Origin: a virus
DNA length: 64,000 nucleotides
Reading direction: 5' to 3' (one strand)
Virus record (IMG/VR): IMGVR_UViG_3300037141_000243
Coordinates: 1-64,000 of that record
In this document: positions 1 to 64,000 of the stretch, one piece after another
Position numbering within the stretch: position 1 is the first letter of the stretch
Layout of the letters: each line of letters opens with the position of its first letter
Made by a program: the position numbers and the translations under genes
The notes under the pieces: model-generated
Seen by the model: only the letters and a program-made list of their open reading frames with translations
Told to the model about the DNA's origin: nothing
The model's database searches: none

Positions 1-1
1 T

Positions 2-898
2 AAGGCTGGGAATAAGCGGATCGAGGCCTCGGATAAAAGCGGCCTCAATGTTATTTGAAGCACCACGCAGCCGATTATTAAGTTCTTGAAAATCCCGCAT
101 GACCTTGTCAGTCTGCGTGGCAGTAATTGCATCAGCGGCGGTTTGCTTTTTGATGTCAGAGTATTCTTTAGTGGACAACGACTTCAGGCGCACAAAATCT
201 TCAAGGCTGATGAGGCCCCCGTGCGCCTGAAGTACCGCCCCCAGCATTTGTGGGCTGGTCTGATCGGCAAGCTGTTTGTATTTATCCAGCAGCTCAAGAG
301 AAACCTGCCCGGTATCCCGTCCTTGGGTGTTAGTTACTCCCGCTGCATAAAGGCGGCTGAGCTGGGATGGATCGTGAAGGGCCGCATTAACATCGCTTAA
401 TAAAGCACTGGGGTTACCCACGATTCGGCCCATATTCAGGCCAAATGCTACGCGGGTGCCTTGGTCTATGTTAAGGCCCTGATTAGCCATGCGGGCGTTG
501 CCCACAGACCCGGCAAGACGGTCAAGGCCCCACAGGCCCCCCATTCCAACAAGGCCGCCCACGGCCCCCACAATGCCTGTCATTTCAATTAGAGATTTGA
601 CGCTTCCCAGGACCTTGTTGGAGAAGGTCCCAACATTGGTTGCTGCTTCTTTCCAATATCCCGATACAGAACGGGCGCTGTTGGCAGCTTCGGATGAGGC
701 GGTTAGGGCACGGCGGTTTAACTCACCCTGGGCGAGCAGGGCTGCGGTAGCAGTTTCGAAGCCGGATTTGATTTCCTTATTGACGTTGCCCCACGCACCG
801 GGAAGCTTCTGTACCTTGGCTTGATACTTTTCAAACAGCTCAGAAAATTCATTGAAGCTGGAAGATTCGACATCAATTTCGATGATACTTTTCGGCAA
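2..898 (-). CDS. Tape measure protein, N-terminal part (runs off the window)
   Basis: Partly translated by hand from TTG at 898 (MPKSIIEIDVESSSFNEFSELFEKYQAKVQKLPGAW...), with a Gly/Ala-rich hydrophobic segment; lies directly after tube and chaperone genes. Confidence 0.7.
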   Translation of the reverse strand, partial: MPKSIIEIDVESSSFNEFSELFEKYQAKVQKLPGAWGNVNKEIKSGFETATAALLAQGELNRRALTASSEAANSARSVSGYWKEAATNVGTFSNKVLGSVKSLIEMTGIVGAVGGLVGMGGLWGLDRLAGSVGNARMANQGLNIDQGTRVAFGLNMGRIVGNPSALLSDVNAALHDPSQLSRLYAAGVTNTQGRDTGQVSLELLDKYKQLADQTSPQMLGAVLQAHGGLISLEDFVRLKSLSTKEYSDIKKQTAADAITATQTDKVMRDFQELNNRLRGASNNIEAAFIRGLDPLIPSL

Positions 899-1132
899 CT
901 ACCTGATCCTTTGTTTCATAGTGGCCAAAATATACCGCTGACGGAAGCCGTGAGCGGTCTCGAATTCCATCTCAGGAAACTGCCCAAAGAATTCACCAAA
1001 GCCTTCGTTGGCTACCCAATCTAGCGCGGCACCGACGATACCGCCTTCTTGATGGAAGGGGCGGTCTCTATCGATGTCGTCAAGGAAGCGAGAAAATCCG
1101 TAAAGGTCGACGCAGTTGGTAGTGCCCCCCAC
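899..1132 (-). CDS. Tail assembly chaperone downstream ORF (possible -1 frameshift extension)
   Basis: Overlaps the 3' end of 1021..1614 in its -1 frame and ends next to the tape measure start. Confidence 0.5.
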   Translation of the reverse strand: MGGTTNCVDLYGFSRFLDDIDRDRPFHQEGGIVGAALDWVANEGFGEFFGQFPEMEFETAHGFRQRYILATMKQRIR

Positions 1133-1614
1133 AGAGAAGCCAGCCCAAGCATCAAAGCCCGGTTTTCCGACTTTCGATACATCGACGAAGCTACAATAAA
1201 AAAAGCGAGGGCATTTTCCACCTCGCTTGATTCATCCTCATCCAACAGCTTTTTTGTTAGCGCCTCGGCAAGGGGGAGCTTTTCCCATCCCCCCTTACCC
1301 ATAAAGGCAAACATGGAGAGGCGATTGATTTCTGTTTGAAGATTGGTAGCAGCAGCTTCGTCGCCCATTTCCTTTGCCGTCGCACGCATGAGCATGGCAG
1401 CGGTGCGAGGACCGGCAACAGTACCAAAGCCCCCTGTTGTTATTTTGGTAAAGGTACGGGCGATGAGATTATAGTTGATCTCGAAAGCAGGTTGGCTGAT
1501 AGGAATGGAAAAAACATAGGCGGCAACGTTTGGTGTAACAGAACCGTCATCCTTGATGACAGGGTCACCCCTCTCTATGGGGATTACCAGATTCAGTTTC
1601 TTGTCAAGTTTCAA
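1021..1614 (-). CDS. Putative tail assembly chaperone
   Basis: 197 aa with AAGGAGGT SD; located between tube and tape measure. Confidence 0.6.
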   Translation of the reverse strand: MKLDKKLNLVIPIERGDPVIKDDGSVTPNVAAYVFSIPISQPAFEINYNLIARTFTKITTGGFGTVAGPRTAAMLMRATAKEMGDEAAATNLQTEINRLSMFAFMGKGGWEKLPLAEALTKKLLDEDESSEVENALAFFIVASSMYRKSENRALMLGLASLWGALPTASTFTDFLASLTTSIETAPSIKKAVSSVPR

Positions 1615-1651
1615 GGCCGGACCTCCTTGGGGTTAATGGGGATTAAGTCAA

Positions 1652-2092
1652 TTACTGATAGAGCCCACCGTTGATTTCGTAATATCCACGAATGGAGACT
1701 GTCCAACCGGCATCACGACCAGAATAGTCTTGGGCCGCAATACCCACTAATGAGCAGTTGGTTAGATCATAAGGGGTAAGACCAAAGCTGACATCAGGAC
1801 GGACGGTCATGTTGCCAAGTAGAACATTGGTTTCGTATTGTGCTTTATATTGAGCGGAAAGCGGCTGAGTCTTCAAAAGGTAGATGGTAACATTGCAAAT
1901 CTGGTAAGGCTCGGGCGACGGCACACCACCCGTCATGGTGTTGATGTAGGTTGCCGCTTCACCTTCCAAAGCAAGTTTAATGCCTTCCTTGCCTAGATAA
2001 GATGCGGTGACATTTAATTCAGGGAAATTATCAAGGGTAGTTGATGCTACTAAACGCGAGAGGACGCCTTGGTCCACCAGGGGATTGCTCAT
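1652..2092 (-). CDS. Putative tail tube protein
   Basis: 146 aa, beta-rich, immediately after the sheath-like gene. Confidence 0.65.
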   Translation of the reverse strand: MSNPLVDQGVLSRLVASTTLDNFPELNVTASYLGKEGIKLALEGEAATYINTMTGGVPSPEPYQICNVTIYLLKTQPLSAQYKAQYETNVLLGNMTVRPDVSFGLTPYDLTNCSLVGIAAQDYSGRDAGWTVSIRGYYEINGGLYQ

Positions 2093-2106
2093 TTGTTAGG
2101 GGCTCC

Positions 2107-3750
2107 TTAGACGATGAGGAAATTGGTAACTGTGATATTGAACAGGATATGGATGAACCCGTTCTGTGTGATGTAGAGCAGGGTCAGGCCATCATATTCA
2201 CCGGTTCCGTAATCGCTGGGACGTTCGGAAACGTAAGCAAGGAACGGCACAGCATTAACTACAACCTTACCGTTATAAGTTCCCGCATCGATGGCGTCGG
2301 TAAAGGCCGGGCCATCTAGGCCGGTTGATATTACCTGACCATTAGCCATGCCAAAGGTCACCGCATTTTGGGCCGTAGTCAGGGCAACGCGTTGCAGCCG
2401 ATTGATGCCCACCTGGTTGTAATAAAGCGGGTTAGTTTTGTTATTGGAGCCGTTGATGATAGCGTTATCAATTTCCAATTGTTCGTTGATCTGAATCCAG
2501 TCAATCGAGTACCAATAGGTCATCTGATTGCCGTCTGCCGTGGTGCCCCAGAACAAGGTGGCCGTGCTGATGCCCCCCTGTGCCCCGGTGCCCACCACAT
2601 TGATGTTGGCGGCTTTAAGGGTGGAAAGCAGGGCGCTGTTGCCTTTGGTGGGATAGGATGTCACCCCATACAGGAAAGTGAAAGCAAAGGGTGGCACCTT
2701 GTTGGTCGCGGACGGGTTCTGATTCAATAGGTTGTAGAAGGCCGACGCTTGACTGAATTCAGTAGGCGTCGTTGCCGGCGCTTCAATAAGGGCGAAGACA
2801 TCCTTCATGGTCTTGGTATAGTAGTGATAATTTGAAAGCGTGGTAGTCACAAAGAAGTAGGTCTGTGCCGTATTGCTTTCATAGTTGGCCAGGAAGGAAA
2901 CAAACGAGCCAACACCATCCCATGAGCGCGGAATCAGGTAAGCGTAGAAATAACCATCCGCCCCCGCCGTATACGCGCTGTTGGGATTGGCAGTAATGTA
3001 GGTGATAAGCGCCGTCACACCGGCGGCGGCTTCACCAGCTCCAAGCTCCAGCACACAAACCCCAATGCTCGACCCCTGAGCAAAGAAGGTTGTCACCATC
3101 TGCACCAACTCGTTTATCCCGCGCGGGGTATAGGTAATGGTGCCGGTAGCCGGCGAGGTTAGCCCGCTGGCAACGGCGTAAGTAAACGTGGTGGCTGTGG
3201 CAACGGTTGCCAAAACCGTGCCGTTGTACCCCGCTATAGTTGACCCTGCGACGGTGGTCCAAAAGGTATCAGCAACGGTACCGAGATCGATTTGGGCATT
3301 ACCACCTGTGATAGTCATGGTCAAAGCCGGGGCAACAGTGTACTCCAGCGTAGTGCCGGCTGAGCCCACCGCCGCGAGGAAATTACCTTCAATAGCAGTA
3401 TGGCTGCCCGTACCCGCCGAGGCACTAATTGAAACCCAGGTATTTGGCCCTTCCCCAAGGCTGGCGGTAAGCGTAAGAACCACCAAGCCCGAGGTCGAGT
3501 TATAAGTACCGGAAGCGATGGTGGTTGTTGCAATGGTTGCAGTCGCGACTGCGCCAGCCGATGTTAGGCTGGAAAGGGTGATCGCCCCCGCCAGCAAAGG
3601 CGTCAGATCAGCAAGCTGGGTCAGCAACGCGCTGTTGCCGGCGGTCAGCGTGGTTCCCCCCTGGCTGATAAGTGCCCCGGTTTCCTGGAGCGTAGCCGGT
3701 GCTGGGGCAACTAGTACGCTGACCTGGACCGTAGTGATGTTATTTGTCAT
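2107..3750 (-). CDS. Putative tail sheath protein (DUF3383-like) with inserted Thr/Gly-rich beta modules
   Basis: 547 aa; C-terminal YWYSIDWIQIN...NPLYYNQVGINRLQ resembles DUF3383-type sheaths; synteny. Confidence 0.65.
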   Translation of the reverse strand: MTNNITTVQVSVLVAPAPATLQETGALISQGGTTLTAGNSALLTQLADLTPLLAGAITLSSLTSAGAVATATIATTTIASGTYNSTSGLVVLTLTASLGEGPNTWVSISASAGTGSHTAIEGNFLAAVGSAGTTLEYTVAPALTMTITGGNAQIDLGTVADTFWTTVAGSTIAGYNGTVLATVATATTFTYAVASGLTSPATGTITYTPRGINELVQMVTTFFAQGSSIGVCVLELGAGEAAAGVTALITYITANPNSAYTAGADGYFYAYLIPRSWDGVGSFVSFLANYESNTAQTYFFVTTTLSNYHYYTKTMKDVFALIEAPATTPTEFSQASAFYNLLNQNPSATNKVPPFAFTFLYGVTSYPTKGNSALLSTLKAANINVVGTGAQGGISTATLFWGTTADGNQMTYWYSIDWIQINEQLEIDNAIINGSNNKTNPLYYNQVGINRLQRVALTTAQNAVTFGMANGQVISTGLDGPAFTDAIDAGTYNGKVVVNAVPFLAYVSERPSDYGTGEYDGLTLLYITQNGFIHILFNITVTNFLIV

Positions 3751-3784
3751 GTAATGAGTTCCTTGTGTTTGCGGTCAGGCATTA

Positions 3785-4318
3785 TCAGAACGCATTGGTG
3801 ACGGTTGCCCCGGCTGCAATCGGGCGATAACGCATGTAGTGCTTCCATGTGCCGGTCGTGGAGCCTACGGCAATGGTCAGGTTGATCGCACCCGCTTGGA
3901 CGACAATAGATCCAGGAACCGCCGTGATGCCCACGCCAGTCGCTTCCAGTAGTAACGCCGTATTTAGCGCCGTGCCCTGAAGAACGAGCATCTCGCCAAT
4001 TGCAGCAGAGGCGAGGGACGCGGACGCGGCAGAGATAGTGCCGGCAAGAGCGCCCAAGGTTGACAGCGTCGCCCATTGCGCGGTTGAAGCGGTTGAATCA
4101 TTCGCCGTCTGGCAAATTGAAACGAGGGAAAGAATCTGGATCGGGCCACCAATCACGCTGAAGACGTGGAGGGCGTTCGACATGACAGCGGCCCCCGTGA
4201 CTACTAGAGCGTCGCCGCCGCTACCAATGACGTCGCCGTTGGCATCGGTTTGAATGAGGACGGCGGCTTTGGTCGGGCTGGTACCGTAGGCAAGGGCGGG
4301 AATCGGGTTCTGAGACAT
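3785..4318 (-). CDS. Hypothetical virion protein
   Basis: ATG at 4318 with AAGGAG SD; Ala/Thr/Gly-rich; inside the structural operon. Confidence 0.6.
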   Translation of the reverse strand: MSQNPIPALAYGTSPTKAAVLIQTDANGDVIGSGGDALVVTGAAVMSNALHVFSVIGGPIQILSLVSICQTANDSTASTAQWATLSTLGALAGTISAASASLASAAIGEMLVLQGTALNTALLLEATGVGITAVPGSIVVQAGAINLTIAVGSTTGTWKHYMRYRPIAAGATVTNAF

Positions 4319-4331
4319 TAACTTATTCTCC

Positions 4332-5408
4332 TTAGATGTTGTAGGACAGGTTGGAACCAAAGATGTAGGATGGGATTGCCCGTTTGATCAGTTGCCGGGC
4401 AATGTTGCGGGCTTGCGACTGATTATATGTTACATCAAACAGAATTGACTTCTTTTGGGCGATGGCGAGCAGCTCTGTCTGTTGTCGTTTTTCGTCGCGC
4501 ATAACCGGCATGTTGGTAATACCCAGCGTGCCGTAGTTGGTGCTGAACTGGTTGACAAAATCCTGGAAGCCCAACGCGGTATTGTTATTCAGACCGTAAA
4601 AAGTGATCCGGACCTTGTCTCGGCAAAGCTGGCTGTGCGAATAGGTCGGCCCCAGCGTAGGAAAATCCTGCAACGCTTCGGTATCCTCTTCCCCAATATG
4701 GACCGTGCCAAAGGGTGGGCGCAGGTTTTGCTGGGCCAAAAAGGACGGGAACAGCGGGACATCATTACCAAACGCATCCCAAGGCATTTGATCCCAATTG
4801 TTCATTGACAACCAGATCGGCAGGCTATTGGAGACAATCTGTTGGCTGGTATTGATCTGTTCTACTTCGTCGATGATCTGGGTTTCCATGTCGGCGTAGA
4901 TCGCCTGACCGGAATAATGGTACAGATTGGCCTGCTCGTAGTACGGGGCGCGCTGTGAGAAAGCAAAGCGGATGCCTTCCAGCGGCGGGTCCAAAGGCTC
5001 TGCAATATACAGGACATTGGGGCCAATCTGATTGAAGGCGTCGATCTTGCTCTCGGCGGTAAACACCACCTGATTGATCGAAAAGTTCTCAGCGGACTCT
5101 TGCTGCATCATCGTGGCGTAATGCAGCGAGCCTTGGATCGTGATCGACAGGGTCGAGGGATCGGGGGGCGGTAAATACGGTGCGTTGTAATTGGCCTCGT
5201 TATAGAGCGAGGTATTGTAAAGGGCTGAATGGGTCGATGCGACCAGACCGGCTTTGACCCAAAAGACGAAACCATCCAAAGGCAGGACCAGGCGCACGTA
5301 TTTGTTGAACGTGATCGTCTGGTCAAGCGAAAGGGTGTCCAGCCCCAGCTTGATGGCGGCTTCTAGCGGTGTCCCTTGTGTGCCGGACGCCTCGGCAACG
5401 CCAACCAT
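4332..5408 (-). CDS. Putative neck / tail completion protein
   Basis: 358 aa between head-tail adaptor genes and sheath. Confidence 0.5.
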   Translation of the reverse strand: MVGVAEASGTQGTPLEAAIKLGLDTLSLDQTITFNKYVRLVLPLDGFVFWVKAGLVASTHSALYNTSLYNEANYNAPYLPPPDPSTLSITIQGSLHYATMMQQESAENFSINQVVFTAESKIDAFNQIGPNVLYIAEPLDPPLEGIRFAFSQRAPYYEQANLYHYSGQAIYADMETQIIDEVEQINTSQQIVSNSLPIWLSMNNWDQMPWDAFGNDVPLFPSFLAQQNLRPPFGTVHIGEEDTEALQDFPTLGPTYSHSQLCRDKVRITFYGLNNNTALGFQDFVNQFSTNYGTLGITNMPVMRDEKRQQTELLAIAQKKSILFDVTYNQSQARNIARQLIKRAIPSYIFGSNLSYNI

Positions 5409-5732
5409 TTATTTAGCGGGTCCTTTATAGGTCCAGCCTTGTTTGCCAAAATACTCAGGCCCCCAAGCCATGCGGTTACCAGCCCTGATTGAGGTAGGAT
5501 GCCACCACGCGCCGCCGCGCCAGCGCATGACCGTGTTTGTCCCGTAAGCGTTGGTCAGATTGTGCAACGATTCTTCCTTGGCTTTCGGTCCAGGACGACA
5601 CGCTTTAAAAGCGGGGAGCATCCTTTTCCCCCCGACCTCTTCGCCGTGGTCAATGTAACCCAACCCAGGAATAAATTGATGGGACGTGGGGTTCTGAATG
5701 GCTTTGTCTTGGGTCGATTTCATGGGTATCAT
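5409..5732 (-). CDS. Hypothetical protein
   Basis: 107 aa ORF exactly filling the gap between neck genes. Confidence 0.55.
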   Translation of the reverse strand: MIPMKSTQDKAIQNPTSHQFIPGLGYIDHGEEVGGKRMLPAFKACRPGPKAKEESLHNLTNAYGTNTVMRWRGGAWWHPTSIRAGNRMAWGPEYFGKQGWTYKGPAK

Positions 5733-5733
5733 G

Positions 5734-6219
5734 TTACGAAATCCATGCCTTAAAATTTGTCATGTACTGGCCCGTCGCAATAAAAGAAGGTCGGCGTGGA
5801 TTGCCTTTGGCATAGGGATGGGCAAGGCGCGGGTTGACCCCTTTCAGCGCGGCCATTGTTGGCACGCCGGGGTAGCCAATCTGCTCCATCTCCTGATTGC
5901 TGAGGAATTTCTTGAAGCCCGTCTCGATCTTATCTGTGGCCCCAGCGAAAGGGTTGGTGGGGATTGGCCCACCCATCATGACCCTGTCCAGGGAGCTTTG
6001 CAGCTTTGCAGTCAGATCAGCCACAATAGGCTTTTCGTTTAGCTGGAAATACACTTCCATCACGTGATATTTCCGTTCCAATATCTCAGCCACCTCACCA
6101 GTAGTCGTCGTGCTGACACCCTTCTTTGGGCGGGCAGCCTTTCCCTTGCGGGCCTTGGCTTGCGTCTTGGGTGGGTGTTTGTAAGGTAAATCTAAAATTC
6201 CGAGATGTAAGATTGGCAT
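5734..6219 (-). CDS. Putative neck/tail completion protein
   Basis: Starts MPILHLG; C-terminal RRPSFIATGQY..NFKAW resembles phage neck proteins. Confidence 0.55.
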   Translation of the reverse strand: MPILHLGILDLPYKHPPKTQAKARKGKAARPKKGVSTTTTGEVAEILERKYHVMEVYFQLNEKPIVADLTAKLQSSLDRVMMGGPIPTNPFAGATDKIETGFKKFLSNQEMEQIGYPGVPTMAALKGVNPRLAHPYAKGNPRRPSFIATGQYMTNFKAWIS

Positions 6220-6221
6220 TT

Positions 6222-6716
6222 CTATGACAGTCCCCACAACGACCCAAATCGCATCGCGATTGCAAGGTACGCGCGACCATACGGAGTTTTCAAATTCTGA
6301 AGGTCCGACAGAAGGAAAGTCTTAGCCGCCTCAATCACCTCAAGGCTCTCCGATGTACTCTGATCCGACGTGCTGGAAATCACCCCAGCAACAAACGCGT
6401 TGATCTTGAACTGCGCTCGGAGCATAGCCCAATAGGTGGGCGGGGTCGTTGTTCCTGTGTCGGGGGCATAGTTGATCAGGTTGTCCCCACCCAAATTATA
6501 AACCGCTGCGGTATACAAAGGACCACTATAGAACGATCCTGGATAACATGGCCCCCACGATTGCCCAGCCAAGGCCGGGTTAACAATTGCGATTGCAAAG
6601 TCGTAGGCGAAAGCCAGGGCAGGGGAGTTGGTGGGGAGTGCCGATACCGGCACCCCCATCACACCGTATACCCAACTTGAGAAGCCCGCCAAGGTCGGCG
6701 GGTCAGTGATACTCAC
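6222..6716 (-). CDS. Putative head-tail adaptor (DUF4054-like)
   Basis: C-terminal LKTPYGRAYLAI motif typical of this adaptor family; synteny after the capsid gene. Confidence 0.6.
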   Translation of the reverse strand: MSITDPPTLAGFSSWVYGVMGVPVSALPTNSPALAFAYDFAIAIVNPALAGQSWGPCYPGSFYSGPLYTAAVYNLGGDNLINYAPDTGTTTPPTYWAMLRAQFKINAFVAGVISSTSDQSTSESLEVIEAAKTFLLSDLQNLKTPYGRAYLAIAMRFGSLWGLS

Positions 6717-7282
6717 CGGCTACGTGCCTTGCGGGCTTGACGCTTGCCTTGCGGCTCGTTCTCTTCGCGGGCATCCTTGGAGACCACCACGCCCTCGGCC
6801 AAAGTCGGCTCCGGGTTTGATTTGGTTTCCTGCTCCACGATAGTCATTTCCAGCTCATCAATATTCGCCCCCATACGCTTCAATTCCGGGCTGCTTTCCA
6901 GCGCGTTATTGGTAGCGATGGCCGCCGCCTTGCGAATTTCCTGACCTCTTTCCATCAGCACCTCGTCGTTGTGCTTGATGGTAAATTGCAGGTTGGCGAC
7001 GCTGACTGGCTTGTTGGTTGAGTAGATCAGGCCAATGAACGGGCGGGTGTGGTCAATTTCATCAACCGATACCAACCCATACTTGCGGTGCTGTTTGACG
7101 ATCTGTTCGATCTCCATGCCAGTCAGCCCGTTGCGGCCCCCGATATTAACTTGGGTTAGCGACGGAATCGGGTAACGCCTTGGGGTCTTTTGACCGCTCA
7201 GGCGGAATTCAAAGAGATGATCTTGTTTGCGGGCGTTGGCAATGTACAGCGCCCCGGTTGCTGTAGTGGAATTGAATTGCAT
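6713..7282 (-). CDS. Hypothetical head-associated protein
   Basis: 189 aa with GGAGGT SD, downstream of the capsid gene. Confidence 0.6.
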   Translation of the reverse strand: MQFNSTTATGALYIANARKQDHLFEFRLSGQKTPRRYPIPSLTQVNIGGRNGLTGMEIEQIVKQHRKYGLVSVDEIDHTRPFIGLIYSTNKPVSVANLQFTIKHNDEVLMERGQEIRKAAAIATNNALESSPELKRMGANIDELEMTIVEQETKSNPEPTLAEGVVVSKDAREENEPQGKRQARKARSR

Positions 7283-7303
7283 TTGGACCTCCTGTTAGAT
7301 GGT

Positions 7304-7909
7304 TTAAGTAGTAAGTAGTTCTAGTGCTTTTCTTAGTTTGGCAGCACGTACCCATTCAGATATTCGTTTACCTTGTGCTTTACGTTTTGCTGGTGTCCAA
7401 AAAGCCTTTTGAGCCGTGACAATTTCTGCACGTCGTTTCTTATCGGCCCACATCTCTAAAGATGCTTTTGAACGAATTGCATCTGCTTTGCGTCGAACTT
7501 CGGGGTCTTTCGATCCACCAACAGCGTATTGGTTACCCAACCCGGCTTGACTAATTTTCTTTCTGGCAGATTTGGAAAAAATCATATTTGTAGGGCCTTC
7601 CCCACCATCCGTTCGATTAACAAGCGGGCCTGTTCCTAAATCTTCCCGACCTATTACTTTAATCAAAGCCATTTCCATTTCAACGGCTTCTTTACGCGTT
7701 AAGCCAGTTCTAATTACACAAACAGGTAGCTTACCTTTTGTTCCACGAATAATGCGGGCCAGATGAAGATTAGTGTGTTGACCTCGTAAAGCTCTTTTAA
7801 TGTGCTTAAAAGGTCGGTCTTTATTTCCTTGTCCAACATAACAAGGAATTCCAGTCAAACGAAAATAAATGTAAACACAGAACGCGCACCACGGTATTCT
7901 TTTTGCCAC
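7304..7909 (-). CDS. GIY-YIG-like free-standing endonuclease with basic helical (NUMOD3-like) tail
   Basis: VYIY..CYVGQG..R, E..LI..GR..LGTGPLVNRTDGGEG; GTG start after GGAGG; AT-rich. Confidence 0.8.
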   Translation of the reverse strand: MAKRIPWCAFCVYIYFRLTGIPCYVGQGNKDRPFKHIKRALRGQHTNLHLARIIRGTKGKLPVCVIRTGLTRKEAVEMEMALIKVIGREDLGTGPLVNRTDGGEGPTNMIFSKSARKKISQAGLGNQYAVGGSKDPEVRRKADAIRSKASLEMWADKKRRAEIVTAQKAFWTPAKRKAQGKRISEWVRAAKLRKALELLTT

Positions 7910-7911
7910 AA

Positions 7912-7988
7912 GAACCTCCCGGTTCAATCCAAAGTGAAGACACGGCAGGTAGGTGGATAGCCTACTCTTCGGGGTATCCCCCTAGCCG
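7912..7988 (-). ncRNA. Candidate cis-regulatory RNA (three-way junction plus SD hairpin), copy A
   Basis: Same architecture as 49998..50078, with compensatory changes in one stem. Confidence 0.6.
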
Positions 7989-8000
7989 GATCTAACTACG

Positions 8001-9023
8001 TTATTCGTAGGTCGCTGATAACACAGTTACAGCTTCCGGGCGGACGGCCCAGCCGGAAGAGATGCGCCATTCGGACAACACATCGATTGCGCCGCCGGGG
8101 ATGGGCGTCGGAATCTCACGCGGGGCTGCCATGTCATTGTACTGAAGGGTGCAGGCGTCGAAGCCCGGCTCCAGCTTGGCGAACTCGTTGGTGTTGATCT
8201 TGCCGCCATCCGGCTTCTGGACTTCTGGCATGGTGATGATAATGGCATCCGCACCGCCGCTGCCAGCACCGATCAGGGTGTCGTCATAGCACCACAGAAT
8301 TTCATCATCATTGGTATCCAGAACTTCCTTGACCACACCGGCGGTCGAGGTCGTGCCGGCACCCACGCGTTGGAATTGCGTAAGCTGGACGATGTTGGGG
8401 TATTCCATCTGGCCCAGATCACGCTGCGGTCCCAGGATGGTAAACTTGCGGCCAATACCCAGGGTATTGGTACGGGTCTTGATCGCAAGAATCTGGCTGA
8501 GAATGTAGAAAGCCAGTTGACCGTTGTCGTAGGTGACGATGGTATCGTTGTTAAACGCATCCGGGGGCAGGCTGACGGTGGTCGCTCCAGATGCGTGGAG
8601 CAAGCCCTCGCCGTTGGCCGGATTAAAGCCAGAGAGAAGGCCCGTGCGGGCAAGCTGGAAATGACCCTGCCGCATACCGAGGCGCTGGGCCTCGACAATG
8701 CTGACGCCCCATCGGGCGTTGGCAGCGGTATCGTGATGATCGTATTCCGCGCGCACCCGGAGCAGATAGGTGGGCGTGGATACCAGCGAGATGGTGGTGC
8801 TGATCGACGGCAGGTTGTTGTAGGCGGACTGGCCGGCAGCAACCTTGTTGCGGACGTCCATGCGTTTTACATAAGCATACAGATCGCCGTCCGACAGGCG
8901 GGTCTGCATTTCCCCGCCATAGAGAGTATCGAACGCACCGCTGGCCTGGGTATAGGGCAGGATGATCCGGGGCTCCATATAGTGGGGGCTAACGGTAACG
9001 AGGGCTGGTGCAAGACTTGACAT
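8001..9023 (-). CDS. Major capsid protein (putative)
   Basis: 340 aa; C-terminal SSGWAVRPEAV resembles HK97-fold capsid ends; follows protease, scaffold and decoration genes. Confidence 0.75.
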   Translation of the reverse strand: MSSLAPALVTVSPHYMEPRIILPYTQASGAFDTLYGGEMQTRLSDGDLYAYVKRMDVRNKVAAGQSAYNNLPSISTTISLVSTPTYLLRVRAEYDHHDTAANARWGVSIVEAQRLGMRQGHFQLARTGLLSGFNPANGEGLLHASGATTVSLPPDAFNNDTIVTYDNGQLAFYILSQILAIKTRTNTLGIGRKFTILGPQRDLGQMEYPNIVQLTQFQRVGAGTTSTAGVVKEVLDTNDDEILWCYDDTLIGAGSGGADAIIITMPEVQKPDGGKINTNEFAKLEPGFDACTLQYNDMAAPREIPTPIPGGAIDVLSEWRISSGWAVRPEAVTVLSATYE

Positions 9024-9036
9024 GTTTTATGTCTCC

Positions 9037-9915
9037 TTAGATCAGAATGATGGCCGCGCAACTATTCCGATTCCACGAGGCATTACCCGTAGTCGCGTTA
9101 TAGGTGACGGTCATGTTGTTGGACGAAATGACTTCCAGCACTCGGGCATTCAGGGCATGTGATGCGCCCGAACCCAAAGTCAGCGATCCGCCGGTAATCG
9201 TGGAAGCGCCCACACCTGCACCGGCATTGTAAACCACGGTTGATCCCGTAGTGCCGGCCAAAGCGGTAAACGTGCCATCAAGGCCCGCGTACGAACCGGT
9301 ACCTGTCAGGGCTGACACAATGATCGAATCGCCGGGACCGAAAGCAATCGGGGCCGACATGGTCAAGGTAACAACGCCAGTCGTGTTATTGTAGGTACCG
9401 GAGCTGATGGTCAGCGTGCCCACGTAAGGAACAAGGAGCTGATTGACCAGGTCCCAGCTTACATTCGGGTTGATGACGCCGGTTTCGAGATCGACCAGGG
9501 TTGGATCGCAAGCCACCGCGATGCGGGCGTTGGAGCCGTAGCGGTAGAAGTTGACCATCCCGCCAGAGCCCACCAGACCCACTTCCGAGGTCGGGGTGGT
9601 AATGGCGGAGTAGTTCTGATCGAAGACCGAGAAGCCGGTAATGGCCGCTACGGTCGTCGCCCGGATGATGGAATTCCCCAGGGCGGTATTGAACGGTCCG
9701 CCTGCTGAGACCGGCTGGGAAATGTACTCGGTAATGGCAACGCCGCCCCACATGGGGAGGGTTTCGGTGCTTGCCAGGATACCGCCGGCAAGCTGATAGC
9801 GGACAGCGGGATCGCCGTAAGCCGTGCCCTGAATGACGCCGCCGGTAGACGGATTCGGAAATGAACCCGCTGCATTGGTCGTCAGATTGGGCTGAATGTT
9901 GATAGTCGCAACCAT
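9037..9915 (-). CDS. Capsid decoration/cement protein
   Basis: 292 aa between scaffold and capsid; LPMWGGVAITE and VNFYRYGSNARIAV segments; inserted beta module. Confidence 0.6.
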   Translation of the reverse strand: MVATINIQPNLTTNAAGSFPNPSTGGVIQGTAYGDPAVRYQLAGGILASTETLPMWGGVAITEYISQPVSAGGPFNTALGNSIIRATTVAAITGFSVFDQNYSAITTPTSEVGLVGSGGMVNFYRYGSNARIAVACDPTLVDLETGVINPNVSWDLVNQLLVPYVGTLTISSGTYNNTTGVVTLTMSAPIAFGPGDSIIVSALTGTGSYAGLDGTFTALAGTTGSTVVYNAGAGVGASTITGGSLTLGSGASHALNARVLEVISSNNMTVTYNATTGNASWNRNSCAAIILI

Positions 9916-9928
9916 GATTTTGTTCCTC

Positions 9929-10786
9929 TTAGTTCAGGGTGTTGTTGCCGTTGGGCCGGGCAACAATACGTGCCTTGCGACCCGGACCGGAGAATGAACC
10001 CATCCAATCCTTCGAACGACCGTAGAAGGTGCTGATCTCACGACCGGTCTTGTCGCGATTCTTGATTTCCCGCAGGACACCAACCGGGATGTCCGTGGGA
10101 TTCAAAGCCACGCCCATGCTGTCGGACATGATCTGGTTTTCCGCGATGTCAAAAGCTTCGTCGCTCTTGATGGTATCCAGATCGACGCCTTTCCAGACCG
10201 CGCTGTGCTTTTTCAGATCGGTCGTGACACGGCGGCGGTACGCAAGTAGGGCCTCGCCGTCCAGGAAGCGCGGGGCTGCATCGCCAAACGCTGCGTAGAC
10301 GGTATCAAACTTGGCCTGGCTGGCGATGAGCGAACGGTAATCCGCGTCGGAGCGGGGAACCATGCGGGCCTTGAGGGAATTGATTTCAGCCATAAGGGCG
10401 GCGGAGTCAGCCTTGGCCTCTTCCTTCTTTTCGTCCTCGGCATCGGCTTTTTTGTCGGCCATCTTTTCCTCTTTGTCGTCTTCAGCGTCAGCCTTTTCTT
10501 CCTTGTCGTCCTCGGCATCGGCTTTCTTGCTGTCCTTGCGGGCTTTCTTGTCCGCAGCAACACGCTTGGGTTCATCCTCTTCCATGTCCTCGTCGGCGTC
10601 GGGCTTGGCCTTCTTCATGTCCTCGATGGAGTCCATGCGCCCGTCCATTGCGTCCATGCGTTTGCTAAGGCTGTCCATCGCAGAGCACGCGCTGTCTACA
10701 CCTTTCAAGATTTTGTCGAGCATCTGGCCGCCATCCGCGTCCGCCTTCTCGGCATTCTCTTTGTCGGCATTATTAACGTCTGCCAT
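9929..10786 (-). CDS. Capsid scaffolding protein
   Basis: ATG at 10786 with AAGGAG SD; acidic/Lys-rich KADAEDDKEE repeats. Confidence 0.7.
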   Translation of the reverse strand: MADVNNADKENAEKADADGGQMLDKILKGVDSACSAMDSLSKRMDAMDGRMDSIEDMKKAKPDADEDMEEDEPKRVAADKKARKDSKKADAEDDKEEKADAEDDKEEKMADKKADAEDEKKEEAKADSAALMAEINSLKARMVPRSDADYRSLIASQAKFDTVYAAFGDAAPRFLDGEALLAYRRRVTTDLKKHSAVWKGVDLDTIKSDEAFDIAENQIMSDSMGVALNPTDIPVGVLREIKNRDKTGREISTFYGRSKDWMGSFSGPGRKARIVARPNGNNTLN

Positions 10787-10881
10787 TGTATTCGTCTCCT
10801 TGGTTTGAGTGGTATTCCGCAAATAGTAATGGGTCCGGCCAACAAGTGCGGGCAGGCTGGTCCGGGTTAGGAAAAGTAGAA

Positions 10882-11715
10882 TTAAATAGCGGCTTGTTTG
10901 TTCTTCTTGGCGCGTCTTTTATTAGACGCGATTACCGCTGCGATTGTTCTGGCACGCGTAACAGGGTCAGACATTCGATCTTTAGCTGCTTTGCGATTAA
11001 TTTCTGTTTGTTTTGCGCGATAAATTGGATCGGCCCAATTCTTGTTATTGCGTTTTGTAGTAGCTTCACGCGCTGTAGCCGGCGGGGGTCGCCCATACAT
11101 CGGACTATTCTTTCCAGACATCGAAGCCCGGTATGCTTCATCCGCCCAAAGTTTCTTAGCGGCTTCGCTTGGTTTGCTGCTTGCCAAGCGGCCCCGGCTT
11201 ATACTGTCGCGATGCTCTTGGGTAATTGGTATACCTTTCCTTGGGGAAGGCTTACCTTTATTCCACGCAGGAATACCTTTCTTCCCCGCACTAATAGCAG
11301 CACATTCTTCCAGGGAGCGTTTACGACCTGTTAAGGAAGCTCGTCTTTTTTCATTGGTTTCTTTTGAAGGAATATGACCGGACATACCCTCACCACCATC
11401 AGTGAGATTAGCCAAGCGGCCCGTACCGTTATTAATCCTACCAAATTTAAGAATTAGTATGGATTCATACGCAAGGGCGTCTCTTTCCAAAAGACGCCCG
11501 CGAATAATTTTTCTTGGTACAAACCCCAATTCACGGATACGTTTTCTTATTGCATTTCGCTTGCGGATATTGGTGCAATGCTCATCAACATTTTCAGCGG
11601 CGGAGAAGTTTATACGACGACGCTGCCCTTTTCCAATATAAAAAGGATCAAGCATTTTTACATCCCGGTAAAGACCGTAAACGTAATATATTCTTTTTGA
11701 AACCTTAACTTTCAT
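10882..11715 (-). CDS. GIY-YIG-like endonuclease with NUMOD3 repeats
   Basis: YYVYGL..PFYIGKG..R, LANLTDGGEG, PAWNKG, KNSPMYGR; AT-rich. Confidence 0.8.
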   Translation of the reverse strand: MKVKVSKRIYYVYGLYRDVKMLDPFYIGKGQRRRINFSAAENVDEHCTNIRKRNAIRKRIRELGFVPRKIIRGRLLERDALAYESILILKFGRINNGTGRLANLTDGGEGMSGHIPSKETNEKRRASLTGRKRSLEECAAISAGKKGIPAWNKGKPSPRKGIPITQEHRDSISRGRLASSKPSEAAKKLWADEAYRASMSGKNSPMYGRPPPATAREATTKRNNKNWADPIYRAKQTEINRKAAKDRMSDPVTRARTIAAVIASNKRRAKKNKQAAI

Positions 11716-12842
11716 CGTGAGCGGGTTACCACGTTTTTAGAGTGAATATGTAAAAGAGTAAAGGCACGACCAAGCTGTCGATCATTATAAAGTGGACGAC
11801 TTTCCTCTTCAACAGCATCCGCAGCAATCTCTTGGTTAAGAACACCAACAGGATCGCCACCTTTATCCCAGACCCCGGCGCGAACGACCGCAATATGATC
11901 GTAAAGACTTGGCAAGCCCTCAATCAACAGTTTGCTACCATCTTCCAATTCAACGGTATTGTTAACCGTGGGATCGCGGAAGACGACACAGGGTGATGTA
12001 GATAATTGTTCATCCCGCATCATGGTGGCGGCTTCGTCATCGTAAATGGCGATGATGCCCCAAACCTCCTGCTCGACCTCTTTCAGGTAAGGCAGCACGG
12101 TTGTCCCGATGATGCGGTCGGCAAATTCCTTGCTATTCAAAAAGCCCTTCTTAGGGTGCTCCATGATGACTGGCTTACCATTACAGCGGGCCAAGAATTC
12201 AGGGGTCATGTAAAGGGCGGGATCGCGCCAGACAAATTCCTTGTGCTTGTGGCGGTAGGCAACCCCGGTTCCTGTAATACGAATGGCAAAGAGCCACATG
12301 TTGTCGTAATGCTGCGGGCTTGTAAGTCGACCATCGGCAATGGCCTGGGCCACCCCGGTCTCGTTCATGGTAAGACGATCAATCGCAATCTGGCAGCCTG
12401 GATGTAAAGGCTGGGGCGGGTTATTCAGTGGTGCCCAGCACCAGCCTACATGTTCCCCGTCCAGCTTTACCATAAACTCATCATCGACCTGCTGTATAAA
12501 CGTGGTGAAGTCCGTCTGTTCCTGGGGCGGGGTCGCAACGAGCGGGGCTGTGGTGGGTTGTGGCGGGCTTTCCAGGGCTGCTATGGGGGCAGGGGCCGGA
12601 ATAGGGCTGGCAAGGGCCTGTGGGGCGCTAATGGAGCGGGTCCAAGGGGTCAAATCCCCCTTGGGGATAGAACCACATTCCTCTTTGGCTTCGCGGACAG
12701 CGCATTCCTCTAGGGTCTCATCGCCTTCCTGCTTGCCGCCGGGGAAGCACCAGTAACCCGGCATGTCGCCTTTGTCAGAACGCTTTAATAGTAAGCAGTT
12801 GCCGTTGGGCGCGATGAAGAGGATTCCGGCGGCGGTAATCAT
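11712..12842 (-). CDS. NUDIX hydrolase fused to DUF2213-type prohead protease
   Basis: Complete Nudix box GKQEGDETLEECAVREAKEECG; C-terminal half with RITGTG, EHP, STSP and DHIAV..GVWDKGG. Confidence 0.8.
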   Translation of the reverse strand: MITAAGILFIAPNGNCLLLKRSDKGDMPGYWCFPGGKQEGDETLEECAVREAKEECGSIPKGDLTPWTRSISAPQALASPIPAPAPIAALESPPQPTTAPLVATPPQEQTDFTTFIQQVDDEFMVKLDGEHVGWCWAPLNNPPQPLHPGCQIAIDRLTMNETGVAQAIADGRLTSPQHYDNMWLFAIRITGTGVAYRHKHKEFVWRDPALYMTPEFLARCNGKPVIMEHPKKGFLNSKEFADRIIGTTVLPYLKEVEQEVWGIIAIYDDEAATMMRDEQLSTSPCVVFRDPTVNNTVELEDGSKLLIEGLPSLYDHIAVVRAGVWDKGGDPVGVLNQEIAADAVEEESRPLYNDRQLGRAFTLLHIHSKNVVTRSR

Positions 12843-14017
12843 TTACCCCAAGCATCCAAATCTTTACGGCTGAATTTGTCATTCAGAATTTGGCTGATCA
12901 AATCGGATTTGGATGACCCTTTAGTATCGTAAATGCGGTGATTGCGCTTGACCTCGCCTTCAAGGTATTGGCGACTGGCCGCCTTGAGTTGTTTGTATTC
13001 TTTGTCAATGTCCGCTGGTTCGGCGTCCGCCCCAATCCGCAGCCCGACGCGAGCTTTGACCTTGGTATCGGTGCTGTCGCCACGGGCAGCAACATGCCTT
13101 ACAGAATACACACCCCCAACCTTATCAATTCGATTACCACGATTGGCTTCCTCCTTAGCTGCCTTTTCAGACGAATACCGTTTTGACCCATTCTTATTGT
13201 CGTTGGGCGACTCTTTATTACGGTAATCAATTACCCAGTATTCGGGGTCAGCAGCATCGGCCCTCGCCTTCAAGCTATCGGTGCGGTCCAGTATCTTACG
13301 CAACTTTTCGCCGTCCGGCTTAACCGCATCATTCCGAAAGGAATTAACCGTTTTCCACTTTCCAGCTTCTTTATCGCCCATCCGTTCGTGAGCGATTCGG
13401 ACAGCATCTTGTTCGTTTGTGGCCCTGACGCGATGTTCTTTACGGTCATCACCCTTTGATAAAGTAACAGTCCAAGAGCGTAGGGCTGCGTCCGGCCTGG
13501 GACCGATGCCAGGCTTTTCCGCAATGCCCTTGACCACGCCGGCTGTCGTCTCGCTGTCGGCTTTACCGCTATTGACAATCTTTTCGTATTCTCTGATACG
13601 CTTTTTTATTGTGGTAATACGATCAGGATCTTCTTCGCCTATAAGCTCTTTCTTTAGGCGAGCAATAGAGGCTGACGGATTTGGTTCCGCATCCGCCCTA
13701 GCCGCTACCGCTTGCAGCTTGTCGATCTTGGCGTTGATCTCGCGGATGTAATCGTCGTAGGTCCATTTTTCAGGGCCTTGGACCTTGCGCTGTTCGGCCC
13801 TCACCTTGGTCAGCTCATCGCGGAGCATGGACAAGGATCGCAGGGCGGCATCGGTGGCGTCGTCTTTAGTAGAGCCTTTGGCAGACTTCTCAGCCACCTT
13901 AGCTTCAGCATCATAGCCCCTTTGCCACTCCCCGTTAGCCTTGGACCCGGCAGGATGCGGATTGCTTTTGGCCTTGCCAGACTTCCACGCGTCCCGTCCT
14001 GAAGCAGTTTCAGACAT
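12839..14017 (-). CDS. Modular hypothetical protein, candidate internal-head polyprotein
   Basis: About 390 aa; AGGAG SD; repeated [RK]xD[AS] motifs; overlaps the protease start (ATGA coupling). Confidence 0.7.
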   Translation of the reverse strand: MSETASGRDAWKSGKAKSNPHPAGSKANGEWQRGYDAEAKVAEKSAKGSTKDDATDAALRSLSMLRDELTKVRAEQRKVQGPEKWTYDDYIREINAKIDKLQAVAARADAEPNPSASIARLKKELIGEEDPDRITTIKKRIREYEKIVNSGKADSETTAGVVKGIAEKPGIGPRPDAALRSWTVTLSKGDDRKEHRVRATNEQDAVRIAHERMGDKEAGKWKTVNSFRNDAVKPDGEKLRKILDRTDSLKARADAADPEYWVIDYRNKESPNDNKNGSKRYSSEKAAKEEANRGNRIDKVGGVYSVRHVAARGDSTDTKVKARVGLRIGADAEPADIDKEYKQLKAASRQYLEGEVKRNHRIYDTKGSSKSDLISQILNDKFSRKDLDAWGK

Positions 14018-14023
14018 GTACAA

Positions 14024-14146
14024 TTAACTCCTTATACCGGATACATACTTCATCAGCTTTTCCCAAAAGGATAACGGGGGCGGGGGCGGTTTCATTGGTA
14101 CGGGCGCAACGACGGGCTTGCGCTTCTTGGGTTTAGGTTTGGTCAT
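14024..14146 (-). CDS. Small Lys/Pro-rich peptide
   Basis: Hand-translated 40 aa ORF (MTKPKPKKRKPVVAPVPMKPPPPPLSFW...) filling the gap. Confidence 0.35.
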   Translation of the reverse strand: MTKPKPKKRKPVVAPVPMKPPPPPLSFWEKLMKYVSGIRS

Positions 14147-14165
14147 GCGTAAGCCTGCCGCCCGG

Positions 14166-16955
14166 TCACGGCGCTACGTCGTAGGCGTACCGCGCCCCGA
14201 CGATATAATTGCTTGAGTTGTGGAGCATCGTTGCAACATAACCGGCGTAGGTCTTGGTGTTTGCGTATCCGAGTTGTGAAGCCCCAGCCAAGACGCCAAA
14301 CGGGTAGCAGGTATAGTCCACTGACGCAGTCAGTCCGACTCGATACCCACCATTAAACTGGTCAATAGCAAGCGCGTCTATCATAGCTTGGGTTAGGGCA
14401 GCCGTGTTGTACCCCTGGGCATACATTGTGATCGGACTTCCAGAACTACCCACTGTCTGAGAGGTGTCTACGGTGTAAGTCCCGACTTGCCCTAACGGAG
14501 AACCCCCCTGCGTAGTAATATGCGTACCGATTGTTACACCCGCCCCAGAAAGCGGCCCGGGATTGATGCTGCCAAAGAATGGCGCGCTTGCCCCAAACGT
14601 AGCACTTGCGGCTGCAAGTTCAGACGCATCAGTAGATATGGCGGTTACAGTTAACGTCGTCCCACTTATGTATCCTGTGAATACTGAGCGGCACAGCGCG
14701 GCTTTATTCCAGTGATAAACTCCCCAGGCTCCAGTAGTCGAAGCATCTCCGGCAGACTGTAAGTAATAATCTCCCGCAGGCAACAATCCGTTACGCGGGG
14801 GCGGTCCGAGGTCTTGATAGAGATAGTCGTTGGCTAGGAAGTAAGGACCACAGTATGCCACGGGCCAACCCGATGTTCCGTTCGTTCTCCAAAGCGTGTT
14901 GTTTAGCGCAAAGGCGAACAACGTAGTAAGACCTGTCGAGACTCCAGCAGTCGTCTCAAGAAGCTGCCCGAGCATCATAGAGGTATTGAAATAGTCATTC
15001 TGCCAGTTCTCGTTCTGTCCTAGCCGTCCTATGTTTCCAGAGAACGCCGGGAAAACGTTGGCCCCGGTCACTCCGGGCTGTGTGATGAAGATTTCTGTAA
15101 AATACGCACAGTTACTTTTCAATAAGGTTAGAAACACCGAGGACGGAAGAAGCCACGCAGGAACCGCACCGTATGTCTGCTCGTAGGTATGGGTGACAAA
15201 CCAGGCGTTGATGAGGGATCGAAAGGCCCAAGCTGCGTCGCGCGTTATTTGCGGTTGTATGACAGGACTGTTCCCAAAGCCGAAGTGGTTAAAATTTCCA
15301 TATAGACTATAAAAATTATAATACTGCGTCTCCATGAAGCCGTCATTGCAATCTTTTTGGGCAGCTTCTATAAAACACGGGTCCCATGTCGCCAAAGCTG
15401 CGATACTTGCAGTATTCGGATAGTGACTCTCATCCATAACTACAGGACTGAGAACTATCGTATCCATGGACTGGCTAGTAATGGGGCTGGGATATCCAAA
15501 TAGGCCATCTATTGCGTATGTACCGATCCCGCCAGGCGTTCCGCTAAGTTGGCTTAGTATCGATCTGCTTTGGAGGGCACCGTTAGGAAATTGCTGGTAA
15601 GGCCCAACAACACCGGAGGCAACGGCGGTTACATTCATCACGCCTGATTGTGAGGACATTGTACAACTGGTTAGATTTCCGGGATTGGCCGCGCCAGACA
15701 TTTGGAACGTCGCTCCAGGAGAGCCGCCAGGGGTTCCTGTTAGCTGGCTGACGATTGTGACGCCAAAATAAATAGTATTTGTTCCGTCAGACCCGGTTAT
15801 ATAATCCCCCGGCCAGAGTGTGCCAGTAATGCCAGACCCCATTATCATAGTGGTGCCAGAGGTCGTGCTTCCGCTGAATGCCCCGGCAACCTCGGCAGTA
15901 AAGATTGCGGCGGCGGGTGAGTTGCTCGCGAGCCACCCGATGCCCTTAACAAAAGGGGTAAGGCCACCTTGACCGTAAGCCCCGTAAGAGTTTGCCCCCG
16001 GATAGGTCGTTAAATTTATCAGTGTATCCCCAGATGACGTCTCATCTCGATACCAATTCGGGATGGCATTTGACCCTTCAGCCCAGTCAAGAAACGCATT
16101 AGCGTAAGTTACGCTTCCGTATGTCGGAGAACCAACACCGCTTGGGTTGATGAGCCACTGGCCCTGAGACTCGGAAATAGCCCCGAGGTCATCGCGTTCG
16201 CCGGTGGCCCCCATTGCCGGATAAATCCCGGCGAGGCTCATCGGGCCGGTGTAAACAACAGGACCACCAGGGCCACCTTTACCTGGGTCCCAAGTGGAAC
16301 CAGAACTGTTGTTCGTGAACGGGTAGGTGATCCCAGTGTAGGGTGTCTGGCTCATTGGGAGATGCCAGCCGTTACTCATTATCGTAGCCGGGGTGTTGGC
16401 TATCGGACGGCGTGCCGACTGATACCGCCAGCGTGTCCACCAATAATGGACAGGAACATTCTGAGTCAGAATTGTTGTGCCATTTTTCTTTAAGACAACG
16501 CTGTATGCGTAACTGACGCTTGGATCATAAATTAAATTATAGGGGCTACCGCTGAAGGCGGTCCCGAACTCGACCATGAGTTCAATTCGACCAGAATATG
16601 CTGGGCTTGCTGCGTCCGGATTGAAGTAAAGTCGGAGGGGACACCCGGCCACCATCAGCCGGTAGTGGTGCATCGTGAAGCTCGGCCCGACGAAATCCCC
16701 GAGGTTCGTCGCGCTCGCCATGTCGAAGGTATAGACACCCCCGCCATTTGCCGGAGCCATCGTAACCGTAGCGACAAGGCCGCCAACAGGAAAGCCGACC
16801 GGCGGGATAACACCCATGTTAAGGGCCTTGACCGGCTTAGGCATTGCCGTGCAGGAGACGGCAAGCGCGAGCCCCACCATAAACCTCCTGCGCGATGGGT
16901 TTGTGCCGTCTGCCGCAATGGTAGTGGCCAATAATTTCGCGCGATATTTAGTCAC
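14166..16955 (-). CDS. Large Tat-signal protein, possible polysaccharide-active enzyme with fibre-like repeats
   Basis: SRRRFMVGLALAVSC twin-arginine motif; aromatic-rich body; repeats such as FTGYISGTTLTVTAI...GTYTV. Confidence 0.6.
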   Translation of the reverse strand: MTKYRAKLLATTIAADGTNPSRRRFMVGLALAVSCTAMPKPVKALNMGVIPPVGFPVGGLVATVTMAPANGGGVYTFDMASATNLGDFVGPSFTMHHYRLMVAGCPLRLYFNPDAASPAYSGRIELMVEFGTAFSGSPYNLIYDPSVSYAYSVVLKKNGTTILTQNVPVHYWWTRWRYQSARRPIANTPATIMSNGWHLPMSQTPYTGITYPFTNNSSGSTWDPGKGGPGGPVVYTGPMSLAGIYPAMGATGERDDLGAISESQGQWLINPSGVGSPTYGSVTYANAFLDWAEGSNAIPNWYRDETSSGDTLINLTTYPGANSYGAYGQGGLTPFVKGIGWLASNSPAAAIFTAEVAGAFSGSTTSGTTMIMGSGITGTLWPGDYITGSDGTNTIYFGVTIVSQLTGTPGGSPGATFQMSGAANPGNLTSCTMSSQSGVMNVTAVASGVVGPYQQFPNGALQSRSILSQLSGTPGGIGTYAIDGLFGYPSPITSQSMDTIVLSPVVMDESHYPNTASIAALATWDPCFIEAAQKDCNDGFMETQYYNFYSLYGNFNHFGFGNSPVIQPQITRDAAWAFRSLINAWFVTHTYEQTYGAVPAWLLPSSVFLTLLKSNCAYFTEIFITQPGVTGANVFPAFSGNIGRLGQNENWQNDYFNTSMMLGQLLETTAGVSTGLTTLFAFALNNTLWRTNGTSGWPVAYCGPYFLANDYLYQDLGPPPRNGLLPAGDYYLQSAGDASTTGAWGVYHWNKAALCRSVFTGYISGTTLTVTAISTDASELAAASATFGASAPFFGSINPGPLSGAGVTIGTHITTQGGSPLGQVGTYTVDTSQTVGSSGSPITMYAQGYNTAALTQAMIDALAIDQFNGGYRVGLTASVDYTCYPFGVLAGASQLGYANTKTYAGYVATMLHNSSNYIVGARYAYDVAP

Positions 16956-16958
16956 GGG

Positions 16959-17933
16959 TCAGCAGCCCAATGCGTTTGCTTGCCACGATGCGCAAGACCA
17001 ATAGCGGAAAGATTGGATATACATATCAATAGCGCTGGGTGGCGAACCACAGTTCGGCTGTCCCCCGCCGCATTGTTCGGCCATCCACATATTAACAATG
17101 TGAAGCTGGCTTTCTGTGTCTGCGGTAGTTGAGCCACTGGTCACGACACTATGATCGTAATACCAGACAATCCCCGGCCCTCCGCCACATGCCCCTGATC
17201 CCACAAATGTTCCGCACCATAAAATTCCGATTGTGTGAAACACTGTTGGGTCGCCGGGCGATACTGAGCCAGACGCACCAGAACTGTTGGTCGTCCCATT
17301 GCACTGTGCATCGCCGGGGCCGTTTGTCTGATGCAAGGTCACATGCAACGTGCTGTCGGTATTGTAGCTCCACTCGTTGTCTATTTCGCTATACGGTGGC
17401 GCTGTTCCAGATACGGGTAATGTGGGAAAGCCTTGTGCCAGACAATTTTTCCCGGTCGTGAGCCCGAGTAACCATTCTGCACCCCATGCGGCAGTGTTGT
17501 TCGGCGTGTATCTTACGACCCACTCATAATAGCCATGACCAAAAGCGCGGTAGGTCGAAAGCGATCTATCGCCGGACGAAATTGTAGGCAACGGGCAAAG
17601 CGTTCCGGGGTTTGTAGTCGGTAGTGGGCATCCAGTTGTTGCAAAGGCTGTTACCCATTGCAGATGAATATTCCCGCTTGCGTCAACGCTGATGTAAGAA
17701 GATGGCACCGAATAAAAGCTCGGCGCTCCTTGCCACAGTCCATTGTGCCACATATGGCCGGCGGCTGTTCCGGTTTGGTCAATGTCAAAGCCGGTAGCTG
17801 CGTCCTGATTGCTGGCAAGCGTTGAGAATAGATTGGCGCTGGCTTCAATCGGCGGGGTTAGGTTTTCAGTCGGAACAACGCCGCCAAAGGCGCAGAGGCT
17901 TGCCCATAGGGCGACGACGATAGTTAGTCGCAT
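16959..17933 (-). CDS. Signal-peptide protein, glycoside hydrolase family 16-like
   Basis: Hydrophobic N-terminus; FGHGYYE, AWGAEWL, EIDNE (ExDxE), FHTIGILW, MYIQSFRYW. Confidence 0.65.
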   Translation of the reverse strand: MRLTIVVALWASLCAFGGVVPTENLTPPIEASANLFSTLASNQDAATGFDIDQTGTAAGHMWHNGLWQGAPSFYSVPSSYISVDASGNIHLQWVTAFATTGCPLPTTNPGTLCPLPTISSGDRSLSTYRAFGHGYYEWVVRYTPNNTAAWGAEWLLGLTTGKNCLAQGFPTLPVSGTAPPYSEIDNEWSYNTDSTLHVTLHQTNGPGDAQCNGTTNSSGASGSVSPGDPTVFHTIGILWCGTFVGSGACGGGPGIVWYYDHSVVTSGSTTADTESQLHIVNMWMAEQCGGGQPNCGSPPSAIDMYIQSFRYWSCASWQANALGC

Positions 17934-20312
17934 TTAATTCCCGCCGCGATAATCGTACCAACCAAGCGTATTGAGAGCGACACCTGCCTCCGTTCCATTG
18001 GTATTTATGTCAATTTGCGAAGATGTGTTTGTGCCGACTTCTGCAAAAGCAACTGTGGATGGCACGTACGCATTCGTGTAGCACTGATAATTATTATTCC
18101 CATTGGTGGTGCTGCCTGCGGTTGGGTCGAATAAGACAGTGGCTATAGCAAGTGACGATCCGCAATAGTAATTGAACTTTGCTATGACATTCACGCCAAG
18201 AGGAACTGTTAAAGTTGTGGCAGTTGTTCCAGAACTTAATGTCGCGCTGCTTAAATCTCCAACCGGCGCTGTCCAGATGAAATTTCCGCCTCGTTGCGTG
18301 TAGGCAATGATATGCGCAGAGCCGTCCGTCTTGAACGAACCAAGCCGTCGATATTCTGACCCGGTAATACCGCTTGGCTTGTTGGCGCATGTTGCCGAAG
18401 TGTCGAACGAATAATCCGTTGTCCCGGCGTTTTTCCATTCGCAGACGTGATACCAAGTCGAATTAGCAATCGTGAGGCCGTTCCCCATGCCATTGCTGCC
18501 AGAGCCCGATGCCCAAGCGCCAGCGGTTGATTTGGTGAAGGCTGCCGCCGTCAGTTCATCGGTATTAGTGCTGTCAGCCGCTTGGCAAGCTGCAATGTCA
18601 AGAATGCTGTTAGGTGTGCCGCCATCATTCGAGAGGGTGCAACCGCCGATGCTGTTATAGACAACAGATGATCCGCCGCCGCCCGATGAATTTATCGTGC
18701 AAGATATGGACGAAGAACTGTTGCAGGTACCGGAAACCGTAACGTTGGTTCCGGCGATAATGTCAACGCTCGAAACGCCGCTGCCAGCACCTGTGTTGCA
18801 ATTAATGACCGTGCCGGAAGATGTGTAAGTGCAATAATCGCCATTGGTCAGCGTGCCAAACGTAACGGTCGCGCCAGGCATCTGGGCGGCGGCAACTGCT
18901 CCGCTGATATTGGTGAACGCAGGCTGCGCCGAACTCCACACACCATTGGCGCTCAATCCAGTAAGGAAATTGTTCGTGACTGGCGTAAAGGCCGGAACGA
19001 TGTTTGCCGAGATCGCTGACCATGCGCCGGTCCCAACCTTTTTCAGAATGTACCAGCCGTAGGTATTGTCTACCTGGATGGAGGCATTGACGCCGTTGAT
19101 CGTGTCGGTGCCGTTTGGAGCGACTAAAAGATGATAAGTGGCTCCAACCGCGCCGCAATCGCCAACCACAATCTCCTGCCCGGTCGTGTAGCTGGTCGTA
19201 GCCAGCAGCGAGAGAGTGCGATTTGCGGTGAACGTGGTCGAGAAGCAAGCCGCCTTATCGGTACTCGCCATCGTGTAATTGCTGTCGGCGGCGTGATTGG
19301 TAAGCTGTGCTTCGGTGAATGTGGCGCTGCCCGCGCTGCCGCTTACCGTAAAGCCAAGGCCAGCCGATAGTGTTGCGGTATTGGTAACGCTGTTGCCGAG
19401 AAGGTCTTGGGTAGTTAGGGGTGAACCGCTACTGGTCGATGTAATAATACCCCCCGTGCAGGTGATCGTAGTCCCGTCGCACTTGACGCCGCCGAAGGCC
19501 GCCGTCGTGGCCAACGGAAGGATCGAAGGGGTGAGGAGGCCACCGCTTGTTGTCTCAACGATGGTGCTGTTGCCGGTCAGGCCGTAAGGAAGCTCCTGGA
19601 GAACACCGCTCGTGTCGATTTCCACGCGCCCGCTCGTACCGGAAGTTATGGTCGTCGATCCAACCGTTAGGCCGCCGGACCCGGCGGGGGTGGACCACGT
19701 ATTGTCGCCGCGAAGATACGTTGTGCTGCCGGGCGTACCAGTCGCTGTCGTTCCGGTCGAAGCTACGAGCCCGCCCGCATTCGTCAGCGTAAGCGAAGAC
19801 GGAGTTCCACCAGCACCGTTGAATAGAACAGGAGCGCCGGCTGAGCCAACGTTTACCCCAAGGGCTGTAAGAATACCGGTCCCGGTTGTAGTAGTCGATG
19901 GCGCTGATCCAGCCCCGCCACCAATCACCAAGGCGCTCGTCGCAAGCACCCCGCTGGAAAGCCACGTGCTGCTGCTATTGAAATACGGGATACCGCCGCT
20001 GGTGCCGGCAACCGTAAACGCCAAGGTACCCGTGCTTGTAATCGGGGAGCCGGCAATTGAAAGCAGGCCGCCAACAAAAGTCGCGCCAACATGGGTAACT
20101 GTTCCGCTACCGGTACCGCCACCGGTACCGCACGCATTACCGTTCGCATCCATCGTGCCTTGAAGCAAAGACCCCACCGTATAGGTAGGCGCTCCGCATG
20201 ACGCGACGACCCGGTATTGCGGGCCAGCACCAGAGCTGATCCCTTGTGAAACAGCAGGGCCAATAAACGCAAACGCAAATAGCGGTGCGGCAAAGAGTAA
20301 TTTTCTGATCAT
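17934..20312 (-). CDS. Fibre-like protein with N-terminal signal peptide
   Basis: MIRKLLFAAPLFAFAFIGPAVSQ; Gly/Thr/Ser-rich; YLRGDNTW fibre motif; C-terminal TWYHV...YRRLGSFKTD domain. Confidence 0.65.
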   Translation of the reverse strand: MIRKLLFAAPLFAFAFIGPAVSQGISSGAGPQYRVVASCGAPTYTVGSLLQGTMDANGNACGTGGGTGSGTVTHVGATFVGGLLSIAGSPITSTGTLAFTVAGTSGGIPYFNSSSTWLSSGVLATSALVIGGGAGSAPSTTTTGTGILTALGVNVGSAGAPVLFNGAGGTPSSLTLTNAGGLVASTGTTATGTPGSTTYLRGDNTWSTPAGSGGLTVGSTTITSGTSGRVEIDTSGVLQELPYGLTGNSTIVETTSGGLLTPSILPLATTAAFGGVKCDGTTITCTGGIITSTSSGSPLTTQDLLGNSVTNTATLSAGLGFTVSGSAGSATFTEAQLTNHAADSNYTMASTDKAACFSTTFTANRTLSLLATTSYTTGQEIVVGDCGAVGATYHLLVAPNGTDTINGVNASIQVDNTYGWYILKKVGTGAWSAISANIVPAFTPVTNNFLTGLSANGVWSSAQPAFTNISGAVAAAQMPGATVTFGTLTNGDYCTYTSSGTVINCNTGAGSGVSSVDIIAGTNVTVSGTCNSSSSISCTINSSGGGGSSVVYNSIGGCTLSNDGGTPNSILDIAACQAADSTNTDELTAAAFTKSTAGAWASGSGSNGMGNGLTIANSTWYHVCEWKNAGTTDYSFDTSATCANKPSGITGSEYRRLGSFKTDGSAHIIAYTQRGGNFIWTAPVGDLSSATLSSGTTATTLTVPLGVNVIAKFNYYCGSSLAIATVLFDPTAGSTTNGNNNYQCYTNAYVPSTVAFAEVGTNTSSQIDINTNGTEAGVALNTLGWYDYRGGN

Positions 20313-20680
20313 TGGAATTGCCCCGTCAAGATTTGCATGTTGGTCATATTCGCGGTCGATCCTGTGGTGTTGGCAATGGCAGCTACAAAGGAAAGGTAAG
20401 GCACCTTGTCTGTAGTGCCGACAGACCCCGGCGTTGCAATAACCAAAGCCTGGGTCGATACATCAATCAGGATAGTCCCGGCCAGATCGGCGTAGCGGGT
20501 AACCGTAAGAGTTACCGCCTGATCAGATGTTGCGTAGAAAACTATCCCGCCAAAACCTGCCGGCATAAGATCAGATGACCATGTCCCGGTAGTGGCTACC
20601 AAGCTCGCGGGAAATGGAATAGGTGGCACAGCGGGCATCGTCCCACAATTTGGGTAAGATTTCAGAGGCGTAAGAGCCAT
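20309..20680 (-). CDS. Hypothetical beta-rich protein
   Basis: 123 aa, coupled to the next gene. Confidence 0.55.
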   Translation of the reverse strand: MALTPLKSYPNCGTMPAVPPIPFPASLVATTGTWSSDLMPAGFGGIVFYATSDQAVTLTVTRYADLAGTILIDVSTQALVIATPGSVGTTDKVPYLSFVAAIANTTGSTANMTNMQILTGQFQ

Positions 20681-20774
20681 TCGGGTTTGTCCTTTTCAGG
20701 GGGAAAGGAAATAGGCAAAAGCCAAAGCGGTAATGCCAATCAGGATCATCCACGTGATGAAACTGTAAAACATC

Positions 20775-21611
20775 TTAGGCATTCTGTTGTTCGCGCACAG
20801 CCTTGAGGGCGTCGCGACCCTTAGCCGTTATCATGGACGCGGGGAGGTCCGAGATTGAGTATTGATACTCGTAATGGCAAGAACAGTAAATTAGCTCCCC
20901 AGGTTTTTCAATGCTATCCGTGTAACCATTGGGACCTTTGTTCATAAACCCCGCCTTCATCGCCCAATTGTTCTTGACGGCGTAAATCTTACCCTCGCGG
21001 GCAATATGCTCAGGCCGCGGATCATAGCCGGCGCGTCGTCCTGTGTGACGCCAGATGGCAGCAATAGCCCCGCCATCGGTTGCGATGATCTCGTTGATCG
21101 CAGACACCAGCTTGGCGTTCTGGTCAATGAGTACCCGGCGCTCTTCAAAGGGCAGGCCCTTAACCGCTTTCTTGATGCCCTTCTTGGCGTCAACCTTATC
21201 GGTCGCCTTGCTGCCGCCCTTGGGTATGGATGTAGCCCAACCCTGGAAGCGGCGTAAGGTGGCTTCCGTCATCTCCTCGCGATTCAATTTGATCAGGCTG
21301 GCGCTCGCCATGATGCGGCGATCCAGCTCGGCGCGAAGGTGGGGTGCGATGCGGTCTATTGTAAAGCGTTCCACGCCTTGGTGGAATTGTGCGATGTTGC
21401 CTTGCTCGATCATCTTCTTGTAAGTCAGGGTCAGCACCTCACGCAACATTTCATCTAATTTGTAGAGTGGCACAAAGCTGGTATCAATTGCGTCACGCAG
21501 GCGCTTGGTCCAGTAGGCCACGCGAGCGGGATCGTCGTAGCCATGCTCCGCCATATTGGCGACTGCCTCATTCAAAATTGAATAGAAGTCGTCCCGTTTA
21601 TTGGGGGGCAT
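20775..21611 (-). CDS. Head morphogenesis protein (MuF/SPP1 gp7-like)
   Basis: W......R.EH..REGK.Y and KPGELIYCSC motifs; downstream of the portal. Confidence 0.75.
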   Translation of the reverse strand: MPPNKRDDFYSILNEAVANMAEHGYDDPARVAYWTKRLRDAIDTSFVPLYKLDEMLREVLTLTYKKMIEQGNIAQFHQGVERFTIDRIAPHLRAELDRRIMASASLIKLNREEMTEATLRRFQGWATSIPKGGSKATDKVDAKKGIKKAVKGLPFEERRVLIDQNAKLVSAINEIIATDGGAIAAIWRHTGRRAGYDPRPEHIAREGKIYAVKNNWAMKAGFMNKGPNGYTDSIEKPGELIYCSCHYEYQYSISDLPASMITAKGRDALKAVREQQNA

Positions 21612-22084
21612 TATTTCTTCAAACGCCGCGTGCGCTCAGCGTAGTCTACTATATCCCCGCTGGGCACCATGCGAAACTTTCCATCACCGAGAGGATCAGA
21701 ACCGTAATCCCCCGGTCGATTTGTATTTATTGCCCGACGAATTGGGGTAAGTGTTTTACGATCAAGTTCATAAGCGCCCATAACTGTGGGGCGCTCTTGA
21801 TCCCGTAATTTATCAGAACCCTTTGCATCGCTACGCAGCTTACCATTCAGGCTAATTTTTGCTTCTCTATACCCCAGGCCAAGCGGATCGGGGGAGGGCC
21901 TAAGACGTTTCAATTGTTTTTCTGCCGCCTCACGTGTGCGCTCAATCGAACTAGTACGCCCATCGGAACCAATAACGTGGAAAAACACACCGTTATTATT
22001 GTGCTGTTGGATAAAGGGCGTAATCGCGTCAGCCTTTGCCTTTAGGCTATCCAGCCGCGCGGCAATGTCCTGAAGCTTTCCCAT
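21611..22084 (-). CDS. Hypothetical protein, candidate second capsid cargo
   Basis: Starts MGKLQDIAARLDSLKAKADA, similar to a scaffold helix; internal RSDA. Confidence 0.6.
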   Translation of the reverse strand: MGKLQDIAARLDSLKAKADAITPFIQQHNNNGVFFHVIGSDGRTSSIERTREAAEKQLKRLRPSPDPLGLGYREAKISLNGKLRSDAKGSDKLRDQERPTVMGAYELDRKTLTPIRRAINTNRPGDYGSDPLGDGKFRMVPSGDIVDYAERTRRLKK

Positions 22085-22299
22085 TAGAATCCATTTCCCA
22101 TCAAGCGATGTACCGATGCATAGCAATCCAGCAAACCCTCCAGAGCGGTAATGGTCTGGAATCTCTTATCATCAAGAATCTGCCAATCGCAGCGCCTACA
22201 GGCATCCTGGTACTCAGACATACCCGTGTTAAAGGCCATGGTGGCCCTTTCGGTCTGCAAGGAGGCTTGCTTAAGGACCTCGGCAGAGATGGCCGCCAT
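22084..22299 (-). CDS. Hypothetical protein
   Basis: 71 aa, overlapping both neighbours by one base. Confidence 0.55.
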   Translation of the reverse strand: MAAISAEVLKQASLQTERATMAFNTGMSEYQDACRRCDWQILDDKRFQTITALEGLLDCYASVHRLMGNGF

Positions 22300-23798
22300 T
22301 AGCCCGCTGTGCCCGCCTCACGGCGATCCTGGAGCAGGCGCAAGAGCTGGCGGCTTTCAATCCGGCCCCGCGTGCTGTCCTTGGAGCTGAACGGGGCTTC
22401 CGGCTTCTCTTGGCCAAGGGCCGCTTGTTGGGGCGGCTCGTAATCAGCAATGGCTTGGTAATCCATAACAAGCGGGGCAGAGAACAGCTTCTTGAGGTCG
22501 TTGATATTATCCGCAGCCCACTGAATCAGTACCGCTTTGTTGTCTGGATCAATTTCGGGGATCAATACCTCGAGGATCGCGATGATGGCTTTAAGCTGTA
22601 CATCGTCTTTCTTTACAAGTTCCGATTCAGGCTCGGTAAGCAGCGATGGCCAGATTGCGCTGAAGCTGTTCTGCCATTTGTAGAACGCTTCTTCGTAGCT
22701 GGTCTTACCGTATTCCTTGGGGAAGAGATTCTGGATGGTGGCGTAGAATTCTTGATTCCAAGCGCGGTGCATCACAATGCGGTCAAAGAAAGCGTAAAGG
22801 GGCTGCATCTGAACGCGGACCTTGTCGATGTACCGGGCCACATATTTGGCGTCCTCGGTGCCTTCGCCAAAGCCTTCCGCAAAGGTTTCCGCATTCAGTA
22901 TCTTGGCCGGCATGTCTGCACCGCTGGCAATGTTCTCCAAGATGTTCTTGCGGCTCTCTGACATGGCAGTATTGACGTTCTGCATGTTGAGCGTCTCGAT
23001 GTCTTCGTCAGGCGTGATACCGATCACATTGCCGGTTACCGCTTCCTTGACAAAATTACGCTTAAGGCCAGCCAGGAACGCCATCGCCTGATCCACCACC
23101 GATCCAGGCTGCTTCATCTTGGCAACAATAACGCCGGCCTTAAGGCTTACCAAATCGTCCGTCACCATGGTCTGGATAAAAGACTTCAGCGGGTAGAGCG
23201 GGCGCTGGTAAACAGAGCGGCCCACATAACCAAAGGCGGATGTGGTATACCCGATATAGATTGGCTTTTCGTTCAGGATAGTCACTGTCCGACTGCGGTG
23301 GTAAGGCACGCCGCTTACGCTAATGCTCCGCACCTTCTGGAAATCAAGATCATTGGGATTTTGATTGAGGACCAAGCTGCCGGATGTGTTCAGCGGATCG
23401 TATACATTGAAGCTGATGTCGGCCTTTGCCAGCCCCTTGAAATCCATCGGCTTAGTCGACACCCAGCCATCAACTAGCATCGCAATGCTGGCAATACCGT
23501 AAACCCGTGACCACCCCATCGTATCCGCAATATGACCGTCGGCCCCGATCTTGTCCCATTCCCGCTTAAAGGCTTCGACGACCTTTTCCTCAGGGCTATC
23601 GGGGCAGGTAATGATGCGGGGTTTGAATTGCGCCATGTCGATAGGCGTGTCAGCAAGCTTCTTACCCAAAGTGTGGTATTGATAAATTACCTTACACATC
23701 TGATAGCTGGGATCAGACCCCGGAAGGATTTGGTCACAGGCCATGATGTCCCATAACGGATTACCTATATTGGACCCGTTAAACTGGATGGTAGCCAT
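22299..23798 (-). CDS. Portal protein (DUF1073-type)
   Basis: 499 aa after the terminase; WSRVYG, YHRSR, ASGADMPAKIL, GEGTED motifs. Confidence 0.8.
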   Translation of the reverse strand: MATIQFNGSNIGNPLWDIMACDQILPGSDPSYQMCKVIYQYHTLGKKLADTPIDMAQFKPRIITCPDSPEEKVVEAFKREWDKIGADGHIADTMGWSRVYGIASIAMLVDGWVSTKPMDFKGLAKADISFNVYDPLNTSGSLVLNQNPNDLDFQKVRSISVSGVPYHRSRTVTILNEKPIYIGYTTSAFGYVGRSVYQRPLYPLKSFIQTMVTDDLVSLKAGVIVAKMKQPGSVVDQAMAFLAGLKRNFVKEAVTGNVIGITPDEDIETLNMQNVNTAMSESRKNILENIASGADMPAKILNAETFAEGFGEGTEDAKYVARYIDKVRVQMQPLYAFFDRIVMHRAWNQEFYATIQNLFPKEYGKTSYEEAFYKWQNSFSAIWPSLLTEPESELVKKDDVQLKAIIAILEVLIPEIDPDNKAVLIQWAADNINDLKKLFSAPLVMDYQAIADYEPPQQAALGQEKPEAPFSSKDSTRGRIESRQLLRLLQDRREAGTAG

Positions 23799-23819
23799 TT
23801 GGGGTGTTGGGTATTTCCT

Positions 23820-24290
23820 CTAATGCCTGTTAGCCCGCCCGGACATTAGTTCCTGGGGCGTTAGCTGGCGGATAAATGTAGACGGTTCATAAGTCGATTT
23901 GCTGGCCCGGTCAGCCTTGACGGCCCTGACCATACGCATCTCGTCCTCAAGGCGGGCGAAATGCTTTTTCAGGGTTTGGGGCACAACATCGTATCGGTTT
24001 GCCAGGCTCTCAAGGCTTTCGCCTGATTTGTGCCGGCTGTAGGCGTCAGTGACCTGCCCCATCGTCATGTGGTATAGGGTAGTCCGATGAATACGTCCTA
24101 TAGCGTCAACGCGGTGCCCATCGTGGGGCTGGATCAGCTTGCGCCGTATCAACAATTGGTAAAGGGCTTGGCGAGTAACAGGGACACCAAATTCCTGGAT
24201 GATGTCCTCAAGCGGCACCTTGGCGTTGTAGCGGTCAGCCATCTTAACGGCCAGCTCGTAGCTGCACCATTTCATCCGTGGGCCGCCCAT
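23820..24290 (-). CDS. HTH-containing protein
   Basis: GESLESLANRYDVVPQTLKKH helix-turn-helix pattern. Confidence 0.55.
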   Translation of the reverse strand: MGGPRMKWCSYELAVKMADRYNAKVPLEDIIQEFGVPVTRQALYQLLIRRKLIQPHDGHRVDAIGRIHRTTLYHMTMGQVTDAYSRHKSGESLESLANRYDVVPQTLKKHFARLEDEMRMVRAVKADRASKSTYEPSTFIRQLTPQELMSGRANRH

Positions 24291-24312
24291 TTCAAACTAC
24301 CAGAATAATGTT

Positions 24313-24432
24313 CTAGATGACCCAAACCACAAAACGCACAACGTATACAAAACCAAGCCCCATCAAGACAACTGATCCAACAACGAGGTAAACCGCAAAG
24401 ACGGGGCCGGCAAGATCGGAAAAGGATCGCAT
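24313..24432 (-). CDS. Small membrane peptide
   Basis: GGAGG SD; hand-translated 39 aa hydrophobic ORF. Confidence 0.45.
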   Translation of the reverse strand: MRSFSDLAGPVFAVYLVVGSVVLMGLGFVYVVRFVVWVI

Positions 24433-24445
24433 GACAAAGTCCTCC

Positions 24446-25741
24446 CTAATATCCATCAGTATTTCCCAAGGCTAACGCGATACCGTAACAAAACACGTCC
24501 AAAAGGTCATCCTCGCGCCCTGGCGTTTTATCACCAATCCTAAAGCCACAGACTTGTGACAGGAAATGATTACGCGTTGCGCCCTTATAGCTCACAGTCT
24601 TGTCATACGCGTGGGCAGATAGCTTTACCTTTTCCTGGAAGAAGTACCCGGACGCATTGATCGCCCGCTCATCCTTACCCATTGCGGTAAGGTCTGACTC
24701 AATTTCATGCACGTTTTGCCCACGCCGCTTGGCCTGTTGCAGGAGAATGGAGCCGGACGACTTGTCCTCGATGTAGGCCCCAATTGATCCTGACCTTGCG
24801 TGGGTAAGCTGGGCTAATTCTTCAAGCCGGCGAAATACGTTTGGTAGCCAGGTCTCAAGCAAGGCCCCCTCGATCTGCTGGATGTCCCAATCAAGCAATA
24901 CAAGCGGGTAGCCTTTACCAAACTTGGACCGGCTAAAGTAGCCAACCGCCGTACCATCGTTATCCTTGCCGGTCTTGACCGCCGTATCGATGACCGCAAA
25001 GACTGAATCGCATTGTGCGGGCATAGCGACAGGCTGACCATTGACCAACATCTTGTCCTTGGCAAAGAACGCCACCCCGGACCAATCGACAAAGTCGGCT
25101 AATATCTCTTGAGCGTAAACCAGGGGGTGCATGGTCTTGGCCCACGCTTCCAGGTCCTCGCGCGGCAGCAGCGGGTTCTGCTGGCTTGGGGCGTGGTATT
25201 CCTTAAAACCGTGTTCCGGCTCGTTACATATCTTCCAGAAGAATTGATCCGGGTCAGCGCCGTTGGTATTGGACAGGACCAAAGCTGATCCACGGTAATC
25301 AAGTAAAGTCGGCTTGATCGCCTTGGACCAAATGTCCATCATGTTAGGCTTGGTAAACGCAGCCTCATCGATGATGACTTTGTGGTACTTGCGCGAACGA
25401 CCGGCGGATAAGTCTTCCAGGGTCCAGAAGTCTAAGCGGCCCCCGGTAATGGTCCGGATAATGTCGCGGCCCCCGCTTGGGTATTTCCTTACCGGCTCAA
25501 TCACTTCCGATATTTCGTTAATGATTTCTGTGAGGCGCTTGTAGTCGGGGGCGAAGTAACCGACCAGCTCCGACTTGATCAGAGCGTCCTCAGCAATGAT
25601 GCTCCCGAAGGTGCTCTTGCCCCAGCGCCGGCCACAGCGGACCGCGTAGTAGCGGGAGCGGTTGTCAAAGCAGCTTACCTGTCCTGAATGCAGGGTCGGG
25701 AGGTCTACCTCGATTTCCCGATGCTTTCCAGCGGCACTCAT
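24446..25741 (-). CDS. terL: Terminase large subunit
   Basis: Walker A CGRRWGKS, Walker B VIIDEAAF, RNase H-like IDTA..DGTA, IEDKSSG, EDDLLD. Confidence 0.93.
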   Translation of the reverse strand: MSAAGKHREIEVDLPTLHSGQVSCFDNRSRYYAVRCGRRWGKSTFGSIIAEDALIKSELVGYFAPDYKRLTEIINEISEVIEPVRKYPSGGRDIIRTITGGRLDFWTLEDLSAGRSRKYHKVIIDEAAFTKPNMMDIWSKAIKPTLLDYRGSALVLSNTNGADPDQFFWKICNEPEHGFKEYHAPSQQNPLLPREDLEAWAKTMHPLVYAQEILADFVDWSGVAFFAKDKMLVNGQPVAMPAQCDSVFAVIDTAVKTGKDNDGTAVGYFSRSKFGKGYPLVLLDWDIQQIEGALLETWLPNVFRRLEELAQLTHARSGSIGAYIEDKSSGSILLQQAKRRGQNVHEIESDLTAMGKDERAINASGYFFQEKVKLSAHAYDKTVSYKGATRNHFLSQVCGFRIGDKTPGREDDLLDVFCYGIALALGNTDGY

Positions 25742-25743
25742 GG

Positions 25744-26229
25744 TTAGGTAGTCGGACCAGCGTGGCCTGCCGGGATACCGCTAGACCCCACAAAGCCGTG
25801 CCAATGGCAGCCCTCGGTAGGCTTTCGTTTGGCATCAAGCAGGATGGAAGGCGTCAGGACCAAATTGTCGATCGTGGTGCCGCTGGCGGTCCATCGGGAC
25901 GGTTTACCATCAGCGTCGTGGCTGCTTGCCTCGTCTGGAACGTTGCGGCCAGCAAACGTCACCATAACGGCGTGCGTCCCTACAGACCCCCCGTTTTTGG
26001 TAAAGCACTTGGGGCACAGGAACATGATGTGGTCCGCTTCGGCAACGGTCGCAACGTCGTGATGCCCGTACCGGGTAGGCGTCGGGCTCCACATGAACTT
26101 GCTGCCGTCGTCCTCCCGGAAGAGGTACATCCCCTTACAGTCGCCCTCCTCGGTCTCGATCTCGGACGTGGTAACGGCCACGGTCTTTTGCAAGTCCGCT
26201 TCAAGCTGCCGCAGGGGTATTGATGTCAT
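25744..26229 (-). CDS. DUF6527-like protein
   Basis: FLCPKC...RW...LVLTPSILL...GCHWHGFV. Confidence 0.55.
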   Translation of the reverse strand: MTSIPLRQLEADLQKTVAVTTSEIETEEGDCKGMYLFREDDGSKFMWSPTPTRYGHHDVATVAEADHIMFLCPKCFTKNGGSVGTHAVMVTFAGRNVPDEASSHDADGKPSRWTASGTTIDNLVLTPSILLDAKRKPTEGCHWHGFVGSSGIPAGHAGPTT

Positions 26230-26801
26230 TTGCCGGTAGGCAATCCGCCCTTGACGATGATCTTCAACGGCTTGTCAGGATCGAAGCCGGTCTCGCTGCG
26301 GTCTTTCCAGTTCTCAGGGTCACGATTGGTAAGCCAGAACTTGATCTGATTGTCCGAAGGAGGCACGTGTTCCATTGTGGGCACACGCACGACTCGCTTG
26401 CCGACGACCACGATCTTCTCGCTCGGATAGCTGTACCCTGTCGCCTTTGCATAGCCGGCACGGACGACACGCTCGTCCGCAGCGTCCTTACCTCTACGAC
26501 ACGCATTAAAGAACTCTTGATGTCTTGTACCCCAATTCCAAATGGTAACCACTGTTACCCCAAAGAATTCAGCCAGCTCAGCGTCCGTCGCCCCCATTTC
26601 GCACAGCTTCTTCGCCATTGTGCAGAAGGCCGGATCATAGGTGCTGGGTTGGCCCCCGTTCTTTTGGATGTCCTGGGCTACGCGCTGCACGTCTTTGGCG
26701 TGTTTGCGGCGCTGCTTCTTCGATCCCTTGACGTTGGCTGGGTAGGTACGCTTTTTCTTCCCCTTCTTCGAGGCTTTGCGTACGACCTTGGCTTTCGGCA
26801 T
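26226..26801 (-). CDS. terS: Terminase small subunit
   Basis: GQPSTYDP..GATDAELAEFFGV..TIWNW..H.EF, ATGY, IKFWLTNRDPENWKD. Confidence 0.85.
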   Translation of the reverse strand: MPKAKVVRKASKKGKKKRTYPANVKGSKKQRRKHAKDVQRVAQDIQKNGGQPSTYDPAFCTMAKKLCEMGATDAELAEFFGVTVVTIWNWGTRHQEFFNACRRGKDAADERVVRAGYAKATGYSYPSEKIVVVGKRVVRVPTMEHVPPSDNQIKFWLTNRDPENWKDRSETGFDPDKPLKIIVKGGLPTGK

Positions 26802-26802
26802 C

Positions 26803-27135
26803 TTATCTGCCGGCCATCAGCTGTTGTTTGGTAAGGCTGGGAATGCAATTGGGTGGGGGGCATTGCCTGTGCGGGACAGGGCCGTAGAATGATTCGTCCT
26901 GGTATTTAAGCGATTCCCTTGGCTTAGTGTGCTTGACAACGCGCTCAGGCTTGAATCGGTTATACCCGGCGGTATCGCCGTATTCAGAGCGAAACAAACT
27001 GTAATACTTTTGCGCGATCCTTTCGCTGCAATGTACCAAACCTGCGGCAAAGCTGGGGCGCATACCCTTACGCCACACATCCAGAAGGATGTTCAATTCT
27101 TCCTCATTTAGGTGCTGTGCGCGAGTGCGGGTCAT
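26803..27135 (-). CDS. Hypothetical HTH-like protein
   Basis: 110 aa, coupled to gcrA; HTH-like N-terminus. Confidence 0.55.
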   Translation of the reverse strand: MTRTRAQHLNEEELNILLDVWRKGMRPSFAAGLVHCSERIAQKYYSLFRSEYGDTAGYNRFKPERVVKHTKPRESLKYQDESFYGPVPHRQCPPPNCIPSLTKQQLMAGR

Positions 27136-27596
27136 GCTGCCTTCTGTTGTCTGTTGTAGATTGTGTTGTCTTTATGCCACTGACACCAGCGGTCGTGGTA
27201 ATCGCCTGTTGGATGCCCACACATTTGAAATCCCTTCGCAGGATCATCGTGGGTATATTGACAATGTCCTGGGGCAGGGAAATCATTCTGTGGGCCTACA
27301 AAAGTAGGCTCGTGGATGATGGAGATTATGGTGGGGGGTGGGGGTATCGGGGTGGTTTTGACACGCTGGATACGACAGCTTAAATCGCGGTTGTTGGTTG
27401 TTCTTAGCCTAGCCCATTCTTGGCCGGCTGCCCTGGCCCGGCTTACAATACCAACAACAACCTGTCGCGTTATGCTTGGGTAATTGTGTATCATCTTACT
27501 CGCAATGACCTGGGCGCTGTCGCCCTTAATCCATAGCTGCTGAATAAAACGCTTACCCGCGTCGTCGACACACGATTTTAGCCCGAAGTGTATCAT
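27132..27596 (-). CDS. gcrA: GcrA-family transcription factor
   Basis: QQLWIKGDSAQVIA..ITRQVVVGIVSR N-domain and C..D.....MCG......WC.WH C-domain. Confidence 0.75.
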   Translation of the reverse strand: MIHFGLKSCVDDAGKRFIQQLWIKGDSAQVIASKMIHNYPSITRQVVVGIVSRARAAGQEWARLRTTNNRDLSCRIQRVKTTPIPPPPTIISIIHEPTFVGPQNDFPAPGHCQYTHDDPAKGFQMCGHPTGDYHDRWCQWHKDNTIYNRQQKAA

Positions 27597-27619
27597 TATT
27601 TCCCAACCCCTTAAGAATG

Positions 27620-27920
27620 ATGTGCGGGACTCTCCCCGCTTGTCATGGTTGCGCTACCATTTGCGACTAGGGCGCTACCCTAATATTGCTCGGTCTGTTA
27701 CGTCTCCAGCCCCCTAATCGGGGCAAGGGTATCAGGCGCTACCGCTGCTCGGAATACGGAGTATTCCATCCACGCAACTACAATCAGATCATGGAAAGCG
27801 GGTCAATTCTGACAGCCTTCTGTCAAACGTAACAGTGAAAGGATCATTACCCCTAGCTCGGGCGATGAAGGGCTTGGGACACACATTCCTTTGATAAAGG
27901 TAATGATCCCATCACTGCTG
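27620..27920 (-). ncRNA. Candidate structured RNA / leader upstream of gcrA
   Basis: No ORF of 60 aa or more; many perfect stems; three GGTAGCGC copies. Strand inferred from context. Confidence 0.5.
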
Positions 27921-27924
27921 CGTT

Positions 27925-28371
27925 TCAATAATAACATACGGGCCGGGTCTTCAGCCAATACCCATCCGCCAAGGCCGCCAAGTCTATTTCAGACAATGGC
28001 GGAGCTTTACCGTATTTCCTGGCGTGTGCTCGTTGTAGATTCAACAACTTGGAAATGACTTCCAGGTGCCAAGGCTGAATACAATTTCGTTTGTAACAAA
28101 GATGATCAGGTTCGTGATCTTTTTGTATCGGACCATAATGATGGTGGGCAACCCATCTATGCCCACCCCAAAACTTACGCGTCTTGCGTGGGCCTATGCT
28201 CCAAACCACGTAACCATATTGGTCCCTGGCCCCCTGCCAAAGCCAACAGGGGCCGTCCAGCTTGGGGTCGGGGCTTTCCTCGACCCTGATCTTGGGAAGC
28301 CACGAGGCCCGGAAATAGGGCATCAGGGCTAGGTCTGGACCGCCCCAGCGCCAATCCAAAGCGGGATCCAT
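27925..28371 (-). CDS. HNH endonuclease
   Basis: CWLWQGA....GY, HRWV, DHLC..RNCIQPWHLE. Confidence 0.8.
   Translation of the reverse strand: MDPALDWRWGGPDLALMPYFRASWLPKIRVEESPDPKLDGPCWLWQGARDQYGYVVWSIGPRKTRKFWGGHRWVAHHHYGPIQKDHEPDHLCYKRNCIQPWHLEVISKLLNLQRAHARKYGKAPPLSEIDLAALADGYWLKTRPVCYY
27932..27940 (-). promoter_or_regulatory. CGTATGTTA motif (candidate phage promoter element)
   Basis: Exact 9-mer also at 36331 (-), 59153 (-) and 62135 (+), each co-oriented with the downstream gene. Confidence 0.5.
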
Positions 28372-28439
28372 GGTGGCCTCTTTAGCTAAAGGCTTGAAAT
28401 AAGGGGTGTTTTGGGCGTGGTGGGGGTAACTGAGCAATA

Positions 28440-28468
28440 CGCATAACTAGCTTTTTATTTCCCCGCAA
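28440..28468 (-). promoter_or_regulatory. Possible sigma70-type promoter
   Basis: TTGCGG-N17-TATGCG upstream of the HNH gene. Confidence 0.3.
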
Positions 28469-28481
28469 CACCTTTTTATAC

Positions 28482-28847
28482 CCAGGCCAGCTCGCTACCC
28501 TTTTTGGTCTTTAAGGTAATCTGTAATCATTTGATGCCATTCCCGCTTCATCTTAACCTTACGATTTATCCGTTCATCCATGCGGTCGCTGTCAAGGCCA
28601 AAGCGTTCAACCACCAATTCCATCATCGCGAGAACATCAGCAAGTTCATCCTCCAACCATTCCTTGTTGGACTTTCGAGTGACCGGTTCACTTTCGGCAA
28701 TGCCCTGAATGATGCAACGCGACACCGCTGCGCCACATTCGTTCAATTCCTCACCCAGCTTCCCCAGATGGGCAAGGTCGACCAGATTTGTCGTGGGTAT
28801 CCACAGGCTTGGTTTCACATCCAGGCCAGCTCGCTACCTTTTTTGGT
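28482..28847. repeat. 27-bp direct repeats (28482-28508 and 28821-28847) flanking the MazG-like gene
   Basis: CCAGGCCAGCTCGCTACC(C/T)TTTTTGGT, 26/27 identical. Confidence 0.85.
28495..28818 (-). CDS. MazG-like NTP pyrophosphohydrolase
   Basis: KLGEELNEC...LEDELADV acidic motifs. Confidence 0.7.
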   Translation of the reverse strand: MKPSLWIPTTNLVDLAHLGKLGEELNECGAAVSRCIIQGIAESEPVTRKSNKEWLEDELADVLAMMELVVERFGLDSDRMDERINRKVKMKREWHQMITDYLKDQKG

Positions 28848-30662
28848 TTTTGTAATCAACATGGTCCCGTCAAACGATCCTTTGTCTAACGAATGGTGGT
28901 CTACAAAGAAAATTGCCCGGCCTAATTCCAAAGCCCTATCGCGTAAGTGATCGAGAAGATCATCAACCCCGACAGCAGACAAACCTCGAGTCGGTTCATC
29001 AAGCACCTCCATGCTGGGTGAAACACCGGCCCGCGCCAATAGTACTTCTGATAAAGCAAACGATGTTGCAAGCTGCCAGCGTTGTGACTCACCACCAGAA
29101 TAGGACTCAAATCTGATTGGCTCATCCTGTCCCGGTGGGTACAGCATAACCGTAAAGCCTGCTGATACTTTCCCGCTTGCTGTTTCCCTTTCGGTTTCGA
29201 AGCGAATACCCCAGTCCTCTAACCCCAGCATAGACGCGTGCCGGGATGCGCTCATTTCCAATTCAACCAAAGTCTCATCAATGATAGACAGGCGCAGCTC
29301 TCTAAAGCCGTCTACCCAATACTTAGCTTGTTCCTGCAAGCCTTTTTGTTCGTCCAGCGCCTTGACCGCCTTGGCCTGTTGTTCCTTTACTTTATCCCGA
29401 CGTGCGCGCTGGTTGATCAACAACTCGCGGTGATGATTTACCGTGGCCTTTTCCCGCTTCAGATTGCTCATGGCGGCCTTAAGGGCTTCGCCGGCAATAC
29501 CTGATTCGCGTATTCCCCTAATCCACACCTCGTGTTCGTTTTCATACGCCCTCTGCCTTACCTTAAAGGCGTCATCTGCACGCTGTAATGTCTTTTGCAG
29601 GGCGTCGATGTCTCCAGCTATCTTAGCCGCTTCGCCCTTTTGCTTGGCAATCAGATCGTCCAGCGTCTTCGCCTTGGCCTCAATTCCGTCTGTTTGTTTA
29701 GCGGCTTCCTTGCTGCTGATCTCTTGCCCGCATTCCTTACACATCTTCTTGGGCTTTTTGGCCTGCTCATCAATCCAGTCCAATTCGTCCTGCAAGAGAT
29801 TACGCTTTTCCTTGTTGGACGAAATATCGCGAGCCAGAACCGCCGCGTTCCTTTGGCGGGTATTAATATCATTATGGATTTTGTCCGACGCATCGTTGAT
29901 CGGGGCCACAGGTTTATCGACGGTCAATACACCTCTGACCGCTTTCTCGGCAGCGGCTAAAGCCTTGGTCAGCTTTTCGACATTGGCTTGTTTGGTCTCG
30001 TCAAATTCATCGGCGGCTTTAATTGTATTGCTGATGTCATCACGCAAGGAATCCAGCAAGGCTGCACTGGCGGCTTGATCCTTTTCGATCTCACGTATCT
30101 GGGCTTCGGCGTTGGTGGTCGCTGCCTTGGCCTGATCAACCGCTTTAAGCCAAACGTCCAACGACAGGGCTTCGGTAAACATCTGCGATTGTTGCTCGGG
30201 GCGCAGGTCCAGGAACATGGTGCCGAATTGTCCTAGCACGATTGTCCTGCGGAACATTTCCTCCGTCATACCAATCAGCTTGGGGATTTCCTCTTGCGCT
30301 ATTTCCTTGCCATCCGTTGACCCGGCATAAACCACGATACTGTTGGGGTTGCGGGTTCGATCAATGATATAATTTTCCTCACCACGTTCAAACTCAAGGC
30401 TGACTTTCGTCTTGCCTTTACCAACCCAAGGCTTGATCGAATCGGCGGGACGGTTGTCACGGCCCGTTTTCCCAAACAATACCCAAATAAGCGCATCAAA
30501 GATTGTGCTTTTACCAACACCGTTACTCCCTAATTCAGGCTCGACCAAATTACGGCCCTGGATGAAATATAACCCAGGATCACGGTCCAGCTTTACCTCG
30601 TGCGATCCTGAAAACGTCTTAAAGTTCTCCAGCGTCAGGGAAAGGAAGCGTAAGTCACTCAT
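28815..30662 (-). CDS. sbcC: SbcC/Rad50 (T4 gp46-like) ATPase
   Basis: LENFKTF, GSNGVGKS, coiled coil with CKECGQ zinc hook, YSGGE, VLDEP, VDH. Confidence 0.9.
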   Translation of the reverse strand: MSDLRFLSLTLENFKTFSGSHEVKLDRDPGLYFIQGRNLVEPELGSNGVGKSTIFDALIWVLFGKTGRDNRPADSIKPWVGKGKTKVSLEFERGEENYIIDRTRNPNSIVVYAGSTDGKEIAQEEIPKLIGMTEEMFRRTIVLGQFGTMFLDLRPEQQSQMFTEALSLDVWLKAVDQAKAATTNAEAQIREIEKDQAASAALLDSLRDDISNTIKAADEFDETKQANVEKLTKALAAAEKAVRGVLTVDKPVAPINDASDKIHNDINTRQRNAAVLARDISSNKEKRNLLQDELDWIDEQAKKPKKMCKECGQEISSKEAAKQTDGIEAKAKTLDDLIAKQKGEAAKIAGDIDALQKTLQRADDAFKVRQRAYENEHEVWIRGIRESGIAGEALKAAMSNLKREKATVNHHRELLINQRARRDKVKEQQAKAVKALDEQKGLQEQAKYWVDGFRELRLSIIDETLVELEMSASRHASMLGLEDWGIRFETERETASGKVSAGFTVMLYPPGQDEPIRFESYSGGESQRWQLATSFALSEVLLARAGVSPSMEVLDEPTRGLSAVGVDDLLDHLRDRALELGRAIFFVDHHSLDKGSFDGTMLITKTKKGSELAWM

Positions 30663-31063
30663 TTCGGTTGCTCTTCTAAAAGCGAACGGACTAAAGCAAG
30701 ACACAGGGCAAGAGCCGGATTATATGCAACGGCATCCCGTGCTATTTTTCCATGCGTACCAACAACCGCCTGATAGACACGCACCCGAGTTCTAAATGAA
30801 TTGTACATTGTAGGAGTTGCCAAAGACCAATAAACACCCGGCAGCAAGCGATCAACCAAAGCCACGGCAGCATCAAGCGATGACGTCATATGTGGGGCTT
30901 CCGTAGACCAAACCTTATCTCCAGTTTTCCAGGCCACCAAATGGGGGTATTCATCAATCGGGGTTTTCTCTTTGTAGCCGAGAATTGTTAGCTTTTCGTC
31001 CAGAGCACGATTCGGGACAATCTCTTTGGAAAGACGGTATTCTAAATCTACAAGGTCAGCCAT
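30659..31063 (-). CDS. Hypothetical phage protein
   Basis: TSSLDAAVALV...PALALCLALVR motif common in phage accessory proteins. Confidence 0.6.
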   Translation of the reverse strand: MADLVDLEYRLSKEIVPNRALDEKLTILGYKEKTPIDEYPHLVAWKTGDKVWSTEAPHMTSSLDAAVALVDRLLPGVYWSLATPTMYNSFRTRVRVYQAVVGTHGKIARDAVAYNPALALCLALVRSLLEEQPK

Positions 31064-31259
31064 CAATTGACTCCAGACCTCGAAGCAGCCCGGCGATGAA
31101 TTCGTCACCCTTCATCTTGGGATCGTTAACAAATTCATAACGCACGATAGCAATTATCTTTTCCTTTGGATCATTCAGTGGATCATCCAGGGCCACGTCA
31201 AAATTAACCTCTTTCAAGTAGACTGTATGGCCGCTCTTTGTGATAACGGTATAATTCAT
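31056..31259 (-). CDS. Hypothetical protein
   Basis: 67 aa, coupled to sbcD. Confidence 0.5.
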   Translation of the reverse strand: MNYTVITKSGHTVYLKEVNFDVALDDPLNDPKEKIIAIVRYEFVNDPKMKGDEFIAGLLRGLESIDG

Positions 31260-32272
31260 CGACTGGCCGCCTTGAGGAAGCTTTCCCCGGCCTTTAGGAG
31301 CGGCCCGTCCAGGCCCTTTGCCCCGGCGAAGGCCGCTAGGGCATCCATCGGCCCGGAAGCCCCTGTGACGGCCCCTGTGCGGCCCTTGGCGGGCTTTTTG
31401 GGCTCAGGCAGGGCCAATAACTCTGGTCCCGTGAGTTCCAACCCCATTTCAGCCGCTTCCGCAATAATGTTGCGCTTGATCGCGGGCCACTCGGCATATG
31501 CGGTTCTGGGCATATGTACCCGAACCTTGACCTGATCGCCAGCTTTCAGGATTTCCCACGCAGCCGAATCGGCCAACGGTTCTGTGCCTTGTAAATCCAC
31601 GGTCAGCTTATTCTTGGTCGGGAAATGTAAATCCTTGGTCGTCCCATCATCGCGGATCAGGAGCACGCGGGGGGTGTGGGATTCGCCAAAGCGTACTTTA
31701 TATGGGCTTCCTACGTATACGATTTGCTTAGTAAGCCGCTGGGCCTTGTGGATGTCGCCGCTGTAGATTTGAGCCTTGGTCTTACCAAAGACTGACGGCG
31801 GGATTCCGGTCAGGGCGTGGTCATTCATCTCGCTGATCGCCCCATCGAAAGTTTGATGACAAAATATGTATTCCGCTTTATTAAAGTCCAGCCCCTTCCA
31901 ATCGGTTTGATAGTCGCGGGTGTTGGGAAGCAGCCATGTCCTAATGTCCTGCAAATAGGTTGGCTCTTTGATAAAAGCCAAATTCTTTTCGCCATCCATG
32001 AACCCGAAAAATGGGGTTGCGGGATCGATGTAATCATGATTGCCACGAATGATTATTACCTCACAGGCCCTAGCAAGGTCACGCAAACCATCGACCAGCC
32101 TGTTGGTGAGGTCCGCACTGTGACAATTTTTCGCATCCGTCAAATCCCCACCAAGTATAATCGTAGCGACGTTTTGCTTACGGGCCTGTTCCTTTAGCCA
32201 CGGCAACAGCGCCCATCGATGCTCGTCCCTGGGTAAATCTGTAAAGTGTAAGTCCGCCGTAAACAGGATCAC
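31256..32272 (-). CDS. sbcD: SbcD/Mre11 (T4 gp47-like) nuclease
   Basis: ADLH, GGDL, GNHD, CHQ, SGDIH, YVGSP metallophosphoesterase motifs. Confidence 0.9.
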   Translation of the reverse strand: MILFTADLHFTDLPRDEHRWALLPWLKEQARKQNVATIILGGDLTDAKNCHSADLTNRLVDGLRDLARACEVIIIRGNHDYIDPATPFFGFMDGEKNLAFIKEPTYLQDIRTWLLPNTRDYQTDWKGLDFNKAEYIFCHQTFDGAISEMNDHALTGIPPSVFGKTKAQIYSGDIHKAQRLTKQIVYVGSPYKVRFGESHTPRVLLIRDDGTTKDLHFPTKNKLTVDLQGTEPLADSAAWEILKAGDQVKVRVHMPRTAYAEWPAIKRNIIAEAAEMGLELTGPELLALPEPKKPAKGRTGAVTGASGPMDALAAFAGAKGLDGPLLKAGESFLKAASR

Positions 32273-32595
32273 TTCAGCCCACTCCCCGGCGTGGGCTCGT
32301 CCTCGTTTGCCGGCGGCTTTTCGCTGTCCGATTTCATGCTGCGGATATTGCGCTCGATCACAGACGAGCAGGCCACATTGAGGCTGTATTCGTGGTCGGG
32401 GATTTCACCCTTTGCCATTTTCTCAAAGACAAAGGCCCGCCAATCAACACAGGCGCGAGCGGATGCTTCCAGGGCGTCGTCCTGGATAAATTGTAGCTTT
32501 TCAGCAAGGTAATTTATTTCCTCATCGTCATACCCTTCAGGGCCAATCCTTTCAAGGATTTCCCTAGCAAAGTCTTCCAGCTTTGGGTTTGTCAT
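32269..32595 (-). CDS. Hypothetical protein
   Basis: 108 aa, coupled on both sides. Confidence 0.55.
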   Translation of the reverse strand: MTNPKLEDFAREILERIGPEGYDDEEINYLAEKLQFIQDDALEASARACVDWRAFVFEKMAKGEIPDHEYSLNVACSSVIERNIRSMKSDSEKPPANEDEPTPGSGLK

Positions 32596-33110
32596 TGGGG
32601 CGGGTCCAACTTTAGCAATTCTTCAAACAACATCATACACACCGATTCATCATTACTAAAAGCATACAAATCAGCTTGAGGACGCCAACGATCACCCAAC
32701 CACATTTCCTCGTAATACATAAACACCACGACCGGGCAATTGTTCTGTTTGGCGATCAGCAGGGGGCGTTTGCCGGCCTTGGCAGCATCACGGCTGACCT
32801 GCTTCCAGTATTCCACCAGCGGGCCTTTGCCTTTCATCAAGGCAGCTTGCAGGTTGAGGTCCTTTACGAATTTGCATTCAATCGAAAAGTAATTGACCAA
32901 CGCGTGGCCCTCGGGGGCGACGGCAGATATATCACCGGATTGCGATTGGGTCTTTTTGCCCTTGGCGTGGCGAACCGTGGCCCGGCCCCCCGACATTGCG
33001 CTACGCCAGAACGCACAATCACTTTTCCCGTCGGTAACCCACAAGGATAGCTTTTCACAAACTAGCCTCTCAAACGCAGCGCCTTTTTGCTTCCCTCCGC
33101 CGGCGCGCAT
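32592..33110 (-). CDS. Holliday junction resolvase-like PD-(D/E)XK nuclease
   Basis: KQKGAAFER, SGGR, GDI, IECK, W.Q...DA, PLLIAK. Confidence 0.8.
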   Translation of the reverse strand: MRAGGGKQKGAAFERLVCEKLSLWVTDGKSDCAFWRSAMSGGRATVRHAKGKKTQSQSGDISAVAPEGHALVNYFSIECKFVKDLNLQAALMKGKGPLVEYWKQVSRDAAKAGKRPLLIAKQNNCPVVVFMYYEEMWLGDRWRPQADLYAFSNDESVCMMLFEELLKLDPPQ

Positions 33111-34135
33111 TATGTATACTTACGGCGACGTGGGAGGAAACTTGTTTCAATATCATTCCAGGCTTTCGCCACCACCTGATCCAGCTCGTCACTGCGTTTG
33201 CGGTATTCCACGTCATCCCAGTCAACGGAGTCATCAATCAGTTGCTCGGCAGCAGCAATCGACAGGCCCATATCCTTTGTACGCTTGGCCTCGATCAACC
33301 ACTCCATGCCGGCAGCAAAGCTATCGACACCAAAGCCAAAGGCCAGCGTAAACTGACACGACCGCAGCGCCACGCTGATTTTGTTCTTGGTGCATTTGGC
33401 CTTGATTAAAATCCCGGTCGTCCGCTTCTGCCCGTTGATGGTCTGGTTGATGCTTTTCAAATGGGCCAGCTTTACAACTTGAGAAGCGTAGAAATCCAAC
33501 GCCCGACCACCCGACCTTGTAGTCTTGTCACCAAACATCGCGCCAATGTTGTCGCGGATTTGGGAAATGATGATGACCGCCATATCGGTTTTGTTGATCT
33601 TGCGGATCAGCCGGCGGAATAGCTGACTCATCTGCTTGGCCTTATTGCCGCCATAGGACGGGGCATCAATCTTGCGGGCCAGCTCAGCGCGGTCAGAAAG
33701 CGCGTCAAGGCTATCCAGGATATACAACCCCGGCTGGCCCGGCTTGGCCTTGTCGAGGATGGAATCCAGGTCCTCGTAAAAGTCCTCAACCGAATCAAAG
33801 TTTACATCATCATCAAGGAAGCTGATTTGGCTGACCGGCATCCCCAGGGCTTTGGCATAGCTTTTGTCGAACGCGGACTCAGCCTCGCGGTAATAGATTT
33901 TGCCCTTGGGGTATTGTTTTAGGAAATTGGCGCACGCTTCAATCGCCAGCAGCGTCTTACCGGTTGACTTGTCACCGATGATATTGGTCAAGCGGCCAAG
34001 CACGTAGCCCCCGTTGCGACGCCCAGATATTACAAGATTCAGGAGCGTGCAGCCGGTGCTGATAAACTTCAGATCGGAGGGTGGGTCATAGTAAACCCCA
34101 CCCTCCTTCTTATCCAGCTTTAAGCGGGGAGCCAC
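33110..34135 (-). CDS. recA: RecA-like recombinase
   Basis: ISTG..LLN, GDKSTGKT, ILDSL, ISQIR, SGGRALDFYAS, KNK. Confidence 0.92.
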   Translation of the reverse strand: MAPRLKLDKKEGGVYYDPPSDLKFISTGCTLLNLVISGRRNGGYVLGRLTNIIGDKSTGKTLLAIEACANFLKQYPKGKIYYREAESAFDKSYAKALGMPVSQISFLDDDVNFDSVEDFYEDLDSILDKAKPGQPGLYILDSLDALSDRAELARKIDAPSYGGNKAKQMSQLFRRLIRKINKTDMAVIIISQIRDNIGAMFGDKTTRSGGRALDFYASQVVKLAHLKSINQTINGQKRTTGILIKAKCTKNKISVALRSCQFTLAFGFGVDSFAAGMEWLIEAKRTKDMGLSIAAAEQLIDDSVDWDDVEYRKRSDELDQVVAKAWNDIETSFLPRRRKYT

Positions 34136-35374
34136 TTATTTCCGCCTTACCTTACGCGGCGGCTCGTCGTCCTCTTCAGCCTTGGGCTTCAAACGCTGGA
34201 GTCGGGCTCGGGTGCTGGCGACGGCGTCGTCGGAATCGGGATCGGCGTCTCGGCTTGCACGGGCTCGACCACGGGGCTTTTCTTCTTCGGGGTCCGGCTC
34301 CGGGTCGTCTTCCGGCTCGGGCTCTTCGGACCGGCTGCGGCGGCTACGCGGCGCTTCTTCTTCAGCCTCTTGGCGGCGTCCCCTGCGCGGGGTTTCGTCT
34401 TCGGCTTCTTCGCCGCGGCGCGAACGACGCGGGCTTTCTTCTTTGGTTTCTTCTTCGGCATTGTCATCCTCATTGTTACGCCCACGCGATCCCCTGGGCT
34501 TGGGTTCATCTTCAGGCTCCGGCTCTGAACGGTGATTTCTCGCAGAACGAGGCGTATTCGCTTCGGTGTCATCTTCGCCTTCCTCAGAAGACCGATTACG
34601 ACTTGAACGAGTCGGCTTTTCTTCTTCCGCATCTTCTTCACGATCCTTCTTGGACCCCTTCTTGCCACGGTAAATCTTATCCAAGTAATCGTAATCGTGG
34701 ATGATCAGCATGTCAGGCAACGGATTCTCAACAATGAAATCCATCCACTTATCCTGCGTCGATTGCTTTTCGTGCAGGGGCGAAGGGTCGCGGTCGATGT
34801 CCTCGTTGATGTAACGAGTATTTAGCATCTTGCCTTCACGGCGGAAGCTAATGTCGTGGCCGTTGTCAGGATCATCAATCGCCAGCACAGCCCCGGTTTT
34901 CTTGTTCTGCATACGAAGCTGCAAGGCTTTCTCAAGCTGCCAGCCAAGCCGCCAGACTTTGGGGCCTTCCTTTTCGGCGGAGCGGTCGATGATATAGGCC
35001 AAGCGTTCCTGCTTGGCTTTGAGGTCCTTGATGGCCTTTTCATCCTCGTCCTCGTCCATGCCGGCAACCGCCTCGCAGATTGGGCAAGCGGTATCCTGAT
35101 CGAACAAAGCCCCCATCTTGGCCGGGCAAAGATAGACGCCGTTGTCAGGGCCGACATTACGGTGGACCCAGGTATCCAGGCACCAATTATTACCCCAATC
35201 GGATTTGAGATCCCAGGTCGGCGGCAGGATACGGTAATTGTTTTCGCCTTCCTCGACCTTCACAAACTGGACCAGATCATTAAGATAGCTATCGTAGGTG
35301 CTACCGGATTGCGTAGCCCGTTTCTTGACATCCTCCGGGCTGCGTTCTTGGTATTTGAATTTACTTGCTGCCAT
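34136..35374 (-). CDS. Single-stranded DNA-binding protein (gp32-like) with long low-complexity tail
   Basis: RILPP, H..VG....YLC, CPICE, DPDNGHDI.F.REG; Glu/Arg/Pro-rich C-terminus. Confidence 0.75.
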   Translation of the reverse strand: MAASKFKYQERSPEDVKKRATQSGSTYDSYLNDLVQFVKVEEGENNYRILPPTWDLKSDWGNNWCLDTWVHRNVGPDNGVYLCPAKMGALFDQDTACPICEAVAGMDEDEDEKAIKDLKAKQERLAYIIDRSAEKEGPKVWRLGWQLEKALQLRMQNKKTGAVLAIDDPDNGHDISFRREGKMLNTRYINEDIDRDPSPLHEKQSTQDKWMDFIVENPLPDMLIIHDYDYLDKIYRGKKGSKKDREEDAEEEKPTRSSRNRSSEEGEDDTEANTPRSARNHRSEPEPEDEPKPRGSRGRNNEDDNAEEETKEESPRRSRRGEEAEDETPRRGRRQEAEEEAPRSRRSRSEEPEPEDDPEPDPEEEKPRGRARASRDADPDSDDAVASTRARLQRLKPKAEEDDEPPRKVRRK

Positions 35375-35516
35375 TAGTCTCGTCTCCTTCTGCGATTTTA
35401 ATCACTCGTTTTAGATGGGATTCCTTTTCACTGAAATACAGGCGCATGAAACCCCACACGAATACACCTACGGCCAGCAACACGCAGCCAACAATAATTA
35501 CGTCCCTCGATGTCAT
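35361..35516 (-). CDS. Small membrane protein
   Basis: Hand-translated 51 aa ORF with an N-terminal TM segment. Confidence 0.4.
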   Translation of the reverse strand: MTSRDVIIVGCVLLAVGVFVWGFMRLYFSEKESHLKRVIKIAEGDETNGSK

Positions 35517-35519
35517 CGA

Positions 35520-36044
35520 CTACCTCTTGTTGCGTGCTTCGCGCTGCTTACCGGCAATCTCGCGGATGTCGGCTACCTTGCGGTCGCCCGCCTCATCCCG
35601 CGCTCGGCTACCCGTGGAAACTGTAAAGTAATTACTGGCGAATAGCTGGGCCAACTCGCGCAAAGCTCCGGAACGGTCACGATAGGATTCCTTCATCCCC
35701 GCCAACAGATCGGCTTGCAGACAGGCGCGTGCATACTTCTTGCGGTAGTCGATGATCTTGGGCGACAGGTCGATCTGGCTCTGCAACGACTTCTCGGTCA
35801 GCTTGTCCCCGGCCTTTTCCGCTTCCTGGCGGAATTGCCTGTCCAGCTCGGCCATTGCCTGATCACGCTCCATCTTGATCTCATCGCGGCGGGAGCAAGC
35901 CATGACATAGGCTTCACTGACCCGCCAATAGGCGTCCGGTTGCTCCATCAAAGCGGTATCCAGATCGTTGCGGTCGATCTTTAGGCCATCCCGCAGATCG
36001 TCGAGCAAGCTGTTGGTTTCGTCTTCGTCACGTGTTTTTGGCAT
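35520..36044 (-). CDS. UvsY-like recombination mediator (putative)
   Basis: Helical protein with LKIDRNDLD..L.EQP..Y and KLTEK motifs, next to SSB and RecA. Confidence 0.5.
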   Translation of the reverse strand: MPKTRDEDETNSLLDDLRDGLKIDRNDLDTALMEQPDAYWRVSEAYVMACSRRDEIKMERDQAMAELDRQFRQEAEKAGDKLTEKSLQSQIDLSPKIIDYRKKYARACLQADLLAGMKESYRDRSGALRELAQLFASNYFTVSTGSRARDEAGDRKVADIREIAGKQREARNKR

Positions 36045-36053
36045 TTCAATTCC

Positions 36054-36308
36054 TCACTTAGACCAATGTTTATTCGGATGCGGGCAAACGTTCCGCGCGG
36101 GGCAATCGTCGCAATACCATTCCCGGTCCAATGTCAGGATGCACTCCCACACCTTGCCTTTGTACCAGCCCTTAGCGACCGGCACGGTGTTGGCGATCAT
36201 CGTGCAGAACTCTTGCAGCTTCGCCGTTGTCGGAAGATAACGAAACGTATCCAGCTTTTGCCGGTTTGCGTCCATTTCCTCTTGGCTGAGAATGTATTGC
36301 ACAGGCAC
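36054..36308 (-). CDS. Cys-rich hypothetical protein
   Basis: 84 aa with WYCDDCP...VCP. Confidence 0.55.
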   Translation of the reverse strand: MPVQYILSQEEMDANRQKLDTFRYLPTTAKLQEFCTMIANTVPVAKGWYKGKVWECILTLDREWYCDDCPARNVCPHPNKHWSK

Positions 36309-36342
36309 CCCTAGTGATGAATCATGTTAATAACATACGGCC

Positions 36343-38340
36343 CTACCCACCCAGCACTAAAGTACCGCAGGCCAGCACGAGAGGGCTGATCCCATCGCCT
36401 TGCGCGAAAGGCTGCGCGAAGGCTTCCAGCACGGCGAACAGGCTACCTTTGGGCTCGCCCTTGGTGCCCATAATGACCGAAGTCACATAGCCGCGTACAA
36501 CGTGGCGAATTGATTCCGGATTGACATCCTTTTCCTTCAGACCAACCAGGATATCCCTGATTTCACCCCAGGGCCGTCCCGCTACCAAGGCACGGGCCAA
36601 ATCGACCGCCTCGGTGCTTTCCTCGGCGCTACGGAGCAGATCACGGGCTTCCTCGATGGTCTTGGCCCCGGCACACGCACCCAGCGCAACAAGGCCAGCA
36701 CGCGGGCTGCCGTGCGCCTCCTTGGCGCAGAGCGATACGATTTGACGGCCCGCACCCGTCTGAAGGATTTTCTCGGCAACGGCTACGCTTTCTAACAGGT
36801 CGATGATCAGGTTGGTTGGTACATCTTTTAAGTTGTAAGCCGTGCAGCGGGTTTTGATATTGGTGGGGATTTTCCCCAGCTCGGTCGTGCAGAGGCACCA
36901 CCACGTATCTGGCGGCGGCTCTTCCAATGATTTAAGCAGGGACGCCCATGCCGGCGCTCCGAGGCGATGGCAATTATGCACCAATACATTATTTACAAAA
37001 TATGACGGATGCTTTTCAATCTCTAAATCGTAGAACGTGACATAGCCATCACACAACGCTTGATCTCGGTTACAACTTGCGGGCAAAATTTCAATACCTG
37101 CTCGTTGGTAACTCGTAACACTGTCCACCCTAAAGATTCCAGTTTCTTTTCCTTTTTGCGATCCTTCGCTTGATTTCGTTCCGAATTGTGCCCTTTCCCA
37201 TCTACTTCTATTGCTAATTTTATATGCGGAAAAGCCAAATCCACTTTGTAATTTGTAGGGTATCCGGGTAACCTTTTCCCCAAAGAAACAGCAAACTCTA
37301 CCGCACAGTTCAAACGCTTTAGTAACATAACCTGGGGCTTCGTTAGTTTTCCATTCCCACCCCGATTTTCCGGAAGAATTAAGTTCGTCCCATTTTTTAT
37401 TCTGGTAGCTATAATTTTGTCGATTACATCCCGTCGTTTTGTGGGGTTGTTTTTCTGCATCCGTTTGGAAGACAAACGGTCCAGCTTTTTGTAATACTCC
37501 GGGGAACGAATACGAGATTCCAAAACCCCACGAGAAACAGCTTCTTTCCAATAATCTGGACGCGGCCCAGTTCTTTTTGATGCCCCCAACTCGTCTCCAC
37601 AAACTTTCGAACAAGTCTGAATTCCCAAACCATTTGAACGCACATAAAAAGGCTCCCCACAAACCGGGCACTGCCTTCGCAGGCAAGTGGTGCAAGTTAT
37701 TTTGTTTGGCGCTCTGGCTTGAAAACTTATCCCACATGAGGAGCAAGTTTTGGTCCAACGTCTTTTTGCTCTGTAATTCATCACCAATTTGTAGATCGCA
37801 CGCGGCAACCCACCCCCTAGCTGTAAAAAACAAATGCTCTTTAGAGCAACAAATAGAGGATGATCCTATGCTTATTTGCATAACCCTTGCAAGAGGAATC
37901 TTGGACCGAAAAACAGAACTAACCCGCGACAACCCAAGCCCGCACACAATTTCTTGCCCCACACCAATCTGCTCAATTGGCAAAAACCCATTACCAACAT
38001 CAATCAACGTTCCTGGAGCAAAACATTCATCTACAATAATCACGCGGGCCTGGCTGCGACCGTGCATTTTGTAGCCCAAGGTTTCGGTAATCCGCCTCAT
38101 GTCATCGATGCTGGTAAAAGTCGCAGCGTCGATCTCCTGAATGGCGTGGTCCTTGGCCCCCACTTCGGTAGCAAGGATGCGGGCCAACGTGGTCTTGCCC
38201 GTACCCGATGGACCGGAGAACAAAAAGGTGTGGTTGCTCTTGGATTTGAGGACACGCCGCAAGGATGTAACCACGGCGTCCTGACCGATCACATCTTCAA
38301 AGGTCTTGGGACGGTATTTAAGGTAGAGGGATTCGGTCAT
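36343..38340 (-). CDS. dnaX: DNA polymerase III gamma/tau-like clamp loader ATPase, intein-containing
   Basis: LYLKYRPKTF.DVIGQ, GPSGTGKTT, IIVDE|..|CHRL, LLKSLEEPP, CTTE..KIP..IKTRC. Confidence 0.9.
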   Translation of the reverse strand: MTESLYLKYRPKTFEDVIGQDAVVTSLRRVLKSKSNHTFLFSGPSGTGKTTLARILATEVGAKDHAIQEIDAATFTSIDDMRRITETLGYKMHGRSQARVIIVDECFAPGTLIDVGNGFLPIEQIGVGQEIVCGLGLSRVSSVFRSKIPLARVMQISIGSSSICCSKEHLFFTARGWVAACDLQIGDELQSKKTLDQNLLLMWDKFSSQSAKQNNLHHLPAKAVPGLWGAFLCAFKWFGNSDLFESLWRRVGGIKKNWAASRLLERSCFSWGFGISYSFPGVLQKAGPFVFQTDAEKQPHKTTGCNRQNYSYQNKKWDELNSSGKSGWEWKTNEAPGYVTKAFELCGRVCCFFGEKVTRIPYKLQSGFGFSAYKISNRSRWERAQFGTKSSEGSQKGKETGIFRVDSVTSYQRAGIEILPASCNRDQALCDGYVTFYDLEIEKHPSYFVNNVLVHNCHRLGAPAWASLLKSLEEPPPDTWWCLCTTELGKIPTNIKTRCTAYNLKDVPTNLIIDLLESVAVAEKILQTGAGRQIVSLCAKEAHGSPRAGLVALGACAGAKTIEEARDLLRSAEESTEAVDLARALVAGRPWGEIRDILVGLKEKDVNPESIRHVVRGYVTSVIMGTKGEPKGSLFAVLEAFAQPFAQGDGISPLVLACGTLVLGG
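36973..38025 (-). mobile_element. Intein (351 aa) inserted after the Walker B DE of the clamp loader
   Basis: Starts CFAPGTLI; block B-like CSKEHLFFT; block F FYDLEIE..SYF; ends VHN followed by extein Cys. Confidence 0.92.
37023..37781 (-). CDS. Vsr/DUF559-like endonuclease nested in the intein in an alternative frame
   Basis: CxxC zinc fingers; YKVDLA...KLAIEVDG..H......D..KE..L..LGWTVLR. Confidence 0.85.
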   Translation of the reverse strand: MNYRAKRRWTKTCSSCGISFQARAPNKITCTTCLRRQCPVCGEPFYVRSNGLGIQTCSKVCGDELGASKRTGPRPDYWKEAVSRGVLESRIRSPEYYKKLDRLSSKRMQKNNPTKRRDVIDKIIATRIKNGTNLILPENRGGNGKLTKPQVMLLKRLNCAVEFAVSLGKRLPGYPTNYKVDLAFPHIKLAIEVDGKGHNSERNQAKDRKKEKKLESLGWTVLRVTNEQVLKFCPQVVTEIKRCVMAMSRSTI

Positions 38341-38660
38341 GTATGCCTCAAGGTCCTGTATTCAATGGGACGCCCCGCAACTTTTGCAGCAGCTATTCCG
38401 TACTCCATACCCCGCGATATTCCACGATCCGTATAAACTACCGTAGCAGCGGCAACAGCGCCCCAAGCCAAACCGGCATCAATACCCCATTGGCGCTCTT
38501 CAATTACTTCATCGCGCAGGATACCTGGCTGGGTGTAAAGCAAATGAGATGCGAACGGAGCTTCGCCCTTTAACAAGCAATCACACAGGGCCGACCGCGC
38601 ATATTTTAGATTAGCCTCAACATCTCCGGCGTATGGGCTTTCCACAATCACCAATCTCAT
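38337..38660 (-). CDS. Nucleoside deoxyribosyltransferase-like fold protein (putative)
   Basis: VIVESPYAGD..N..YAR...G.APFASHL, GISRGMEYGI. Confidence 0.5.
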   Translation of the reverse strand: MRLVIVESPYAGDVEANLKYARSALCDCLLKGEAPFASHLLYTQPGILRDEVIEERQWGIDAGLAWGAVAAATVVYTDRGISRGMEYGIAAAKVAGRPIEYRTLRHT

Positions 38661-38661
38661 A

Positions 38662-39699
38662 TCAATTACCGCTTTCCTTTATTGCCGCGACAGCTTTATC
38701 AGCGGACCCTTTAAGAAATATGAGTACGTGCTGATGAGTTCGACCTAGCTTGCGCGTGGCGTTAAAAGGACGACCGGCCCGGATACTAAGGCTGCCCAAC
38801 ATCGTCAAACGGATTGCATCGTTGTAAAGATGCAGCCCGGCGCGTTGGAAAGCATTTATCGTCCCAGGAACAAACCCCACACAATTACCATCCTTGCCCC
38901 TGACTTCCCCAACTACAAAAATAGCAAAGCGGTTTAGTTTCAATCGAGTAACGACACTTTCTATGATGCCAGAATACTCGGGCTCAAACTTGTCCCATTT
39001 CAACGTGGAGATATCTTGTGGATCATTACTATATTGTTCGAGATCAACGTACGGAGGACAACTGTAAATACAGTCCAATGATTCAGGCTTTACAACCTTT
39101 GCTGAACTTCGCGCATCGCAAACCACGTATTTGGGAGTATTGGTTTTACAAATCCTTTGAGCCTGTTCGTTGTTTGCCTCGACCTGCTCGGGTCGGATAT
39201 CCGTTCCCAAGTATTTGTAACCCAACTTAGATGCCACAATACCGGCACAGCAACCACCCACAAACGGGTCAAAAACAAACCCACCCTTCGGCACAAACCA
39301 TTTATACATCAGCTCGCAAAGCACGGGGTCAAACGACGACGTGCCTGTTTGGCCAGAAGTGTTTATCTTTCGGGATACCGGATCATCCCTAAGGGTAGCG
39401 CCTTCGGCGCTACCCTTAGCCTTCCCGTTCCCACCTCGCGCCTTATCGCGATTTTGCTGATCCACCTTTTCCTTGAAATAACGAGGGTCTTTGGCAGCGG
39501 CACTGAATCGTAAAAGATTCTCCGCCCGACCCAGCACCCGATCCATCCCCAAGGATAACCACGCAGCCTTCCGATCTTGCCATTCACCCTGCCGCGCATC
39601 CAGCACTGAAAACGGCGGTATCCCAAATTTATCGACGAGTCCACCCCCGTGGGTTTCAAACACGGCGTCCTTCTCGAAGAGACTTTTGTATTTTGCCAT
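38662..39699 (-). CDS. DNA methyltransferase (N4-C/N6-A class)
   Basis: TSSFDPVLCE, FDPFVGG SAM-binding motif, SCPPY catalytic motif. Confidence 0.8.
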   Translation of the reverse strand: MAKYKSLFEKDAVFETHGGGLVDKFGIPPFSVLDARQGEWQDRKAAWLSLGMDRVLGRAENLLRFSAAAKDPRYFKEKVDQQNRDKARGGNGKAKGSAEGATLRDDPVSRKINTSGQTGTSSFDPVLCELMYKWFVPKGGFVFDPFVGGCCAGIVASKLGYKYLGTDIRPEQVEANNEQAQRICKTNTPKYVVCDARSSAKVVKPESLDCIYSCPPYVDLEQYSNDPQDISTLKWDKFEPEYSGIIESVVTRLKLNRFAIFVVGEVRGKDGNCVGFVPGTINAFQRAGLHLYNDAIRLTMLGSLSIRAGRPFNATRKLGRTHQHVLIFLKGSADKAVAAIKESGN

Positions 39700-39700
39700 C

Positions 39701-42265
39701 TTATTTTTTCCACGTGTTAGATGCGTACTTACCAATCTCGTCCATATCACAGAGATTAGGACCGATGGACATTTCCACCACCAGCGGCACATTCAGGAAC
39801 GGGTAGGTCTTAGTCAGCAAGGTATCAATCTTTTCCTCGGCATAATCATCAAAACCCTTAACTGGAAAGATACTGGTAAGATCATCATGGATATTACAAA
39901 TGGGCTGGAAATACCAGTCTTCCTTTTCCGAAAGTGCGTTCATTCCGTCGATCACAATTTCACTCGCTAGATTTTGGATAGGGGCATTGATAAGCTGGTT
40001 CGGTGAGATTGGGGCGCGGCGTCGTATTCCCATTGCATTCTCAACATACCCCTGCTCCTTGAAGTCAGCGATGATGCGTTCCTGCCATTCCTTGACCCCT
40101 GAAAAGGTCTTCCAAAATTCCTTGTAAAGCCTACCCAGAGATCCCTCAGGCAAACCCACTTGTCTTTCGGCGGTCGATTGCTGCGCGCCAAAGAACAGGG
40201 CGAAAACCCACCCACCCTTAACCGTCTGGCGAAAACCCTTCATGACGCCTTTGTCTTTTATGTATTTCTTACCCCCAACAACAACAGGAAATTCGTAAGC
40301 AATCTGCTCGGCCCAATCCATGTGCACGTCATAATCTTCCCAGAGCATTTTAGCGTAAACTTTGTCCTGTGACTCCATCGCTATACAACGACCCTCAATC
40401 TGCCCGTAATCCACGGAGCAAAGCAGATGGCCCTCAGGGGCGGCGATCTGACGACGGATTTCTTTTCCATCATCAGTTCTCTTGGGCAGATTTTGTGAAT
40501 TTGGGTCCTCTGAACTCGACCGACCTGTAACCGTACTGAATCCATTCAATATCGGATGCAGCTTTCCATCAGGGTAAACGTATTTGTGACCCTTGGGCCA
40601 TACATAAGTTGACGCCAGCTTGGACGGCGCGCGCCAGTCCAACACCTTTTTGGCAATCGGGGCGTCGATCTTTTCCAGCACGGATTTGGTTACGGAATAG
40701 CTGGCCTCGCCGCCGTTGTAGCCTTCGCTCTTGCCAGCATCCGACCCCACAATATCGCGGAACATCTTGACACAGTCGGTATCCGATCCGGGCTTAAAGT
40801 CCTTTTTGTATTTCTTACGGAAGGCTGCCACATCCGGATCGGTCGCGATGGCCTTTGTCGCCTTGGCAATGGCCGTGCTCAATTTGTCATCGAGGCGGTC
40901 GGCCTGCTCAAAGTCGACCGGCATCCCCTTGATTTGTGTTAGGACAAGCGTAGGAATACGACGAATGCGGCGCTGGTATAGTTTAGTCAGTCCATCCAGC
41001 TCCAATTCCTCGGCCTGGTTCCAAAACAGCTCGAGACAGTATTTGGCGTCCACCGCGTTGTAGGGTAGGATCGCTTCCAGCGGTTCGCTTTCCATGTTTT
41101 TAGTATCGACATTAGACAGCGTCTTGATGTTAATACCAAAGCGGTTGAGTGTGATGAAACCCAACCCAAGGCAACTCGTATCCTTTGATGCCTGCTCTTG
41201 ATCCGGCTTACCACCCACCCTTTCGTCCAGGGTATAGGCTTGGACCATCGAGTCACCCCATTGGGTACCGCGCAACAATTCCTTACCAAATTTGACCGCC
41301 GTCCATTCCATCTCGAATGCCAAATTGTGGGCTATCTTGCGGACAGGGGCTTTCAGGTACGCGAGGAAAGCCTGCCGGATCATTTCCTTGGCCGGCTTAC
41401 TCCATTTGGCTTCTGGGTGGTCGTAGGGGAAGGCAATCGCCTTACCTTTGATTGCAATCCCAATGGACAGGATTTTGGTTTCGGGGCGGTAAGGGCGCAA
41501 ATGACTGGTTTCATAGTCAAGCCCGGATTCAGGCTCGCTGGCGGCCTTTTCCAGAAAGCGGACAATGTCCCCTGCCGCCCGTGGATCGCACCAGTCGACG
41601 CTTGTGAGGCCCGTGAACGCCTTTTCCCGGCTATGGAAAGGGGGCGGGGGCAGATCGTTGATCTCAGCAAAGGCCCGGCGCAGGTCAAGGCGGAAAACAT
41701 GCTCCTCCTTGGATTCCCCGCTGCGGCGGGCTGAGCGGGCCACAAAGGTGGGGTCCAGCATGGGGAAATACCAGCAGACGTGGTTACCTATCTTGACGGG
41801 TATTTTCCTGCCACGCCATTTGACAATACCATTCTGTTGGAGCGCCCAATGTAGGGGCACATTCCCCATACCGAAGATCGCTAGGGGCTGAGCAACAATG
41901 ATGTCTTTTTCAACACGCGGTCTGCAACACTCTCTCTCGATAGGTTCAGGATCACGTCCGGCTGGCGTTCTACAATTGATGACATTGTTAAAGCGTATTC
42001 GGTCGCGCCACTTCTTAGGAATCTGTTTGAGCAAAAGCTGGCCCGATGTGCCGGCAAAATGCTCGCCCTGTTTATCATCCTCGGCGGTAGGGGCTTCCCC
42101 CAATATGTAGATGTCAGGCTGCTTATCGCCCGACGCTTTCATCTTGGGGTGGTCAAGGTCGGCTGTATTCAGCGGGCATCCACGGCAACCCAACCTGCGA
42201 TACAAATCAACAGACCCAGAATCACCGCTGGCTTTTGCTAACGTCTGTGCCCCAAAAAACCCCAA
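39701..42265 (-). CDS. polA: Family A DNA polymerase with N-terminal uracil-DNA-glycosylase family 4-like domain and 3'-5' exonuclease
   Basis: CxxC and GEAP in the UDG-like domain; DYET, HN..FE, YNAVD exonuclease motifs; TGRSSS..PN.QN, DYGQIE, IHDD. Confidence 0.92.
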   Translation of the reverse strand: MGFFGAQTLAKASGDSGSVDLYRRLGCRGCPLNTADLDHPKMKASGDKQPDIYILGEAPTAEDDKQGEHFAGTSGQLLLKQIPKKWRDRIRFNNVINCRTPAGRDPEPIERECCRPRVEKDIIVAQPLAIFGMGNVPLHWALQQNGIVKWRGRKIPVKIGNHVCWYFPMLDPTFVARSARRSGESKEEHVFRLDLRRAFAEINDLPPPPFHSREKAFTGLTSVDWCDPRAAGDIVRFLEKAASEPESGLDYETSHLRPYRPETKILSIGIAIKGKAIAFPYDHPEAKWSKPAKEMIRQAFLAYLKAPVRKIAHNLAFEMEWTAVKFGKELLRGTQWGDSMVQAYTLDERVGGKPDQEQASKDTSCLGLGFITLNRFGINIKTLSNVDTKNMESEPLEAILPYNAVDAKYCLELFWNQAEELELDGLTKLYQRRIRRIPTLVLTQIKGMPVDFEQADRLDDKLSTAIAKATKAIATDPDVAAFRKKYKKDFKPGSDTDCVKMFRDIVGSDAGKSEGYNGGEASYSVTKSVLEKIDAPIAKKVLDWRAPSKLASTYVWPKGHKYVYPDGKLHPILNGFSTVTGRSSSEDPNSQNLPKRTDDGKEIRRQIAAPEGHLLCSVDYGQIEGRCIAMESQDKVYAKMLWEDYDVHMDWAEQIAYEFPVVVGGKKYIKDKGVMKGFRQTVKGGWVFALFFGAQQSTAERQVGLPEGSLGRLYKEFWKTFSGVKEWQERIIADFKEQGYVENAMGIRRRAPISPNQLINAPIQNLASEIVIDGMNALSEKEDWYFQPICNIHDDLTSIFPVKGFDDYAEEKIDTLLTKTYPFLNVPLVVEMSIGPNLCDMDEIGKYASNTWKK

Positions 42266-42267
42266 AC

Positions 42268-42987
42268 CTATTTACCCCTACAAACATGCTTCCACGTCTG
42301 ACCAGAACAGATAAGGCTTATGGTTGCTTTACCAACCCCAAACCTTTTTGCTAACGCTCCCCCGCCAAATTCTTGATGATACGGTTTATAGTTCTCAATA
42401 ATAAAACGAACATCATCTTCAGTAAGTTTTGACGAACTACTTTTACTACCCCTAAGTGAATCACCGACTTTTCGATTATGCTCGGCAGTGTGGGGTTTGC
42501 CGCGCAAAGCTATAGATATTTTTTTCTTATGCACTTTAGACAATGGTTTTCCACCTACCCATATTTTTCTACCATTTCTATGTGCATCACGAATATTGTC
42601 TCCTTTTGTTCCCCACGCAAGATTTTCCAAATAATTATTTGTACAATCATCATCCAAATGACGAGCAAGACTGCATCCTTTTCCTGATCCATATTTAGTT
42701 GGTGGTGGTCCCCTAAACGCCAGCAAAACAACAGCAGCCACAGCAATCTGTTTATCTTTGCCAATCTTTGCATAAGCTCTAACTTTTCCTGAATGTTCTA
42801 CTATAGATTCAGCCCACACGCGCCCATCAGAAGACATAAACGATGCCCGTTTTGTACGTCCATTATTACTCGCACATAGCCCATCAGACCCAGGAACGGG
42901 CTTCCATATTTCAGGGCGATGATAAAGGTCATTTGATCCGGCCTCGCCTTGTGCCTTGGCGAGAGTCTGCGCCCCAAAGAATCCCAT
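42268..42987 (-). CDS. HNH homing endonuclease (NUMOD4/HNH/NUMOD3/HTH)
   Basis: EIWKPVPG...ASNNGR, ARHLDD..TNN.LENLAWGT..DN, HTAEHNRK, KLTEDDV; AT-rich. Confidence 0.85.
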   Translation of the reverse strand: MGFFGAQTLAKAQGEAGSNDLYHRPEIWKPVPGSDGLCASNNGRTKRASFMSSDGRVWAESIVEHSGKVRAYAKIGKDKQIAVAAVVLLAFRGPPPTKYGSGKGCSLARHLDDDCTNNYLENLAWGTKGDNIRDAHRNGRKIWVGGKPLSKVHKKKISIALRGKPHTAEHNRKVGDSLRGSKSSSSKLTEDDVRFIIENYKPYHQEFGGGALAKRFGVGKATISLICSGQTWKHVCRGK

Positions 42988-42993
42988 GTGATG

Positions 42994-43359
42994 TTATTTT
43001 ACTTCTTCAGGTTGAAACACCCAATACTCGCTACACAAATCACACAGCATTCCCCACGAAGGCCACCCGTGAATATAAGAGCTATCGGGGGCGGCCATCC
43101 ACGCCTTCTCAAAAAACGAATGCAAGGTTTCGTGATCCTTTTCTGCCTTGGCGTCCTCAAGAGTGCGGATCATTGTCTTTTCGTGAATTACAGGCTCTAA
43201 TCCAATACCATCAGACCACCACAAGCCTTCAGGACCTCGACTCATTGGGGCGCCACATCGATCAAAAATATCAAGGATATTAGACCAATGCGAATCAACA
43301 GCCGCCCACCAATCCCCCTGTGTTCTAATTTCCACGCTACACCATTCCGCTGACAACAA
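42994..43359 (-). CDS. Hypothetical protein
   Basis: 121 aa, Trp-rich. Confidence 0.55.
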   Translation of the reverse strand: MLSAEWCSVEIRTQGDWWAAVDSHWSNILDIFDRCGAPMSRGPEGLWWSDGIGLEPVIHEKTMIRTLEDAKAEKDHETLHSFFEKAWMAAPDSSYIHGWPSWGMLCDLCSEYWVFQPEEVK

Positions 43360-44356
43360 ACCCCGAATGGTTACCCATCGTCATGATGACGCAGTTATCG
43401 GTAAACAAAATCTTGTCCATTTTGGAAAGACCCTTCTTGACCAGCGCCACATCAAACGCTGATTCGGCTTTATAGCTCGCGCCTTCCAGCGGCACCTTTT
43501 CTCGCAACTCGCCGGCATTGGTATCCAGCTCAAGAGAAAGCATCGCATCAGCCACGGTATGCTTAACCCCTATCGGCAAAACGCCACAAAGCACCAGCAC
43601 ACGGTCATACGCCAAGGCCAAGCGTCCGGGGATTTCGGTGACCTTTTTATGGTAATTTTCCGGCAGGACATTTGCTAAGGCACTATCATAATCAAGCGGC
43701 TTTTCGCTATGGATCAGGCGGGAAAATATGGCGGTGCCGTTCTCGGCTACGGCCATGACCGCATCTTCCTCAAGGTACAACTTACCGCCAGCAGCGCAAA
43801 GCTCAAGCACCTGTTGGCAAAAGGCGGGCGGCACTTCCATCCGCACCTTCGGCAGATCGGTGCCGTTAACCACCGACCAGGCCAAGCTGCGGTCGTTGGT
43901 GGAGTACAATCGCAAGCGGTCCTTTTCACTAATGAAGCTGACCCCGGTTTCATCCGTGGCGCTGATCAGGACATGTTGGATCGCATCCAACAGCTTTTGA
44001 TCCAACTTGATGTGTTTTTTGGGTAGCTGTGGGAATTCCCAGACCGCACTATCGGGTGGCAGAGACGGAAACTTGGCTTTCGATCCACCCAGCTTCAAAA
44101 GGAAGTCGTTACCATCCAAAGTGATCTCAGCCTGCTTGGCGAGGGAATTGCTGACCATGCCGTAAAGCAACGCGCCCTGGACGCCACCCTTAAAGTCAGT
44201 CTCCAGCGGCACGTCTATTCCGATGATATTATTGTAGGCGAAGAGCGATTCCCCTGTGAAGTAGTAACACAACAGTTGCGTTAAGGGGTTTTTGTCCGCG
44301 AGAGCGGGTTTGCAGTTTTTAAGAGCGGTGAATAATTCACGGCGGTCAAATTTCAT
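43337..44356 (-). CDS. DNA polymerase III beta sliding clamp-like protein
   Basis: About 340 aa; MKFDRRELFTALK..KPAL start, AYN, STN.RSL, IFSRLI...LDY; near the DnaX-like gene. Confidence 0.65.
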   Translation of the reverse strand: MKFDRRELFTALKNCKPALADKNPLTQLLCYYFTGESLFAYNNIIGIDVPLETDFKGGVQGALLYGMVSNSLAKQAEITLDGNDFLLKLGGSKAKFPSLPPDSAVWEFPQLPKKHIKLDQKLLDAIQHVLISATDETGVSFISEKDRLRLYSTNDRSLAWSVVNGTDLPKVRMEVPPAFCQQVLELCAAGGKLYLEEDAVMAVAENGTAIFSRLIHSEKPLDYDSALANVLPENYHKKVTEIPGRLALAYDRVLVLCGVLPIGVKHTVADAMLSLELDTNAGELREKVPLEGASYKAESAFDVALVKKGLSKMDKILFTDNCVIMTMGNHSGFVVSGMV

Positions 44357-44428
44357 AGGTACCCTCAAAAAGAAAAGGCTCGCTAGATAAGACATACCCA
44401 GCGAGCCCAAGGTAGAGGAGTAATAGGT

Positions 44429-45130
44429 TTAGATGTCGGCGGCTTTTTTCCCGGACGCCGTGATCTTGTAATGACCGCGCTCGGCCCGCGCCAGATAACC
44501 AGCCCGGCAAAAGCGCGCGTAATGCAGCTTGACATCATTCTTTTCGCACTCGGCAGCAATGCCGGCGACCGGCATCCCGGCATCGCCCTTCTTGGCAATG
44601 GCCTTGAAGATCGCCTTCCAAGGGGCCGACACCGATTTAGTCCCAGTCTCGTAGCTGGCCGACTTCCCGTTGGATGCTTTCTTCGCAGCACCATTAGTTT
44701 TGGGCTTAGCGACCTTGGCGACCTTGGCGGCCTTGACAACTGGTACCTTGGCTTTCTTGGGGGCGGCGACTTTCTTCACCGCAGCCTTCTTGGCGGTTTT
44801 CTTGGCAGGCATTTCAGGTTCGCTTTCTTCACCAAAGACAACATCTTCAGTAATAACATTCGGTTTCTCAGTATCGACCGGGTCTTGCCAATCGAAGTCA
44901 GGGTAATCCTGATCCTTCTTCATGGCTGCGTTAGCGGCATTGATCCAGTCCTGCGCTAGGCCGGTCAGACCGTCGTAGGTCTTGTCCTTGTCCTCATCGG
45001 ACATGTCATTGACCTTGGCCGCCAGCTTCTTCAGAAAGGCTTGACGCTTTTCCTTTGCGCCGGGCTTTAGACCCGTGACCTCGCGCAATTCCGTCTCGAT
45101 TGCAGATATTGTACTCTTTTTAATTGCCAT
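44429..45130 (-). CDS. Hypothetical protein with histone H1-like Lys/Ala segment
   Basis: PAKKTAKKAAVKKVAAPKKAK; GGAGGT SD. Confidence 0.6.
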   Translation of the reverse strand: MAIKKSTISAIETELREVTGLKPGAKEKRQAFLKKLAAKVNDMSDEDKDKTYDGLTGLAQDWINAANAAMKKDQDYPDFDWQDPVDTEKPNVITEDVVFGEESEPEMPAKKTAKKAAVKKVAAPKKAKVPVVKAAKVAKVAKPKTNGAAKKASNGKSASYETGTKSVSAPWKAIFKAIAKKGDAGMPVAGIAAECEKNDVKLHYARFCRAGYLARAERGHYKITASGKKAADI

Positions 45131-45191
45131 TTGGGGTGGACCTCCTGTGTAGGCAATACTTATACGTACGGAATGTAATACGTCTAATATG

Positions 45192-45905
45192 TCAAGTGCT
45201 TACCATAGTGAAACGGAAAGCATAACGCTCGGTTTGGTAGACCTTGCGCTTACCGTACTTCTTAGGCTCGGGGGCGGCATAAACGCGGGGCGCGCGTTTG
45301 CACTCTTCAAGGTCACCCCCATAAGTAAACCCGGTTGTATATTTAGGCTGGCCCGGGTCAAGACCCAGCAAGCTGCGGAGCTGGCCTTCAAAGTCGTGGC
45401 CGCATGTACCCAAGAGGGCGTTCAGTTTCTCGTTCGTAGTAAGCCTTAGCCCGGCGGTGATCACCTTGGGGGCGGTCGGCTCTTCCGTGATGACCCGCAT
45501 CAAGGTCCGGATTTCCTCTGACGCTGATTTCAGAGTCGCGATCATTTCGGCGTCCCCACATTCAGACCCGCCGACCATTTCCAGCAAATCCGCATCTGAT
45601 GTAGCGGGGTTCTTGCGGGCAAATTGAGAGATGGGGGTTTCCTTGGGGGCTTTGGTTCGCGCGTTTGCAAGGTCAGTGATGTGGTTGCTGAACACTCGCT
45701 GGCAAAGGCTCATAAAATGTTTTTGATTCTCGACCTTGTAGCCGTAGCGTTCCCGACATATTGCATAGGCCAAAAATCCATCTTGAATGAGGTCGCTGAG
45801 TTCGTAGAAGGCGGCTACCCGCCACAGGTTCTTTCTGGCCTGTTTGTAAATGTATTGTTTGAGTCCGCGATCTAGATATTTCGGCGGCGGTCGTCTCTGT
45901 GCCAT
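45192..45905 (-). CDS. Sigma-factor-like protein (putative)
   Basis: Region-2-like ELSDLIQDGFLAY..C.ERY...F......F.NHI.DL. Confidence 0.5.
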   Translation of the reverse strand: MAQRRPPPKYLDRGLKQYIYKQARKNLWRVAAFYELSDLIQDGFLAYAICRERYGYKVENQKHFMSLCQRVFSNHITDLANARTKAPKETPISQFARKNPATSDADLLEMVGGSECGDAEMIATLKSASEEIRTLMRVITEEPTAPKVITAGLRLTTNEKLNALLGTCGHDFEGQLRSLLGLDPGQPKYTTGFTYGGDLEECKRAPRVYAAPEPKKYGKRKVYQTERYAFRFTMVST

Positions 45906-46040
45906 TGGTTCCCAGCCCTTTCGATTGCCCTGATAAAAGTCCGTGGTTGCAAACGGGACGCCACGGTCGCCCGGAAACGAAACACGAGTCTGCGAGGGTA
46001 CACAGAGCCGGTTTCCGTCGGTCTGCTCGACGATTAGACG

Positions 46041-46298
46041 CTAGGGGGCTTTCCCCTCTTTTGCAAGGCTCATGCTGCCCCAATCAAGAGCTAATTCAGG
46101 AAACTGATCACTTTTCTTTCCTGATATATAACCATTCGGTCGCCACTGACCCTCAGTCCGCGCGCCAGTACAATCTAAATAAAATCCGCAAATACGATAA
46201 TTATAAGTGTGGGCATACTCAAACTTTGCACCATTCCGTAAGCGTGTTACTTTACTAGGATCACGCCCCAGCGATTGCATAGTTTCCCACGCATTCAT
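46041..46298 (-). CDS. Hypothetical protein
   Basis: 85 aa, coupled to the primase. Confidence 0.45.
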   Translation of the reverse strand: MNAWETMQSLGRDPSKVTRLRNGAKFEYAHTYNYRICGFYLDCTGARTEGQWRPNGYISGKKSDQFPELALDWGSMSLAKEGKAP

Positions 46299-47296
46299 GA
46301 CGCCCTCATCTCCTTCAGCATTTGCTTAATTGCTGACCCCGACATTTCCCCAGGATCGCAATCGCCGTCCGTAGTCCAAGTTTTAATCCCCAAGGCGGTA
46401 AGCGATCTAGATACCGCCAGAGAGTCAATCGAGGCATCGGGGTCGAGCAGCAAGAATACCTTTTCGTAGCTGTGGCGAAGGTCAGCCAACAAATCAATCT
46501 GGGCCGCGCTCACCGCCTTGCCAAAAATACATGTGGCGCGCGACCCCGTTGCGCTGGCGTGCAGCGACAGGTTCATGGCATCGAGCGGACCTTCTGCGAT
46601 GACGAGTATTTCCCCACCCTCCGACAACGCGGGGTAGCCCAACAGCGTGTCGGTAATTGGACCCAGCGCCAAAGGGCCGTCGCCCGCTTTTTCAGAGTGG
46701 CGGGTCAGGGTTTTGTATTTCGGTTTGGCGTCGTCTGCGATTGACCGCGCGGTCCATGTAAACAACGCCCCAGCTTCGTCCCTTACCGGAATTACGATTC
46801 GATAGGTATAATCGCCCCTCATGGCAAAACGCAGATCGTAGTCCTCGATCAAGCGGTCGATCTGGCGCGCGGTAAAGCCCCGGCTAGCTAGGTAGATAAG
46901 GAAAAGGTGGGCACTCTTGCTTCCCCAAGCCCGACAGAATTCAGGGGGCATTTTCAGGGGGGCGCGGGCCTGGGCGCTATCTATCCCCTTCAGGGCCTCT
47001 AAAACCCCATCCAGGCCGCTTGTGGGGGCCGCTGACGGGCCTTTAGCCCCCTCGCCGCATAGGCGGGCGGCCTCGGCATAGGAACAGCCCACAAGGGCCT
47101 GAATCAAACGGATCGGAGACCGACCCCTATGATTACTCGACCGCCAACAACCCCAGCCTTTTCCACGCAGGGAAACGCCAAGATGCTTACCAGAATCGGA
47201 TGAACCGCATAGGGGGCAGTGAAGATACAAATCATAACCCTTACGGTCAAATTCAATTCCCCTTTGCACCAAAAACGATTCCCACGAAAAGCTCAT
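46295..47296 (-). CDS. DNA primase (zinc finger plus TOPRIM)
   Basis: CPLC...HL...GCWR, YL..RG, RIVIPV, TAR, IAEGPLDA, LDPDA, DPGE. Confidence 0.85.
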   Translation of the reverse strand: MSFSWESFLVQRGIEFDRKGYDLYLHCPLCGSSDSGKHLGVSLRGKGWGCWRSSNHRGRSPIRLIQALVGCSYAEAARLCGEGAKGPSAAPTSGLDGVLEALKGIDSAQARAPLKMPPEFCRAWGSKSAHLFLIYLASRGFTARQIDRLIEDYDLRFAMRGDYTYRIVIPVRDEAGALFTWTARSIADDAKPKYKTLTRHSEKAGDGPLALGPITDTLLGYPALSEGGEILVIAEGPLDAMNLSLHASATGSRATCIFGKAVSAAQIDLLADLRHSYEKVFLLLDPDASIDSLAVSRSLTALGIKTWTTDGDCDPGEMSGSAIKQMLKEMRAS

Positions 47297-48757
47297 TTCT
47301 TTTTCTGCACGCAAATTGGAACAGGGCCAAACCAATCGAATGCCCCGATAGGCGTCAGTCCTTTACCCATCTGCCGTTTAACTTGATGCGAACCTGTTAC
47401 CCAAACAGGGTGGATATTTGCCCACGGCGTATCTTTCCATTGAGCGTAATACCACCCGCTATCAATCGGCGGATTAGTCTGCAATCGACGAACTACATCA
47501 ACCATTATCCTTTACCACACACAGACCCATGTTCCTGCACAAATTGAAACAGGCTTTTCCTGACCACCGTGCATTTCTTCCGACCCAGCTTGGTTACCAT
47601 ACCCTTAACCGATTTGGCCTCTTCGCCAGCGTAATGCTCATGGCAACGCAAAGTATCATCGAGGCCGTGGGCGCTGACCTCAACCTCGTCCTGAGTCCGG
47701 TTCATTGCGACAAGTAATTCCTGCCATGACTCATCGCTGCATTTGATCAGTTTCAGGCGCGGGCTCATTTTACAATTTCATCCTCTCGTAAATTGAGGAT
47801 GTCTTTCCGGGGGGCAAACCGATGCCATTTCCCCACAGCGAAAAGCACTATAAACAAAATCACCAACCCAATATTATTCATGATCCAGGCCAAAGCCGCC
47901 ACAATCCCCAGGCCGGCAAACAGTATGCCTAACCAACCGAACATCATGAATAGTAGGATCAGGGCAAGTAGCGTTCTCATGGCAAAACGAGCGCGACGAA
48001 CGCCCCCAACACCGCACCCACGAAACAAGCGGCAATTAAAATATGCCAGAACGGGGCCGGGCGTTTGCGATGGCCAAAAAGCACATCATGCGGATCAATG
48101 TAATTTTTCATCTACACCACCATCAACAAAAGTTCTTCGGCCCCGTATACGCACCTGCGTCCACAACATTCGCATTCGTAGCCGCGTGCATCGGGCTCGC
48201 AGCCGTCAGCGTCTTCCCCGCAAGCAATACAAAATCCCGGATTGTCCATGACTGTATCGCGGCGCTCGCACGCTTCCATGATCCGATCAGCGGTAATTGA
48301 TGGGTGAATCTTCATGGCGTTTCTCCTCTAGCGATTAACAGGCGCTCGTAATCCTTGGGGCTGATCATGACGCTTCTTCCCGCTTTGTGTACAGCATACA
48401 CCAGCGGCTTGGCTTTGCCCTTGGCCGCGTCAATCGCTTGGCGCAGGGAAGGGTATTCCTCACGGATGCTTTTGCCCCGCGTGCGGTAGTCAATCACGGA
48501 AAAGTAATCAGCGGCGAGGACAATTTCATCTTCCCACTGTTCGCGGGTTATGGGGGCGCTGGGCAGGCCGCAGGGGCCGAGGGTGGGGGTCATTGCTTTG
48601 CCTGCCTTTCCCGCAAACGGCGAATAAATTCAGGATAAGGGATCATTTCCTTTGGCGGATTTGCTTTCGCGCGCCTTTCTAATTCGTCGGCGCGATCCAA
48701 AATCTTGCCAATATCGGCTAAGATTCCATCGTCATTGTTTTGGGGGGCGCAGGTCAT
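47293..48757 (-). other. Run of seven small coupled ORFs (47293-47505, 47505-47768, 47765-47980 TM, 47977-48111 TM, 48112-48315 Cys-rich, 48312-48593, 48590-48757)
   Basis: ORFs abut or overlap by 1-4 nt; two were translated by hand. Confidence 0.55.
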
Positions 48758-49002
48758 ATATTGCGTCCGTGATAATCGCCCATCAAATCGGCTTTATTGT
48801 AACCATCATTCCAAGCCGCCCGCCGAATTTTAGCGTGCTCGGGATATGGATTGGTATAAAGGCGCTTCGGAAGGGCTGATTTAGCACAAGCGTATTGCGC
48901 GGCGGTCTGCCCAAGCTCGTAGGCTTCATAAGTCGCATAATTCATCGGGCCATGACGCCACATCTGGTCAAAGCCCCTCTTTTCCCGGCGATAATTGGTC
49001 AT
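48754..49002 (-). CDS. Small protein with Rmf/CrpP-like motif
   Basis: AYELG..A...NPY.......AAWNDGY. Confidence 0.5.
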   Translation of the reverse strand: MTNYRREKRGFDQMWRHGPMNYATYEAYELGQTAAQYACAKSALPKRLYTNPYPEHAKIRRAAWNDGYNKADLMGDYHGRNI

Positions 49003-49061
49003 CTGATTTCCCTTTCTATTGCAGCGCCCGAGCCGTTTCCGGCGGCCTGGGTCGCAGGGGA

Positions 49062-49090
49062 ATAATGGGCTTTTCCGGGGGCCTTTGCAA
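49062..49090 (-). promoter_or_regulatory. Possible sigma70-type promoter
   Basis: TTGCAA-N17-CATTAT in the intergenic gap before the small-gene run. Confidence 0.4.
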
Positions 49091-49131
49091 GCCCCCAAAG
49101 GGCAAGTTGTAAGCCCTTGTACATATTAGTA

Positions 49132-49995
49132 CTATTTGGGCTTAGGGGGTTTACCATGCTTTTCCCGCCATTTGACCCAGCCAGCACTCATGGCAGCACA
49201 AGTCTTTTTACGAAAATCTAAGTCATTCTCCCAGCGGGCAGAATACCTAATACCGGCGGCTTTTAATTTTGCCACTACATCTGACCGCCCCATAGCCTGT
49301 TTAACAGCGACCTTTCTCCGTTCCTTCACACCAGGTTTTGCATTAGCCGCTTTAAGAATTTTACCTAAATTAGCACGCCACTTTGGATCGGCCCTTGTCG
49401 CTTTGTGTTTAGCTTTCACTTCCGGACGACTATACGCTTCCTTTGCTTTGGTGCTTTGTCCTTTACGCCAAACTACATCCGCGTGGGCTACCCTACATCT
49501 TTCCTTCACATCAGGCCGAAGATGAGCCGCTTTAAGAATTTTATTTCTTCTCTCTAAGAAACCCGGTTTCCGTAAAGTTGCCAAAGCAGCTTCTCTTTTC
49601 TTTGCTTTTACCTCCGGTTTTGCCAACGTCTCTTTAAGTACCATCGCCCTTCTCTTTCTGGCATCATCAGAAAGGGCTACTAAACCATCACCCCCGCACG
49701 TCATATTTGCTAAAGTACCAGTACCAAGATCAAGTCTACCATATCTAGTAATTAATCTTATTTCTAAAGCAACCGCCTCTGATTTAGTCAGACCCCCGGC
49801 AAAAACTTCATACAAAAGATTTTCAGCACCGTATTTACGAATGATGTTTCTAAAAATATTCTTTCGCTTTGCGGGTCGCTTTGCTGCTCTCAAATGTTCT
49901 TCTTTACGCTGTTTTCTTTTGCTTACCCCAATATAACACAGCACGCCATTAGGACGGCGGAATTGGTAAACGTAATATATGCCTAAACGTTTCAT
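49132..49995 (-). CDS. GIY-YIG-like endonuclease with basic helical repeats
   Basis: YYVYQF..CYIG, E..LI..YGR.DLGTGTLANMTCGGDG; PEVKAK/PDVKER/PGVKER repeats. Confidence 0.8.
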   Translation of the reverse strand: MKRLGIYYVYQFRRPNGVLCYIGVSKRKQRKEEHLRAAKRPAKRKNIFRNIIRKYGAENLLYEVFAGGLTKSEAVALEIRLITRYGRLDLGTGTLANMTCGGDGLVALSDDARKRRAMVLKETLAKPEVKAKKREAALATLRKPGFLERRNKILKAAHLRPDVKERCRVAHADVVWRKGQSTKAKEAYSRPEVKAKHKATRADPKWRANLGKILKAANAKPGVKERRKVAVKQAMGRSDVVAKLKAAGIRYSARWENDLDFRKKTCAAMSAGWVKWREKHGKPPKPK

Positions 49996-49997
49996 CA

Positions 49998-50078
49998 AAA
50001 CCTCCCGGTTCGATCTATCCTGGGAAAAAGCGCGGCAGCCAGTTGGATGGACTGGTTTTCGGGGATCAACCTAGCCGC
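49998..50078 (-). ncRNA. Candidate cis-regulatory RNA, copy B
   Basis: Matches 7912..7988 with a covarying stem. Confidence 0.6.
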
Positions 50079-50087
50079 AAACAGACC

Positions 50088-51644
50088 TTATATTACTTTG
50101 CCGGGATCACGCAAGAGCGCCCTGAAAACATCCTCACCCTGCTTGTGGAAATCGAGAATGCGTTGGTCAACAGTACCCTTACATACCAAATCTATCAGAA
50201 AACCAGGAAGCGTTTGTCCTTCCCTAAACGTCCTACGCTCAGATTGTTCTCTATCAACCACACCCACGGGACTCTCGTAATATATACAATAGTTAGCGAC
50301 CTGAAGGTTAAGGGCCATGCCGCCAACCCGCCAGTTAGTCACCAGAACCGTCATTCGCGGATCATCATCAAATTGCTTTTGCAGGGCGCGACTATCTTTG
50401 GTCCCGCCATATAACCACCCAGCTTTAATCTTGGCCTTTTCCAGCGCCTTGCAAATTTCCCTACCGCTGTGAACAAATTCGTGAAATACAACAGCCTTCC
50501 GGTTAACGGGCAATTCCATCAGTAATTCAACCAAGCGGTCCAATTTTGGATTTGAAGGAAATACCAACTCAGCCTTTTCCCCCGTCTCATCGTTTTTCCA
50601 TCCTAAGAAACCCCCACTAATTTGTCTCATGCGAAGAAACATATTTCGTATTTGTATACTGTCGCCTCTTGCAACGCGGAGAGCAAACAGGGCCTTGTCA
50701 TAATAAGCCCGCGCGTCTTCTGGCAACGATACCTTTTCTATAATACGGGTAACTGATGGGAGATTTTGACATTCGGCAGAGGAATAGGTAATTGATCTAT
50801 TCTCTAAAATTTCCCTCAACACATTCTCTTTATCTTTACAAAAAACATATTCATAACCGCCCCAGTAATTCTTCTTCTCTGTAAAGAACGCGGCGCGGAA
50901 GAGCCCTAGCGTGTCCCCGAGGGTTTCACCCCGGTCAACTAAATACATTTGCGACCACAACATCGTTGGGTCACGCCCAAACGGTCTGCCGGCCAGGGCG
51001 TAGCGATACTTAGCCTTCTTGGATATGGCGCGGCAAATGCGAAAAGTCAGCGACCCCATATTCCCAAGTTTTGTCGATTCATCGTAAACCACAGCCGTTA
51101 TATTGGCAGCAAAGCGATCAACCGCTTTCTGATTCAGGGCCAGCTTGATCTTGCCCTTTTTGTTGACGGTCTTCTTGGACAGCAACGAGGCAATCCCTGG
51201 GTATGTCAGAACGAGGAATCCGAAATCTAATTCAGCAAAGGTAAGCCATTTTTGGTCGCTGGAGGAATTGCCAATCACATCGTAAGGAAGAGTCATCTTC
51301 CATTTCTTGATCTGATCTTCCCAATTGTAGACAGCAGATTCAGACGGCACCAGAATCAGGATCGTGGGGTTGGCTTTGGTCTTGCTGAAAAGGTGGTGCA
51401 TCACCTCCAGCATAATCCGCGTCTTGCCTAATCCCATATCAAGCCACAGGGCGAGCTGAGGGTAGGCCAGGCACAACAGGATGCAGGCTTTTTGATGTTT
51501 GCGTAAAGGCTTGGATCGATCCGCCGGCCTGAACCCAATTGCCTTTAATTCATCGTCAAGGGTCTGTTCGGATAATTGCTTTACCCAGGCCAACGATGTA
51601 CGGGGTTGGCGGAAAAATTCCTTGACGGCATCAGGGTGGAGCAT
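50088..51644 (-). CDS. SNF2-family helicase
   Basis: HQ, DMGLGKT, VYDES, LAGRP, NPKL, G..LNLQ.A, QSERR..R.GQ. Confidence 0.88.
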   Translation of the reverse strand: MLHPDAVKEFFRQPRTSLAWVKQLSEQTLDDELKAIGFRPADRSKPLRKHQKACILLCLAYPQLALWLDMGLGKTRIMLEVMHHLFSKTKANPTILILVPSESAVYNWEDQIKKWKMTLPYDVIGNSSSDQKWLTFAELDFGFLVLTYPGIASLLSKKTVNKKGKIKLALNQKAVDRFAANITAVVYDESTKLGNMGSLTFRICRAISKKAKYRYALAGRPFGRDPTMLWSQMYLVDRGETLGDTLGLFRAAFFTEKKNYWGGYEYVFCKDKENVLREILENRSITYSSAECQNLPSVTRIIEKVSLPEDARAYYDKALFALRVARGDSIQIRNMFLRMRQISGGFLGWKNDETGEKAELVFPSNPKLDRLVELLMELPVNRKAVVFHEFVHSGREICKALEKAKIKAGWLYGGTKDSRALQKQFDDDPRMTVLVTNWRVGGMALNLQVANYCIYYESPVGVVDREQSERRTFREGQTLPGFLIDLVCKGTVDQRILDFHKQGEDVFRALLRDPGKVI

Positions 51645-51682
51645 GATTTAAGACATACCCCGACCACACCCCTTACTTTGCG

Positions 51683-54288
51683 TTAGATAATCATCAGGAC
51701 TAAAAACATCGCAGCGCCGGATACGCATACGACAACCCATGCCAGCAAAAGCCAGAGTGCCCATTTAGGAAGTTGGGACAACCCACGCAATCGCTTTCCG
51801 GTGATCGGGATAATCATGCCGTGTCTCCCTTAATTATGTGTAGCGCTGTGCGCCAAAGCTTCGTATCGATTTTGCGCTGCCCGACTTTGGTTGTGTTCTC
51901 TTCGAGAAGAAAGATTAGGCCGGACGGCAACAACCTCAACCCCCATTGCTACCGAGCGAAGCGAGGACGCGAGAGCCATTTGGAGCATCATAACGCTGGA
52001 GAATATCAACCTCGTTGAGCATATAGGCATCAACAGGGTATTTCTCAGCGCGAAGTTGACCGAGCGCAGTGCGCAGAGCTTCTGCCAATTCATCTGCTGT
52101 CGGCTTTTCTGCCATATCTCGACTCATTATTTGTTGCCGATCGCCAACCGCCCGGCGTCAGTGATCTTGGCAAAATACTGTTTTCCGGTAGATCGCGTTA
52201 TCACAAATCCGCGCCTGCAAAGTGCAAGGGCAGATTGCCAGTAATGGGAACTAATCTGGCGTTCTTTCCCATCGCGCAAGCGTTCCAGAACATTGAACAT
52301 CATTGGCGTCAAAAGAAACTCCTCTATTTCTTCTCTAGTGCTGGCGTAATATTTTCCCAGACTTGGAGCGCAGCCTTCACACCGCGCGGAAAGCCCTTGC
52401 AGTTGCATGTTGGGTAGGAACATACCAAGTGAATTTCGGCAGCATCGCATCCAGCACGGACCGCAACGGCGACACGATTAGGATATTCTGTAATGTCCAT
52501 CCCTGCTCCTATTGTGGGGTGAGAAGTTCTGGAATCTTGGAGATGCGCGCGCCAATCTCCATCAGCTCCTGATAATCTTTTGCGCGTTCAAGTTGACGAA
52601 GCAACGTCACCGCAGCATCGAACACCACGGCCTCGAACCCATCACGGCGCTGTTCGTAGGTTATATTGTCAGACATTCCGGCTCTTATGTTTCACGGCGC
52701 GAAAACGCGCCCATTAAGTTAAGCCCGGCAAGAATAAAAAGAATGCCGAGGAAAATTAGAACCACGTCTGTTTCCCAGTCCATCAATCCGATGCTCCTAT
52801 CTTTCAATCTTCACGAATAGACTTTTGCCGCCCGGCGCGATTTTCACATCTACAATTCGGTAGTCTGTACGATAGCCACGGTACAACTCCCATAATTTGC
52901 CGCCACCTTCACCGACTTCTTCCCAGCCTTTTCCAAGAAGATCGCGCGCCATCTTGCGATAGGCATGTGCGCGGCGGGTTAGGTCAGTGACAAGCATCTC
53001 GGCGTCTCCTTAATTGTTGGTTCTGTAGAATGGACAGGCCGCCCCACCAGTCGGTTCAACGCGCGTCCGCGATGGCGGCCATGAAAATCCATAAGCCTTT
53101 GTAATGCAGTCAGGGAGCAAAACACTCGGCACCTCGACATTGCAGCAATACGTATTTCCCTTGCGAGGAACGCGCTTGCCAGCGGCGTTCGGCATCACCG
53201 CTAAAAATCTGCATGTCCGGCACGAACGCATCTTCGCTCCTATGTTTCAGCGCCAGCGCGCGGAAGGTTTCCATAAAATTCCTGTCGGCCTTTGTCGGTC
53301 AAGCCGTAGATCACAAGCGATGAACCATCACGGGCGATAAATGGCTGCTTCCCAATCGCAGAAACAAAACCATCAATCTCAGCTTCGTGCAGCGCATCCA
53401 TTGAACAAAGCCATACTGGAATGTTGGTGGCTTTACCGGGGTGCTCGCGCTCGCAATGCTCGATCCATCCCAGAAGCTGTTGGCGCGTCGTGGTCACAGA
53501 TGCTCCTTCGTTAGAATAGTGTTTCGCCGGAAGGCATCGCATTCTTGTCCGATACCTTCCGCAGCTCGTAAGTGCCGGGGTTGAACCGAACACCGTCAAA
53601 GAAAAACTCTGTGCCCCGAAAGAAGCGAACAACATGGCCCGCATCGGCTCCACTGGCGAAGCCAAGCTGATCGCTGATGCTATCAAAGTCTTTCGGCACG
53701 GATCGCTCCTAAAATGTTGATGACAATTCTGGATTGATTGCGAACAGCCTGTCAATTTGTTCCCATATTTGAACTGAGGTTCGGCGAGACCCAATCCACT
53801 TTTTACCAACGTACCCGTCCCACAAAACAACATCGCCGTCTTTATCTAGCACGGGGATAATTTTAACCAACATAGCCGCGCGCCCTTTCTATAGGTGGTG
53901 AAGTTTGCCAGCGCGGCCATCACGGAAGACGCGTTGGGCGAATTTATATTGAAGATATTCTTGCTTCTGCTGCTTTGTCATTTTGGTAGTGGGGTCGGCG
54001 TCGGCGTGACATGGGGTACACCACAAATTCCAGTTATTGTATTTGCTGCCCGGCTCGATCCGGTTGTGGCAACCTGTGGTGTAGCATTTGACCGTCGCCA
54101 TTGTCCCGGCTTCTATTCTTTAGGTTCAATTTTCTGGATGATTCCAGACTGTAGCTGTGAGACGTATGGATTGTGGCTCGACACCACGAACGGACATTGC
54201 GGGTGCATGTGGTCCCACCTTTCGGTAATCAGGTAGTTTCCATCGTTCATATCAACAACCGTGCGAGAGATCAGTGCTGGATTACCCA
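51683..54288 (-). other. Array of about 12 very small hypothetical genes (e.g. 51683-51817 TM, 51936-52127, 52127-52312, 52324-52500, 52509-52676, 52797-52997, 53010-53231, 53240-53497, 53511-53699, 53709-53873, 53889-54101, 54113-54288)
   Basis: Head-to-tail ORFs of about 45-85 aa, many preceded by AGGAG; several translated by hand. Confidence 0.55.
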
Positions 54289-54299
54289 TGCCAAGCCCC

Positions 54300-54611
54300 C
54301 TAATCCACGCCGCTGCCGCAGAACATTGTTGCCGGGGGCACCGCAAAGAAGTGTGGCCCATGCGTTAGATCGACAGATTCACTGTCCCCGAAATAGACCT
54401 GCTTGCCATCGCGCTCTTCAAACATCTGGTAAAGCGGAGTGGCGTCCGCTAGCCTCTTTACTTCCATAGCCCGCATTGACGGTTCCATCGTGATGTATTT
54501 CCGCATGTCGAACCAGAAGGTATGCGGTCCAAGATGGTTTACCCGCAAATGATCCTGCTCGTAACCCTGCGGCACTTCCCGCTTACAGACGATGCACATT
54601 CTCATTCCCAT
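54300..54611 (-). CDS. Zinc finger plus ubiquitin-like (multi-ubiquitin-type beta-grasp) protein
   Basis: CxxC...HxxxxH, then F.FD..KY.T..PSM...EVK.LA.....YQ.F.E......D.ESVDL....HFFAVPPAT. Confidence 0.55.
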   Translation of the reverse strand: MGMRMCIVCKREVPQGYEQDHLRVNHLGPHTFWFDMRKYITMEPSMRAMEVKRLADATPLYQMFEERDGKQVYFGDSESVDLTHGPHFFAVPPATMFCGSGVD

Positions 54612-54621
54612 GACCGGCTCC

Positions 54622-54823
54622 TCAGTTTGCCCGAAGGCGTTTGAACAGATTGCGGAAAAATCTTATCGGGCTGTAAGTGGACCAGACCATATCTGCGCCA
54701 AGAAGGTTTCCGTCAGCGTCACGATATTCTTTGACCACGGCGAGCAGCGGCAGTTGGTGCTTACCCTTGAAGCCGATGATGAGGCTTTCGGTGAAGTCGT
54801 CGTTGTTGAAAACAATCTGCATG
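54622..54823 (-). CDS. Hypothetical protein
   Basis: About 66 aa in the small-gene array; start position approximate. Confidence 0.45.
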
Positions 54824-54835
54824 GCTTCGCTCCCC

Positions 54836-55195
54836 TTATAGTGAACGGTTGAATAGAACATTCTCGTAGCCGATCTTGGCAGAAGTGATATTGAACTTCT
54901 CGATCACGGCGTCTTCCAAGCTGAACCCCGCGCGCTGCGCCAACAGGTCGAGATAGACAAACGTATCCGCGACCTCACGCCGAAGGGCGGTCTGCAATTC
55001 TTCCGGTGTCTCTTTGTTGCCGGGAATGCCGTCGCGCACGCGGTTCAACTTCTTGGCGATGTTCGCCGCTTCGCCAAGCTCGCCCAGCGTAGCCGTGAAC
55101 CAGTCGGACAGCGACCAGCTTTCCAACTTGTGATTGAACCCGTTGACCGCTTCGCAGCGGCGGCGGTTGAAAACACTGAAATCTTGAAACTGCAT
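54836..55195 (-). CDS. MazG-like NTP pyrophosphohydrolase
   Basis: GELGEAANIAKKL.R, EVAD...YL.LLA, AV.EKFN. Confidence 0.8.
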   Translation of the reverse strand: MQFQDFSVFNRRRCEAVNGFNHKLESWSLSDWFTATLGELGEAANIAKKLNRVRDGIPGNKETPEELQTALRREVADTFVYLDLLAQRAGFSLEDAVIEKFNITSAKIGYENVLFNRSL

Positions 55196-55199
55196 TGGG

Positions 55200-55430
55200 C
55201 TATTCCTCGTCAGCGTAAAGGTTGGAAAGCGTCTTCTCGAACACATGGGCGGCGGCATAGCGCCGGGCTTCACCCAAGGTTGTGGCCTCGATGCCAACCC
55301 AACGCTTGCCCCAGTCATCTTTCAATCCGCCCTGATCGCGGAAGAAATTGCCCTCTTTGACAAATACGGTGGCAGCATTGTCCACGCAGTAGAATGGCGC
55401 GGCGTCTCTGTTCTTTGCTATGGCGGGCAT
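55200..55430 (-). CDS. Hypothetical protein
   Basis: 76 aa with GGGAG SD. Confidence 0.55.
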   Translation of the reverse strand: MPAIAKNRDAAPFYCVDNAATVFVKEGNFFRDQGGLKDDWGKRWVGIEATTLGEARRYAAAHVFEKTLSNLYADEE

Positions 55431-55439
55431 GGTCGCTCC

Positions 55440-55946
55440 CTAATTATATCGTTCCACGGTGCAGAGAGTATCATTTCGGTTGCCGCCGTGGCTGACAATC
55501 AAAATCTCCACAATCTCAAAACCGCGCTTCTTGCCGATACCGACCGTGTTCCAGCCGAACGAAATTACATGGCCGCCCATCTTGATTGTGCGCGCAACTT
55601 CATCCCTGACTTTCGGGAACCCGCCCGTCGGGTTTTCTTTCCCTTTGAACTTGTAGCCCATGTCCTCGTAGGAGCGGCTCACTTGGGTCAGAGAATACGG
55701 CGGGTCAAAAATCACGCCGTTCAAAGACGCGCCAGGAAGGTCAAGCATGAACTCGTAGGCTTCCTTTTGCGAAGGCTGGCCGTTCCCTGGGTTCAAGTCA
55801 TTCCGAAATTCCGCGAAGGTGCTTTGCCCCGCGAACGGGTCAGCCCAGCCGACACCGTTCCCGGCATACTTCACCAGTAGGTCTTTGATGGCCGGTATCC
55901 CGAACGTCCACTTGTTCGGCATGGCCCATGTGCGCGTTATCAACAA
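55440..55946 (-). CDS. Small adenine-methyltransferase-like protein
   Basis: DPFAG and FDPPYS motifs; HGG.RNDT..TVE C-terminus. Confidence 0.7.
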   Translation of the reverse strand: MLITRTWAMPNKWTFGIPAIKDLLVKYAGNGVGWADPFAGQSTFAEFRNDLNPGNGQPSQKEAYEFMLDLPGASLNGVIFDPPYSLTQVSRSYEDMGYKFKGKENPTGGFPKVRDEVARTIKMGGHVISFGWNTVGIGKKRGFEIVEILIVSHGGNRNDTLCTVERYN

Positions 55947-55956
55947 AATCGCCCCC

Positions 55957-56142
55957 CTATTCTTGAGTGGTTACATCAACGCGGCGAACGTCTTGATATT
56001 TCTCGCGCGCCGCTTTGCGGGTAGCAAAGATTGCGGGCATGAGAGTGAGTTCGCCATTGCCGTAGCCGCCCCAGCCAGTATCAACCGCCAGCTTGTCCAG
56101 ATTGCCTTCGACAAAGCCGCCCCAAAATGTTTTTGCGTACAT
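55957..56142 (-). CDS. Hypothetical protein
   Basis: 61 aa with GGGGAG SD. Confidence 0.5.
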   Translation of the reverse strand: MYAKTFWGGFVEGNLDKLAVDTGWGGYGNGELTLMPAIFATRKAAREKYQDVRRVDVTTQE

Positions 56143-56153
56143 ATCTGGCTCCC

Positions 56154-56606
56154 CTACTGACTTTTGTATGCGATAGACGTAATCGCGCTGATGATTTTGC
56201 GGATAAGGTCGGCAGCGTGTTCTGGCTCAATCCAAAATCGCCCTTTCTTTTTGTCGAGCATCCCGCCGCATTCTTTCCATAGCTCGCGGATGCGCCCGGC
56301 GCTCACTTCCTCGCCAAGGCTGGGAACGCCTTCGAGCATGTAACGAACCATCGCCTCGGCTTGCGTGGCGCTCAATAGATTCGTACCCACGGGTTCGTGC
56401 CGCTGCGGCGGCTTGCCTTGCTTCGCGTTCCATTCCTTGTTGAACTCCGGCTCAAAGGAAACGCCCGCGTCAGGATGAAAGTCTTGCGGCAGTTTCCAAC
56501 CGAGGAAGCGGTTCACCATAAATTCGATTTGCTCACTCGCCATCGTCTTGGCCTTTCCAGTTTTATCCTGAAACATTCCGCTCAGGTCGTTGAAGTCATC
56601 TTCCAC
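56154..56606 (-). CDS. Hypothetical phage protein
   Basis: AAGGAG SD; MVNRFLGWKLP.DF.PD.G...P.GTNLL.A.QA..M motif. Confidence 0.6.
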   Translation of the reverse strand: MEDDFNDLSGMFQDKTGKAKTMASEQIEFMVNRFLGWKLPQDFHPDAGVSFEPEFNKEWNAKQGKPPQRHEPVGTNLLSATQAEAMVRYMLEGVPSLGEEVSAGRIRELWKECGGMLDKKKGRFWIEPEHAADLIRKIISAITSIAYKSQ

Positions 56607-56618
56607 GAAATCGCTCCT

Positions 56619-57158
56619 TCAGTCTGCTAAGTGTTTCGGTGGACGCCCGACGCCAACGCCGCGCGGCTTCAAAAGCTGATATGCCAAGCTGCGGGTCAGG
56701 CCGATCAGGGCCAACACTTCCGCCAGCTTCAATTTTGGATTGCGCCAGTGAACCATCATTTCGCGCTCGGACATTTTGGCGCGGTCCACTATCTCTTGGC
56801 GGCGCTTCTCTGCCAGATATGCCGCCGAAGGCTTCTCAGGCTCCAGTGCAGCATCGCGCATTGTGACGCCGTGGGTTTTGCTGTCCTGGCCGGTCACAAT
56901 GTCCACGATGGTCACGCCCTGACCGTGGAAGCGTTCCAGCGCCTTGCGGATCGCCACCTTGCCGCCGAAGCTGCGAAGGCCGTCCACGGTGCCAAGGCGC
57001 TCGCCGCTCTTGAGCGTGATCTTCGACCAATGCTCGGACGGCTCCCAGCCTTCGTAAATATCCTTGCCGCGAATGCCCATGTCCACCATGCGGGCGAAAA
57101 CCTTCTTGGTCCCGGCGTAGTATCTAATTGGTTTCGGGGCTGGTTTTTGTGATTTCAT
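56619..57158 (-). CDS. Degenerate serine-resolvase-like protein with C-terminal HTH
   Basis: LKSGERL.TVDGLRSFG...AL......GVTIVDI.TG; no YxRVS motif; HTH and GRPPK. Confidence 0.45.
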   Translation of the reverse strand: MKSQKPAPKPIRYYAGTKKVFARMVDMGIRGKDIYEGWEPSEHWSKITLKSGERLGTVDGLRSFGGKVAIRKALERFHGQGVTIVDIVTGQDSKTHGVTMRDAALEPEKPSAAYLAEKRRQEIVDRAKMSEREMMVHWRNPKLKLAEVLALIGLTRSLAYQLLKPRGVGVGRPPKHLAD

Positions 57159-57505
57159 GGAAACATTCCATAAGCTATGGACAATTACCCGTCAAGGGGC
57201 TATAAGCTGGTTTTGCTGGTGCGTGGGCATTGTGAGCCAACCGGGCGGGAGTACCCCACAATTCCCCGTCCACCTGAATAACGAGGGCCGCAGGACAGTG
57301 AGCGAGCTGGACGATTTTGAAAACTGCGGTTTTGGAGATGAAAACTCTGGGAAGCGTACGCGCCGAAGGGTGCCGTTCCGGTGCCAAGGAGTAAAGAAGA
57401 ATGGCGAGCCATGCACTGTCCGAAGCGGCCGCCTAATCTTTGTTGATCGCGTTCCTTATTGTGGCAAGCATGTGCCTAACACTGAAAACCTATAAGAAAG
57501 GCCGG

Positions 57506-58939
57506 TCAATCTTCCTGCTCTTCAACCCCTGACGCATTCTTGACCATCTTCCAATAAGTTTGATGGGGCATAAATGCACTCTGAACGCAGAATTGTCCGG
57601 TCTTGTAATTCTGTGAAATCAGAACAGAGAATTTGTCCTCATCGCCTCGCGCCTTATCGACGAAAATCCGGGCCAGCCCAAGGTCGCGCTCAAGCGCAGT
57701 CTGGTTATAGGTCAGCACCACATCCGCCGTCTGCGACTTGCTGTAATCCTCACCAATCAATTCCGACGTAACCAAGCGGGCACTCTCCCCCTTGCGGTTA
57801 GTTTGTATAGGCACGATACCGGCCACATTCCTGGCACCAAAAATTCCGCGCAGCTCGACGTATAACCGACCAAGGGCGATGCGATGATCTTGCCGGTCGT
57901 CAATGCTCATCAAATCTGGATAATCAATAATCAAAACATCAGGGGTGAACTTATGCGAAGCTTCCAGGCCATCCAGATACGCCTCAAGCTGGCCCACGGT
58001 CAGCATCCCGGATGGAAACGATTTGACCACAAGCCGGCCAAAACGCTCACCCCACTCGTCCATCTTGCGGGCCAGCTTCTTGTCAATACGCGGGTCAGCA
58101 AAATACAATTCAGGCTTCTGCGTTTCACGGGCAAAATCCGTGATGGTATTTTTCTTATCCAGCACAAACTTGGTAATCTCAAATTCCTCATTGCGCTTTG
58201 CCACCGCAAACAGACGTTGCAGATAGCGCGGCATAATACGATCCTCCGACATCTCCAGGGTGATGTGGACTACTTTCTTACCCTGGAGCAGCGCCATCAC
58301 CCCGGCATGGATGCAAAAAAAGGTTTTTCCACGCCCTTTAGCTGCCATGAACGCCATCATCTCACCGGGAACAGGTCCTATACCACGTCGATCCAATTCA
58401 GGGATACCCAAGGCAATGCTGGTAACCTGATGATTGAGAAAACCCAAGATACGCTTTTTATCTAAAAGAAATACCCCGCTATCCAACGGCTCCTGTTTCA
58501 GCTTCAGAGCCTTGTGCAAGATCAGCTCGACGTCTGTGATTAGCGTGGGGCCGCCCTGTTGGTAACGCTCGCCAGCTTGTATAACCGCAGCCTTCAAATG
58601 TTGTTCTCGTGTAAAGGCGTTCAGGCGGGAAAGAATATAGGGGGCGTTAATGCTTTTGCTGTGCTCAACGACACCGCCGAGAATCTGTTGGTATAAATGT
58701 AAGCGTTTGTGTTTTGGATCACTGAGAATATGGTCAAAGAGATCATCAACATGGGCGATTCCGGGCGGCTTACCATATTGCTTTCGGTAGGCTATCGCAC
58801 GGTCGGCAAGATCGTCAAAAGGTGGCTCCAGTAAACTTGTGTCTAGAATTCCCGCCGCGATCTTGCCCTGCTCCTCGTTGAAGCAAAGCAACGTGACGAG
58901 TCCTTCCTGGATATTAGTCGTCAGCTTTCCGGCGGTCAC
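57506..58939 (-). CDS. dnaB: DnaB-like replicative helicase
   Basis: LGIPELD, AAKGRGKT, HITLEMS, IIDYPDLM, Q.NR.G, Q.AD, K.R. Confidence 0.88.
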   Translation of the reverse strand: MTAGKLTTNIQEGLVTLLCFNEEQGKIAAGILDTSLLEPPFDDLADRAIAYRKQYGKPPGIAHVDDLFDHILSDPKHKRLHLYQQILGGVVEHSKSINAPYILSRLNAFTREQHLKAAVIQAGERYQQGGPTLITDVELILHKALKLKQEPLDSGVFLLDKKRILGFLNHQVTSIALGIPELDRRGIGPVPGEMMAFMAAKGRGKTFFCIHAGVMALLQGKKVVHITLEMSEDRIMPRYLQRLFAVAKRNEEFEITKFVLDKKNTITDFARETQKPELYFADPRIDKKLARKMDEWGERFGRLVVKSFPSGMLTVGQLEAYLDGLEASHKFTPDVLIIDYPDLMSIDDRQDHRIALGRLYVELRGIFGARNVAGIVPIQTNRKGESARLVTSELIGEDYSKSQTADVVLTYNQTALERDLGLARIFVDKARGDEDKFSVLISQNYKTGQFCVQSAFMPHQTYWKMVKNASGVEEQED

Positions 58940-59136
58940 TGGCTGGGTTCACCCTTGGACCCGCACCAGAATGCTTCGTTCAGTTCGTCACAAACAGCGT
59001 CGGCCTGATCGCGCGTCAAATTCATTTTAAGGAAAAGCTGTTGCCCGGTCGCGGCATTCAAAATTACATAAAACCGGCGCACCCCGTCATGGTCAGACAA
59101 CGGGGCTTCCATTAAAACTGTGTATCGATCACGCAT
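58936..59136 (-). CDS. Hypothetical protein
   Basis: 66 aa with GGGAG SD, coupled to dnaB. Confidence 0.55.
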   Translation of the reverse strand: MRDRYTVLMEAPLSDHDGVRRFYVILNAATGQQLFLKMNLTRDQADAVCDELNEAFWCGSKGEPSQ

Positions 59137-59165
59137 GGTTTCTCCCTCAGCCTAACATACGCACC

Positions 59166-59657
59166 CTATTGATCGACCTTCGCTACAATAAACCCAAACA
59201 GACCAGCCGATACATATCCTGGGTATTGTGAATCGAGCGCTTCTGGTATCCGATCAATCTGTGACAGCATGGTCGACACCCCAAAGATACCCATCGCCTT
59301 CAGATGCGTTTCCAGCGCCTTGGCGCAGAGGAAAGAAAGCTGCGGCTCATGGCGCTTACCCATCTTGGACTTGTTCTTGAGATCGGTCAGAAAACACATC
59401 AGGCCCGGCAGTTTGGAAAGGTACGCATCCTTGTAGGCGTTGCGCCTTTTGATATCAAAGTACGCCCCCTTGGCCGCCAACACGTTTTCACGGATCAACA
59501 GGGTTACAATTCCTGACAGCACCCAATCGGACGGTATCAGATCAGGCTGAGACGCTTTGGTTGGTAAGGACCGTGCGCCCTTTATCCATTTGGCGACCTC
59601 GTCCAGATCGGCGGACGACAACTTTGGCAGAGCAGCGATGATGTCGTTGCGGTTCAT
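59166..59657 (-). CDS. Hypothetical protein
   Basis: 163 aa upstream of the helicase. Confidence 0.6.
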   Translation of the reverse strand: MNRNDIIAALPKLSSADLDEVAKWIKGARSLPTKASQPDLIPSDWVLSGIVTLLIRENVLAAKGAYFDIKRRNAYKDAYLSKLPGLMCFLTDLKNKSKMGKRHEPQLSFLCAKALETHLKAMGIFGVSTMLSQIDRIPEALDSQYPGYVSAGLFGFIVAKVDQ

Positions 59658-59664
59658 GGCGTTG

Positions 59665-60120
59665 TCATACGCGCCAATCGGTTTGGTCCCAAGTTCCTTT
59701 ACCTAAGTTACAATCTCTGCACAAAACCTGTAAATTGTTTATATCCAGCGCCAACTTTGGGAATTTACTACGCGGCTTGATGTGGTCAATGTGGAGCGGC
59801 CCCAGCGACCCACAGCATTGACACTTACGCCCGTGCAAAAGAATTGCCTCGTAACGTAATTCCAACCAAGCCTTAGAAAAGAAAAACCCATTGTTCTTAC
59901 AATGCTTAACATAAAACTCTTTCATGGCGATCAAAGCCCCAGCAGGTCCCATAGGCTGCCCGGTTAAAGCTGTCCCTAATCGGGCGTAACCCCAATTCAA
60001 ACTCGCCGGTAACCCACGAGTCCTCAATGTTTCAACGGTAAACCTAGCCCACTGATATTGTAGGTTTACTTTAGCTCTGATCTCTCTCTTCTTCATTGTC
60101 ATCAGTACTTTCTCTACCAT
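59665..60120 (-). CDS. HNH endonuclease
   Basis: W..LRY....G.KCQCCG....HIDHIKP..........NLQVLC..CN.GK. Confidence 0.85.
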   Translation of the reverse strand: MVEKVLMTMKKREIRAKVNLQYQWARFTVETLRTRGLPASLNWGYARLGTALTGQPMGPAGALIAMKEFYVKHCKNNGFFFSKAWLELRYEAILLHGRKCQCCGSLGPLHIDHIKPRSKFPKLALDINNLQVLCRDCNLGKGTWDQTDWRV

Positions 60121-60179
60121 CTCTGGTACCTCTCTGGTATTTGTATCCCATCACCCACAACCCCGTCCCCGTCTCCCTG

Positions 60180-60600
60180 CCTGCCCCGTTTTGGGCGCGC
60201 GGACGAACCTGGGGGCTGCCTTGAGAACGTTTACCAGAACCACCCAGTATCGTTGGGCCAGACGCCTGCCTGCTAAAGTAACCGTAGCAGCGGTATTTAA
60301 TTAGGCACGAAGGTCCTGTATATCCTAAGCACGACAGCAAACTTTAGTAGGAGCGGGGCACTCCCGTTCTATCCCTTTGAAAACGGTCAAAGGATTCCGA
60401 TCCTGAAAATCGCAGGATACCGGGCTGACGCTCGCACTTTTCTCTGAGGGTGATGTTTGCGGGATGCGGGTGCTTATGCTATAAGCCGCCTCGCATGTGC
60501 CGGGAACTACACCTTCCCATCCCCAAGTGTGCCGCGTCAAACGGCCCTTGGGGAATTGCCTTTAGCAAATTACTTAACTCAATCGGTTTTTATTCCGGGT
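60180..60600. other. Hairpin-dense intergenic region between divergent genes (ncRNA or replication origin)
   Basis: At least seven stems visible; no convincing ORF. Confidence 0.5.
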
Positions 60601-60781
60601 ATTGTAATAGCTTAATCGGCAACTTCTTCATTTGTCGGGGGTTAAATGCGAGCGGCGGCGGTGCAATACCAAATGCCTAATGCGATCCCGGACACGACTC
60701 CCATAGCATACCGCCCCTTTGCCCGCAAAGCATTTTTATGGCCCGTATGCTAAGGTCAGGGAAACCAAGGTTAGGGCTGGG

Positions 60782-61651
60782 ATGACCATACAAGACAAAC
60801 CCACTACCGAGAAAAAGCTTCACAAGGTGACCAGCAAATTCGCGGCTCTGGAAGCTGAGCTTCAGCTTATTGTGCCCCCCAAGGTCTTCGATGCGCTCAC
60901 CCAGCTATGCCGCCTCTATCTTGCCGCTGCCGGCGATAGTGATGCGGCCCGCGACTACATCGCCAAGCTGGCCTTTATTTTCCGTCAGGAGGCTTACCAA
61001 CGCTTTGGACACGAATCGCTCGAGACCTTCGCCTTAGCAAAGCTGATGCGTCAGACCGAATCCAAGTGGACGCCCAAGCTACCGCGCCTGGATTCAATTT
61101 CGTGGATACGTGCTTACCGCAACAAGGACGCGCGGTTGGATTCATCGCAAGAAGAGGCGGCGGAATGTATCAAAAGGGTCTGGACGGCGTTTGGGAGATT
61201 TATGGGGATTGCGGGGCGCGGCTTTGAGGGTGGTGGGGGATCGCGCGGGCGGGTTTTAAGTCCGCTGGATGTCATGGATCAATCACAGTGGGAAGATTAT
61301 AACAAGATTTACATTCCATGGTACGAACGGGCCAAGATTACCCAGGTCGACCGGCGCAGGGGCAACAGCCACATTTCCCTGGCTGCCATCGTATTCAAGA
61401 TTCTTGTAGACGACCTTTACCCAGAGGAATTGGACTCATCCTATTGCCTGGTTCGTGGATCATCCCTGAAGGCCCTGAAAGCGGCTTTGAGTTGTTATTG
61501 GTCGCCTGAGGCCCTGGCGACCTTTGGAGCCCCCCAAACCCCGGCCCCGGTCTTTGATTCTAGGGGCCACAGGCTTGCCGTGGCGGGCGATCCGGCCCCT
61601 GCCCCTATCCTAGCCCCATCCGACCCCAAACCCGGCCTGGCAAGGGCCTAA
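60782..61651 (+). CDS. Hypothetical protein, possible transcription regulator
   Basis: Long ORF on the opposite strand, preceded by CGTATGCTA at 60744. Confidence 0.6.
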   Translation: MTIQDKPTTEKKLHKVTSKFAALEAELQLIVPPKVFDALTQLCRLYLAAAGDSDAARDYIAKLAFIFRQEAYQRFGHESLETFALAKLMRQTESKWTPKLPRLDSISWIRAYRNKDARLDSSQEEAAECIKRVWTAFGRFMGIAGRGFEGGGGSRGRVLSPLDVMDQSQWEDYNKIYIPWYERAKITQVDRRRGNSHISLAAIVFKILVDDLYPEELDSSYCLVRGSSLKALKAALSCYWSPEALATFGAPQTPAPVFDSRGHRLAVAGDPAPAPILAPSDPKPGLARA

Positions 61652-61668
61652 CCATTAAAGGAACTTTA

Positions 61669-62789
61669 ATGAAACAGAAATACTGTAGGCACCTAATCCG
61701 CGAAGAGCGGCCCAGCTTGGACTCGCGCTCGAACGAAATAGTTTGCCGGAATTGTGGTACGCCCCTTGGCCTGATCGCAAAGGCGGATGCTGACCCAATT
61801 GTTGAGGACGATGATGAAAGTTTTGCAGATCGTGCAATCGAGGCCAAAATTGATCGGACTTGTGGAATTTACAATCCTGATTCCGAGTGGTTGTTTTGAG
61901 AGGGGATACCAAATGCTCCTGATCTGGCTCTGGGTTTTACCTGGGATGGTTGCCGGCGCAATGCTGGACGCATCCGAGGGTGGTAATCTCGGTGTGTTGG
62001 TAGGGGCAATTCTGGGTCCGCTGATGGTCTTTGTATGGGTTTGCAACGGGTTCAATCGAAACGTAAGGTGAGCTGATGTGTGATCATCCTACCACTTACC
62101 AAGAATCCACTCCCAGCCCGAATGTAGACCAAGTCGTATGTTATGAGTGTGGAGAAATTGTACGCTTGGTAAATAGGGAGATAAAAGATGTTAATGAGCG
62201 ACGCACAGAAGATTGATCTGTTAAAATCCATCAATCTACAGGGCTGGGGTCCGGCTTTCGTTTGCGGGCGTATTTTGGAGTGTGCCCGATCTGCCTCTTA
62301 TTATCGAAGTCTGGAGCGAATCTCCGCTATTGCAACTGCCGATCTTCATCAGGAGGAAGCCATTTGGTATTATAAATACTTGGTGGAAAAATCTCGCAAT
62401 GACCTGAAGTCTGATAAGTCTTGGGGCAGGCCGTGGACGTTGGCGTATACAAAGATGCTGACCCTGCTTTCCCCGGAAGAAATGGAATTGCTCGATACCG
62501 CTTTACGTCATATTGGTGTGCATACATGAGCCGGATTTTTACTCGCGTGCTTACGGACATGGGGCCGCGTACAACGGTCTTTTCAGTTCATGAGGGTATG
62601 GCTCGTCTGCTTTCAGAAGCGCAAGTCTATGATGCCATCGTGATTTTACCCGATGTGGGGCCTTACCAAACCGTTGATCAATTGGCAAAAGCGCGGGGGC
62701 GCACCCTGGATCGGGAAATATCTCGCAGGCGGAAGCGTAGGCCAGTGTTGGTTCAGCCGGCGCGGCTTCGGATTACCAAAAAGCCATAG
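61669..62789 (+). other. Four small plus-strand ORFs (61669-61899 Cys-rich, 61912-62071 TM, 62188-62529, 62526-62789)
   Basis: Consecutive ORFs with plausible SD or ATGA coupling. Confidence 0.5.
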
Positions 62790-62794
62790 ACATG

Positions 62795-62832
62795 AAAAAG
62801 GCCCGCCAGCCTTTTGAGGGGCCAGCGGGTCA
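62795..62832 (-). terminator. Rho-independent terminator between convergent genes
   Basis: Minus strand CCCGCTGGCC-loop-GGCTGGCGGG followed by CCTTTTT. Confidence 0.65.
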
Positions 62833-62871
62833 AGTTACTCAGGGGACCGAGGGAGAGTAATCCCCGGAGGT

Positions 62872-63123
62872 TTACAGAAAAAATCGCTTACCTAACGAGC
62901 ACATCAGTACCATCGCGCTATCGGTCAGATGAAGGGGGCTGTTTCGGACACCTAAATCTGAGCCCACCAACTCGGTATACGCGCGCCGAAGATAGACCCC
63001 CCACATAGTATCAACTTTAATCTGTAGTGTTGTTAGCTTTACGCCGACAAAATACACCACCCCCAAGATGGAAATCGTCGATAAGGTCATGCTCATGATA
63101 ATCGCAAGACTGTTGATGGTCAT
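62872..63123 (-). CDS. Small membrane protein (lysis-module-like)
   Basis: N-terminal TM helix followed by a coiled segment. Confidence 0.5.
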   Translation of the reverse strand: MTINSLAIIMSMTLSTISILGVVYFVGVKLTTLQIKVDTMWGVYLRRAYTELVGSDLGVRNSPLHLTDSAMVLMCSLGKRFFL

Positions 63124-63199
63124 TTATTTTCCCAGGTTTGTTTAACATCAATAGCGCGGCTTCGACCCCGAGCTGTCAGTCGCCTTTTTTCCTCAAGCC

Positions 63200-63475
63200 T
63201 TAAGCGGCCTGCGTACCTGAAAAGCTCTTGTTGAAGAACCACCCGTACTTTAGCGCGCCAGTAATATCGTTCCCTGCTACCGTCGCGCTGAAGTCGGCGT
63301 CATAACCGTCGAGACTTACATTCCCCGAGAGTGCCGGGCCGTTTGCCTTCCCGTTCGCAATCTCGCCGGTCCCGTAGTCGGCGCTGACGACGGTTCCCGA
63401 GAAGCCGCCCTTTGCGTCCATCTCGATGTTGACCTCGGCCTGATGGCCACCTTCGACCGTGATGTTGTATTTCAT
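63200..63475 (-). CDS. Hypothetical beta-rich protein
   Basis: 91 aa, coupled to the upstream holin-like gene. Confidence 0.55.
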   Translation of the reverse strand: MKYNITVEGGHQAEVNIEMDAKGGFSGTVVSADYGTGEIANGKANGPALSGNVSLDGYDADFSATVAGNDITGALKYGWFFNKSFSGTQAA

Positions 63476-63927
63476 GGATTAGGTTTCTCCGTGTGAACGT
63501 TGATGTCTGTGGCAGGCTGCGACTGGGATGGGAGTGCTGAGACGGACCGTGCTGTAACCATCCGAACGACTGCCTGCTGCCCTTCCTCAGTCGTGACGTC
63601 GAACCCGAGCTTCTTAAAGAGATCCGGCGACTGCATAATTGCGTAATTCGCTGCCTTGGCCACAGTTGGATCGGAGACGTTTATCGTCAGCTTATTGATA
63701 CCGTCGTCCGCCGCTGTCGTCGCGTACTTCTGGCCGTTCACGATAGTCGCGTTGACGCGGTCTACGATGACCGACATCGCAGCCTGCGACGCGGCGATCC
63801 CGTGGTTCCGGAGCCAGACGACGACGTAGTAGGCGATGACGGGCGTCGAGGCCGTTATGATGCCCGCGACCGCGACGATCATCCCGTTTATGGCTGGGAT
63901 GAGCGGCGCGAAATCTATTCCAATCAT
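63472..63927 (-). CDS. Holin-like membrane protein
   Basis: AGGAG SD; N-terminal hydrophobic helix, then A..NG..YA and AANYAI...PD..KKLG. Confidence 0.55.
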   Translation of the reverse strand: MIGIDFAPLIPAINGMIVAVAGIITASTPVIAYYVVVWLRNHGIAASQAAMSVIVDRVNATIVNGQKYATTAADDGINKLTINVSDPTVAKAANYAIMQSPDLFKKLGFDVTTEEGQQAVVRMVTARSVSALPSQSQPATDINVHTEKPNP

Positions 63928-64000
63928 TCATGTCTCCTATTCGTGTGGATCAGCGATGACGGCAGAACCGTCCTCGGCGGTTTCTTTAGCAAGGCATCGA

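Follow-up and report, generated by a model that had tools for sequence, protein, structure and literature searches.

Proteins that are packaged and injected are a phage's opening move against the defences of its host. Detailed accounts of them exist, to our knowledge, only for T4, P1, N4 and the giant phages. In T4, the protease gp21 is reported to cut Glu-Ala bonds after L/I-x-E, and an Asp in place of that Glu is reported to block processing (PMC9026906). The diverse T4 internal proteins are described as having only a targeting sequence in common (PMC3012670). The protease of SPN3US is reported to trim off its own C-terminal propeptide and to cleave those of the ejection proteins several times (PMC10052503).

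The locus considered here belongs to an uncultured phage with a 72.8-kb genome, a MuF-type head module and a NUDIX-fused protease. The window is the whole stretch of DNA that was analysed, 64,000 nucleotides at the start of IMG/VR record IMGVR_UViG_3300037141_000243. Four of its genes are central to the argument:

12839..14023, minus strand: gene for the candidate cargo polyprotein, a real open reading frame of 394 aa that begins with TTG
11712..12842, minus strand: protein of 376 aa in which a NUDIX domain is joined to a prohead protease (Pfam NUDIX 2e-17; DUF2213 26.4 bits)
9929..10822, minus strand: scaffold protein, 297 aa, with 10 [RK]xD[AS] sites
21611..22126, minus strand: another candidate for cargo, 171 aa when read from TTG, with the ATG at 22084 (157 aa) as the likelier start

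The initial annotation had described a polyprotein beside the protease, made of modules that end in [RK]xD[AS] motifs; both the reading frame and all eight of the listed sites were confirmed. The public gene call (P0001) begins two residues later, with an ATG at 14017, and gives 392 aa. An AAGGAG Shine-Dalgarno sequence lies immediately upstream of the polyprotein start, and by coordinates the stop overlaps the start of the NUDIX-protease gene by 4 nt. The polyprotein matched no family in Pfam (E<=0.01) or PHROG, and six of its segments run against Pfam at E<=5 gave nothing close to a curated cut-off. Searches with tblastn found no match in 50,697 phage records or in 82 other loci, and a word-index protein search returned P0002 as the sole match besides the polyprotein's own record. 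No P0002 locus was found in viral contigs and metagenome contigs, and no P0003 locus in metagenome contigs. In the literature outside most subscription journals and supplementary files, no account of the motif or of cargo polyproteins in this phage group was found.

The sites in the polyprotein are distributed as follows:

13856..13867, minus strand: site 1, KDDA, residues 53-56, opening a module common to P0002 and P0003
13688..13699, minus strand: site 2, RADA, residues 109-112, closing the module common to P0002 and P0003
13553..13564, minus strand: site 3, KADS, residues 154-157, preceded by 42 residues that are missing in P0002 and P0003
13487..13498, minus strand: site 4, RPDA, residues 176-179, in a low-confidence linker directly before a mini-domain
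13325..13336, minus strand: site 5, RNDA, residues 230-233
residues 247-250, minus strand: site 6, RTDS, inside a scaffold-like helix
residues 254-257, minus strand: site 7, RADA, at the end of the scaffold-like helix
13073..13084, minus strand: site 8, RGDS, residues 314-317
13022..13033, minus strand: relaxed site, GADA, residues 331-334, directly before the last module

KPDG is also present, and the position aligned to GADA in P0006, P0009, P0012 and P0015 is likewise x-D-A. A check of enrichment favours the motif: the polyprotein has eight sites against 1.49 expected, and 0 of 2000 composition-preserving shuffles reach eight. Shuffles of the same kind give 1.44 expected for the scaffold, which has 10 sites, some of them inside a low-complexity K/D/E/A repeat, and 0.37 for the 171-aa protein, which has three. 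Among 101 non-overlapping ORFs in 72.8 kb, at least three sites occur only in these three proteins, all of which belong to the head module, and the other 98 ORFs pooled contain 14 sites against 20.4 expected. The motif was selected post hoc, an objection that is answered in part by an unbiased gapped k-mer count in 20 cargo-like proteins, partly hand-picked and of common ancestry, where R.DA is top-ranked (37 against 4.55 expected), the next gapped 3-mers being R.DS (15 against 2.45) and K.DA (20 against 6.43). One protein that abuts the protease, L011 (399 aa), shows no enrichment (2 against 1.33).

The placement of the sites is consistent with cleavage. In the structure model, eight of the nine polyprotein sites fall at predicted secondary-structure ends or in low-confidence linkers, and at four loci unrelated modules are separated by the same kind of conserved 7-residue spacer, which closes with G-R-x-D-A. 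Counts of conservation exaggerate the support, since the sequences compared are related and not independent of one another. The motif is depleted in proteins that have to survive in the prohead (protease body, 1 against 16.5 expected; MuF-like protein, 2 against 12.5; capsid protein, 2 against 9.1), an argument weakened by the terminase, in which the motif is likewise down by half (8 against 16.5) although this protein does not meet the protease.

The sites are accompanied by a helix that is shared with the scaffold:

13253..13312, minus strand: scaffold-like helix of the polyprotein, residues 238-257, containing site 6 and ending in site 7
10649..10726, minus strand: helix at the scaffold N-terminus, roughly residues 33-58, with R-M-D-A at its end
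22025..22084, minus strand: leader helix at the N-terminus of the 171-aa protein, with K-A-D-A at its end (HMM E 6e-5)

The scaffold had been described as filled with the motif, and its 10 sites stand, as does the portal SKDS (residues 472-475 of 499). The R-M-D-A that closes scaffold helix 1 is invariant in 13 aligned scaffolds, most of which have a second [KR]-A-D-[SA] ahead of the conserved C-terminal domain. Within helix 1 the motif recurs at roughly heptad spacing. An HMM iterated from residues 233-262 of the polyprotein gave 80 matches at E<0.01 among 6,686 ORFs and 0 on decoy strands. In the polyprotein it matches residues 241-258 (E 3e-4 after iteration), and elsewhere its matches land on scaffold N-termini, on small protease-abutting ORFs in relatives and on the 171-aa protein. 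With these 80 matches, the resemblance of an internal segment to the scaffold, first pointed out within this genome, is real and extends beyond it.

The role of leader does not always suit this helix. It lies inside the polyprotein, stands at the N-terminus of the 171-aa protein and in many relatives sits close to the C-terminus, and the polyprotein N-terminus gave no match to the HMM, in contrast to a T4-style N-terminal tag. Because the helix follows the cargo part in many relatives, cleavage at the helix end would leave the two joined there. The helix may be a protease-docking element instead of an address. Co-folding of the scaffold (13-row alignment) with residues 226-266, run without controls, scored 0.00 twice and speaks neither for nor against binding.

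Between the sites, several modules can be delimited:

13700..13855, minus strand: residues 57-108, helical hairpin, 67% identity to P0003 and 48-56% to P0002
13337..13486, minus strand: residues 180-229, beta-beta-alpha-beta mini-domain, pLDDT 81-88
13085..13252, minus strand: residues 258-313, another beta-beta-alpha-beta element, modelled with low confidence and homologous to a portion of P0008
12842..13021, minus strand: residues 335-394, two-helix module, also found as free-standing 65-87 aa proteins

The protein is not predicted to fold as one domain (whole-protein model, pTM 0.27), and a Foldseek search of this low-confidence model against BFVD returned only low-TM rows, judged uninformative. 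The notion of swappable cassettes gains from two results. Among 1.84 billion representatives there are 17 HMMER matches to the polyprotein, and each except its own record covers one part (53-122, 122-260, 175-234, 222-317 or 329-394). In addition, of 218 internal BLASTP alignment ends in 42 proteins, 34.9% fall no more than 6 aa from a site, against 17.2% expected, and 0 of 2000 permutations were as high. P0002 and P0003 have different modules flanking their copy of the hairpin, and homologues of the mini-domain at 180-229 occur in P0004, P0005 and P0007. In P0007 (806 aa), homologues of the cargo modules precede NUDIX-protease-scaffold in a single fused protein. The modules had also been called unrelated; two of them, at 180-231 and 261-312, are predicted to have the same beta-beta-alpha-beta topology, but in sequence these two show no similarity to each other.

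For module 335-394, Pfam and PDB sequence searches were without a match, and HeH/LEM or Rho_N folds are weak structural leads only (feature score 0.75, TM 0.65-0.72), below curated thresholds. Assignment of residues 1-56 to RMF was not supported, as no RMF profile match was obtained at E<=5; a BLASTP comparison of these residues with the ORF at 48757-49098 showed no similarity. Relatives carry DUF6321 and RMF-like modules, the latter sub-threshold (L022, 26.0 bits; L015, 23.9 bits; cut-off 27.9). The C-terminal module of the 171-aa protein has 32 database relatives of varied architectures.

The gap between the MuF-like and protease genes spans 30 bp to 7.9 kb (30-6455 bp in 44 loci). Of 58 ORFs that abut the protease, 24 have the helix, 16 have at least two sites and 33 have either. 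In five of the 58 loci the MuF-like gene itself abuts the protease and the cargo gene is absent. All 14 of the cultured-phage records that match P0007 align only to its NUDIX-protease-scaffold part, and in the four cultured phages inspected there was no cargo gene in the slot, the gene ahead of NUDIX-protease-scaffold being the MuF-like gene or a substitute. The polyprotein would thus appear to be dispensable in relatives and not required for assembly. This slot is best read as the place where the phage lineage swaps modules.

The neighbouring gene encodes the presumed protease. Its domain was modelled from 11841-12446 (AF2 pLDDT 86, pTM 0.81); T4 gp21 (5jbl) was the top Foldseek match (probability 0.99, E 8e-3), and VIA-align against 5jbl_A gave Z 10.1 and rmsd 2.6 A over 130 aligned residues. 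The next unrelated fold reached 5.5, and herpesvirus proteases Z about 5. By this model, the neighbour is a protease of the T4 gp21/herpesvirus assemblin fold, a call that rests on Pfam DUF2213, a weak PHROG 530 match and the fold match together. In PDB sequence searches, the full NUDIX-protease profile matched NUDIX enzymes alone, and the protease-domain profile yielded nothing significant. His229, Ser281, Ser283 and His316 are invariant in 22-24 sequences. Going by title and abstract, none of the papers located for DUF2213 concerns specificity. The annotated AADA near its C-terminus is present as described:

11814..11825, minus strand: AADA, residues 340-343, just past the protease domain, inside a 22-residue post-domain stretch

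Across 64 distinct protease or protease-scaffold proteins, [RK]xD[AS] occurs within 22 aa past the conserved domain end in 41, whereas in the NUDIX-protease body just 0.4% of control windows contain it. The strict motif is missing there in the other 23, and the source phage has AADA at this place. In fused forms, the site is located at the protease-scaffold junction. A separate proposal, that a GIY-YIG gene splits a fused protease-scaffold gene (PHROG 6216 spans both), was set aside as unproven, since protease and scaffold are separate genes in many relatives.

Every part of the initial reading that can be tested on sequence came out favourably, and as a whole it is partly supported. With moderate confidence, we propose that the gene encodes a dispensable prohead cargo polyprotein that would be cleaved at R/K-x-D|A/S; that its pieces are injected is less certain. 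Judging from the sequence, the gene is expressed late along with those for the head, and its translation is coupled to that of the NUDIX-protease gene. The amphipathic helix of about 20 residues at 238-257, probably the same element as the scaffold N-terminal helix, would bring the polyprotein into the assembling procapsid core. There the gp21-fold prohead protease would cleave (A/S)-[R/K]-x-D|[A/S]; T4 gp21, which cuts Glu|Ala bonds, is the model for placing the cut after Asp. By this rule the protease would also trim its own C-terminal tail and fragment the scaffold. If all nine sites were cut, ten pieces would result, six of them mildly basic modules (pI 8.3-9.8) of 5-7 kDa. Their fate is the least certain step: some modules may be retained beside the DNA and accompany it into the host, like T4 internal proteins, or the pieces, at 5-7 kDa, might escape from the capsid in the manner of scaffold fragments.

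Three other accounts should be weighed against this cargo polyprotein. An accessory scaffold or core protein could co-assemble through the shared helix and be cut at the same sites, its fragments being expelled or kept as counter-ions with no effectors among them. Its helix is identical in kind to that of the scaffold and its site density about equal, T4 core proteins are reported to be degraded at many sites (PMC9026906), and no function has been demonstrated for any module. We nevertheless consider this account unlikely, since absence from five of the 58 abutting-ORF loci and from the four cultured phages implies that the protein is not needed for assembly. The modules, moreover, are compact, some exist as free-standing small phage proteins, relatives include RMF-like and DUF6321 modules, and fast module turnover suits a conflict role better than a structural one.

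It is more doubtful still that the protein is an internal or ejection protein packaged intact, or cut once or twice, in which R-x-D-[AS] is a structural or docking element and not a general cleavage site. Many sites sit in disordered inter-module linkers far from helices, the G-R-x-D-A spacer separates unrelated modules in four loci, alignment ends cluster at sites, and fused forms have a site at the protease-scaffold junction, even though the motif often ends an amphipathic helix (which could dock to scaffold, protease or portal, for example) and recurs at roughly heptad intervals in scaffold helix 1. A cytoplasmic late protein outside the virion, such as a regulator or an assembly chaperone lying beside the protease by chance, is very improbable. 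Homologues of the last module do occur as free-standing genes, but the 4-nt overlap with the protease gene, the fusion of homologous modules to protease-scaffold in P0007, and a helix and motif that within the source genome are common only to the scaffold and one other head-module protein all argue for a place in the head.

The cargo polyprotein, if real, would show that an ordinary 73-kb lineage abundant in metagenomes has a polyprotein version of the T4 system, with an Asp rule instead of a Glu rule. A scan for helix plus site would then be a simple finder of new injected mini-proteins, the DUF2213 protease family would have its first substrate specificity, and a compact tag would be available to load foreign proteins into capsids. 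A more far-reaching version, which we offer only tentatively, is that the MuF-type lineage uses a two-part code to load exchangeable mini-proteins into the capsid and to set them free as separate factors of 5-7 kDa, which would pass into the host together with the DNA. As address there would be a copy of the scaffold N-terminal helix, and the release signal the Asp-directed (A/S)-[R/K]-x-D|[A/S], read by the gp21-fold protease. Passengers would include RMF-like ribosome silencers and HeH-like DNA binders, and the protease-fused NUDIX domain would be a further packaged enzyme. Such a code would amount to natural, portable tag-and-cut protein delivery by small phages.

Several known systems share parts of this arrangement. 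Polyvalent proteins (Iyer et al. 2017, PMC5512222) are described as shuffled unrelated domains beside MuF or portal, predicted to be packaged, delivered and sometimes processed. They are reported to be large, with 2-15 mostly enzymatic domains and in-built metallopeptidase processing (PMC5512222), whereas the modules here have 45-60 residues and no Pfam match, and their joints are the presumed prohead-protease site. The ejection and inner-body proteins of phiKZ, 201phi2-1 and SPN3US, with gp175/gp245-type proteases, resemble the proposed scheme in the protease's removal of its own C-terminal propeptide and in multi-site cuts at a single motif (PMC10052503). They differ in that cuts fall after Glu, long propeptides are discarded and one large mature protein results; here most segments would be small modules in their own right. 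Prohead scaffold and core proteins that the protease degrades, such as T4 gp22, are a further comparison: the polyprotein is rich in the sites found in its own phage's scaffold and carries that scaffold's N-terminal helix, whereas it is not conserved, is apparently dispensable in relatives and has predicted folded mini-domains that are also found as separate genes. In encapsulin cargo-loading peptides and MuF-fused polymorphic toxins, a portable tag or fusion sends passengers into an HK97-fold shell or phage head. Those systems are not known to have protease-site joints, and their tags are of unrelated sequence.

The closest likeness is to T4, where IPI-III and Alt are variable, small, basic, unrelated proteins with one short tag that ends in a site for the head protease gp21. 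Here, too, variable passengers are encoded with a gp21-fold protease (Z 10.1), and an acidic-then-small cut is proposed. The differences are that P1 would be Asp and not Glu, and P3 Arg/Lys and not Leu/Ile; that many modules are held in one polypeptide with 8-9 sites; that a helix of about 20 residues, homologous to that of the scaffold, may be N-terminal, internal or C-terminal; and that the genome has 73 kb, a MuF-type head module and a NUDIX-fused protease. On the sequence evidence, our best reading, and one that we consider somewhat probable, is that the polyprotein represents a variant of the T4 internal-protein and capsid-targeting system.

The candidate cargo polyprotein, a protein of 394 aa encoded next to the NUDIX-protease gene, is a mosaic, as judged from its sequence. 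Neither Pfam nor PHROG has a family for it, and tblastn gave no match to it in 50,697 phage records or in 82 other loci. Searched exhaustively with HMMER, 1.84 billion representatives yielded 17 matches, and every one of them, the protein's own record aside, spans a single part only.

Parts of the polyprotein and the metagenomic database proteins that match them (HMMER)
Residues 53-122: P0002 and P0003
Residues 122-260: P0004
Residues 175-234: P0005 and P0007
Residues 222-317: P0008
Residues 329-394: ten proteins, of which five stand alone (65-87 aa)

The matching proteins join these parts to other segments, in different orders; in P0007 (806 aa), the N-terminus of a NUDIX-protease-scaffold is fused to homologues of residues 146-232. 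The alignments end at residues 53/54, 155, 176/179, 232-235, 259, 316, and 330-344, compared with [RK]xD[AS] or relaxed sites ending at 56, 157, 179, 233, 257, 317, and 334. Across 42 proteins, 34.9% of 218 internal alignment ends are found no more than 6 residues from a site, compared with 17.2% at random positions, a clustering reached in none of 2000 permutations. The initial annotation had described a chain of unrelated modules rather than a single domain, and the separate partners of each part and the alignment ends near sites agree with that description. So does a single-sequence AF2 model, which shows no single-domain fold (pTM 0.27). It features confident helices at residues 53-151, a confident beta-beta-alpha-beta mini-domain at 182-231, and a second such element, of low confidence, at 261-312, with eight of the nine sites at element ends or in linkers.

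Leads to the function of the modules are weak. The last module of the polyprotein resembles HeH/LEM or Rho_N models. End modules of cargo proteins in two related viral loci match Pfam RMF (ribosome modulation factor) below its cut-off of 27.9 bits, at 26.0 bits in L022 (9750-10001) and 23.9 bits in L015 (6637-7005); the L015 module starts straight after an R-A-D-A site. The C-terminal module (21611-21850, minus strand) of a second candidate cargo protein, the 171-aa ORF, belongs to a widespread small family with 32 database relatives at E<=0.001; the module either stands alone, in proteins of 86-114 aa, or is attached to varied segments on either side.

The virus record is 72.8 kb long and an estimated 98% complete, the window covers its first 64 kb, and almost every gene is encoded on the minus strand. 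The head module is arranged as follows.

Head module of the window, in transcription order
24446-25741: terminase
22299-23798: portal
21611-22126, minus strand: 171-aa ORF
20775-21611: MuF/SPP1 gp7-like head morphogenesis protein (PHROG 324)
20680 down to 14166, minus strand: four genes of 929, 324, 792, and 123 aa that fill the slot between MuF-like and protease genes
12839-14023, minus strand: candidate cargo polyprotein
11712-12842, minus strand: NUDIX-protease fusion
10882-11715, minus strand: GIY-YIG homing endonuclease (PHROG 314, E 7e-11), between protease and scaffold genes
9929-10822: scaffold
Between scaffold and major capsid protein: PHROG 6268 protein
8001-9023: major capsid protein

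The four slot genes have no family match. Three of them carry N-terminal signal-like sequences, and relatives among the related loci exist only for the 123-aa protein, at three loci, where they occupy this slot or lie close to it. At L024, one of the three, the slot also contains a repeat-rich protein of 764 aa. A promoter-like site lies at 11812-11784, within the 3' part of the protease gene. In relatives, the protease and scaffold genes are either one fusion (about 640-690 aa) or neighbours, so the GIY-YIG insertion did not necessarily interrupt one gene.

The neighbour of the polyprotein is, by its predicted structure, a head protease of the gp21 fold. Pfam finds NUDIX (2e-17) and DUF2213 (26.4 bits, cut-off 22) in it. 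An AF2 model of the protease domain (residues 133-334, 24-sequence alignment, pLDDT 86) has T4 gp21 as its best structural match (Foldseek probability 0.99, E 8e-3; VIA-align Z 10.1, rmsd 2.6 A over 130 residues), and the VIA-align rows that follow, herpesvirus proteases among them, are near Z 5. The motif appears to mark the boundary of the protease itself: [RK]xD[AS] occurs within 22 residues past the conserved domain end in 41 of 64 distinct family members, compared with 0.4% of control body windows, and x-x-D-[AS] in 49 of 64, compared with 12.4%. The window's own protease has A-A-D-A at this position. Pantoea phage PdC23, whose protease-scaffold is of the same family, has R-S-D-S following the domain. 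A Met lies 1-3 residues past the site in the fused protease-scaffold genes of L011, L013, L014, L018, L020, and L024, which points to a possible nested start of the scaffold within the fused gene. Such starts are familiar from lambda C/Nu3 and Mu I/Z. The NUDIX domain is fused N-terminally to the prohead protease throughout the related phage family (window 11712-12842, minus strand; L004-L083), with its hydrolase motif residues intact and invariant. No [RK]xD[AS] site separates the two domains, and the NUDIX enzyme would thus be packaged along with the protease.

All sites listed in the initial annotation are present, and its expectation that they would stand out from the rest of the proteome holds. 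In composition-preserving shuffles, the polyprotein has 8 sites vs 1.49 expected, the scaffold 10 vs 1.44, and the 171-aa ORF 3 vs 0.37; among 101 non-overlapping genome ORFs only these have at least three, and the other 98 together have 14 vs 20.4 expected. Because the motif had been picked by eye, all two- and three-residue patterns, gapped and ungapped, were also counted in 20 cargo-like proteins (6,594 aa), with p-values that are indicative only since the set is partly hand-picked and includes relatives. R.DA ranked top (37 vs 4.55), and R.DS (15 vs 2.45) and K.DA (20 vs 6.43) were also high. The flanks of 97 distinct sites show a mild preference for Ala/Ser at P4 and Ala at P2.

The polyprotein and the scaffold also have a helix in common. 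A profile seeded from polyprotein residues 233-262 only (phmmer, then two hmmsearch rounds) was run against 6,686 ORFs, taken from the two strands of every locus and of the genome, and gave 80 domain matches at E<0.01, none on non-coding strands. These include the N-terminal helix of scaffolds, both in stand-alone genes and fused after the protease, the window's own scaffold, a helix in the C-terminal region of small protease-abutting ORFs, and the N-terminus of the 171-aa ORF. The likeness first noticed between an internal segment and the scaffold is thus a family-wide one. The R-M-D-A that closes the scaffold helix is invariant in 13 of 13 aligned scaffolds, most of which have a second [KR]-A-D-[SA] ahead of the conserved C-terminal domain. 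In many relatives the helix follows the cargo part, which makes a pure address-leader model too simple. Outside the head module, a 55-aa ORF (48590-48757, minus strand) matches the profile (E 3e-6) without carrying any R-x-D-[AS] site, and may be a chance match or a further user of the helix.

The slot ahead of the protease varies among relatives. Of 196 related viral stretches found with the NUDIX-protease as query, 80 were retained. The MuF-protease gap is 30-6455 bp in the 44 loci containing both genes, and 7.9 kb in the window. Pantoea and Yersinia phages have a single NUDIX-protease-scaffold gene 30-43 bp after the MuF-like gene, and Shewanella and Escherichia phages have the same order with no gene inserted. 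Elsewhere the protease-abutting ORF is often rich in K/R/D/E/A, multi-module, and motif-rich, with 9 sites vs 0.93 expected in L004, 8 vs 1.24 in L007, 8 vs 1.25 in L009, and 12 in the 607-aa protein of L017. A comparison of related loci, as initially proposed, thus shows a slot commonly filled by such proteins, with the 399-aa protein of L011 as an exception (2 vs 1.33, no enrichment). A separate abutting ORF is absent in 15 of 73 distinct cases, several of which have additional N-terminal modules fused onto the protease ORF. The 58 others have the helix in 24 cases, at least two sites in 16, and either in 33; in five the abutting ORF is the MuF-like gene itself. The abutting ORFs of about 110 aa in L006, L007, L009, and L010 look alike by eye and share with a small L062 protein (DUF6321 domain, E 6e-22) a short N-terminal helix closing in the motif; that of L006 has no Pfam match. 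Cargo proteins often begin with one of three recurring N-terminal modules of about 40 residues, whose first residues are M-P-L or M-P-F/S.

The polyprotein gene lies beside the protease gene and overlaps it. Through the helix, the polyprotein may reach either the core of the scaffold or the protease, which, by analogy with gp21, would cut after Asp; T4 gp21 cleaves Glu-Ala bonds following L/I-x-E (PMC9026906). Cutting after all nine Asp residues (55, 111, 156, 178, 232, 249, 256, 316, and 333) would leave ten pieces, of which six have 5.1-7.1 kDa and pI 8.3-9.8. Some might be retained alongside the DNA and delivered with it, as described for T4 internal proteins (PMC3012670, PMC9026906). What was originally observed is therefore confirmed, and its interpretation as an address-and-release system is supported in part, with loading, cutting, and delivery as its conjectural steps.

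With motif and helix common to polyprotein and scaffold, the polyprotein might instead be an accessory core protein that is discarded, which we consider rather unlikely. A packaged protein whose motif serves for docking and not for cutting is less probable still. The scarcity of the motif in proteins that need to survive in the prohead (1 site vs 16.5 expected in the protease body, 2 vs 12.5 in the MuF-like protein, 2 vs 9.1 in the capsid protein) is only suggestive in favour of cleavage sites, since the terminase control is itself at half expectation (8 vs 16.5). That the polyprotein is a cytoplasmic late protein seems very improbable.

For a cargo polyprotein released by cleavage, the literature search found no description of such a motif-jointed system, most subscription journals being outside its coverage. 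Of the known systems, the T4 capsid-targeting sequence together with gp21 comes closest, followed by the ejection proteins of giant phages, described as cut multiple times (PMC10052503), and by polyvalent proteins, a comparison class taken from PMC5512222. Unlike in these systems, the acidic residue at the joints is Asp with a basic P3, many joints lie within one protein, the tag is homologous to a scaffold helix, the modules are very small, and the neighbouring protease is fused to NUDIX.

What the first reader, a model, noticed from the sequence alone, without database searches (positions are those of the whole stretch)
36973..38025. Intein whose endonuclease is encoded in a different, fully overlapping reading frame
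Seen: the clamp-loader frame stays open through a 351-aa intein, but its central ~250 aa look like non-domain filler. The +1 frame carries a zinc-finger plus Vsr/DUF559 nuclease. Its ATG (37781) lies inside the codons GAT GAA that end the N-terminal splicing region (DLQIGDEL), and its stop (37023) falls inside block F (FYDLEIE). About 760 nt are therefore dual-coding and stop-free in both frames. Known: inteins normally carry the nuclease in frame, and Vsr-like nucleases are reported between split-intein halves. I recall alternate-frame cases in phages, so this may be rare rather than new. Inference: an intermediate between contiguous and split inteins, with separate control of nuclease expression.
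Basis: partly seen in the sequence, partly recalled or inferred. Interest (0 to 1): 0.8.

Follow-up and report, generated by a model that had tools for sequence, protein, structure and literature searches.

The report
Intein with overlapping +1-frame homing nuclease
A phage clamp-loader gene carries a self-splicing insert (intein) whose middle also encodes, one base out of step, a complete Vsr-like DNA-cutting "homing" enzyme; the layout is real, kept by selection and common in phages, but this kind of layout has already been described for other inteins.

Summary
The 665-aa clamp-loader ORF (36343-38340, minus strand) holds a 351-aa class-1 intein (36973-38025) at the Walker B site (DE|C). A 261-aa ORF (37023-37808) lies wholly inside it in the +1 frame. 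It encodes two zinc ribbons and a DUF559/Vsr-like (EDxHD-type) nuclease.

The host frame has 0 stops where 17.8 are expected. Independent assemblies show no indels. The same layout holds in 26 of 29 viral and 77 of 80 metagenome loci that encode a nuclease relative. These sit in clamp loaders, SNF2 and DEAD helicases and terminases, always at DE|C.

Substitutions in seven close pairs show purifying selection on the nuclease frame (omega-like 0.33). The host frame shows none (0.99). The host-frame middle folds to nothing. The nuclease folds well and resembles I-Bth0305I and Vsr.

The layout is a stable design, not a transient intermediate. Fractured (split), single-stop, free-standing and in-frame relatives do exist.

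Out-of-frame intein nucleases were described in 1998 and in 2025-26 preprints. I found no report of a same-strand +1-frame Vsr-like nuclease in a contiguous intein. This scan has noted the layout many times on other DNA (46 notes). Expression, splicing and cleavage are inferred.

The parts
36343..38340 (-). Clamp-loader (DnaX-like AAA+) gene including the intein; 665 codons plus stop
   Evidence: phrog_5846 5e-55; PF13177, PF00004.
38026..38340 (-). N-extein, aa 1-105, ending in Walker B ...IIVDE
   Evidence: aligns with residues 4-105 of the intein-less Pan1 clamp loader.
36973..38025 (-). Class-1 intein, 351 aa, Cys1 ... His-Asn, followed by Cys+1
   Evidence: C1, block-B His64, V349 and N351 invariant in 20 of 20 sequences; H350 in 90% or more. 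(HINT fold; best match gp41-1 intein 6qaz, E 2.7e-7).
37756..38025 (-). N-terminal splicing region (intein residues 1-90; blocks A and B)
   Evidence: mean pLDDT 88-96 in the 10-residue blocks; conserved blocks.
37138..37755 (-). Host-frame linker (intein residues 91-296). No predicted domain; kept free of stops
   Evidence: pLDDT below 50 for 111-124, 130-135, 137-254, 257-294. (stop avoidance). (host-frame omega-like 0.99 in relatives).
36973..37137 (-). C-terminal splicing region (intein residues 297-351; blocks F and G). Residues 297-335 share their DNA with nuclease residues 215-252 (ATG numbering)
37023..37808 (-). Nested +1-frame gene for the Vsr-like/EDxHD homing endonuclease (261 aa from TTG 37808; 252 aa from ATG 37781; stop 37025-37023)
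37813..37818 (-). SD-like AGGGGG, 4 nt upstream of the TTG at 37808 (candidate ribosome-binding site; inferred)
37599..37745 (-). Two CxxC...CxxC zinc-ribbon units of the nuclease (TTG numbering: C22/C25/C39/C42 and C47/C50/C66/C70)
   Evidence: conserved Cys pairs in relatives. (four short strands at ATG-numbering 9-46).
37056..37253 (-). Nuclease catalytic domain (DUF559 match, aa 186-251 in TTG numbering), holding invariant E192, D194, H198, D207 and K210 (ATG numbering)
36346..36972 (-). C-extein, aa 457-665, starting CHRL...

Best explanation
This is a mobile intein of a phage clamp-loader gene, built as two overlapping genes on one strand.

Shown:
- The clamp-loader frame reads straight through a 351-aa class-1 intein inserted at the Walker B motif (DE|C).
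- Only the two ends of the intein (about residues 1-90 and 297-351) form the HINT splicing domain. The roughly 200 residues between them are a structureless tether.
- On the tether, the only visible constraint is that it must not contain a stop.
- The same DNA, read one base further on, encodes a 252-261-aa protein with two zinc ribbons and a Vsr-like (EDxHD, DUF559) nuclease domain. That frame is under purifying selection in relatives.

Inferred:
- The precursor is translated whole and splices to give a 314-aa clamp loader with the restored DECHRL motif.
- The nuclease is made separately by internal initiation on the same mRNA. The start is either TTG 37808 behind an AGGGGG, or ATG 37781.
- The nuclease cuts intein-less clamp-loader alleles of co-infecting relatives near the DE|CH codons.
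- Repair from the intein-bearing copy then spreads the element (homing).

About 117 nt at the 3' end encode confidently folded parts of both proteins at once.
For: Anatomy.

Families. The nested ORF hits DUF559 at 4e-12 and the host is a clamp loader at 5e-55.

Intein boundaries are exact. The intein-less clamp loader of Pseudanabaena phage Pan1 aligns with the N-extein up to ...IIDEC and continues CHRLS... with the C-extein.

Splicing residues are conserved. C1, His64, V349 and N351 are invariant in 20 of 20 sequences, and H350 is nearly invariant.

Folds:
- Intein ends pLDDT 88-96, middle below 50.
- Foldseek top hit for the intein model is the gp41-1 intein 6qaz, E 2.7e-7.
- Nuclease model pLDDT 86.6.
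- Its top hits are I-Bth0305I 3r3p (E 1.1e-3, TM on target 0.68), 3hrl, and Vsr 1cw0/1vsr.
- 16 invariant residues in 53 sequences, including E192, D194, H198, D207 and K210.

Selection for an open host frame:
- 0 stops against 17.8 expected, with 0 of 2000 permutations stop-free. The same held in all 20 sequences tested, with at most 0.001 of permutations stop-free.
- No T-ending codon before 71 risky codons in the window. Across 96 sequences the count is 1 of 7843 risky codons, against 28.5% T-ending elsewhere.

Selection on the nuclease frame:
- Nucleotide identity at its codon positions 1/2/3 is 0.517/0.564/0.382 over 184 columns and 20 sequences.
- In 7 close pairs with 207 substitutions, omega-like is 0.33 in the nuclease frame and 0.99 in the host frame. 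Changes silent only in the nuclease frame are 41% observed against 19% expected.

Recurrence:
- 26 of 29 viral loci and 77 of 80 metagenome loci have the nuclease nested in an open host frame at nuclease minus 1.
- 19 of 19 non-redundant viral loci have DE|C ... (H/S)N|(C/S) boundaries.

No indels in contigs of four other runs.

Start codons with SD-like motifs precede the nuclease ORF in many relatives.
Against: - No expression, splicing or cleavage data exist for this element. No RNA run was available.
- The window has no close relative, so the substitution test rests on other family members, not on this copy.
- That test is a crude count. It has no multiple-hit or transition/transversion correction.
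- The start codon is unresolved. ATG 37781 has no SD at a usable distance. TTG 37808 has AGGGGG only 4 nt upstream.
- No promoter-like site lies inside the intein.
- One contig of another sample carries C>A at 37067. This puts a stop 14 codons before the nuclease's end, so some copies may be decaying.
- Structural matches of the nuclease are modest by E-value (1.1e-3).
Confidence: 0.8

Rival explanations
1. Assembly or sequencing artefact: two compensating indels hide an ordinary in-frame nuclease domain.
For: In-frame versions of this nuclease do exist inside inteins of SF1 helicases (P0034-36).
Against: - Contigs from four other runs in three studies show no indels over the stretch.
- 103 of 109 related loci from unrelated samples have the same +1 offset.
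- The host frame is stop-free against 17.8 expected stops. An artefact would not produce that.
Confidence: 0.01
2. The layout is real but this copy is a relic. The nuclease is no longer expressed or active, and the element is now only a vertically inherited intein.
For: - A variant contig carries a premature stop near the nuclease's 3' end.
- No good SD lies before the ATG.
- No close relatives were found to show recent transfer.
Against: - The window's ORF is full length.
- It keeps all 16 family-invariant residues.
- It folds with pLDDT 86.6.
- Intein GC is 43.5% against 58% in the exteins, which suggests a fairly recent arrival.
Confidence: 0.1
3. The nuclease is made by programmed +1 ribosomal frameshifting from the clamp-loader frame. 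This would give an N-extein/Int-N/nuclease fusion instead of a separate protein.
For: Both frames are on one mRNA. The nuclease frame is open for 19 codons upstream of the TTG: 280 aa open frame against 261 aa from the TTG. dnaX genes of some bacteria are known for frameshifting (recalled, not from a call).
Against: - Start codons lie within 0-24 codons of the upstream stop in 19 of 19 non-redundant viral loci.
- SD-like motifs precede many of them.
- Free-standing and fractured relatives express the same protein alone.
- I did not search for a conserved slippery site.
Confidence: 0.04
4. It works as a split intein in practice. Int-C plus C-extein is also made from an internal start and joins an N-terminal fragment in trans, as in fractured genes.
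For: - The nearest solved splicing domain is the split gp41-1 intein.
- Fractured relatives exist (L070, L081).
- L007 has one host-frame stop.
Against: - The window's host frame has no stop.
- Strong selection keeps it open in 103 of 109 loci. A split intein would not need that.
Confidence: 0.03
5. The insert is a group I intron with a nuclease ORF, not an intein.
For: Vsr-like nucleases also live in group I introns (I-Bth0305I).
Against: - Rfam finds no intron. The only hit is a chance sRNA at E 0.1, 23 bits against 80 needed.
- HINT blocks and fold are present.
- The host frame is kept open.
Confidence: 0.01

Closest known systems
Non-canonical actinobacteriophage inteins (bioRxiv 10.1101/2025.01.02.630785; passages read)
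   Same: Contiguous phage inteins whose homing endonuclease is not in the intein's frame. The host-frame middle is unstructured. The overlapping ORFs are missed by annotation.
   Different: That paper reports antisense LAGLIDADG, antisense VSR-like, and a same-strand 'frame 3' endonuclease-VII-like nuclease. It says VSR-like nucleases were otherwise known only with split inteins. Here a VSR-like nuclease is on the same strand in the +1 frame, in a clamp loader at Walker B. Its supplementary tables were not visible to me.
Cyanobacterial dnaX intein with out-of-frame endonuclease (bioRxiv 10.64898/2026.09.14.751524; abstract and sections 10 and 17 read)
   Same: Same host gene family (DnaX/clamp loader). 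The nuclease is in an overlapping frame. The host-frame region is disordered. Selection is frame-dependent, and SD motifs lie before the nested start.
   Different: There the nuclease is LAGLIDADG in a '+2 ORF' of cellular dnaX. Here it is a zinc-ribbon plus EDxHD/Vsr-like nuclease in the +1 frame of a phage gene. The intein lineage is closest to gp41-1.
Fractured genes: split inteins with a free-standing Vsr-like endonuclease gene between the halves (Dassa et al. 2009, PMC2677866; passages read)
   Same: Same nuclease family. Same strand order: Int-N, nuclease, Int-C. The nuclease 3' end overlaps the Int-C coding region. Phage DNA-metabolism genes are the hosts. The nearest solved splicing domain is gp41-1, labelled 'cyanophage-like' in the entry; that it is one of that paper's split inteins is from the passage. 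Two relatives found here are fractured in this way (L070, L081).
   Different: In fractured genes Int-N ends at a stop, a 27-51-nt spacer follows, and Int-C has its own start. Here the host frame runs through without a stop, so the intein is contiguous. That paper stated that Vsr-like domains were not known in inteins.
I-Bth0305I, prototype of the EDxHD homing endonucleases (Taylor et al. 2011, PMC3239194; passages read)
   Same: Best structural match of the nuclease model (3r3p). Vsr-like catalytic core with conserved E, D, H, D residues. An N-terminal DNA-binding region precedes a C-terminal nuclease domain.
   Different: I-Bth0305I sits in a group I intron of recA and has NUMOD-type motifs at its N-terminus. 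Here the N-terminus has zinc ribbons and the gene overlaps an intein frame. Direct sequence similarity is weak (phmmer E 0.13).
ShiLan-type out-of-frame HNH insertions in phage methylases (PMC11855218; passages read)
   Same: A nuclease ORF is hidden in another frame of an insertion that the host frame reads through without stops.
   Different: No splicing domain is detectable there, and the nuclease is HNH in the third frame. Here a complete HINT splicing domain flanks the overlap.

Membership tests
Class-1 intein (HINT splicing domain) | N-terminal Cys/Ser, block B (T/S)xxH, C-terminal His-Asn, and a nucleophile at +1 | tested here: met
   Cys1, S-K-E-H in block B...VHN, then Cys+1. C1, His64, V349 and N351 are invariant in 20 of 20 sequences.
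Class-1 intein (HINT splicing domain) | HINT fold | tested here: met
   The model's ends have pLDDT 88-96. Foldseek gives 33 PDB matches at E<=0.001; the listed ones are intein or Hint-type splicing domains, the best being 6qaz at 2.7e-7. The Pfam Intein_splicing hit is below its cut-off (25.7 against 35.8 bits).
Class-1 intein (HINT splicing domain) | Removal restores a conserved host motif | tested here: met
   The exteins align with the intein-less Pan1 clamp loader across ...IIDEC/HRL... with no gap.
Class-1 intein (HINT splicing domain) | Protein splicing activity | not testable with these tools
   Needs expression.
EDxHD / Vsr-like homing endonucleases (DUF559) | Sequence membership in DUF559 | tested here: met
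   PF04480 at 46.4 bits against a cut-off of 20.6. 3hrl at 9e-5.
EDxHD / Vsr-like homing endonucleases (DUF559) | Vsr-like fold of the catalytic domain | tested here: met
   The top Foldseek hits are 3r3p, 3hrl, 1cw0 and 1vsr, with probabilities 0.97-1.00 and TM on target 0.38-0.68. E-values are modest, 1e-3 to 2e-2.
EDxHD / Vsr-like homing endonucleases (DUF559) | Conserved acidic and His catalytic residues | tested here: met
   E192, D194, H198, D207 and K210 are invariant in 53 of 53 sequences. I did not map them residue by residue onto I-Bth0305I.
EDxHD / Vsr-like homing endonucleases (DUF559) | Cleaves the insert-less allele near the insertion site | not testable with these tools
   Needs enzyme assay.
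Non-canonical inteins with the endonuclease outside the intein's frame | A nuclease ORF inside the intein in another frame or strand, with the intein frame uninterrupted | tested here: met
Non-canonical inteins with the endonuclease outside the intein's frame | Purifying selection on the nuclease frame, none on the overlapped host frame | tested here: met
   Family level only. The window's own copy has no close relative.
Fractured genes (split intein plus free-standing endonuclease) | Int-N ends at a stop and Int-C/C-extein is a separate ORF | tested here: not met
   The host frame is continuous from 38340 to 36343. So this is not a member, although relatives L070 and L081 are.
Canonical (bifunctional) intein with in-frame endonuclease domain | The nuclease domain is read in the intein's frame | tested here: not met
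   The host-frame middle has no domain. The nuclease is only in the +1 frame.

The most novel reading that the evidence does not exclude
The +1-frame overlap would be the ancestral, long-lived ground state of a whole lineage of Walker-B-targeting phage inteins with Vsr-like nucleases, not an oddity.

The widely used split inteins of 'fractured genes' (the gp41-1 type) would then arise from this state by single stop mutations in the tether. L007 would be a caught intermediate. In-frame bifunctional inteins would arise from it by indels.

About 117 nt at the 3' end encode folded parts of both the nuclease and the splicing domain. If so, nuclease and intein are physically locked together and cannot be lost separately. 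That would explain why the design persists.
Probability: 0.3. Interest if true: 0.6.

Novelty: new variant of a known kind. Interest (0 to 1): 0.45.

Why it matters
- It shows that a large family of phage inteins carries its homing nuclease as a true overlapping gene. In the loci sampled here this layout is the majority (103 of 109). The nuclease family counts at least 1062 clusters at 50% identity with E<=1e-30.
- Gene callers and intein surveys would score these elements as 'mini' or 'decaying' inteins and call the nuclease a hypothetical protein.
- The family links three arrangements that are usually treated apart: contiguous, split ('fractured') and in-frame. This makes the origin of natural split inteins testable by simple mutations.
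- It is also a clean natural example of selection against stops alone in one frame of a dual-coding stretch.
- For this window alone, it is one more member of a layout that recent preprints describe in outline.

Tried and rejected
P0001 is 62% identical and has the same last six residues as the window's nuclease, so it probably has the same layout. That is unverified.
- Single-protein scans for close relatives found none: the C-extein in viral contigs and the nuclease in metagenome contigs. No dN/dS could therefore be made on the window's own copy.
I answered the question of intein-less alleles with tblastn against cultured phages instead.
- A hairpin masking the nested start gave z = -1.64, and 17 of 200 shuffles folded as well. 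This is not significant.
- No sigma-70-like promoter lies in 36900-38500.
- Rfam found no intron.
- No RNA holder was listed for the stretch, so nothing can be said on expression.
- The runs laid were contigs, not raw reads. They show that indels are absent from assemblies, not from every read.
- Gorbalenya 1998 is not held. I know it only through the citing passages.
- 'Not in print' rests on the searches only.
- I did not use complex prediction, the protein atlas or a tree of nucleases against host genes.
Full report
**1. What is there**

The window is part of a 72.8-kb virus record rated 98% complete. On the minus strand, ORF 36343..38340 encodes a 665-aa clamp loader of DNA polymerase. PHROGs gives phrog_5846 at 5e-55, and Pfam gives DNA_pol3_delta2 and AAA.

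Residues 106-456 (window 38025..36973, 351 aa) are an intein. It begins with Cys directly after the Walker B residues ...IIVDE. It ends ...VHN and is followed by Cys.

Removing it restores DECHRL. The 309-aa intein-less clamp loader of Pseudanabaena phage Pan1 aligns with the N-extein up to ...IIDEC. It goes on without a gap into the C-extein (CHRLS...).

All 30 listed cultured-phage matches span only about 880-925 nt in two pieces, so they lack the insert. Intein GC is 43.5% against 58% for the exteins.

**2. The nested gene**

ORF 37023..37808 (minus strand, 261 aa from a TTG; an ATG lies at 37781) is in the +1 frame relative to the host and lies wholly inside the intein.

It matches DUF559 (4e-12, above the curated cut-off) and REase_MTES_1575. 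Its N-terminal third has two CxxC...CxxC units.

With an alignment of 53 relatives, its AlphaFold model has mean pLDDT 86.6. The best PDB matches are the catalytic domain of the homing endonuclease I-Bth0305I (3r3p), the DUF559 protein 3hrl, and E. coli Vsr. E-values are modest (1e-3 to 2e-2), but probabilities are 0.97-1.00.

Sixteen residues are invariant in all 53 sequences. They include E192, D194, H198, D207 and K210 (ATG numbering). This fits the EDxHD family as described by Taylor et al. 2011 (passages).

**3. The host frame over the same DNA**

With an alignment of 20 inteins, the model of the intein in the host frame is confident at both ends. Blocks of residues 1-90 have pLDDT 88-96, and blocks from about residue 300 on have 63-95. 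It is below 50 for 111-124, 130-135, 137-254 and 257-294.

The confident part is a HINT domain. There are 33 PDB matches at E<=0.001. The best is the gp41-1 intein (6qaz; E 2.7e-7, 29% identity over 89 columns).

The conserved host-frame strings inside the 'filler' (for example ..LQSG..) lie over the nuclease's conserved GYPTNYKVD, so I read them as by-products.

At the 3' end, intein residues 297-335 share their DNA with nuclease residues 215-252. The intein part covers the strand before block F and block F itself. The nuclease part covers its last strand and helices, with pLDDT 94-98. About 117 nt therefore encode folded parts of both proteins.

**4. More than chance, and not an error**

Shuffling synonymous codons of the nested ORF gives a mean of 17.8 stops in the host frame. 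None of 2000 shuffles was stop-free, and 0 stops are observed. The third frame has 20 stops against 18.2 expected.

The mechanism is visible. A host-frame stop needs a nuclease codon ending in T before a codon starting AA, AG or GA. In the window, 0 of 71 such codons end in T, against 73 of the other 189. Over 96 family sequences the count is 1 of 7843, against 28.5% elsewhere.

Contigs of four other runs from three studies (peat metagenomes where labelled) cover most of 36700-38300 with no inserted or deleted letters. One contig spans 36700-37942, which covers the whole nested ORF. These are assemblies, not raw reads.

**5. It is a family**

Viral contigs:
- A scan with the nuclease returned 29 loci.
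- In 26 of them the nuclease ORF is nested in a longer ORF in the frame one base behind.
- All 19 non-redundant ones have an intein with DE|C(F)... at the start and ...(H/S)N|(C/S) at the end. The nuclease stop lies 8-68 nt before the intein's end. In the window the gap is 50 nt.
- The three exceptions are a clamp-loader intein with a single host-frame stop in the tether (L007) and two free-standing nuclease genes (L026, L029).

Metagenome contigs:
Of these, 547 were confirmed and the best 80 were kept.
- In 77 of the 80 the host frame has no stop across the match, while the third frame has 4-31 stops.
- The exceptions are one frameshifted copy (L046) and two loci where the nuclease gene is followed by a separate, overlapping Int-C/C-extein ORF and the host frame is full of stops (L070, L081). 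That is the 'fractured gene' layout.

Caveats: several loci are near-duplicates of each other, and some are cut by contig ends. For those, 'open' refers to the part that is present.

Hosts:
- Of the 95 nested loci examined, 55 are clamp loaders like the window's.
- Ten of the other 40 were scanned. They are SNF2 helicases, ResIII/DEAD helicases, a helicase-methylase and a terminase large subunit. Two gave no host-family match at E<=1e-5 (L014: Hint_2 only; L083: no family).

A search among longer proteins found three SF1 helicases (807-829 aa) with the same nuclease in frame inside an intein at VDEC|L....

A profile search of 1.84 billion cluster representatives gave 1062 proteins at E<=1e-30 and 4566 at E<=1e-10.

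**6. Which frame is selected**

Over 184 well-occupied columns of 20 nucleases, nucleotide identity is 0.517, 0.564 and 0.382 at nuclease codon positions 1, 2 and 3. The wobble pattern therefore belongs to the nuclease frame.

In seven gap-free close pairs (207 substitutions), a simple count gives omega-like 0.33 for the nuclease frame and 0.99 for the host frame. Changes silent only in the nuclease frame are 41% of the total against 19% expected. Changes silent only in the host frame are 17% against 19%.

The window itself is not in any pair. The count is uncorrected.

**7. How it most likely works**

Shown:
- two overlapping open frames;
- a complete splicing domain;
- a well-folding Vsr-like nuclease;
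- selection against host-frame stops;
- purifying selection on the nuclease frame in relatives;
- intein-less alleles in related phages.

Inferred:
- read-through translation and cis-splicing;
- separate translation of the nuclease from an internal start;
- cleavage of empty DE|CH sites, followed by homing.

For the start, TTG 37808 has AGGGGG 4 nt upstream. ATG 37781 sits where many relatives start, just after the G-D codons, which in those relatives read GGAGA(T/C) and look like an SD. In the window, however, those codons are GGTGAT. Genes of this phage use AGGAG-type SDs. No internal promoter or significant start-masking hairpin was found.

**8. Comparison with what is known**

- Gorbalenya 1998 is cited for non-canonical inteins with the nuclease in another frame or strand. 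I saw only the citing passages.
- A 2025 preprint on actinobacteriophage inteins reports antisense LAGLIDADG, antisense VSR-like, and same-strand 'frame 3' endonuclease-VII-like nucleases. It says VSR-like nucleases were otherwise known only with split inteins.
- A 2026 preprint shows an out-of-frame LAGLIDADG nuclease in cyanobacterial dnaX inteins, with the same kind of frame-dependent selection.
- Dassa et al. 2009 described Vsr-like nuclease genes between split-intein halves, with 6-69 bp of overlap into the Int-C ORF. They wrote that Vsr-like domains were not known in inteins.

In the four literature searches I found no description of a same-strand +1-frame Vsr-like nuclease inside a contiguous intein, nor of its being the majority layout. 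Supplements were closed.

This scan's own notes hold 46 findings of such layouts in at least 44 genomes. They include another clamp-loader case. Those are leads, not evidence.

**9. Verdict**

It is not right that this is a transient intermediate.

It is a new variant (nuclease family, strand and frame, target site) of a kind already described. Interest is moderate.

Noticed in passing
window 37067: One contig of another sample (depth about 6) has C>A here. This turns nuclease codon 248 (TTG numbering) into a stop and cuts off the last 14 residues. In the host frame it is R425L. It is either a decaying nuclease allele or an error of a shallow contig.
   Followed up: partly
L007:3220-5364: A clamp-loader intein of the same family has exactly one stop (4180-4182) in the host-frame tether, while the nested nuclease ORF stays intact. 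It is a possible first step towards a split intein, or a dead or mis-assembled copy.
   Followed up: partly
L070:189-1984 and L081:224-1737: Fractured-gene layout in relatives. The nuclease gene is followed by an overlapping Int-C plus helicase C-extein ORF, and the host frame over the nuclease has 14-18 stops. The N-terminal halves are not on the fetched DNA.
   Followed up: partly
P0034, P0035, P0036 (proteins): SF1/UvrD-type helicases with an intein at VDEC|L... that carries the same Vsr-like nuclease in frame and lacks the zinc-ribbon part. Dassa 2009 wrote that Vsr-like domains were not known in inteins, and I found no report of in-frame ones in my searches.
   Followed up: partly
L046:45-2110: A clamp-loader copy in which N-extein and Int-N run into the nuclease frame half-way through. 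This is a one-base frameshift, either decay or an assembly error.
   Followed up: no
L023:2242-5610: The host helicase seems to carry a second, ordinary intein upstream near the P-loop, with LAGLIDADG-like motifs read in frame. So one gene would hold both a canonical and an overlapping-frame intein.
   Followed up: no
L001-L110, intein N-termini: All inteins of this family sit at the same Walker B DE|C position. This holds in clamp loaders, SNF2 and DEAD helicases, a helicase-methylase and terminases. It suggests repeated jumps between unrelated P-loop ATPase genes through the shared motif.
   Followed up: partly
window 36343-38340 versus cultured phages: The nearest cultured relatives of the clamp loader are phages with genomes of 71-79 kb (Pseudanabaena Pan1, Edwardsiella ZHS, Dinoroseobacter R5C, Vibrio SSP002-like). 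Identity is 34-43%, and all 30 listed lack the intein. Runs that hold the window's DNA are peat metagenomes where labelled.
   Followed up: partly

What the first reader, a model, noticed from the sequence alone, without database searches (positions are those of the whole stretch)
42194..42987. HNH gene has captured the polymerase's N-terminus and supplies a recoded replacement
Seen: the HNH ORF starts MGFFGAQTLAKAQGEAGSNDLYHR (42987-42916) and the polymerase starts MGFFGAQTLAKASGDSGSVDLYRR (42265-42194), 19/24 aa identical. Most shared codons differ synonymously (ATG GGA TTC TTT GGG GCG CAG ACT CTC GCC AAG GCA versus TTG GGG TTT TTT GGG GCA CAG ACG TTA GCA AAA GCC). The polymerase starts at a TTG 2 nt after the HNH stop. 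Inference: the nuclease invaded the 5' end of an essential gene without intron or intein, took over its start signals and carried a recoded, cleavage-immune copy of the disrupted segment. Retention of the peptide in both proteins suggests it is under selection, perhaps as a docking motif.
Basis: partly seen in the sequence, partly recalled or inferred. Interest (0 to 1): 0.75.

Follow-up and report, generated by a model that had tools for sequence, protein, structure and literature searches.

The report
Homing nuclease borrows polymerase start
A selfish nuclease gene sits inside the first codons of a phage DNA polymerase gene, uses the polymerase's own start codon, and is followed by a second, differently spelled copy of those codons that lets the polymerase be made whole, an arrangement known from fungal mitochondria.

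Summary
On the minus strand of a 72.8-kb peat phage genome, a 239-aa HNH ORF (42268-42987) and the 854-aa UDG-exonuclease-PolA polymerase ORF (39701-42265) both begin with the same 24-residue peptide. They share 19 of 24 residues but only 44 of 72 bases, and third codon positions match at chance level (6 of 24). The polymerase's TTG lies 2 nt after the HNH stop.

The nuclease is I-HmuI-like. Its family starts at residue 25-26, so the first 24 residues are a graft taken from the polymerase. The body is compositionally foreign (GC3 0.27 against 0.60). There is no sign of an intron and no intein. An independent sequencing run bridges both junctions.

New here: a second, different HNH (P0003; 36% identical in the body) carries the same tag (23 of 24) and runs 6 codons further into the polymerase. 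HNH-less relatives are collinear from residue 1.

My reading is a free-standing homing endonuclease that captured the polymerase's start, with a diverged 5' patch restoring the gene. Not shown: which copy is resident, cleavage immunity, and any docking role for the peptide.

The closest analogue is the fungal mitochondrial mobile-ORF "gene hybrid". This is a new variant of a known kind, of moderate interest.

The parts
42916..42987 (-). Copy A: 24 codons with an ATG start, polymerase-type N-terminus MGFFGAQTLAKAQGEAGSNDLYHR. It now forms the first 24 codons of the HNH ORF and lies 6 nt after the stop of the upstream 121-aa ORF.
   Evidence: It is 23 of 24 identical to the tag of P0003, where it continues as LGCKGC, the next polymerase residues.
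42268..42915 (-). HNH homing-endonuclease body (codons 25-239 plus the TAG stop at 42268-42270). It contains NUMOD4-like, HNH_3-like, NUMOD3-like and C-terminal helix-turn-helix-like parts.
   Evidence: phrog_59 HNH endonuclease, E 2.9e-26, residues 25-235. Family profile against I-HmuI 1u3e: E 9.1e-28. Foldseek against 1u3e: E 7e-5. H110, N122 and N131 are conserved. GC3 is 0.27 and GC is 0.36-0.41. Single-sequence Pfam hits are below their curated cut-offs.
42266..42267 (-). 2-nt spacer (GT) between the HNH stop and the polymerase TTG. This is a termination-reinitiation distance.
   Evidence: Coupling itself is inferred.
42194..42265 (-). Copy B: 24 codons with a TTG start, MGFFGAQTLAKASGDSGSVDLYRR, in frame with the rest of the polymerase. 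A GGGG run lies 9-12 nt upstream.
   Evidence: It restores the family-typical N-terminus M-[GS]-[FL]-F plus a linker before the C-x2-C-P-L motif.
39701..42193 (-). The rest of the polymerase gene (codons 25-854): UDG-like domain starting at LGCRGCPL, 3'-5' exonuclease, and family A polymerase.
   Evidence: Pfam UDG 2.2e-13, DNA_pol_A_exo1 1.3e-5, DNA_pol_A 1.6e-46. phrog_17. 65% identical to P0035.
42994..43359 (-). Upstream 121-aa ORF of unknown function. Its stop lies 6 nt before the ATG of copy A.
   Evidence: No Pfam or PHROG family.
43337..44356 (-). Sliding-clamp-like processivity factor gene, two genes upstream. Context only.
   Evidence: phrog_947, E 6.1e-21. A clamp homologue lies directly upstream of the polymerase in L001, L004, L012, L017 and L019.

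Best explanation
A free-standing, I-HmuI-like HNH homing endonuclease gene is fused in frame after codon 24 of a phage DNA polymerase gene.

Shown:
- The nuclease has no start of its own and is read from the polymerase's original ATG, so it carries a 24-residue polymerase tag.
- Two bases after its stop, a second and strongly diverged copy of the same 24 codons, beginning with TTG, reopens the polymerase frame. This gives a full-length enzyme collinear with uninterrupted relatives.

Inferred:
- Ribosomes that finish the nuclease re-initiate at the TTG, or start there on the GGGG run, so polymerase output stays tied to its old initiation region.
- The nuclease cuts or nicks uninterrupted alleles near codons 20-32. 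This is the stretch encoding the conserved C-x2-C-P-L motif, and a second, different HNH has inserted within 18 bp of the same point.
- Repair copies the nuclease together with the 5' patch.
- The two copies share at most 8 identical bases in a row. That destroys the target site and blocks recombinational loss of the nuclease.
For: Anatomy.

The 24 residues are a graft:
- In the 16 aligned homologues, the 15 other than P0003 have no tag and align from E-x-W-K-P, our residues 26-30.
- I-HmuI aligns from its own residue 2.
- Residues 1-20 have pLDDT about 50 and no secondary structure, while residues 31-60 have pLDDT 83-90 (10-residue block means).
- There is no other in-frame start before codon 51.

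Foreign origin of the body: GC3 0.27 against 0.60; GC dip to 0.36.

The nuclease looks intact: H110, N122 and N131 are conserved, and the ORF is uninterrupted.

Not an intron or intein: plus the stop codon.

Uninterrupted relatives:
- In 11 relatives' loci aligned (of 19 found and looked at), the polymerase starts M-[GSA]-[FL]-[FL] directly.
- P0035 is 65% identical and collinear from residue 1, with no gap at positions 24/25.
- C27, C30 and P31 are invariant, and L32 nearly invariant, in those relatives, so a start downstream of codon 25 would lose them.

Recurrence:
- P0003 carries the tag at 23 of 24 identity plus LGCKGC. Its HNH body is only 60 of 168 identical to ours.
- In a profile search of 1.84 billion representatives, only P0001 and P0003 among the best 150 match from profile position 1.

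Real DNA: a contig of the independent run X14 bridges both junctions.

Precedent: mitochondrial mobile-ORF gene hybrids, with 64% base identity and 91% residue identity between duplicated gene ends (PMC3630166, passages read).
Against: - No close relative was available as DNA. The empty site, the direction of transfer and which copy is resident all rest on protein-level comparison (P0035, P0003).
- Nothing shows that translation starts at the TTG. An automatic gene call (P0034) starts the polymerase at Met42, and in-frame TTGs also exist at codons 21 and 25.
- The GC3 of copy B is not distinguishable from the rest of the gene.
- Codon identity is no lower than independent draws would give, so 'recoding' is not demonstrated beyond saturation.
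- RNA folds around the restart are not significant (z -1.09). The promoter and terminator scans are at chance level.
- Pfam hits of the single sequence fall below their curated cut-offs.
- No contig lacking the HNH was seen in the 4 runs laid.
- Only two proteins carry the tag, so the arrangement may be confined to one phage lineage.
- Cleavage, target site and immunity are untested.
Confidence: 0.65

Rival explanations
1. The polymerase of this genome was never interrupted. Copy B with its TTG is the resident start. The nuclease arrived already carrying tag A, acquired in an earlier event in another phage. It landed in the short spacer between the 121-aa ORF and the polymerase, like an ordinary intergenic free-standing homing endonuclease.
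For: Both ends of such a cassette would lie in non-coding spacers (6 nt upstream of the ATG, 2 nt before the TTG). The GC3 of copy B is compatible with the polymerase gene. TTG starts occur elsewhere in this genome, and one relative's polymerase also starts with a non-ATG codon (L013). The same tag on P0003 shows that tagged nucleases exist in at least one other genome.
Against: It still needs the in-frame capture event to have happened once, so it changes the history and not the mechanism. It requires a very precise insertion that keeps the 2-nt restart spacing. Tag A sits exactly where a resident start is expected, and in P0003 it continues seamlessly into polymerase sequence.
Confidence: 0.2
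2. Copy B is an untranslated or dispensable scar. The polymerase starts further down, at the TTG of codon 21 or 25 or at Met42 as the automatic call has it, and the duplicated peptide has no present role.
For: The automatic gene call P0034 starts at Met42. The Shine-Dalgarno-like sequence before the TTG is weak compared with many genes here. Conservation between the copies can be inherited from their past and need not reflect present selection.
Against: A start at Met42 removes C27, C30 and P31, which are invariant in relatives. M-[GS]-[FL]-F at the very N-terminus is kept in the relatives aligned. The TTG is the first start after an in-frame stop two codons upstream and rebuilds that N-terminus exactly.
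Confidence: 0.1
3. The HNH body plus copy B (42194-42915) is removed from the mRNA by splicing (group I intron or similar), so the polymerase is made from copy A joined to codon 25.
For: Such a joint would be in frame and would give a normal N-terminus. The last base before the would-be 3' splice site is G. Relatives of this nuclease family are intron-encoded in phage polymerase genes (I-HmuI, recalled; I-PfoP3I, PMC3428280, title and abstract seen in the listing).
Against: Rfam found no intron family at E<=1 in 41500-43500. 648 of the 722 nt are HNH coding sequence that aligns with homologues to its end, leaving 74 nt, too little for a ribozyme core. The folds are not better than shuffles. 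The base before the would-be 5' splice site is C, not the usual U (recalled rule). An intron does not explain a second copy of the exon.
Confidence: 0.03

Closest known systems
Mobile-ORF 'gene hybrids' of fungal mitochondria (Allomyces macrogynus atp6; Glomus sp. atp6, atp9, cox2, nad3). PMC3630166, passages read. [quoted passage not shown]
   Same: A free-standing homing endonuclease ORF sits in phase with a host gene. One end of the host gene is present twice. The two copies are similar as protein but far apart as DNA: 64-81% base identity against 91-100% residue identity there, 61% against 79% here. One copy completes the working gene and the other is left beside the nuclease.
   Different: Those are in organelles, mostly at the 3' end, with LAGLIDADG or GIY-YIG enzymes, and the leftover copy is a silent remnant. 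Here the host is a phage and the 5' end is duplicated. The leftover copy supplies the nuclease's start codon and becomes part of the nuclease. The working copy needs a new start (TTG) placed 2 nt after the nuclease stop.
Free-standing homing endonucleases that interrupt phage genes (mobE in nrdA of phage Aeh1, mobA in T4 gene 60, a seg gene in gene 43 of Aeromonas phage 25). Review PMC2988022, passages read.
   Same: A nuclease gene without intron or intein lies inside an essential replication or nucleotide-metabolism gene of a phage. There is tight stop/start spacing suggestive of translational coupling.
   Different: Those split the host gene into two polypeptides that must reassemble, and no duplicated segment is described (the review has 0 occurrences of 'duplicat'). 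Here nothing is split: the short upstream piece is duplicated, so the polymerase is a single chain.
I-HmuI (PDB 1u3e), an HNH homing endonuclease
   Same: Same protein family and domain order: family profile E 9.1e-28, Foldseek E 7e-5. By recall, I-HmuI also lives in a phage DNA polymerase gene.
   Different: I-HmuI is intron-encoded (recalled) and starts with its own Met one residue before the E-W-K motif. Ours has a 24-residue polymerase tag, an extra NUMOD3-like insert at residues 140-171, and no intron.
Intron ORFs fused in frame to the upstream exon (PMC7487136, introduction passage read)
   Same: The nuclease borrows the host gene's start codon and first codons.
   Different: There the host gene is restored by RNA splicing. 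Here it is restored by a second DNA copy of the borrowed codons.
Inteins in the same polymerase family (L014, L015, P0035)
   Same: Selfish elements invading a conserved motif of this polymerase.
   Different: They are in frame without a stop, are removed as protein, and sit at a different site (after T-G-R near residue 583).

Membership tests
HNH homing endonuclease, I-HmuI / HNH_3 type | HNH (H-N-N) catalytic motif present | tested here: met
   H110 and N122 are invariant, and N131 is nearly invariant, in 17 aligned sequences. phrog_59, E 2.9e-26. The single-sequence Pfam HNH_3 hit is only 16.9 bits against a cut-off of 24.8.
HNH homing endonuclease, I-HmuI / HNH_3 type | Sequence and fold similarity to a characterised member | tested here: met
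   Family profile against 1u3e: E 9.1e-28, profile positions 6-169 on chain residues 2-159. The model (mean pLDDT 75.5) against 1u3e: Foldseek E 7e-5, probability 1.00, the only match at E<=0.001.
HNH homing endonuclease, I-HmuI / HNH_3 type | Present in some and absent from other related genomes at the same site | tested here: inconclusive
   Absent from P0035 (65% identical polymerase) and from the relatives' loci. A different HNH occupies nearly the same site in P0003. No close relative was available as DNA, and no HNH-less contig was seen in the 4 runs laid.
HNH homing endonuclease, I-HmuI / HNH_3 type | Site-specific cutting or nicking of the nuclease-free allele | not testable with these tools
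   Needs a biochemical assay.
Mobile-ORF gene hybrid (mitochondrial type) | Nuclease ORF in phase with the host gene, and one gene end duplicated | tested here: met
Mobile-ORF gene hybrid (mitochondrial type) | Copies conserved as protein and diverged as DNA | tested here: met
   19 of 24 residues, 44 of 72 bases, third positions 6 of 24.
Mobile-ORF gene hybrid (mitochondrial type) | One copy groups with close relatives (resident) and the other is foreign | tested here: inconclusive
   Copy A is 23 of 24 identical to the P0003 tag, and copy B about 20 of 24 (the copy B figure was counted by eye). No base-level comparison was possible. GC3 is not decisive.
Group I intron with endonuclease ORF | Ribozyme core detectable | tested here: not met
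   No Rfam intron hit at E<=1 in 41500-43500. Only 74 nt lie outside the HNH coding sequence. Folds have z -1.09 and -0.58.
Intein | In-frame insertion without a stop, with splicing blocks | tested here: not met
   The HNH ORF ends in TAG, and the polymerase continues in another frame.
Split gene ('genes in pieces', Aeh1 nrdA type) | Host protein made as two polypeptides that reassemble | tested here: not met
   The ORF from 42265 encodes the whole protein, collinear with P0035 from residue 1.

The most novel reading that the evidence does not exclude
Phages harbour a class of intron-less, intein-less homing elements that are 'self-patching'. The mobile unit is the nuclease plus a diverged copy of the 5' codons it displaces, placed for translational restart. 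The nuclease is thereby expressed from the host gene's own start and the host gene is repaired in the same stroke. Two unrelated HNH genes have taken this route within 18 bp of each other in one polymerase. A bolder add-on is that the borrowed M-G-F-F tag is a replisome docking peptide that brings the nuclease to replication forks.
Probability: 0.3. Interest if true: 0.75.

Novelty: new variant of a known kind. Interest (0 to 1): 0.55.

Why it matters
Homing endonucleases are thought to enter essential genes safely only inside introns or inteins, or else to split the gene. This locus shows a third route in a phage: take the gene's start and bring, or leave, a spare copy of the displaced codons.

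If the second case (P0003) has the same layout, the route is recurrent. It would explain some 'short' polymerase calls and orphan N-terminal duplications in phage annotation. Here an automatic call starts the polymerase at Met42 and loses two conserved cysteines.

The locus also offers a natural design for inserting a gene into an essential ORF without loss of function. It gives a testable target site for a new I-HmuI-like enzyme.

Tried and rejected
- **Contigs of P0003 and P0035.** The DNA of the 3,047-base P0003 contig and the 14,004-base P0035 contig could not be read. This is the main gap.
- **Pattern scans for the peptide GFFGAQTLAKA.** 0 matches in viral contigs and 0 in genome contigs.
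- **Metagenome scan with the first 120 polymerase residues.** 87 stretches matched a pattern and 1 was a relative, a distant one (L029, 34%).
- **The search for related loci in viral contigs.** The HNH gave 5 loci matching only the NUMOD3-like part. P0003 gave none. P0035 gave 11 loci at 30-46% identity. None helped.
- **The search for homologous proteins with the 120-residue N-terminus.** 'near' lengths: 3 candidates, none scored. 'longer': 2 hits, the window's own polymerase and P0035.
- **Reads.** 4 of the 16 listed runs were laid (X14, X3, X4, X7). No joints, so no HNH-less form was seen. X4 has no cover over 42213-42840 and X7 only patchy cover, which says nothing either way.
- **Complex prediction.** Clamp (alignment A2) with polymerase residues 1-50 (alignment A4) scored 0.02 and 0.01. 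The tool gave no verdict and no controls were folded. This is neither for nor against docking.
- **Motif scans and folds.** Promoter and terminator scans were at shuffle level. RNA folds were not significant.
- **GC3 of copy B as a marker of foreign origin.** Not significant.
- **Other cases of the same layout.** None in the whole genome. None in the 36 other loci held, about 0.33 Mb, where only low-complexity matches appeared.
- **Literature.** 5 full-text searches found no phage case of a homing endonuclease with a duplicated 5' gene end. The library holds open-access papers only, and supplements were closed, so this is weak evidence of absence.
- **Earlier notes of this scan.** Nothing by sequence for P0003.


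Full report
**What is there.** The window is the first 64,000 bases of a 72,849-base virus record, rated 98% complete. Runs that hold it are almost all peat metagenomes. On the minus strand the order of genes is:
- a clamp-like processivity factor (43337-44356; phrog_947, E 6.1e-21);
- a 121-aa ORF of unknown function (42994-43359);
- a 239-aa HNH ORF (42268-42987);
- an 854-aa polymerase ORF (39701-42265) made of a UDG-like domain, a 3'-5' exonuclease and a family A polymerase (Pfam E 2.2e-13, 1.3e-5 and 1.6e-46).

The HNH ORF starts at ATG 42987, six bases after the stop of the 121-aa ORF. It ends at TAG 42270-42268. After two bases (GT), the polymerase ORF opens with TTG at 42265.

- The first 24 codons of the two ORFs give MGFFGAQTLAKAQGEAGSNDLYHR (copy A) and MGFFGAQTLAKASGDSGSVDLYRR (copy B).
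- 19 of 24 residues are identical but only 44 of 72 bases. Identity at codon positions 1, 2 and 3 is 17, 21 and 6 of 24. Fifteen of the 19 shared residues use different codons.
- The longest run of identical bases is 8.
- Among 100,128 pairs of ORF N-termini in the whole genome, this pair has 18 of 23 identities and the next best has 9. It is the only N-terminus-to-N-terminus BLASTP match (E 6.4e-7).
- A 982-base contig from run X14, a study other than those of the probable source runs, covers 42142-43123 without a difference. The layout is therefore not an assembly artefact of one data set.

**The 24 residues on the nuclease are a graft.**
- I aligned the protein with 16 of the 32 homologues (query excluded) found. 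The 15 other than P0003 lack the tag and align from the E-x-W-K-P motif, which is residues 26-30 here. E26, W28 and K29 are invariant.
- A profile of that alignment matches the solved homing endonuclease I-HmuI (1u3e) at E 9.1e-28, starting at residue 2 of that chain. A model of our protein finds 1u3e as its only Foldseek match at E<=0.001 (E 7e-5).
- In the model, residues 1-20 have pLDDT about 50 and no secondary structure. The first strand starts at residue 28.
- No in-frame ATG, GTG or TTG lies between codon 2 and codon 50. The conserved N-terminal motif can therefore only be translated from the polymerase-type ATG.
- The catalytic H110, N122 and N131 are conserved, so the enzyme looks intact.
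- Its body has GC3 of 0.27, against 0.60 for the polymerase and 0.47 for the upstream ORF. GC falls to 0.36 in 42500-42699. It is a compositionally foreign insert.
- On its own the sequence reaches only sub-threshold Pfam scores for NUMOD4, HNH_3 and NUMOD3, but it matches phrog_59 at E 2.9e-26.

**Copy B rebuilds a normal polymerase.**
- Nineteen related loci from IMG/VR, 31-42% identical, have no HNH at the polymerase 5' end in the loci where that end is held (L002 starts inside the polymerase). Most of them start the polymerase with M-[GSA]-[FL]-[FL], then about 20 variable residues, then [LM]-[GE]-C-x-x-C-P-L. In the cleaned alignment C27, C30 and P31 are invariant, and F4 and L32 nearly so.
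- A closer relative, P0035, is 65% identical over 584 and 276 aligned residues. It is collinear from residue 1 with no gap at positions 24/25. It starts MGFFGSQTLAKAAGGESLDELYHKQECKACPLN.
- An automatic gene call in the protein collection starts our polymerase at Met42 (P0034, 813 aa). That start would drop both cysteines. The TTG at 42265 is the first start after an in-frame stop two codons upstream, and it is the only start that restores the family N-terminus.

**Not an intron and not an intein.**
- Rfam at E<=1 finds only a chance-level small-RNA hit in 41500-43500.
- Of the 722 bases between copy A and codon 25 of the polymerase, 648 are HNH coding sequence that aligns with homologues to the last residues.
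- Folds of the two junction regions are no better than shuffles (z -1.09 and -0.58).
- The HNH ORF ends in a stop, and the polymerase is in another frame.

**A second case.**
- The homology search returned P0003 (209 aa, from a 3,047-base Logan contig). It starts MGFFGAQTLAKAQGESGSNDLYHRLGCKGCGKFERWKP.
- Its first 24 residues are 23 of 24 identical to copy A. It then runs six residues further into polymerase sequence (LGCKGC) before its own HNH begins. Its HNH body is only 60 of 168 identical to ours.
- So a different nuclease is fused to the same polymerase start, with a junction about 18 bp further in.
- This shows that the A-type peptide was contiguous with the C-x-x-C motif in a related genome. 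It also shows that the stretch encoding this invariant motif is a repeated landing site, and that in-frame capture of the start is not a one-off.
- A profile of P0001 plus P0003 was searched against 1.84 billion representatives. Among the best 150, only these two match from profile position 1. All others match from about position 19-39 or later. The tag-HNH fusion is therefore rare, perhaps limited to this phage lineage.

**How it most likely works.** Shown so far: the anatomy, the graft, the foreign composition, collinearity with uninterrupted relatives, and the second case. Inferred:
1. The nuclease recognises the uninterrupted polymerase 5' region around codons 20-32 in a co-infecting phage and cuts or nicks it.
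2. Repair copies the nuclease and the adjoining patch.
3. Ribosomes starting at the old polymerase ATG make the tagged nuclease, stop at TAG, and restart two bases on at TTG. Alternatively they start there on the GGGG run 9-12 bases upstream.
4. The copies share no more than 8 identical bases in a row. The target is therefore destroyed, and recombination between the repeats, which would delete the nuclease, is hindered.

- *Carried in.* Which copy is resident cannot be decided. Copy A sits in the native position and matches P0003. But the GC3 of copy B (0.46) is within the range of the gene: 5 of 34 windows are as low. A history in which tag plus nuclease arrived together upstream of an intact resident copy B remains possible (rival 1).
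- *Recoded.* Four of 18 shared residues have identical codons, against 6.6 expected for independent draws. That is saturation, not demonstrable avoidance.
- *Selection or docking.* Each copy was a polymerase N-terminus in its own past, which explains the protein-level conservation. The copy on the nuclease is needed for its start codon alone. The family-wide M-[GS]-[FL]-F motif and the clamp gene next to the polymerase in five relatives make a docking role for the polymerase peptide an idea worth testing. No tool result bears on it.

**Comparison with what is known.**
- The nearest described arrangement is the mobile-ORF 'gene hybrid' of fungal mitochondria. A free-standing endonuclease ORF lies in phase with atp6, atp9, cox2 or nad3. 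The gene's C-terminus is present twice. The inserted and native copies are 64-81% identical as DNA but 91-100% as protein, and the inserted copy is ascribed to transfer from another species (PMC3630166, passages read; the Allomyces atp6 case is cited there). [quoted passage not shown]
- In phages, free-standing endonucleases are known to split nrdA, gene 60 and gene 43, and to sit at coupling distance from neighbouring genes (PMC2988022, passages read). That review does not mention a duplicated segment, and five full-text searches found no phage example (open-access library only, supplements closed).
- The present case is therefore a new variant. It is in a phage, at the 5' end, with an HNH enzyme. 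The leftover copy serves as the nuclease's start, and a new TTG start sits two bases after the nuclease stop.

**Verdict.** My confidence in the main explanation is 0.65. It is a new variant of a known kind, with interest 0.55.

Noticed in passing
L014:5788-6785; L015:5399-5811; P0035 residues about 585-1022: Three relatives of this polymerase carry an intein at the same place, after T-G-R and before S-S-(E/D)-P-N. The frame stays open through the insert. L014's insert contains an HNH-like H-x-D-G-N-x-x-N-D stretch, and L015's is a mini-intein. The window's polymerase has none.
   Followed up: partly
window 36343-38340 (-): The clamp-loader-like AAA+ gene (DNA_pol3_delta2, AAA) has a long in-frame insert with weak Intein_splicing and Hint_2 hits, both below Pfam cut-offs. 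It is flanked by DEC...HNC in the translation.
   Followed up: partly
window 49132-49998, 10882-11715, 7304-7927 (all -): Three paralogous ORFs. Two have GIY-YIG-type Pfam hits, so the genome carries several nuclease genes of the homing type besides the HNH studied here. None shows a duplicated neighbour N-terminus.
   Followed up: partly
window 42263-42265 and 42140-42142 (-): The protein collection holds the window's polymerase as an 813-aa product starting at Met42 (P0034). That call omits the TTG start and two cysteines that are invariant in relatives (C27, C30).
   Followed up: yes
N-termini of polymerases in L001-L019 and window 42254-42265: The very N-terminus M-[GSA]-[FL]-[FL] is kept across this polymerase family while the next 20 or so residues vary freely. 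A clamp-like gene lies directly upstream of the polymerase in L001, L004, L012, L017 and L019. The function of the motif is unknown.
   Followed up: partly
window 41675-42123 and 44138-44250, run X7: Short contigs of run X7 differ from the window at about 6-20% of bases, mostly at what look like third codon positions (records 26, 28, 32). A related phage therefore co-occurs in peat at low depth. It could supply the missing close comparison.
   Followed up: no
window 44376-44408 (-): A 14-pair hairpin followed by a T-run, terminator-like, lies just upstream of the probable clamp start at 44356, inside the longest-ORF extension of that gene.
   Followed up: no
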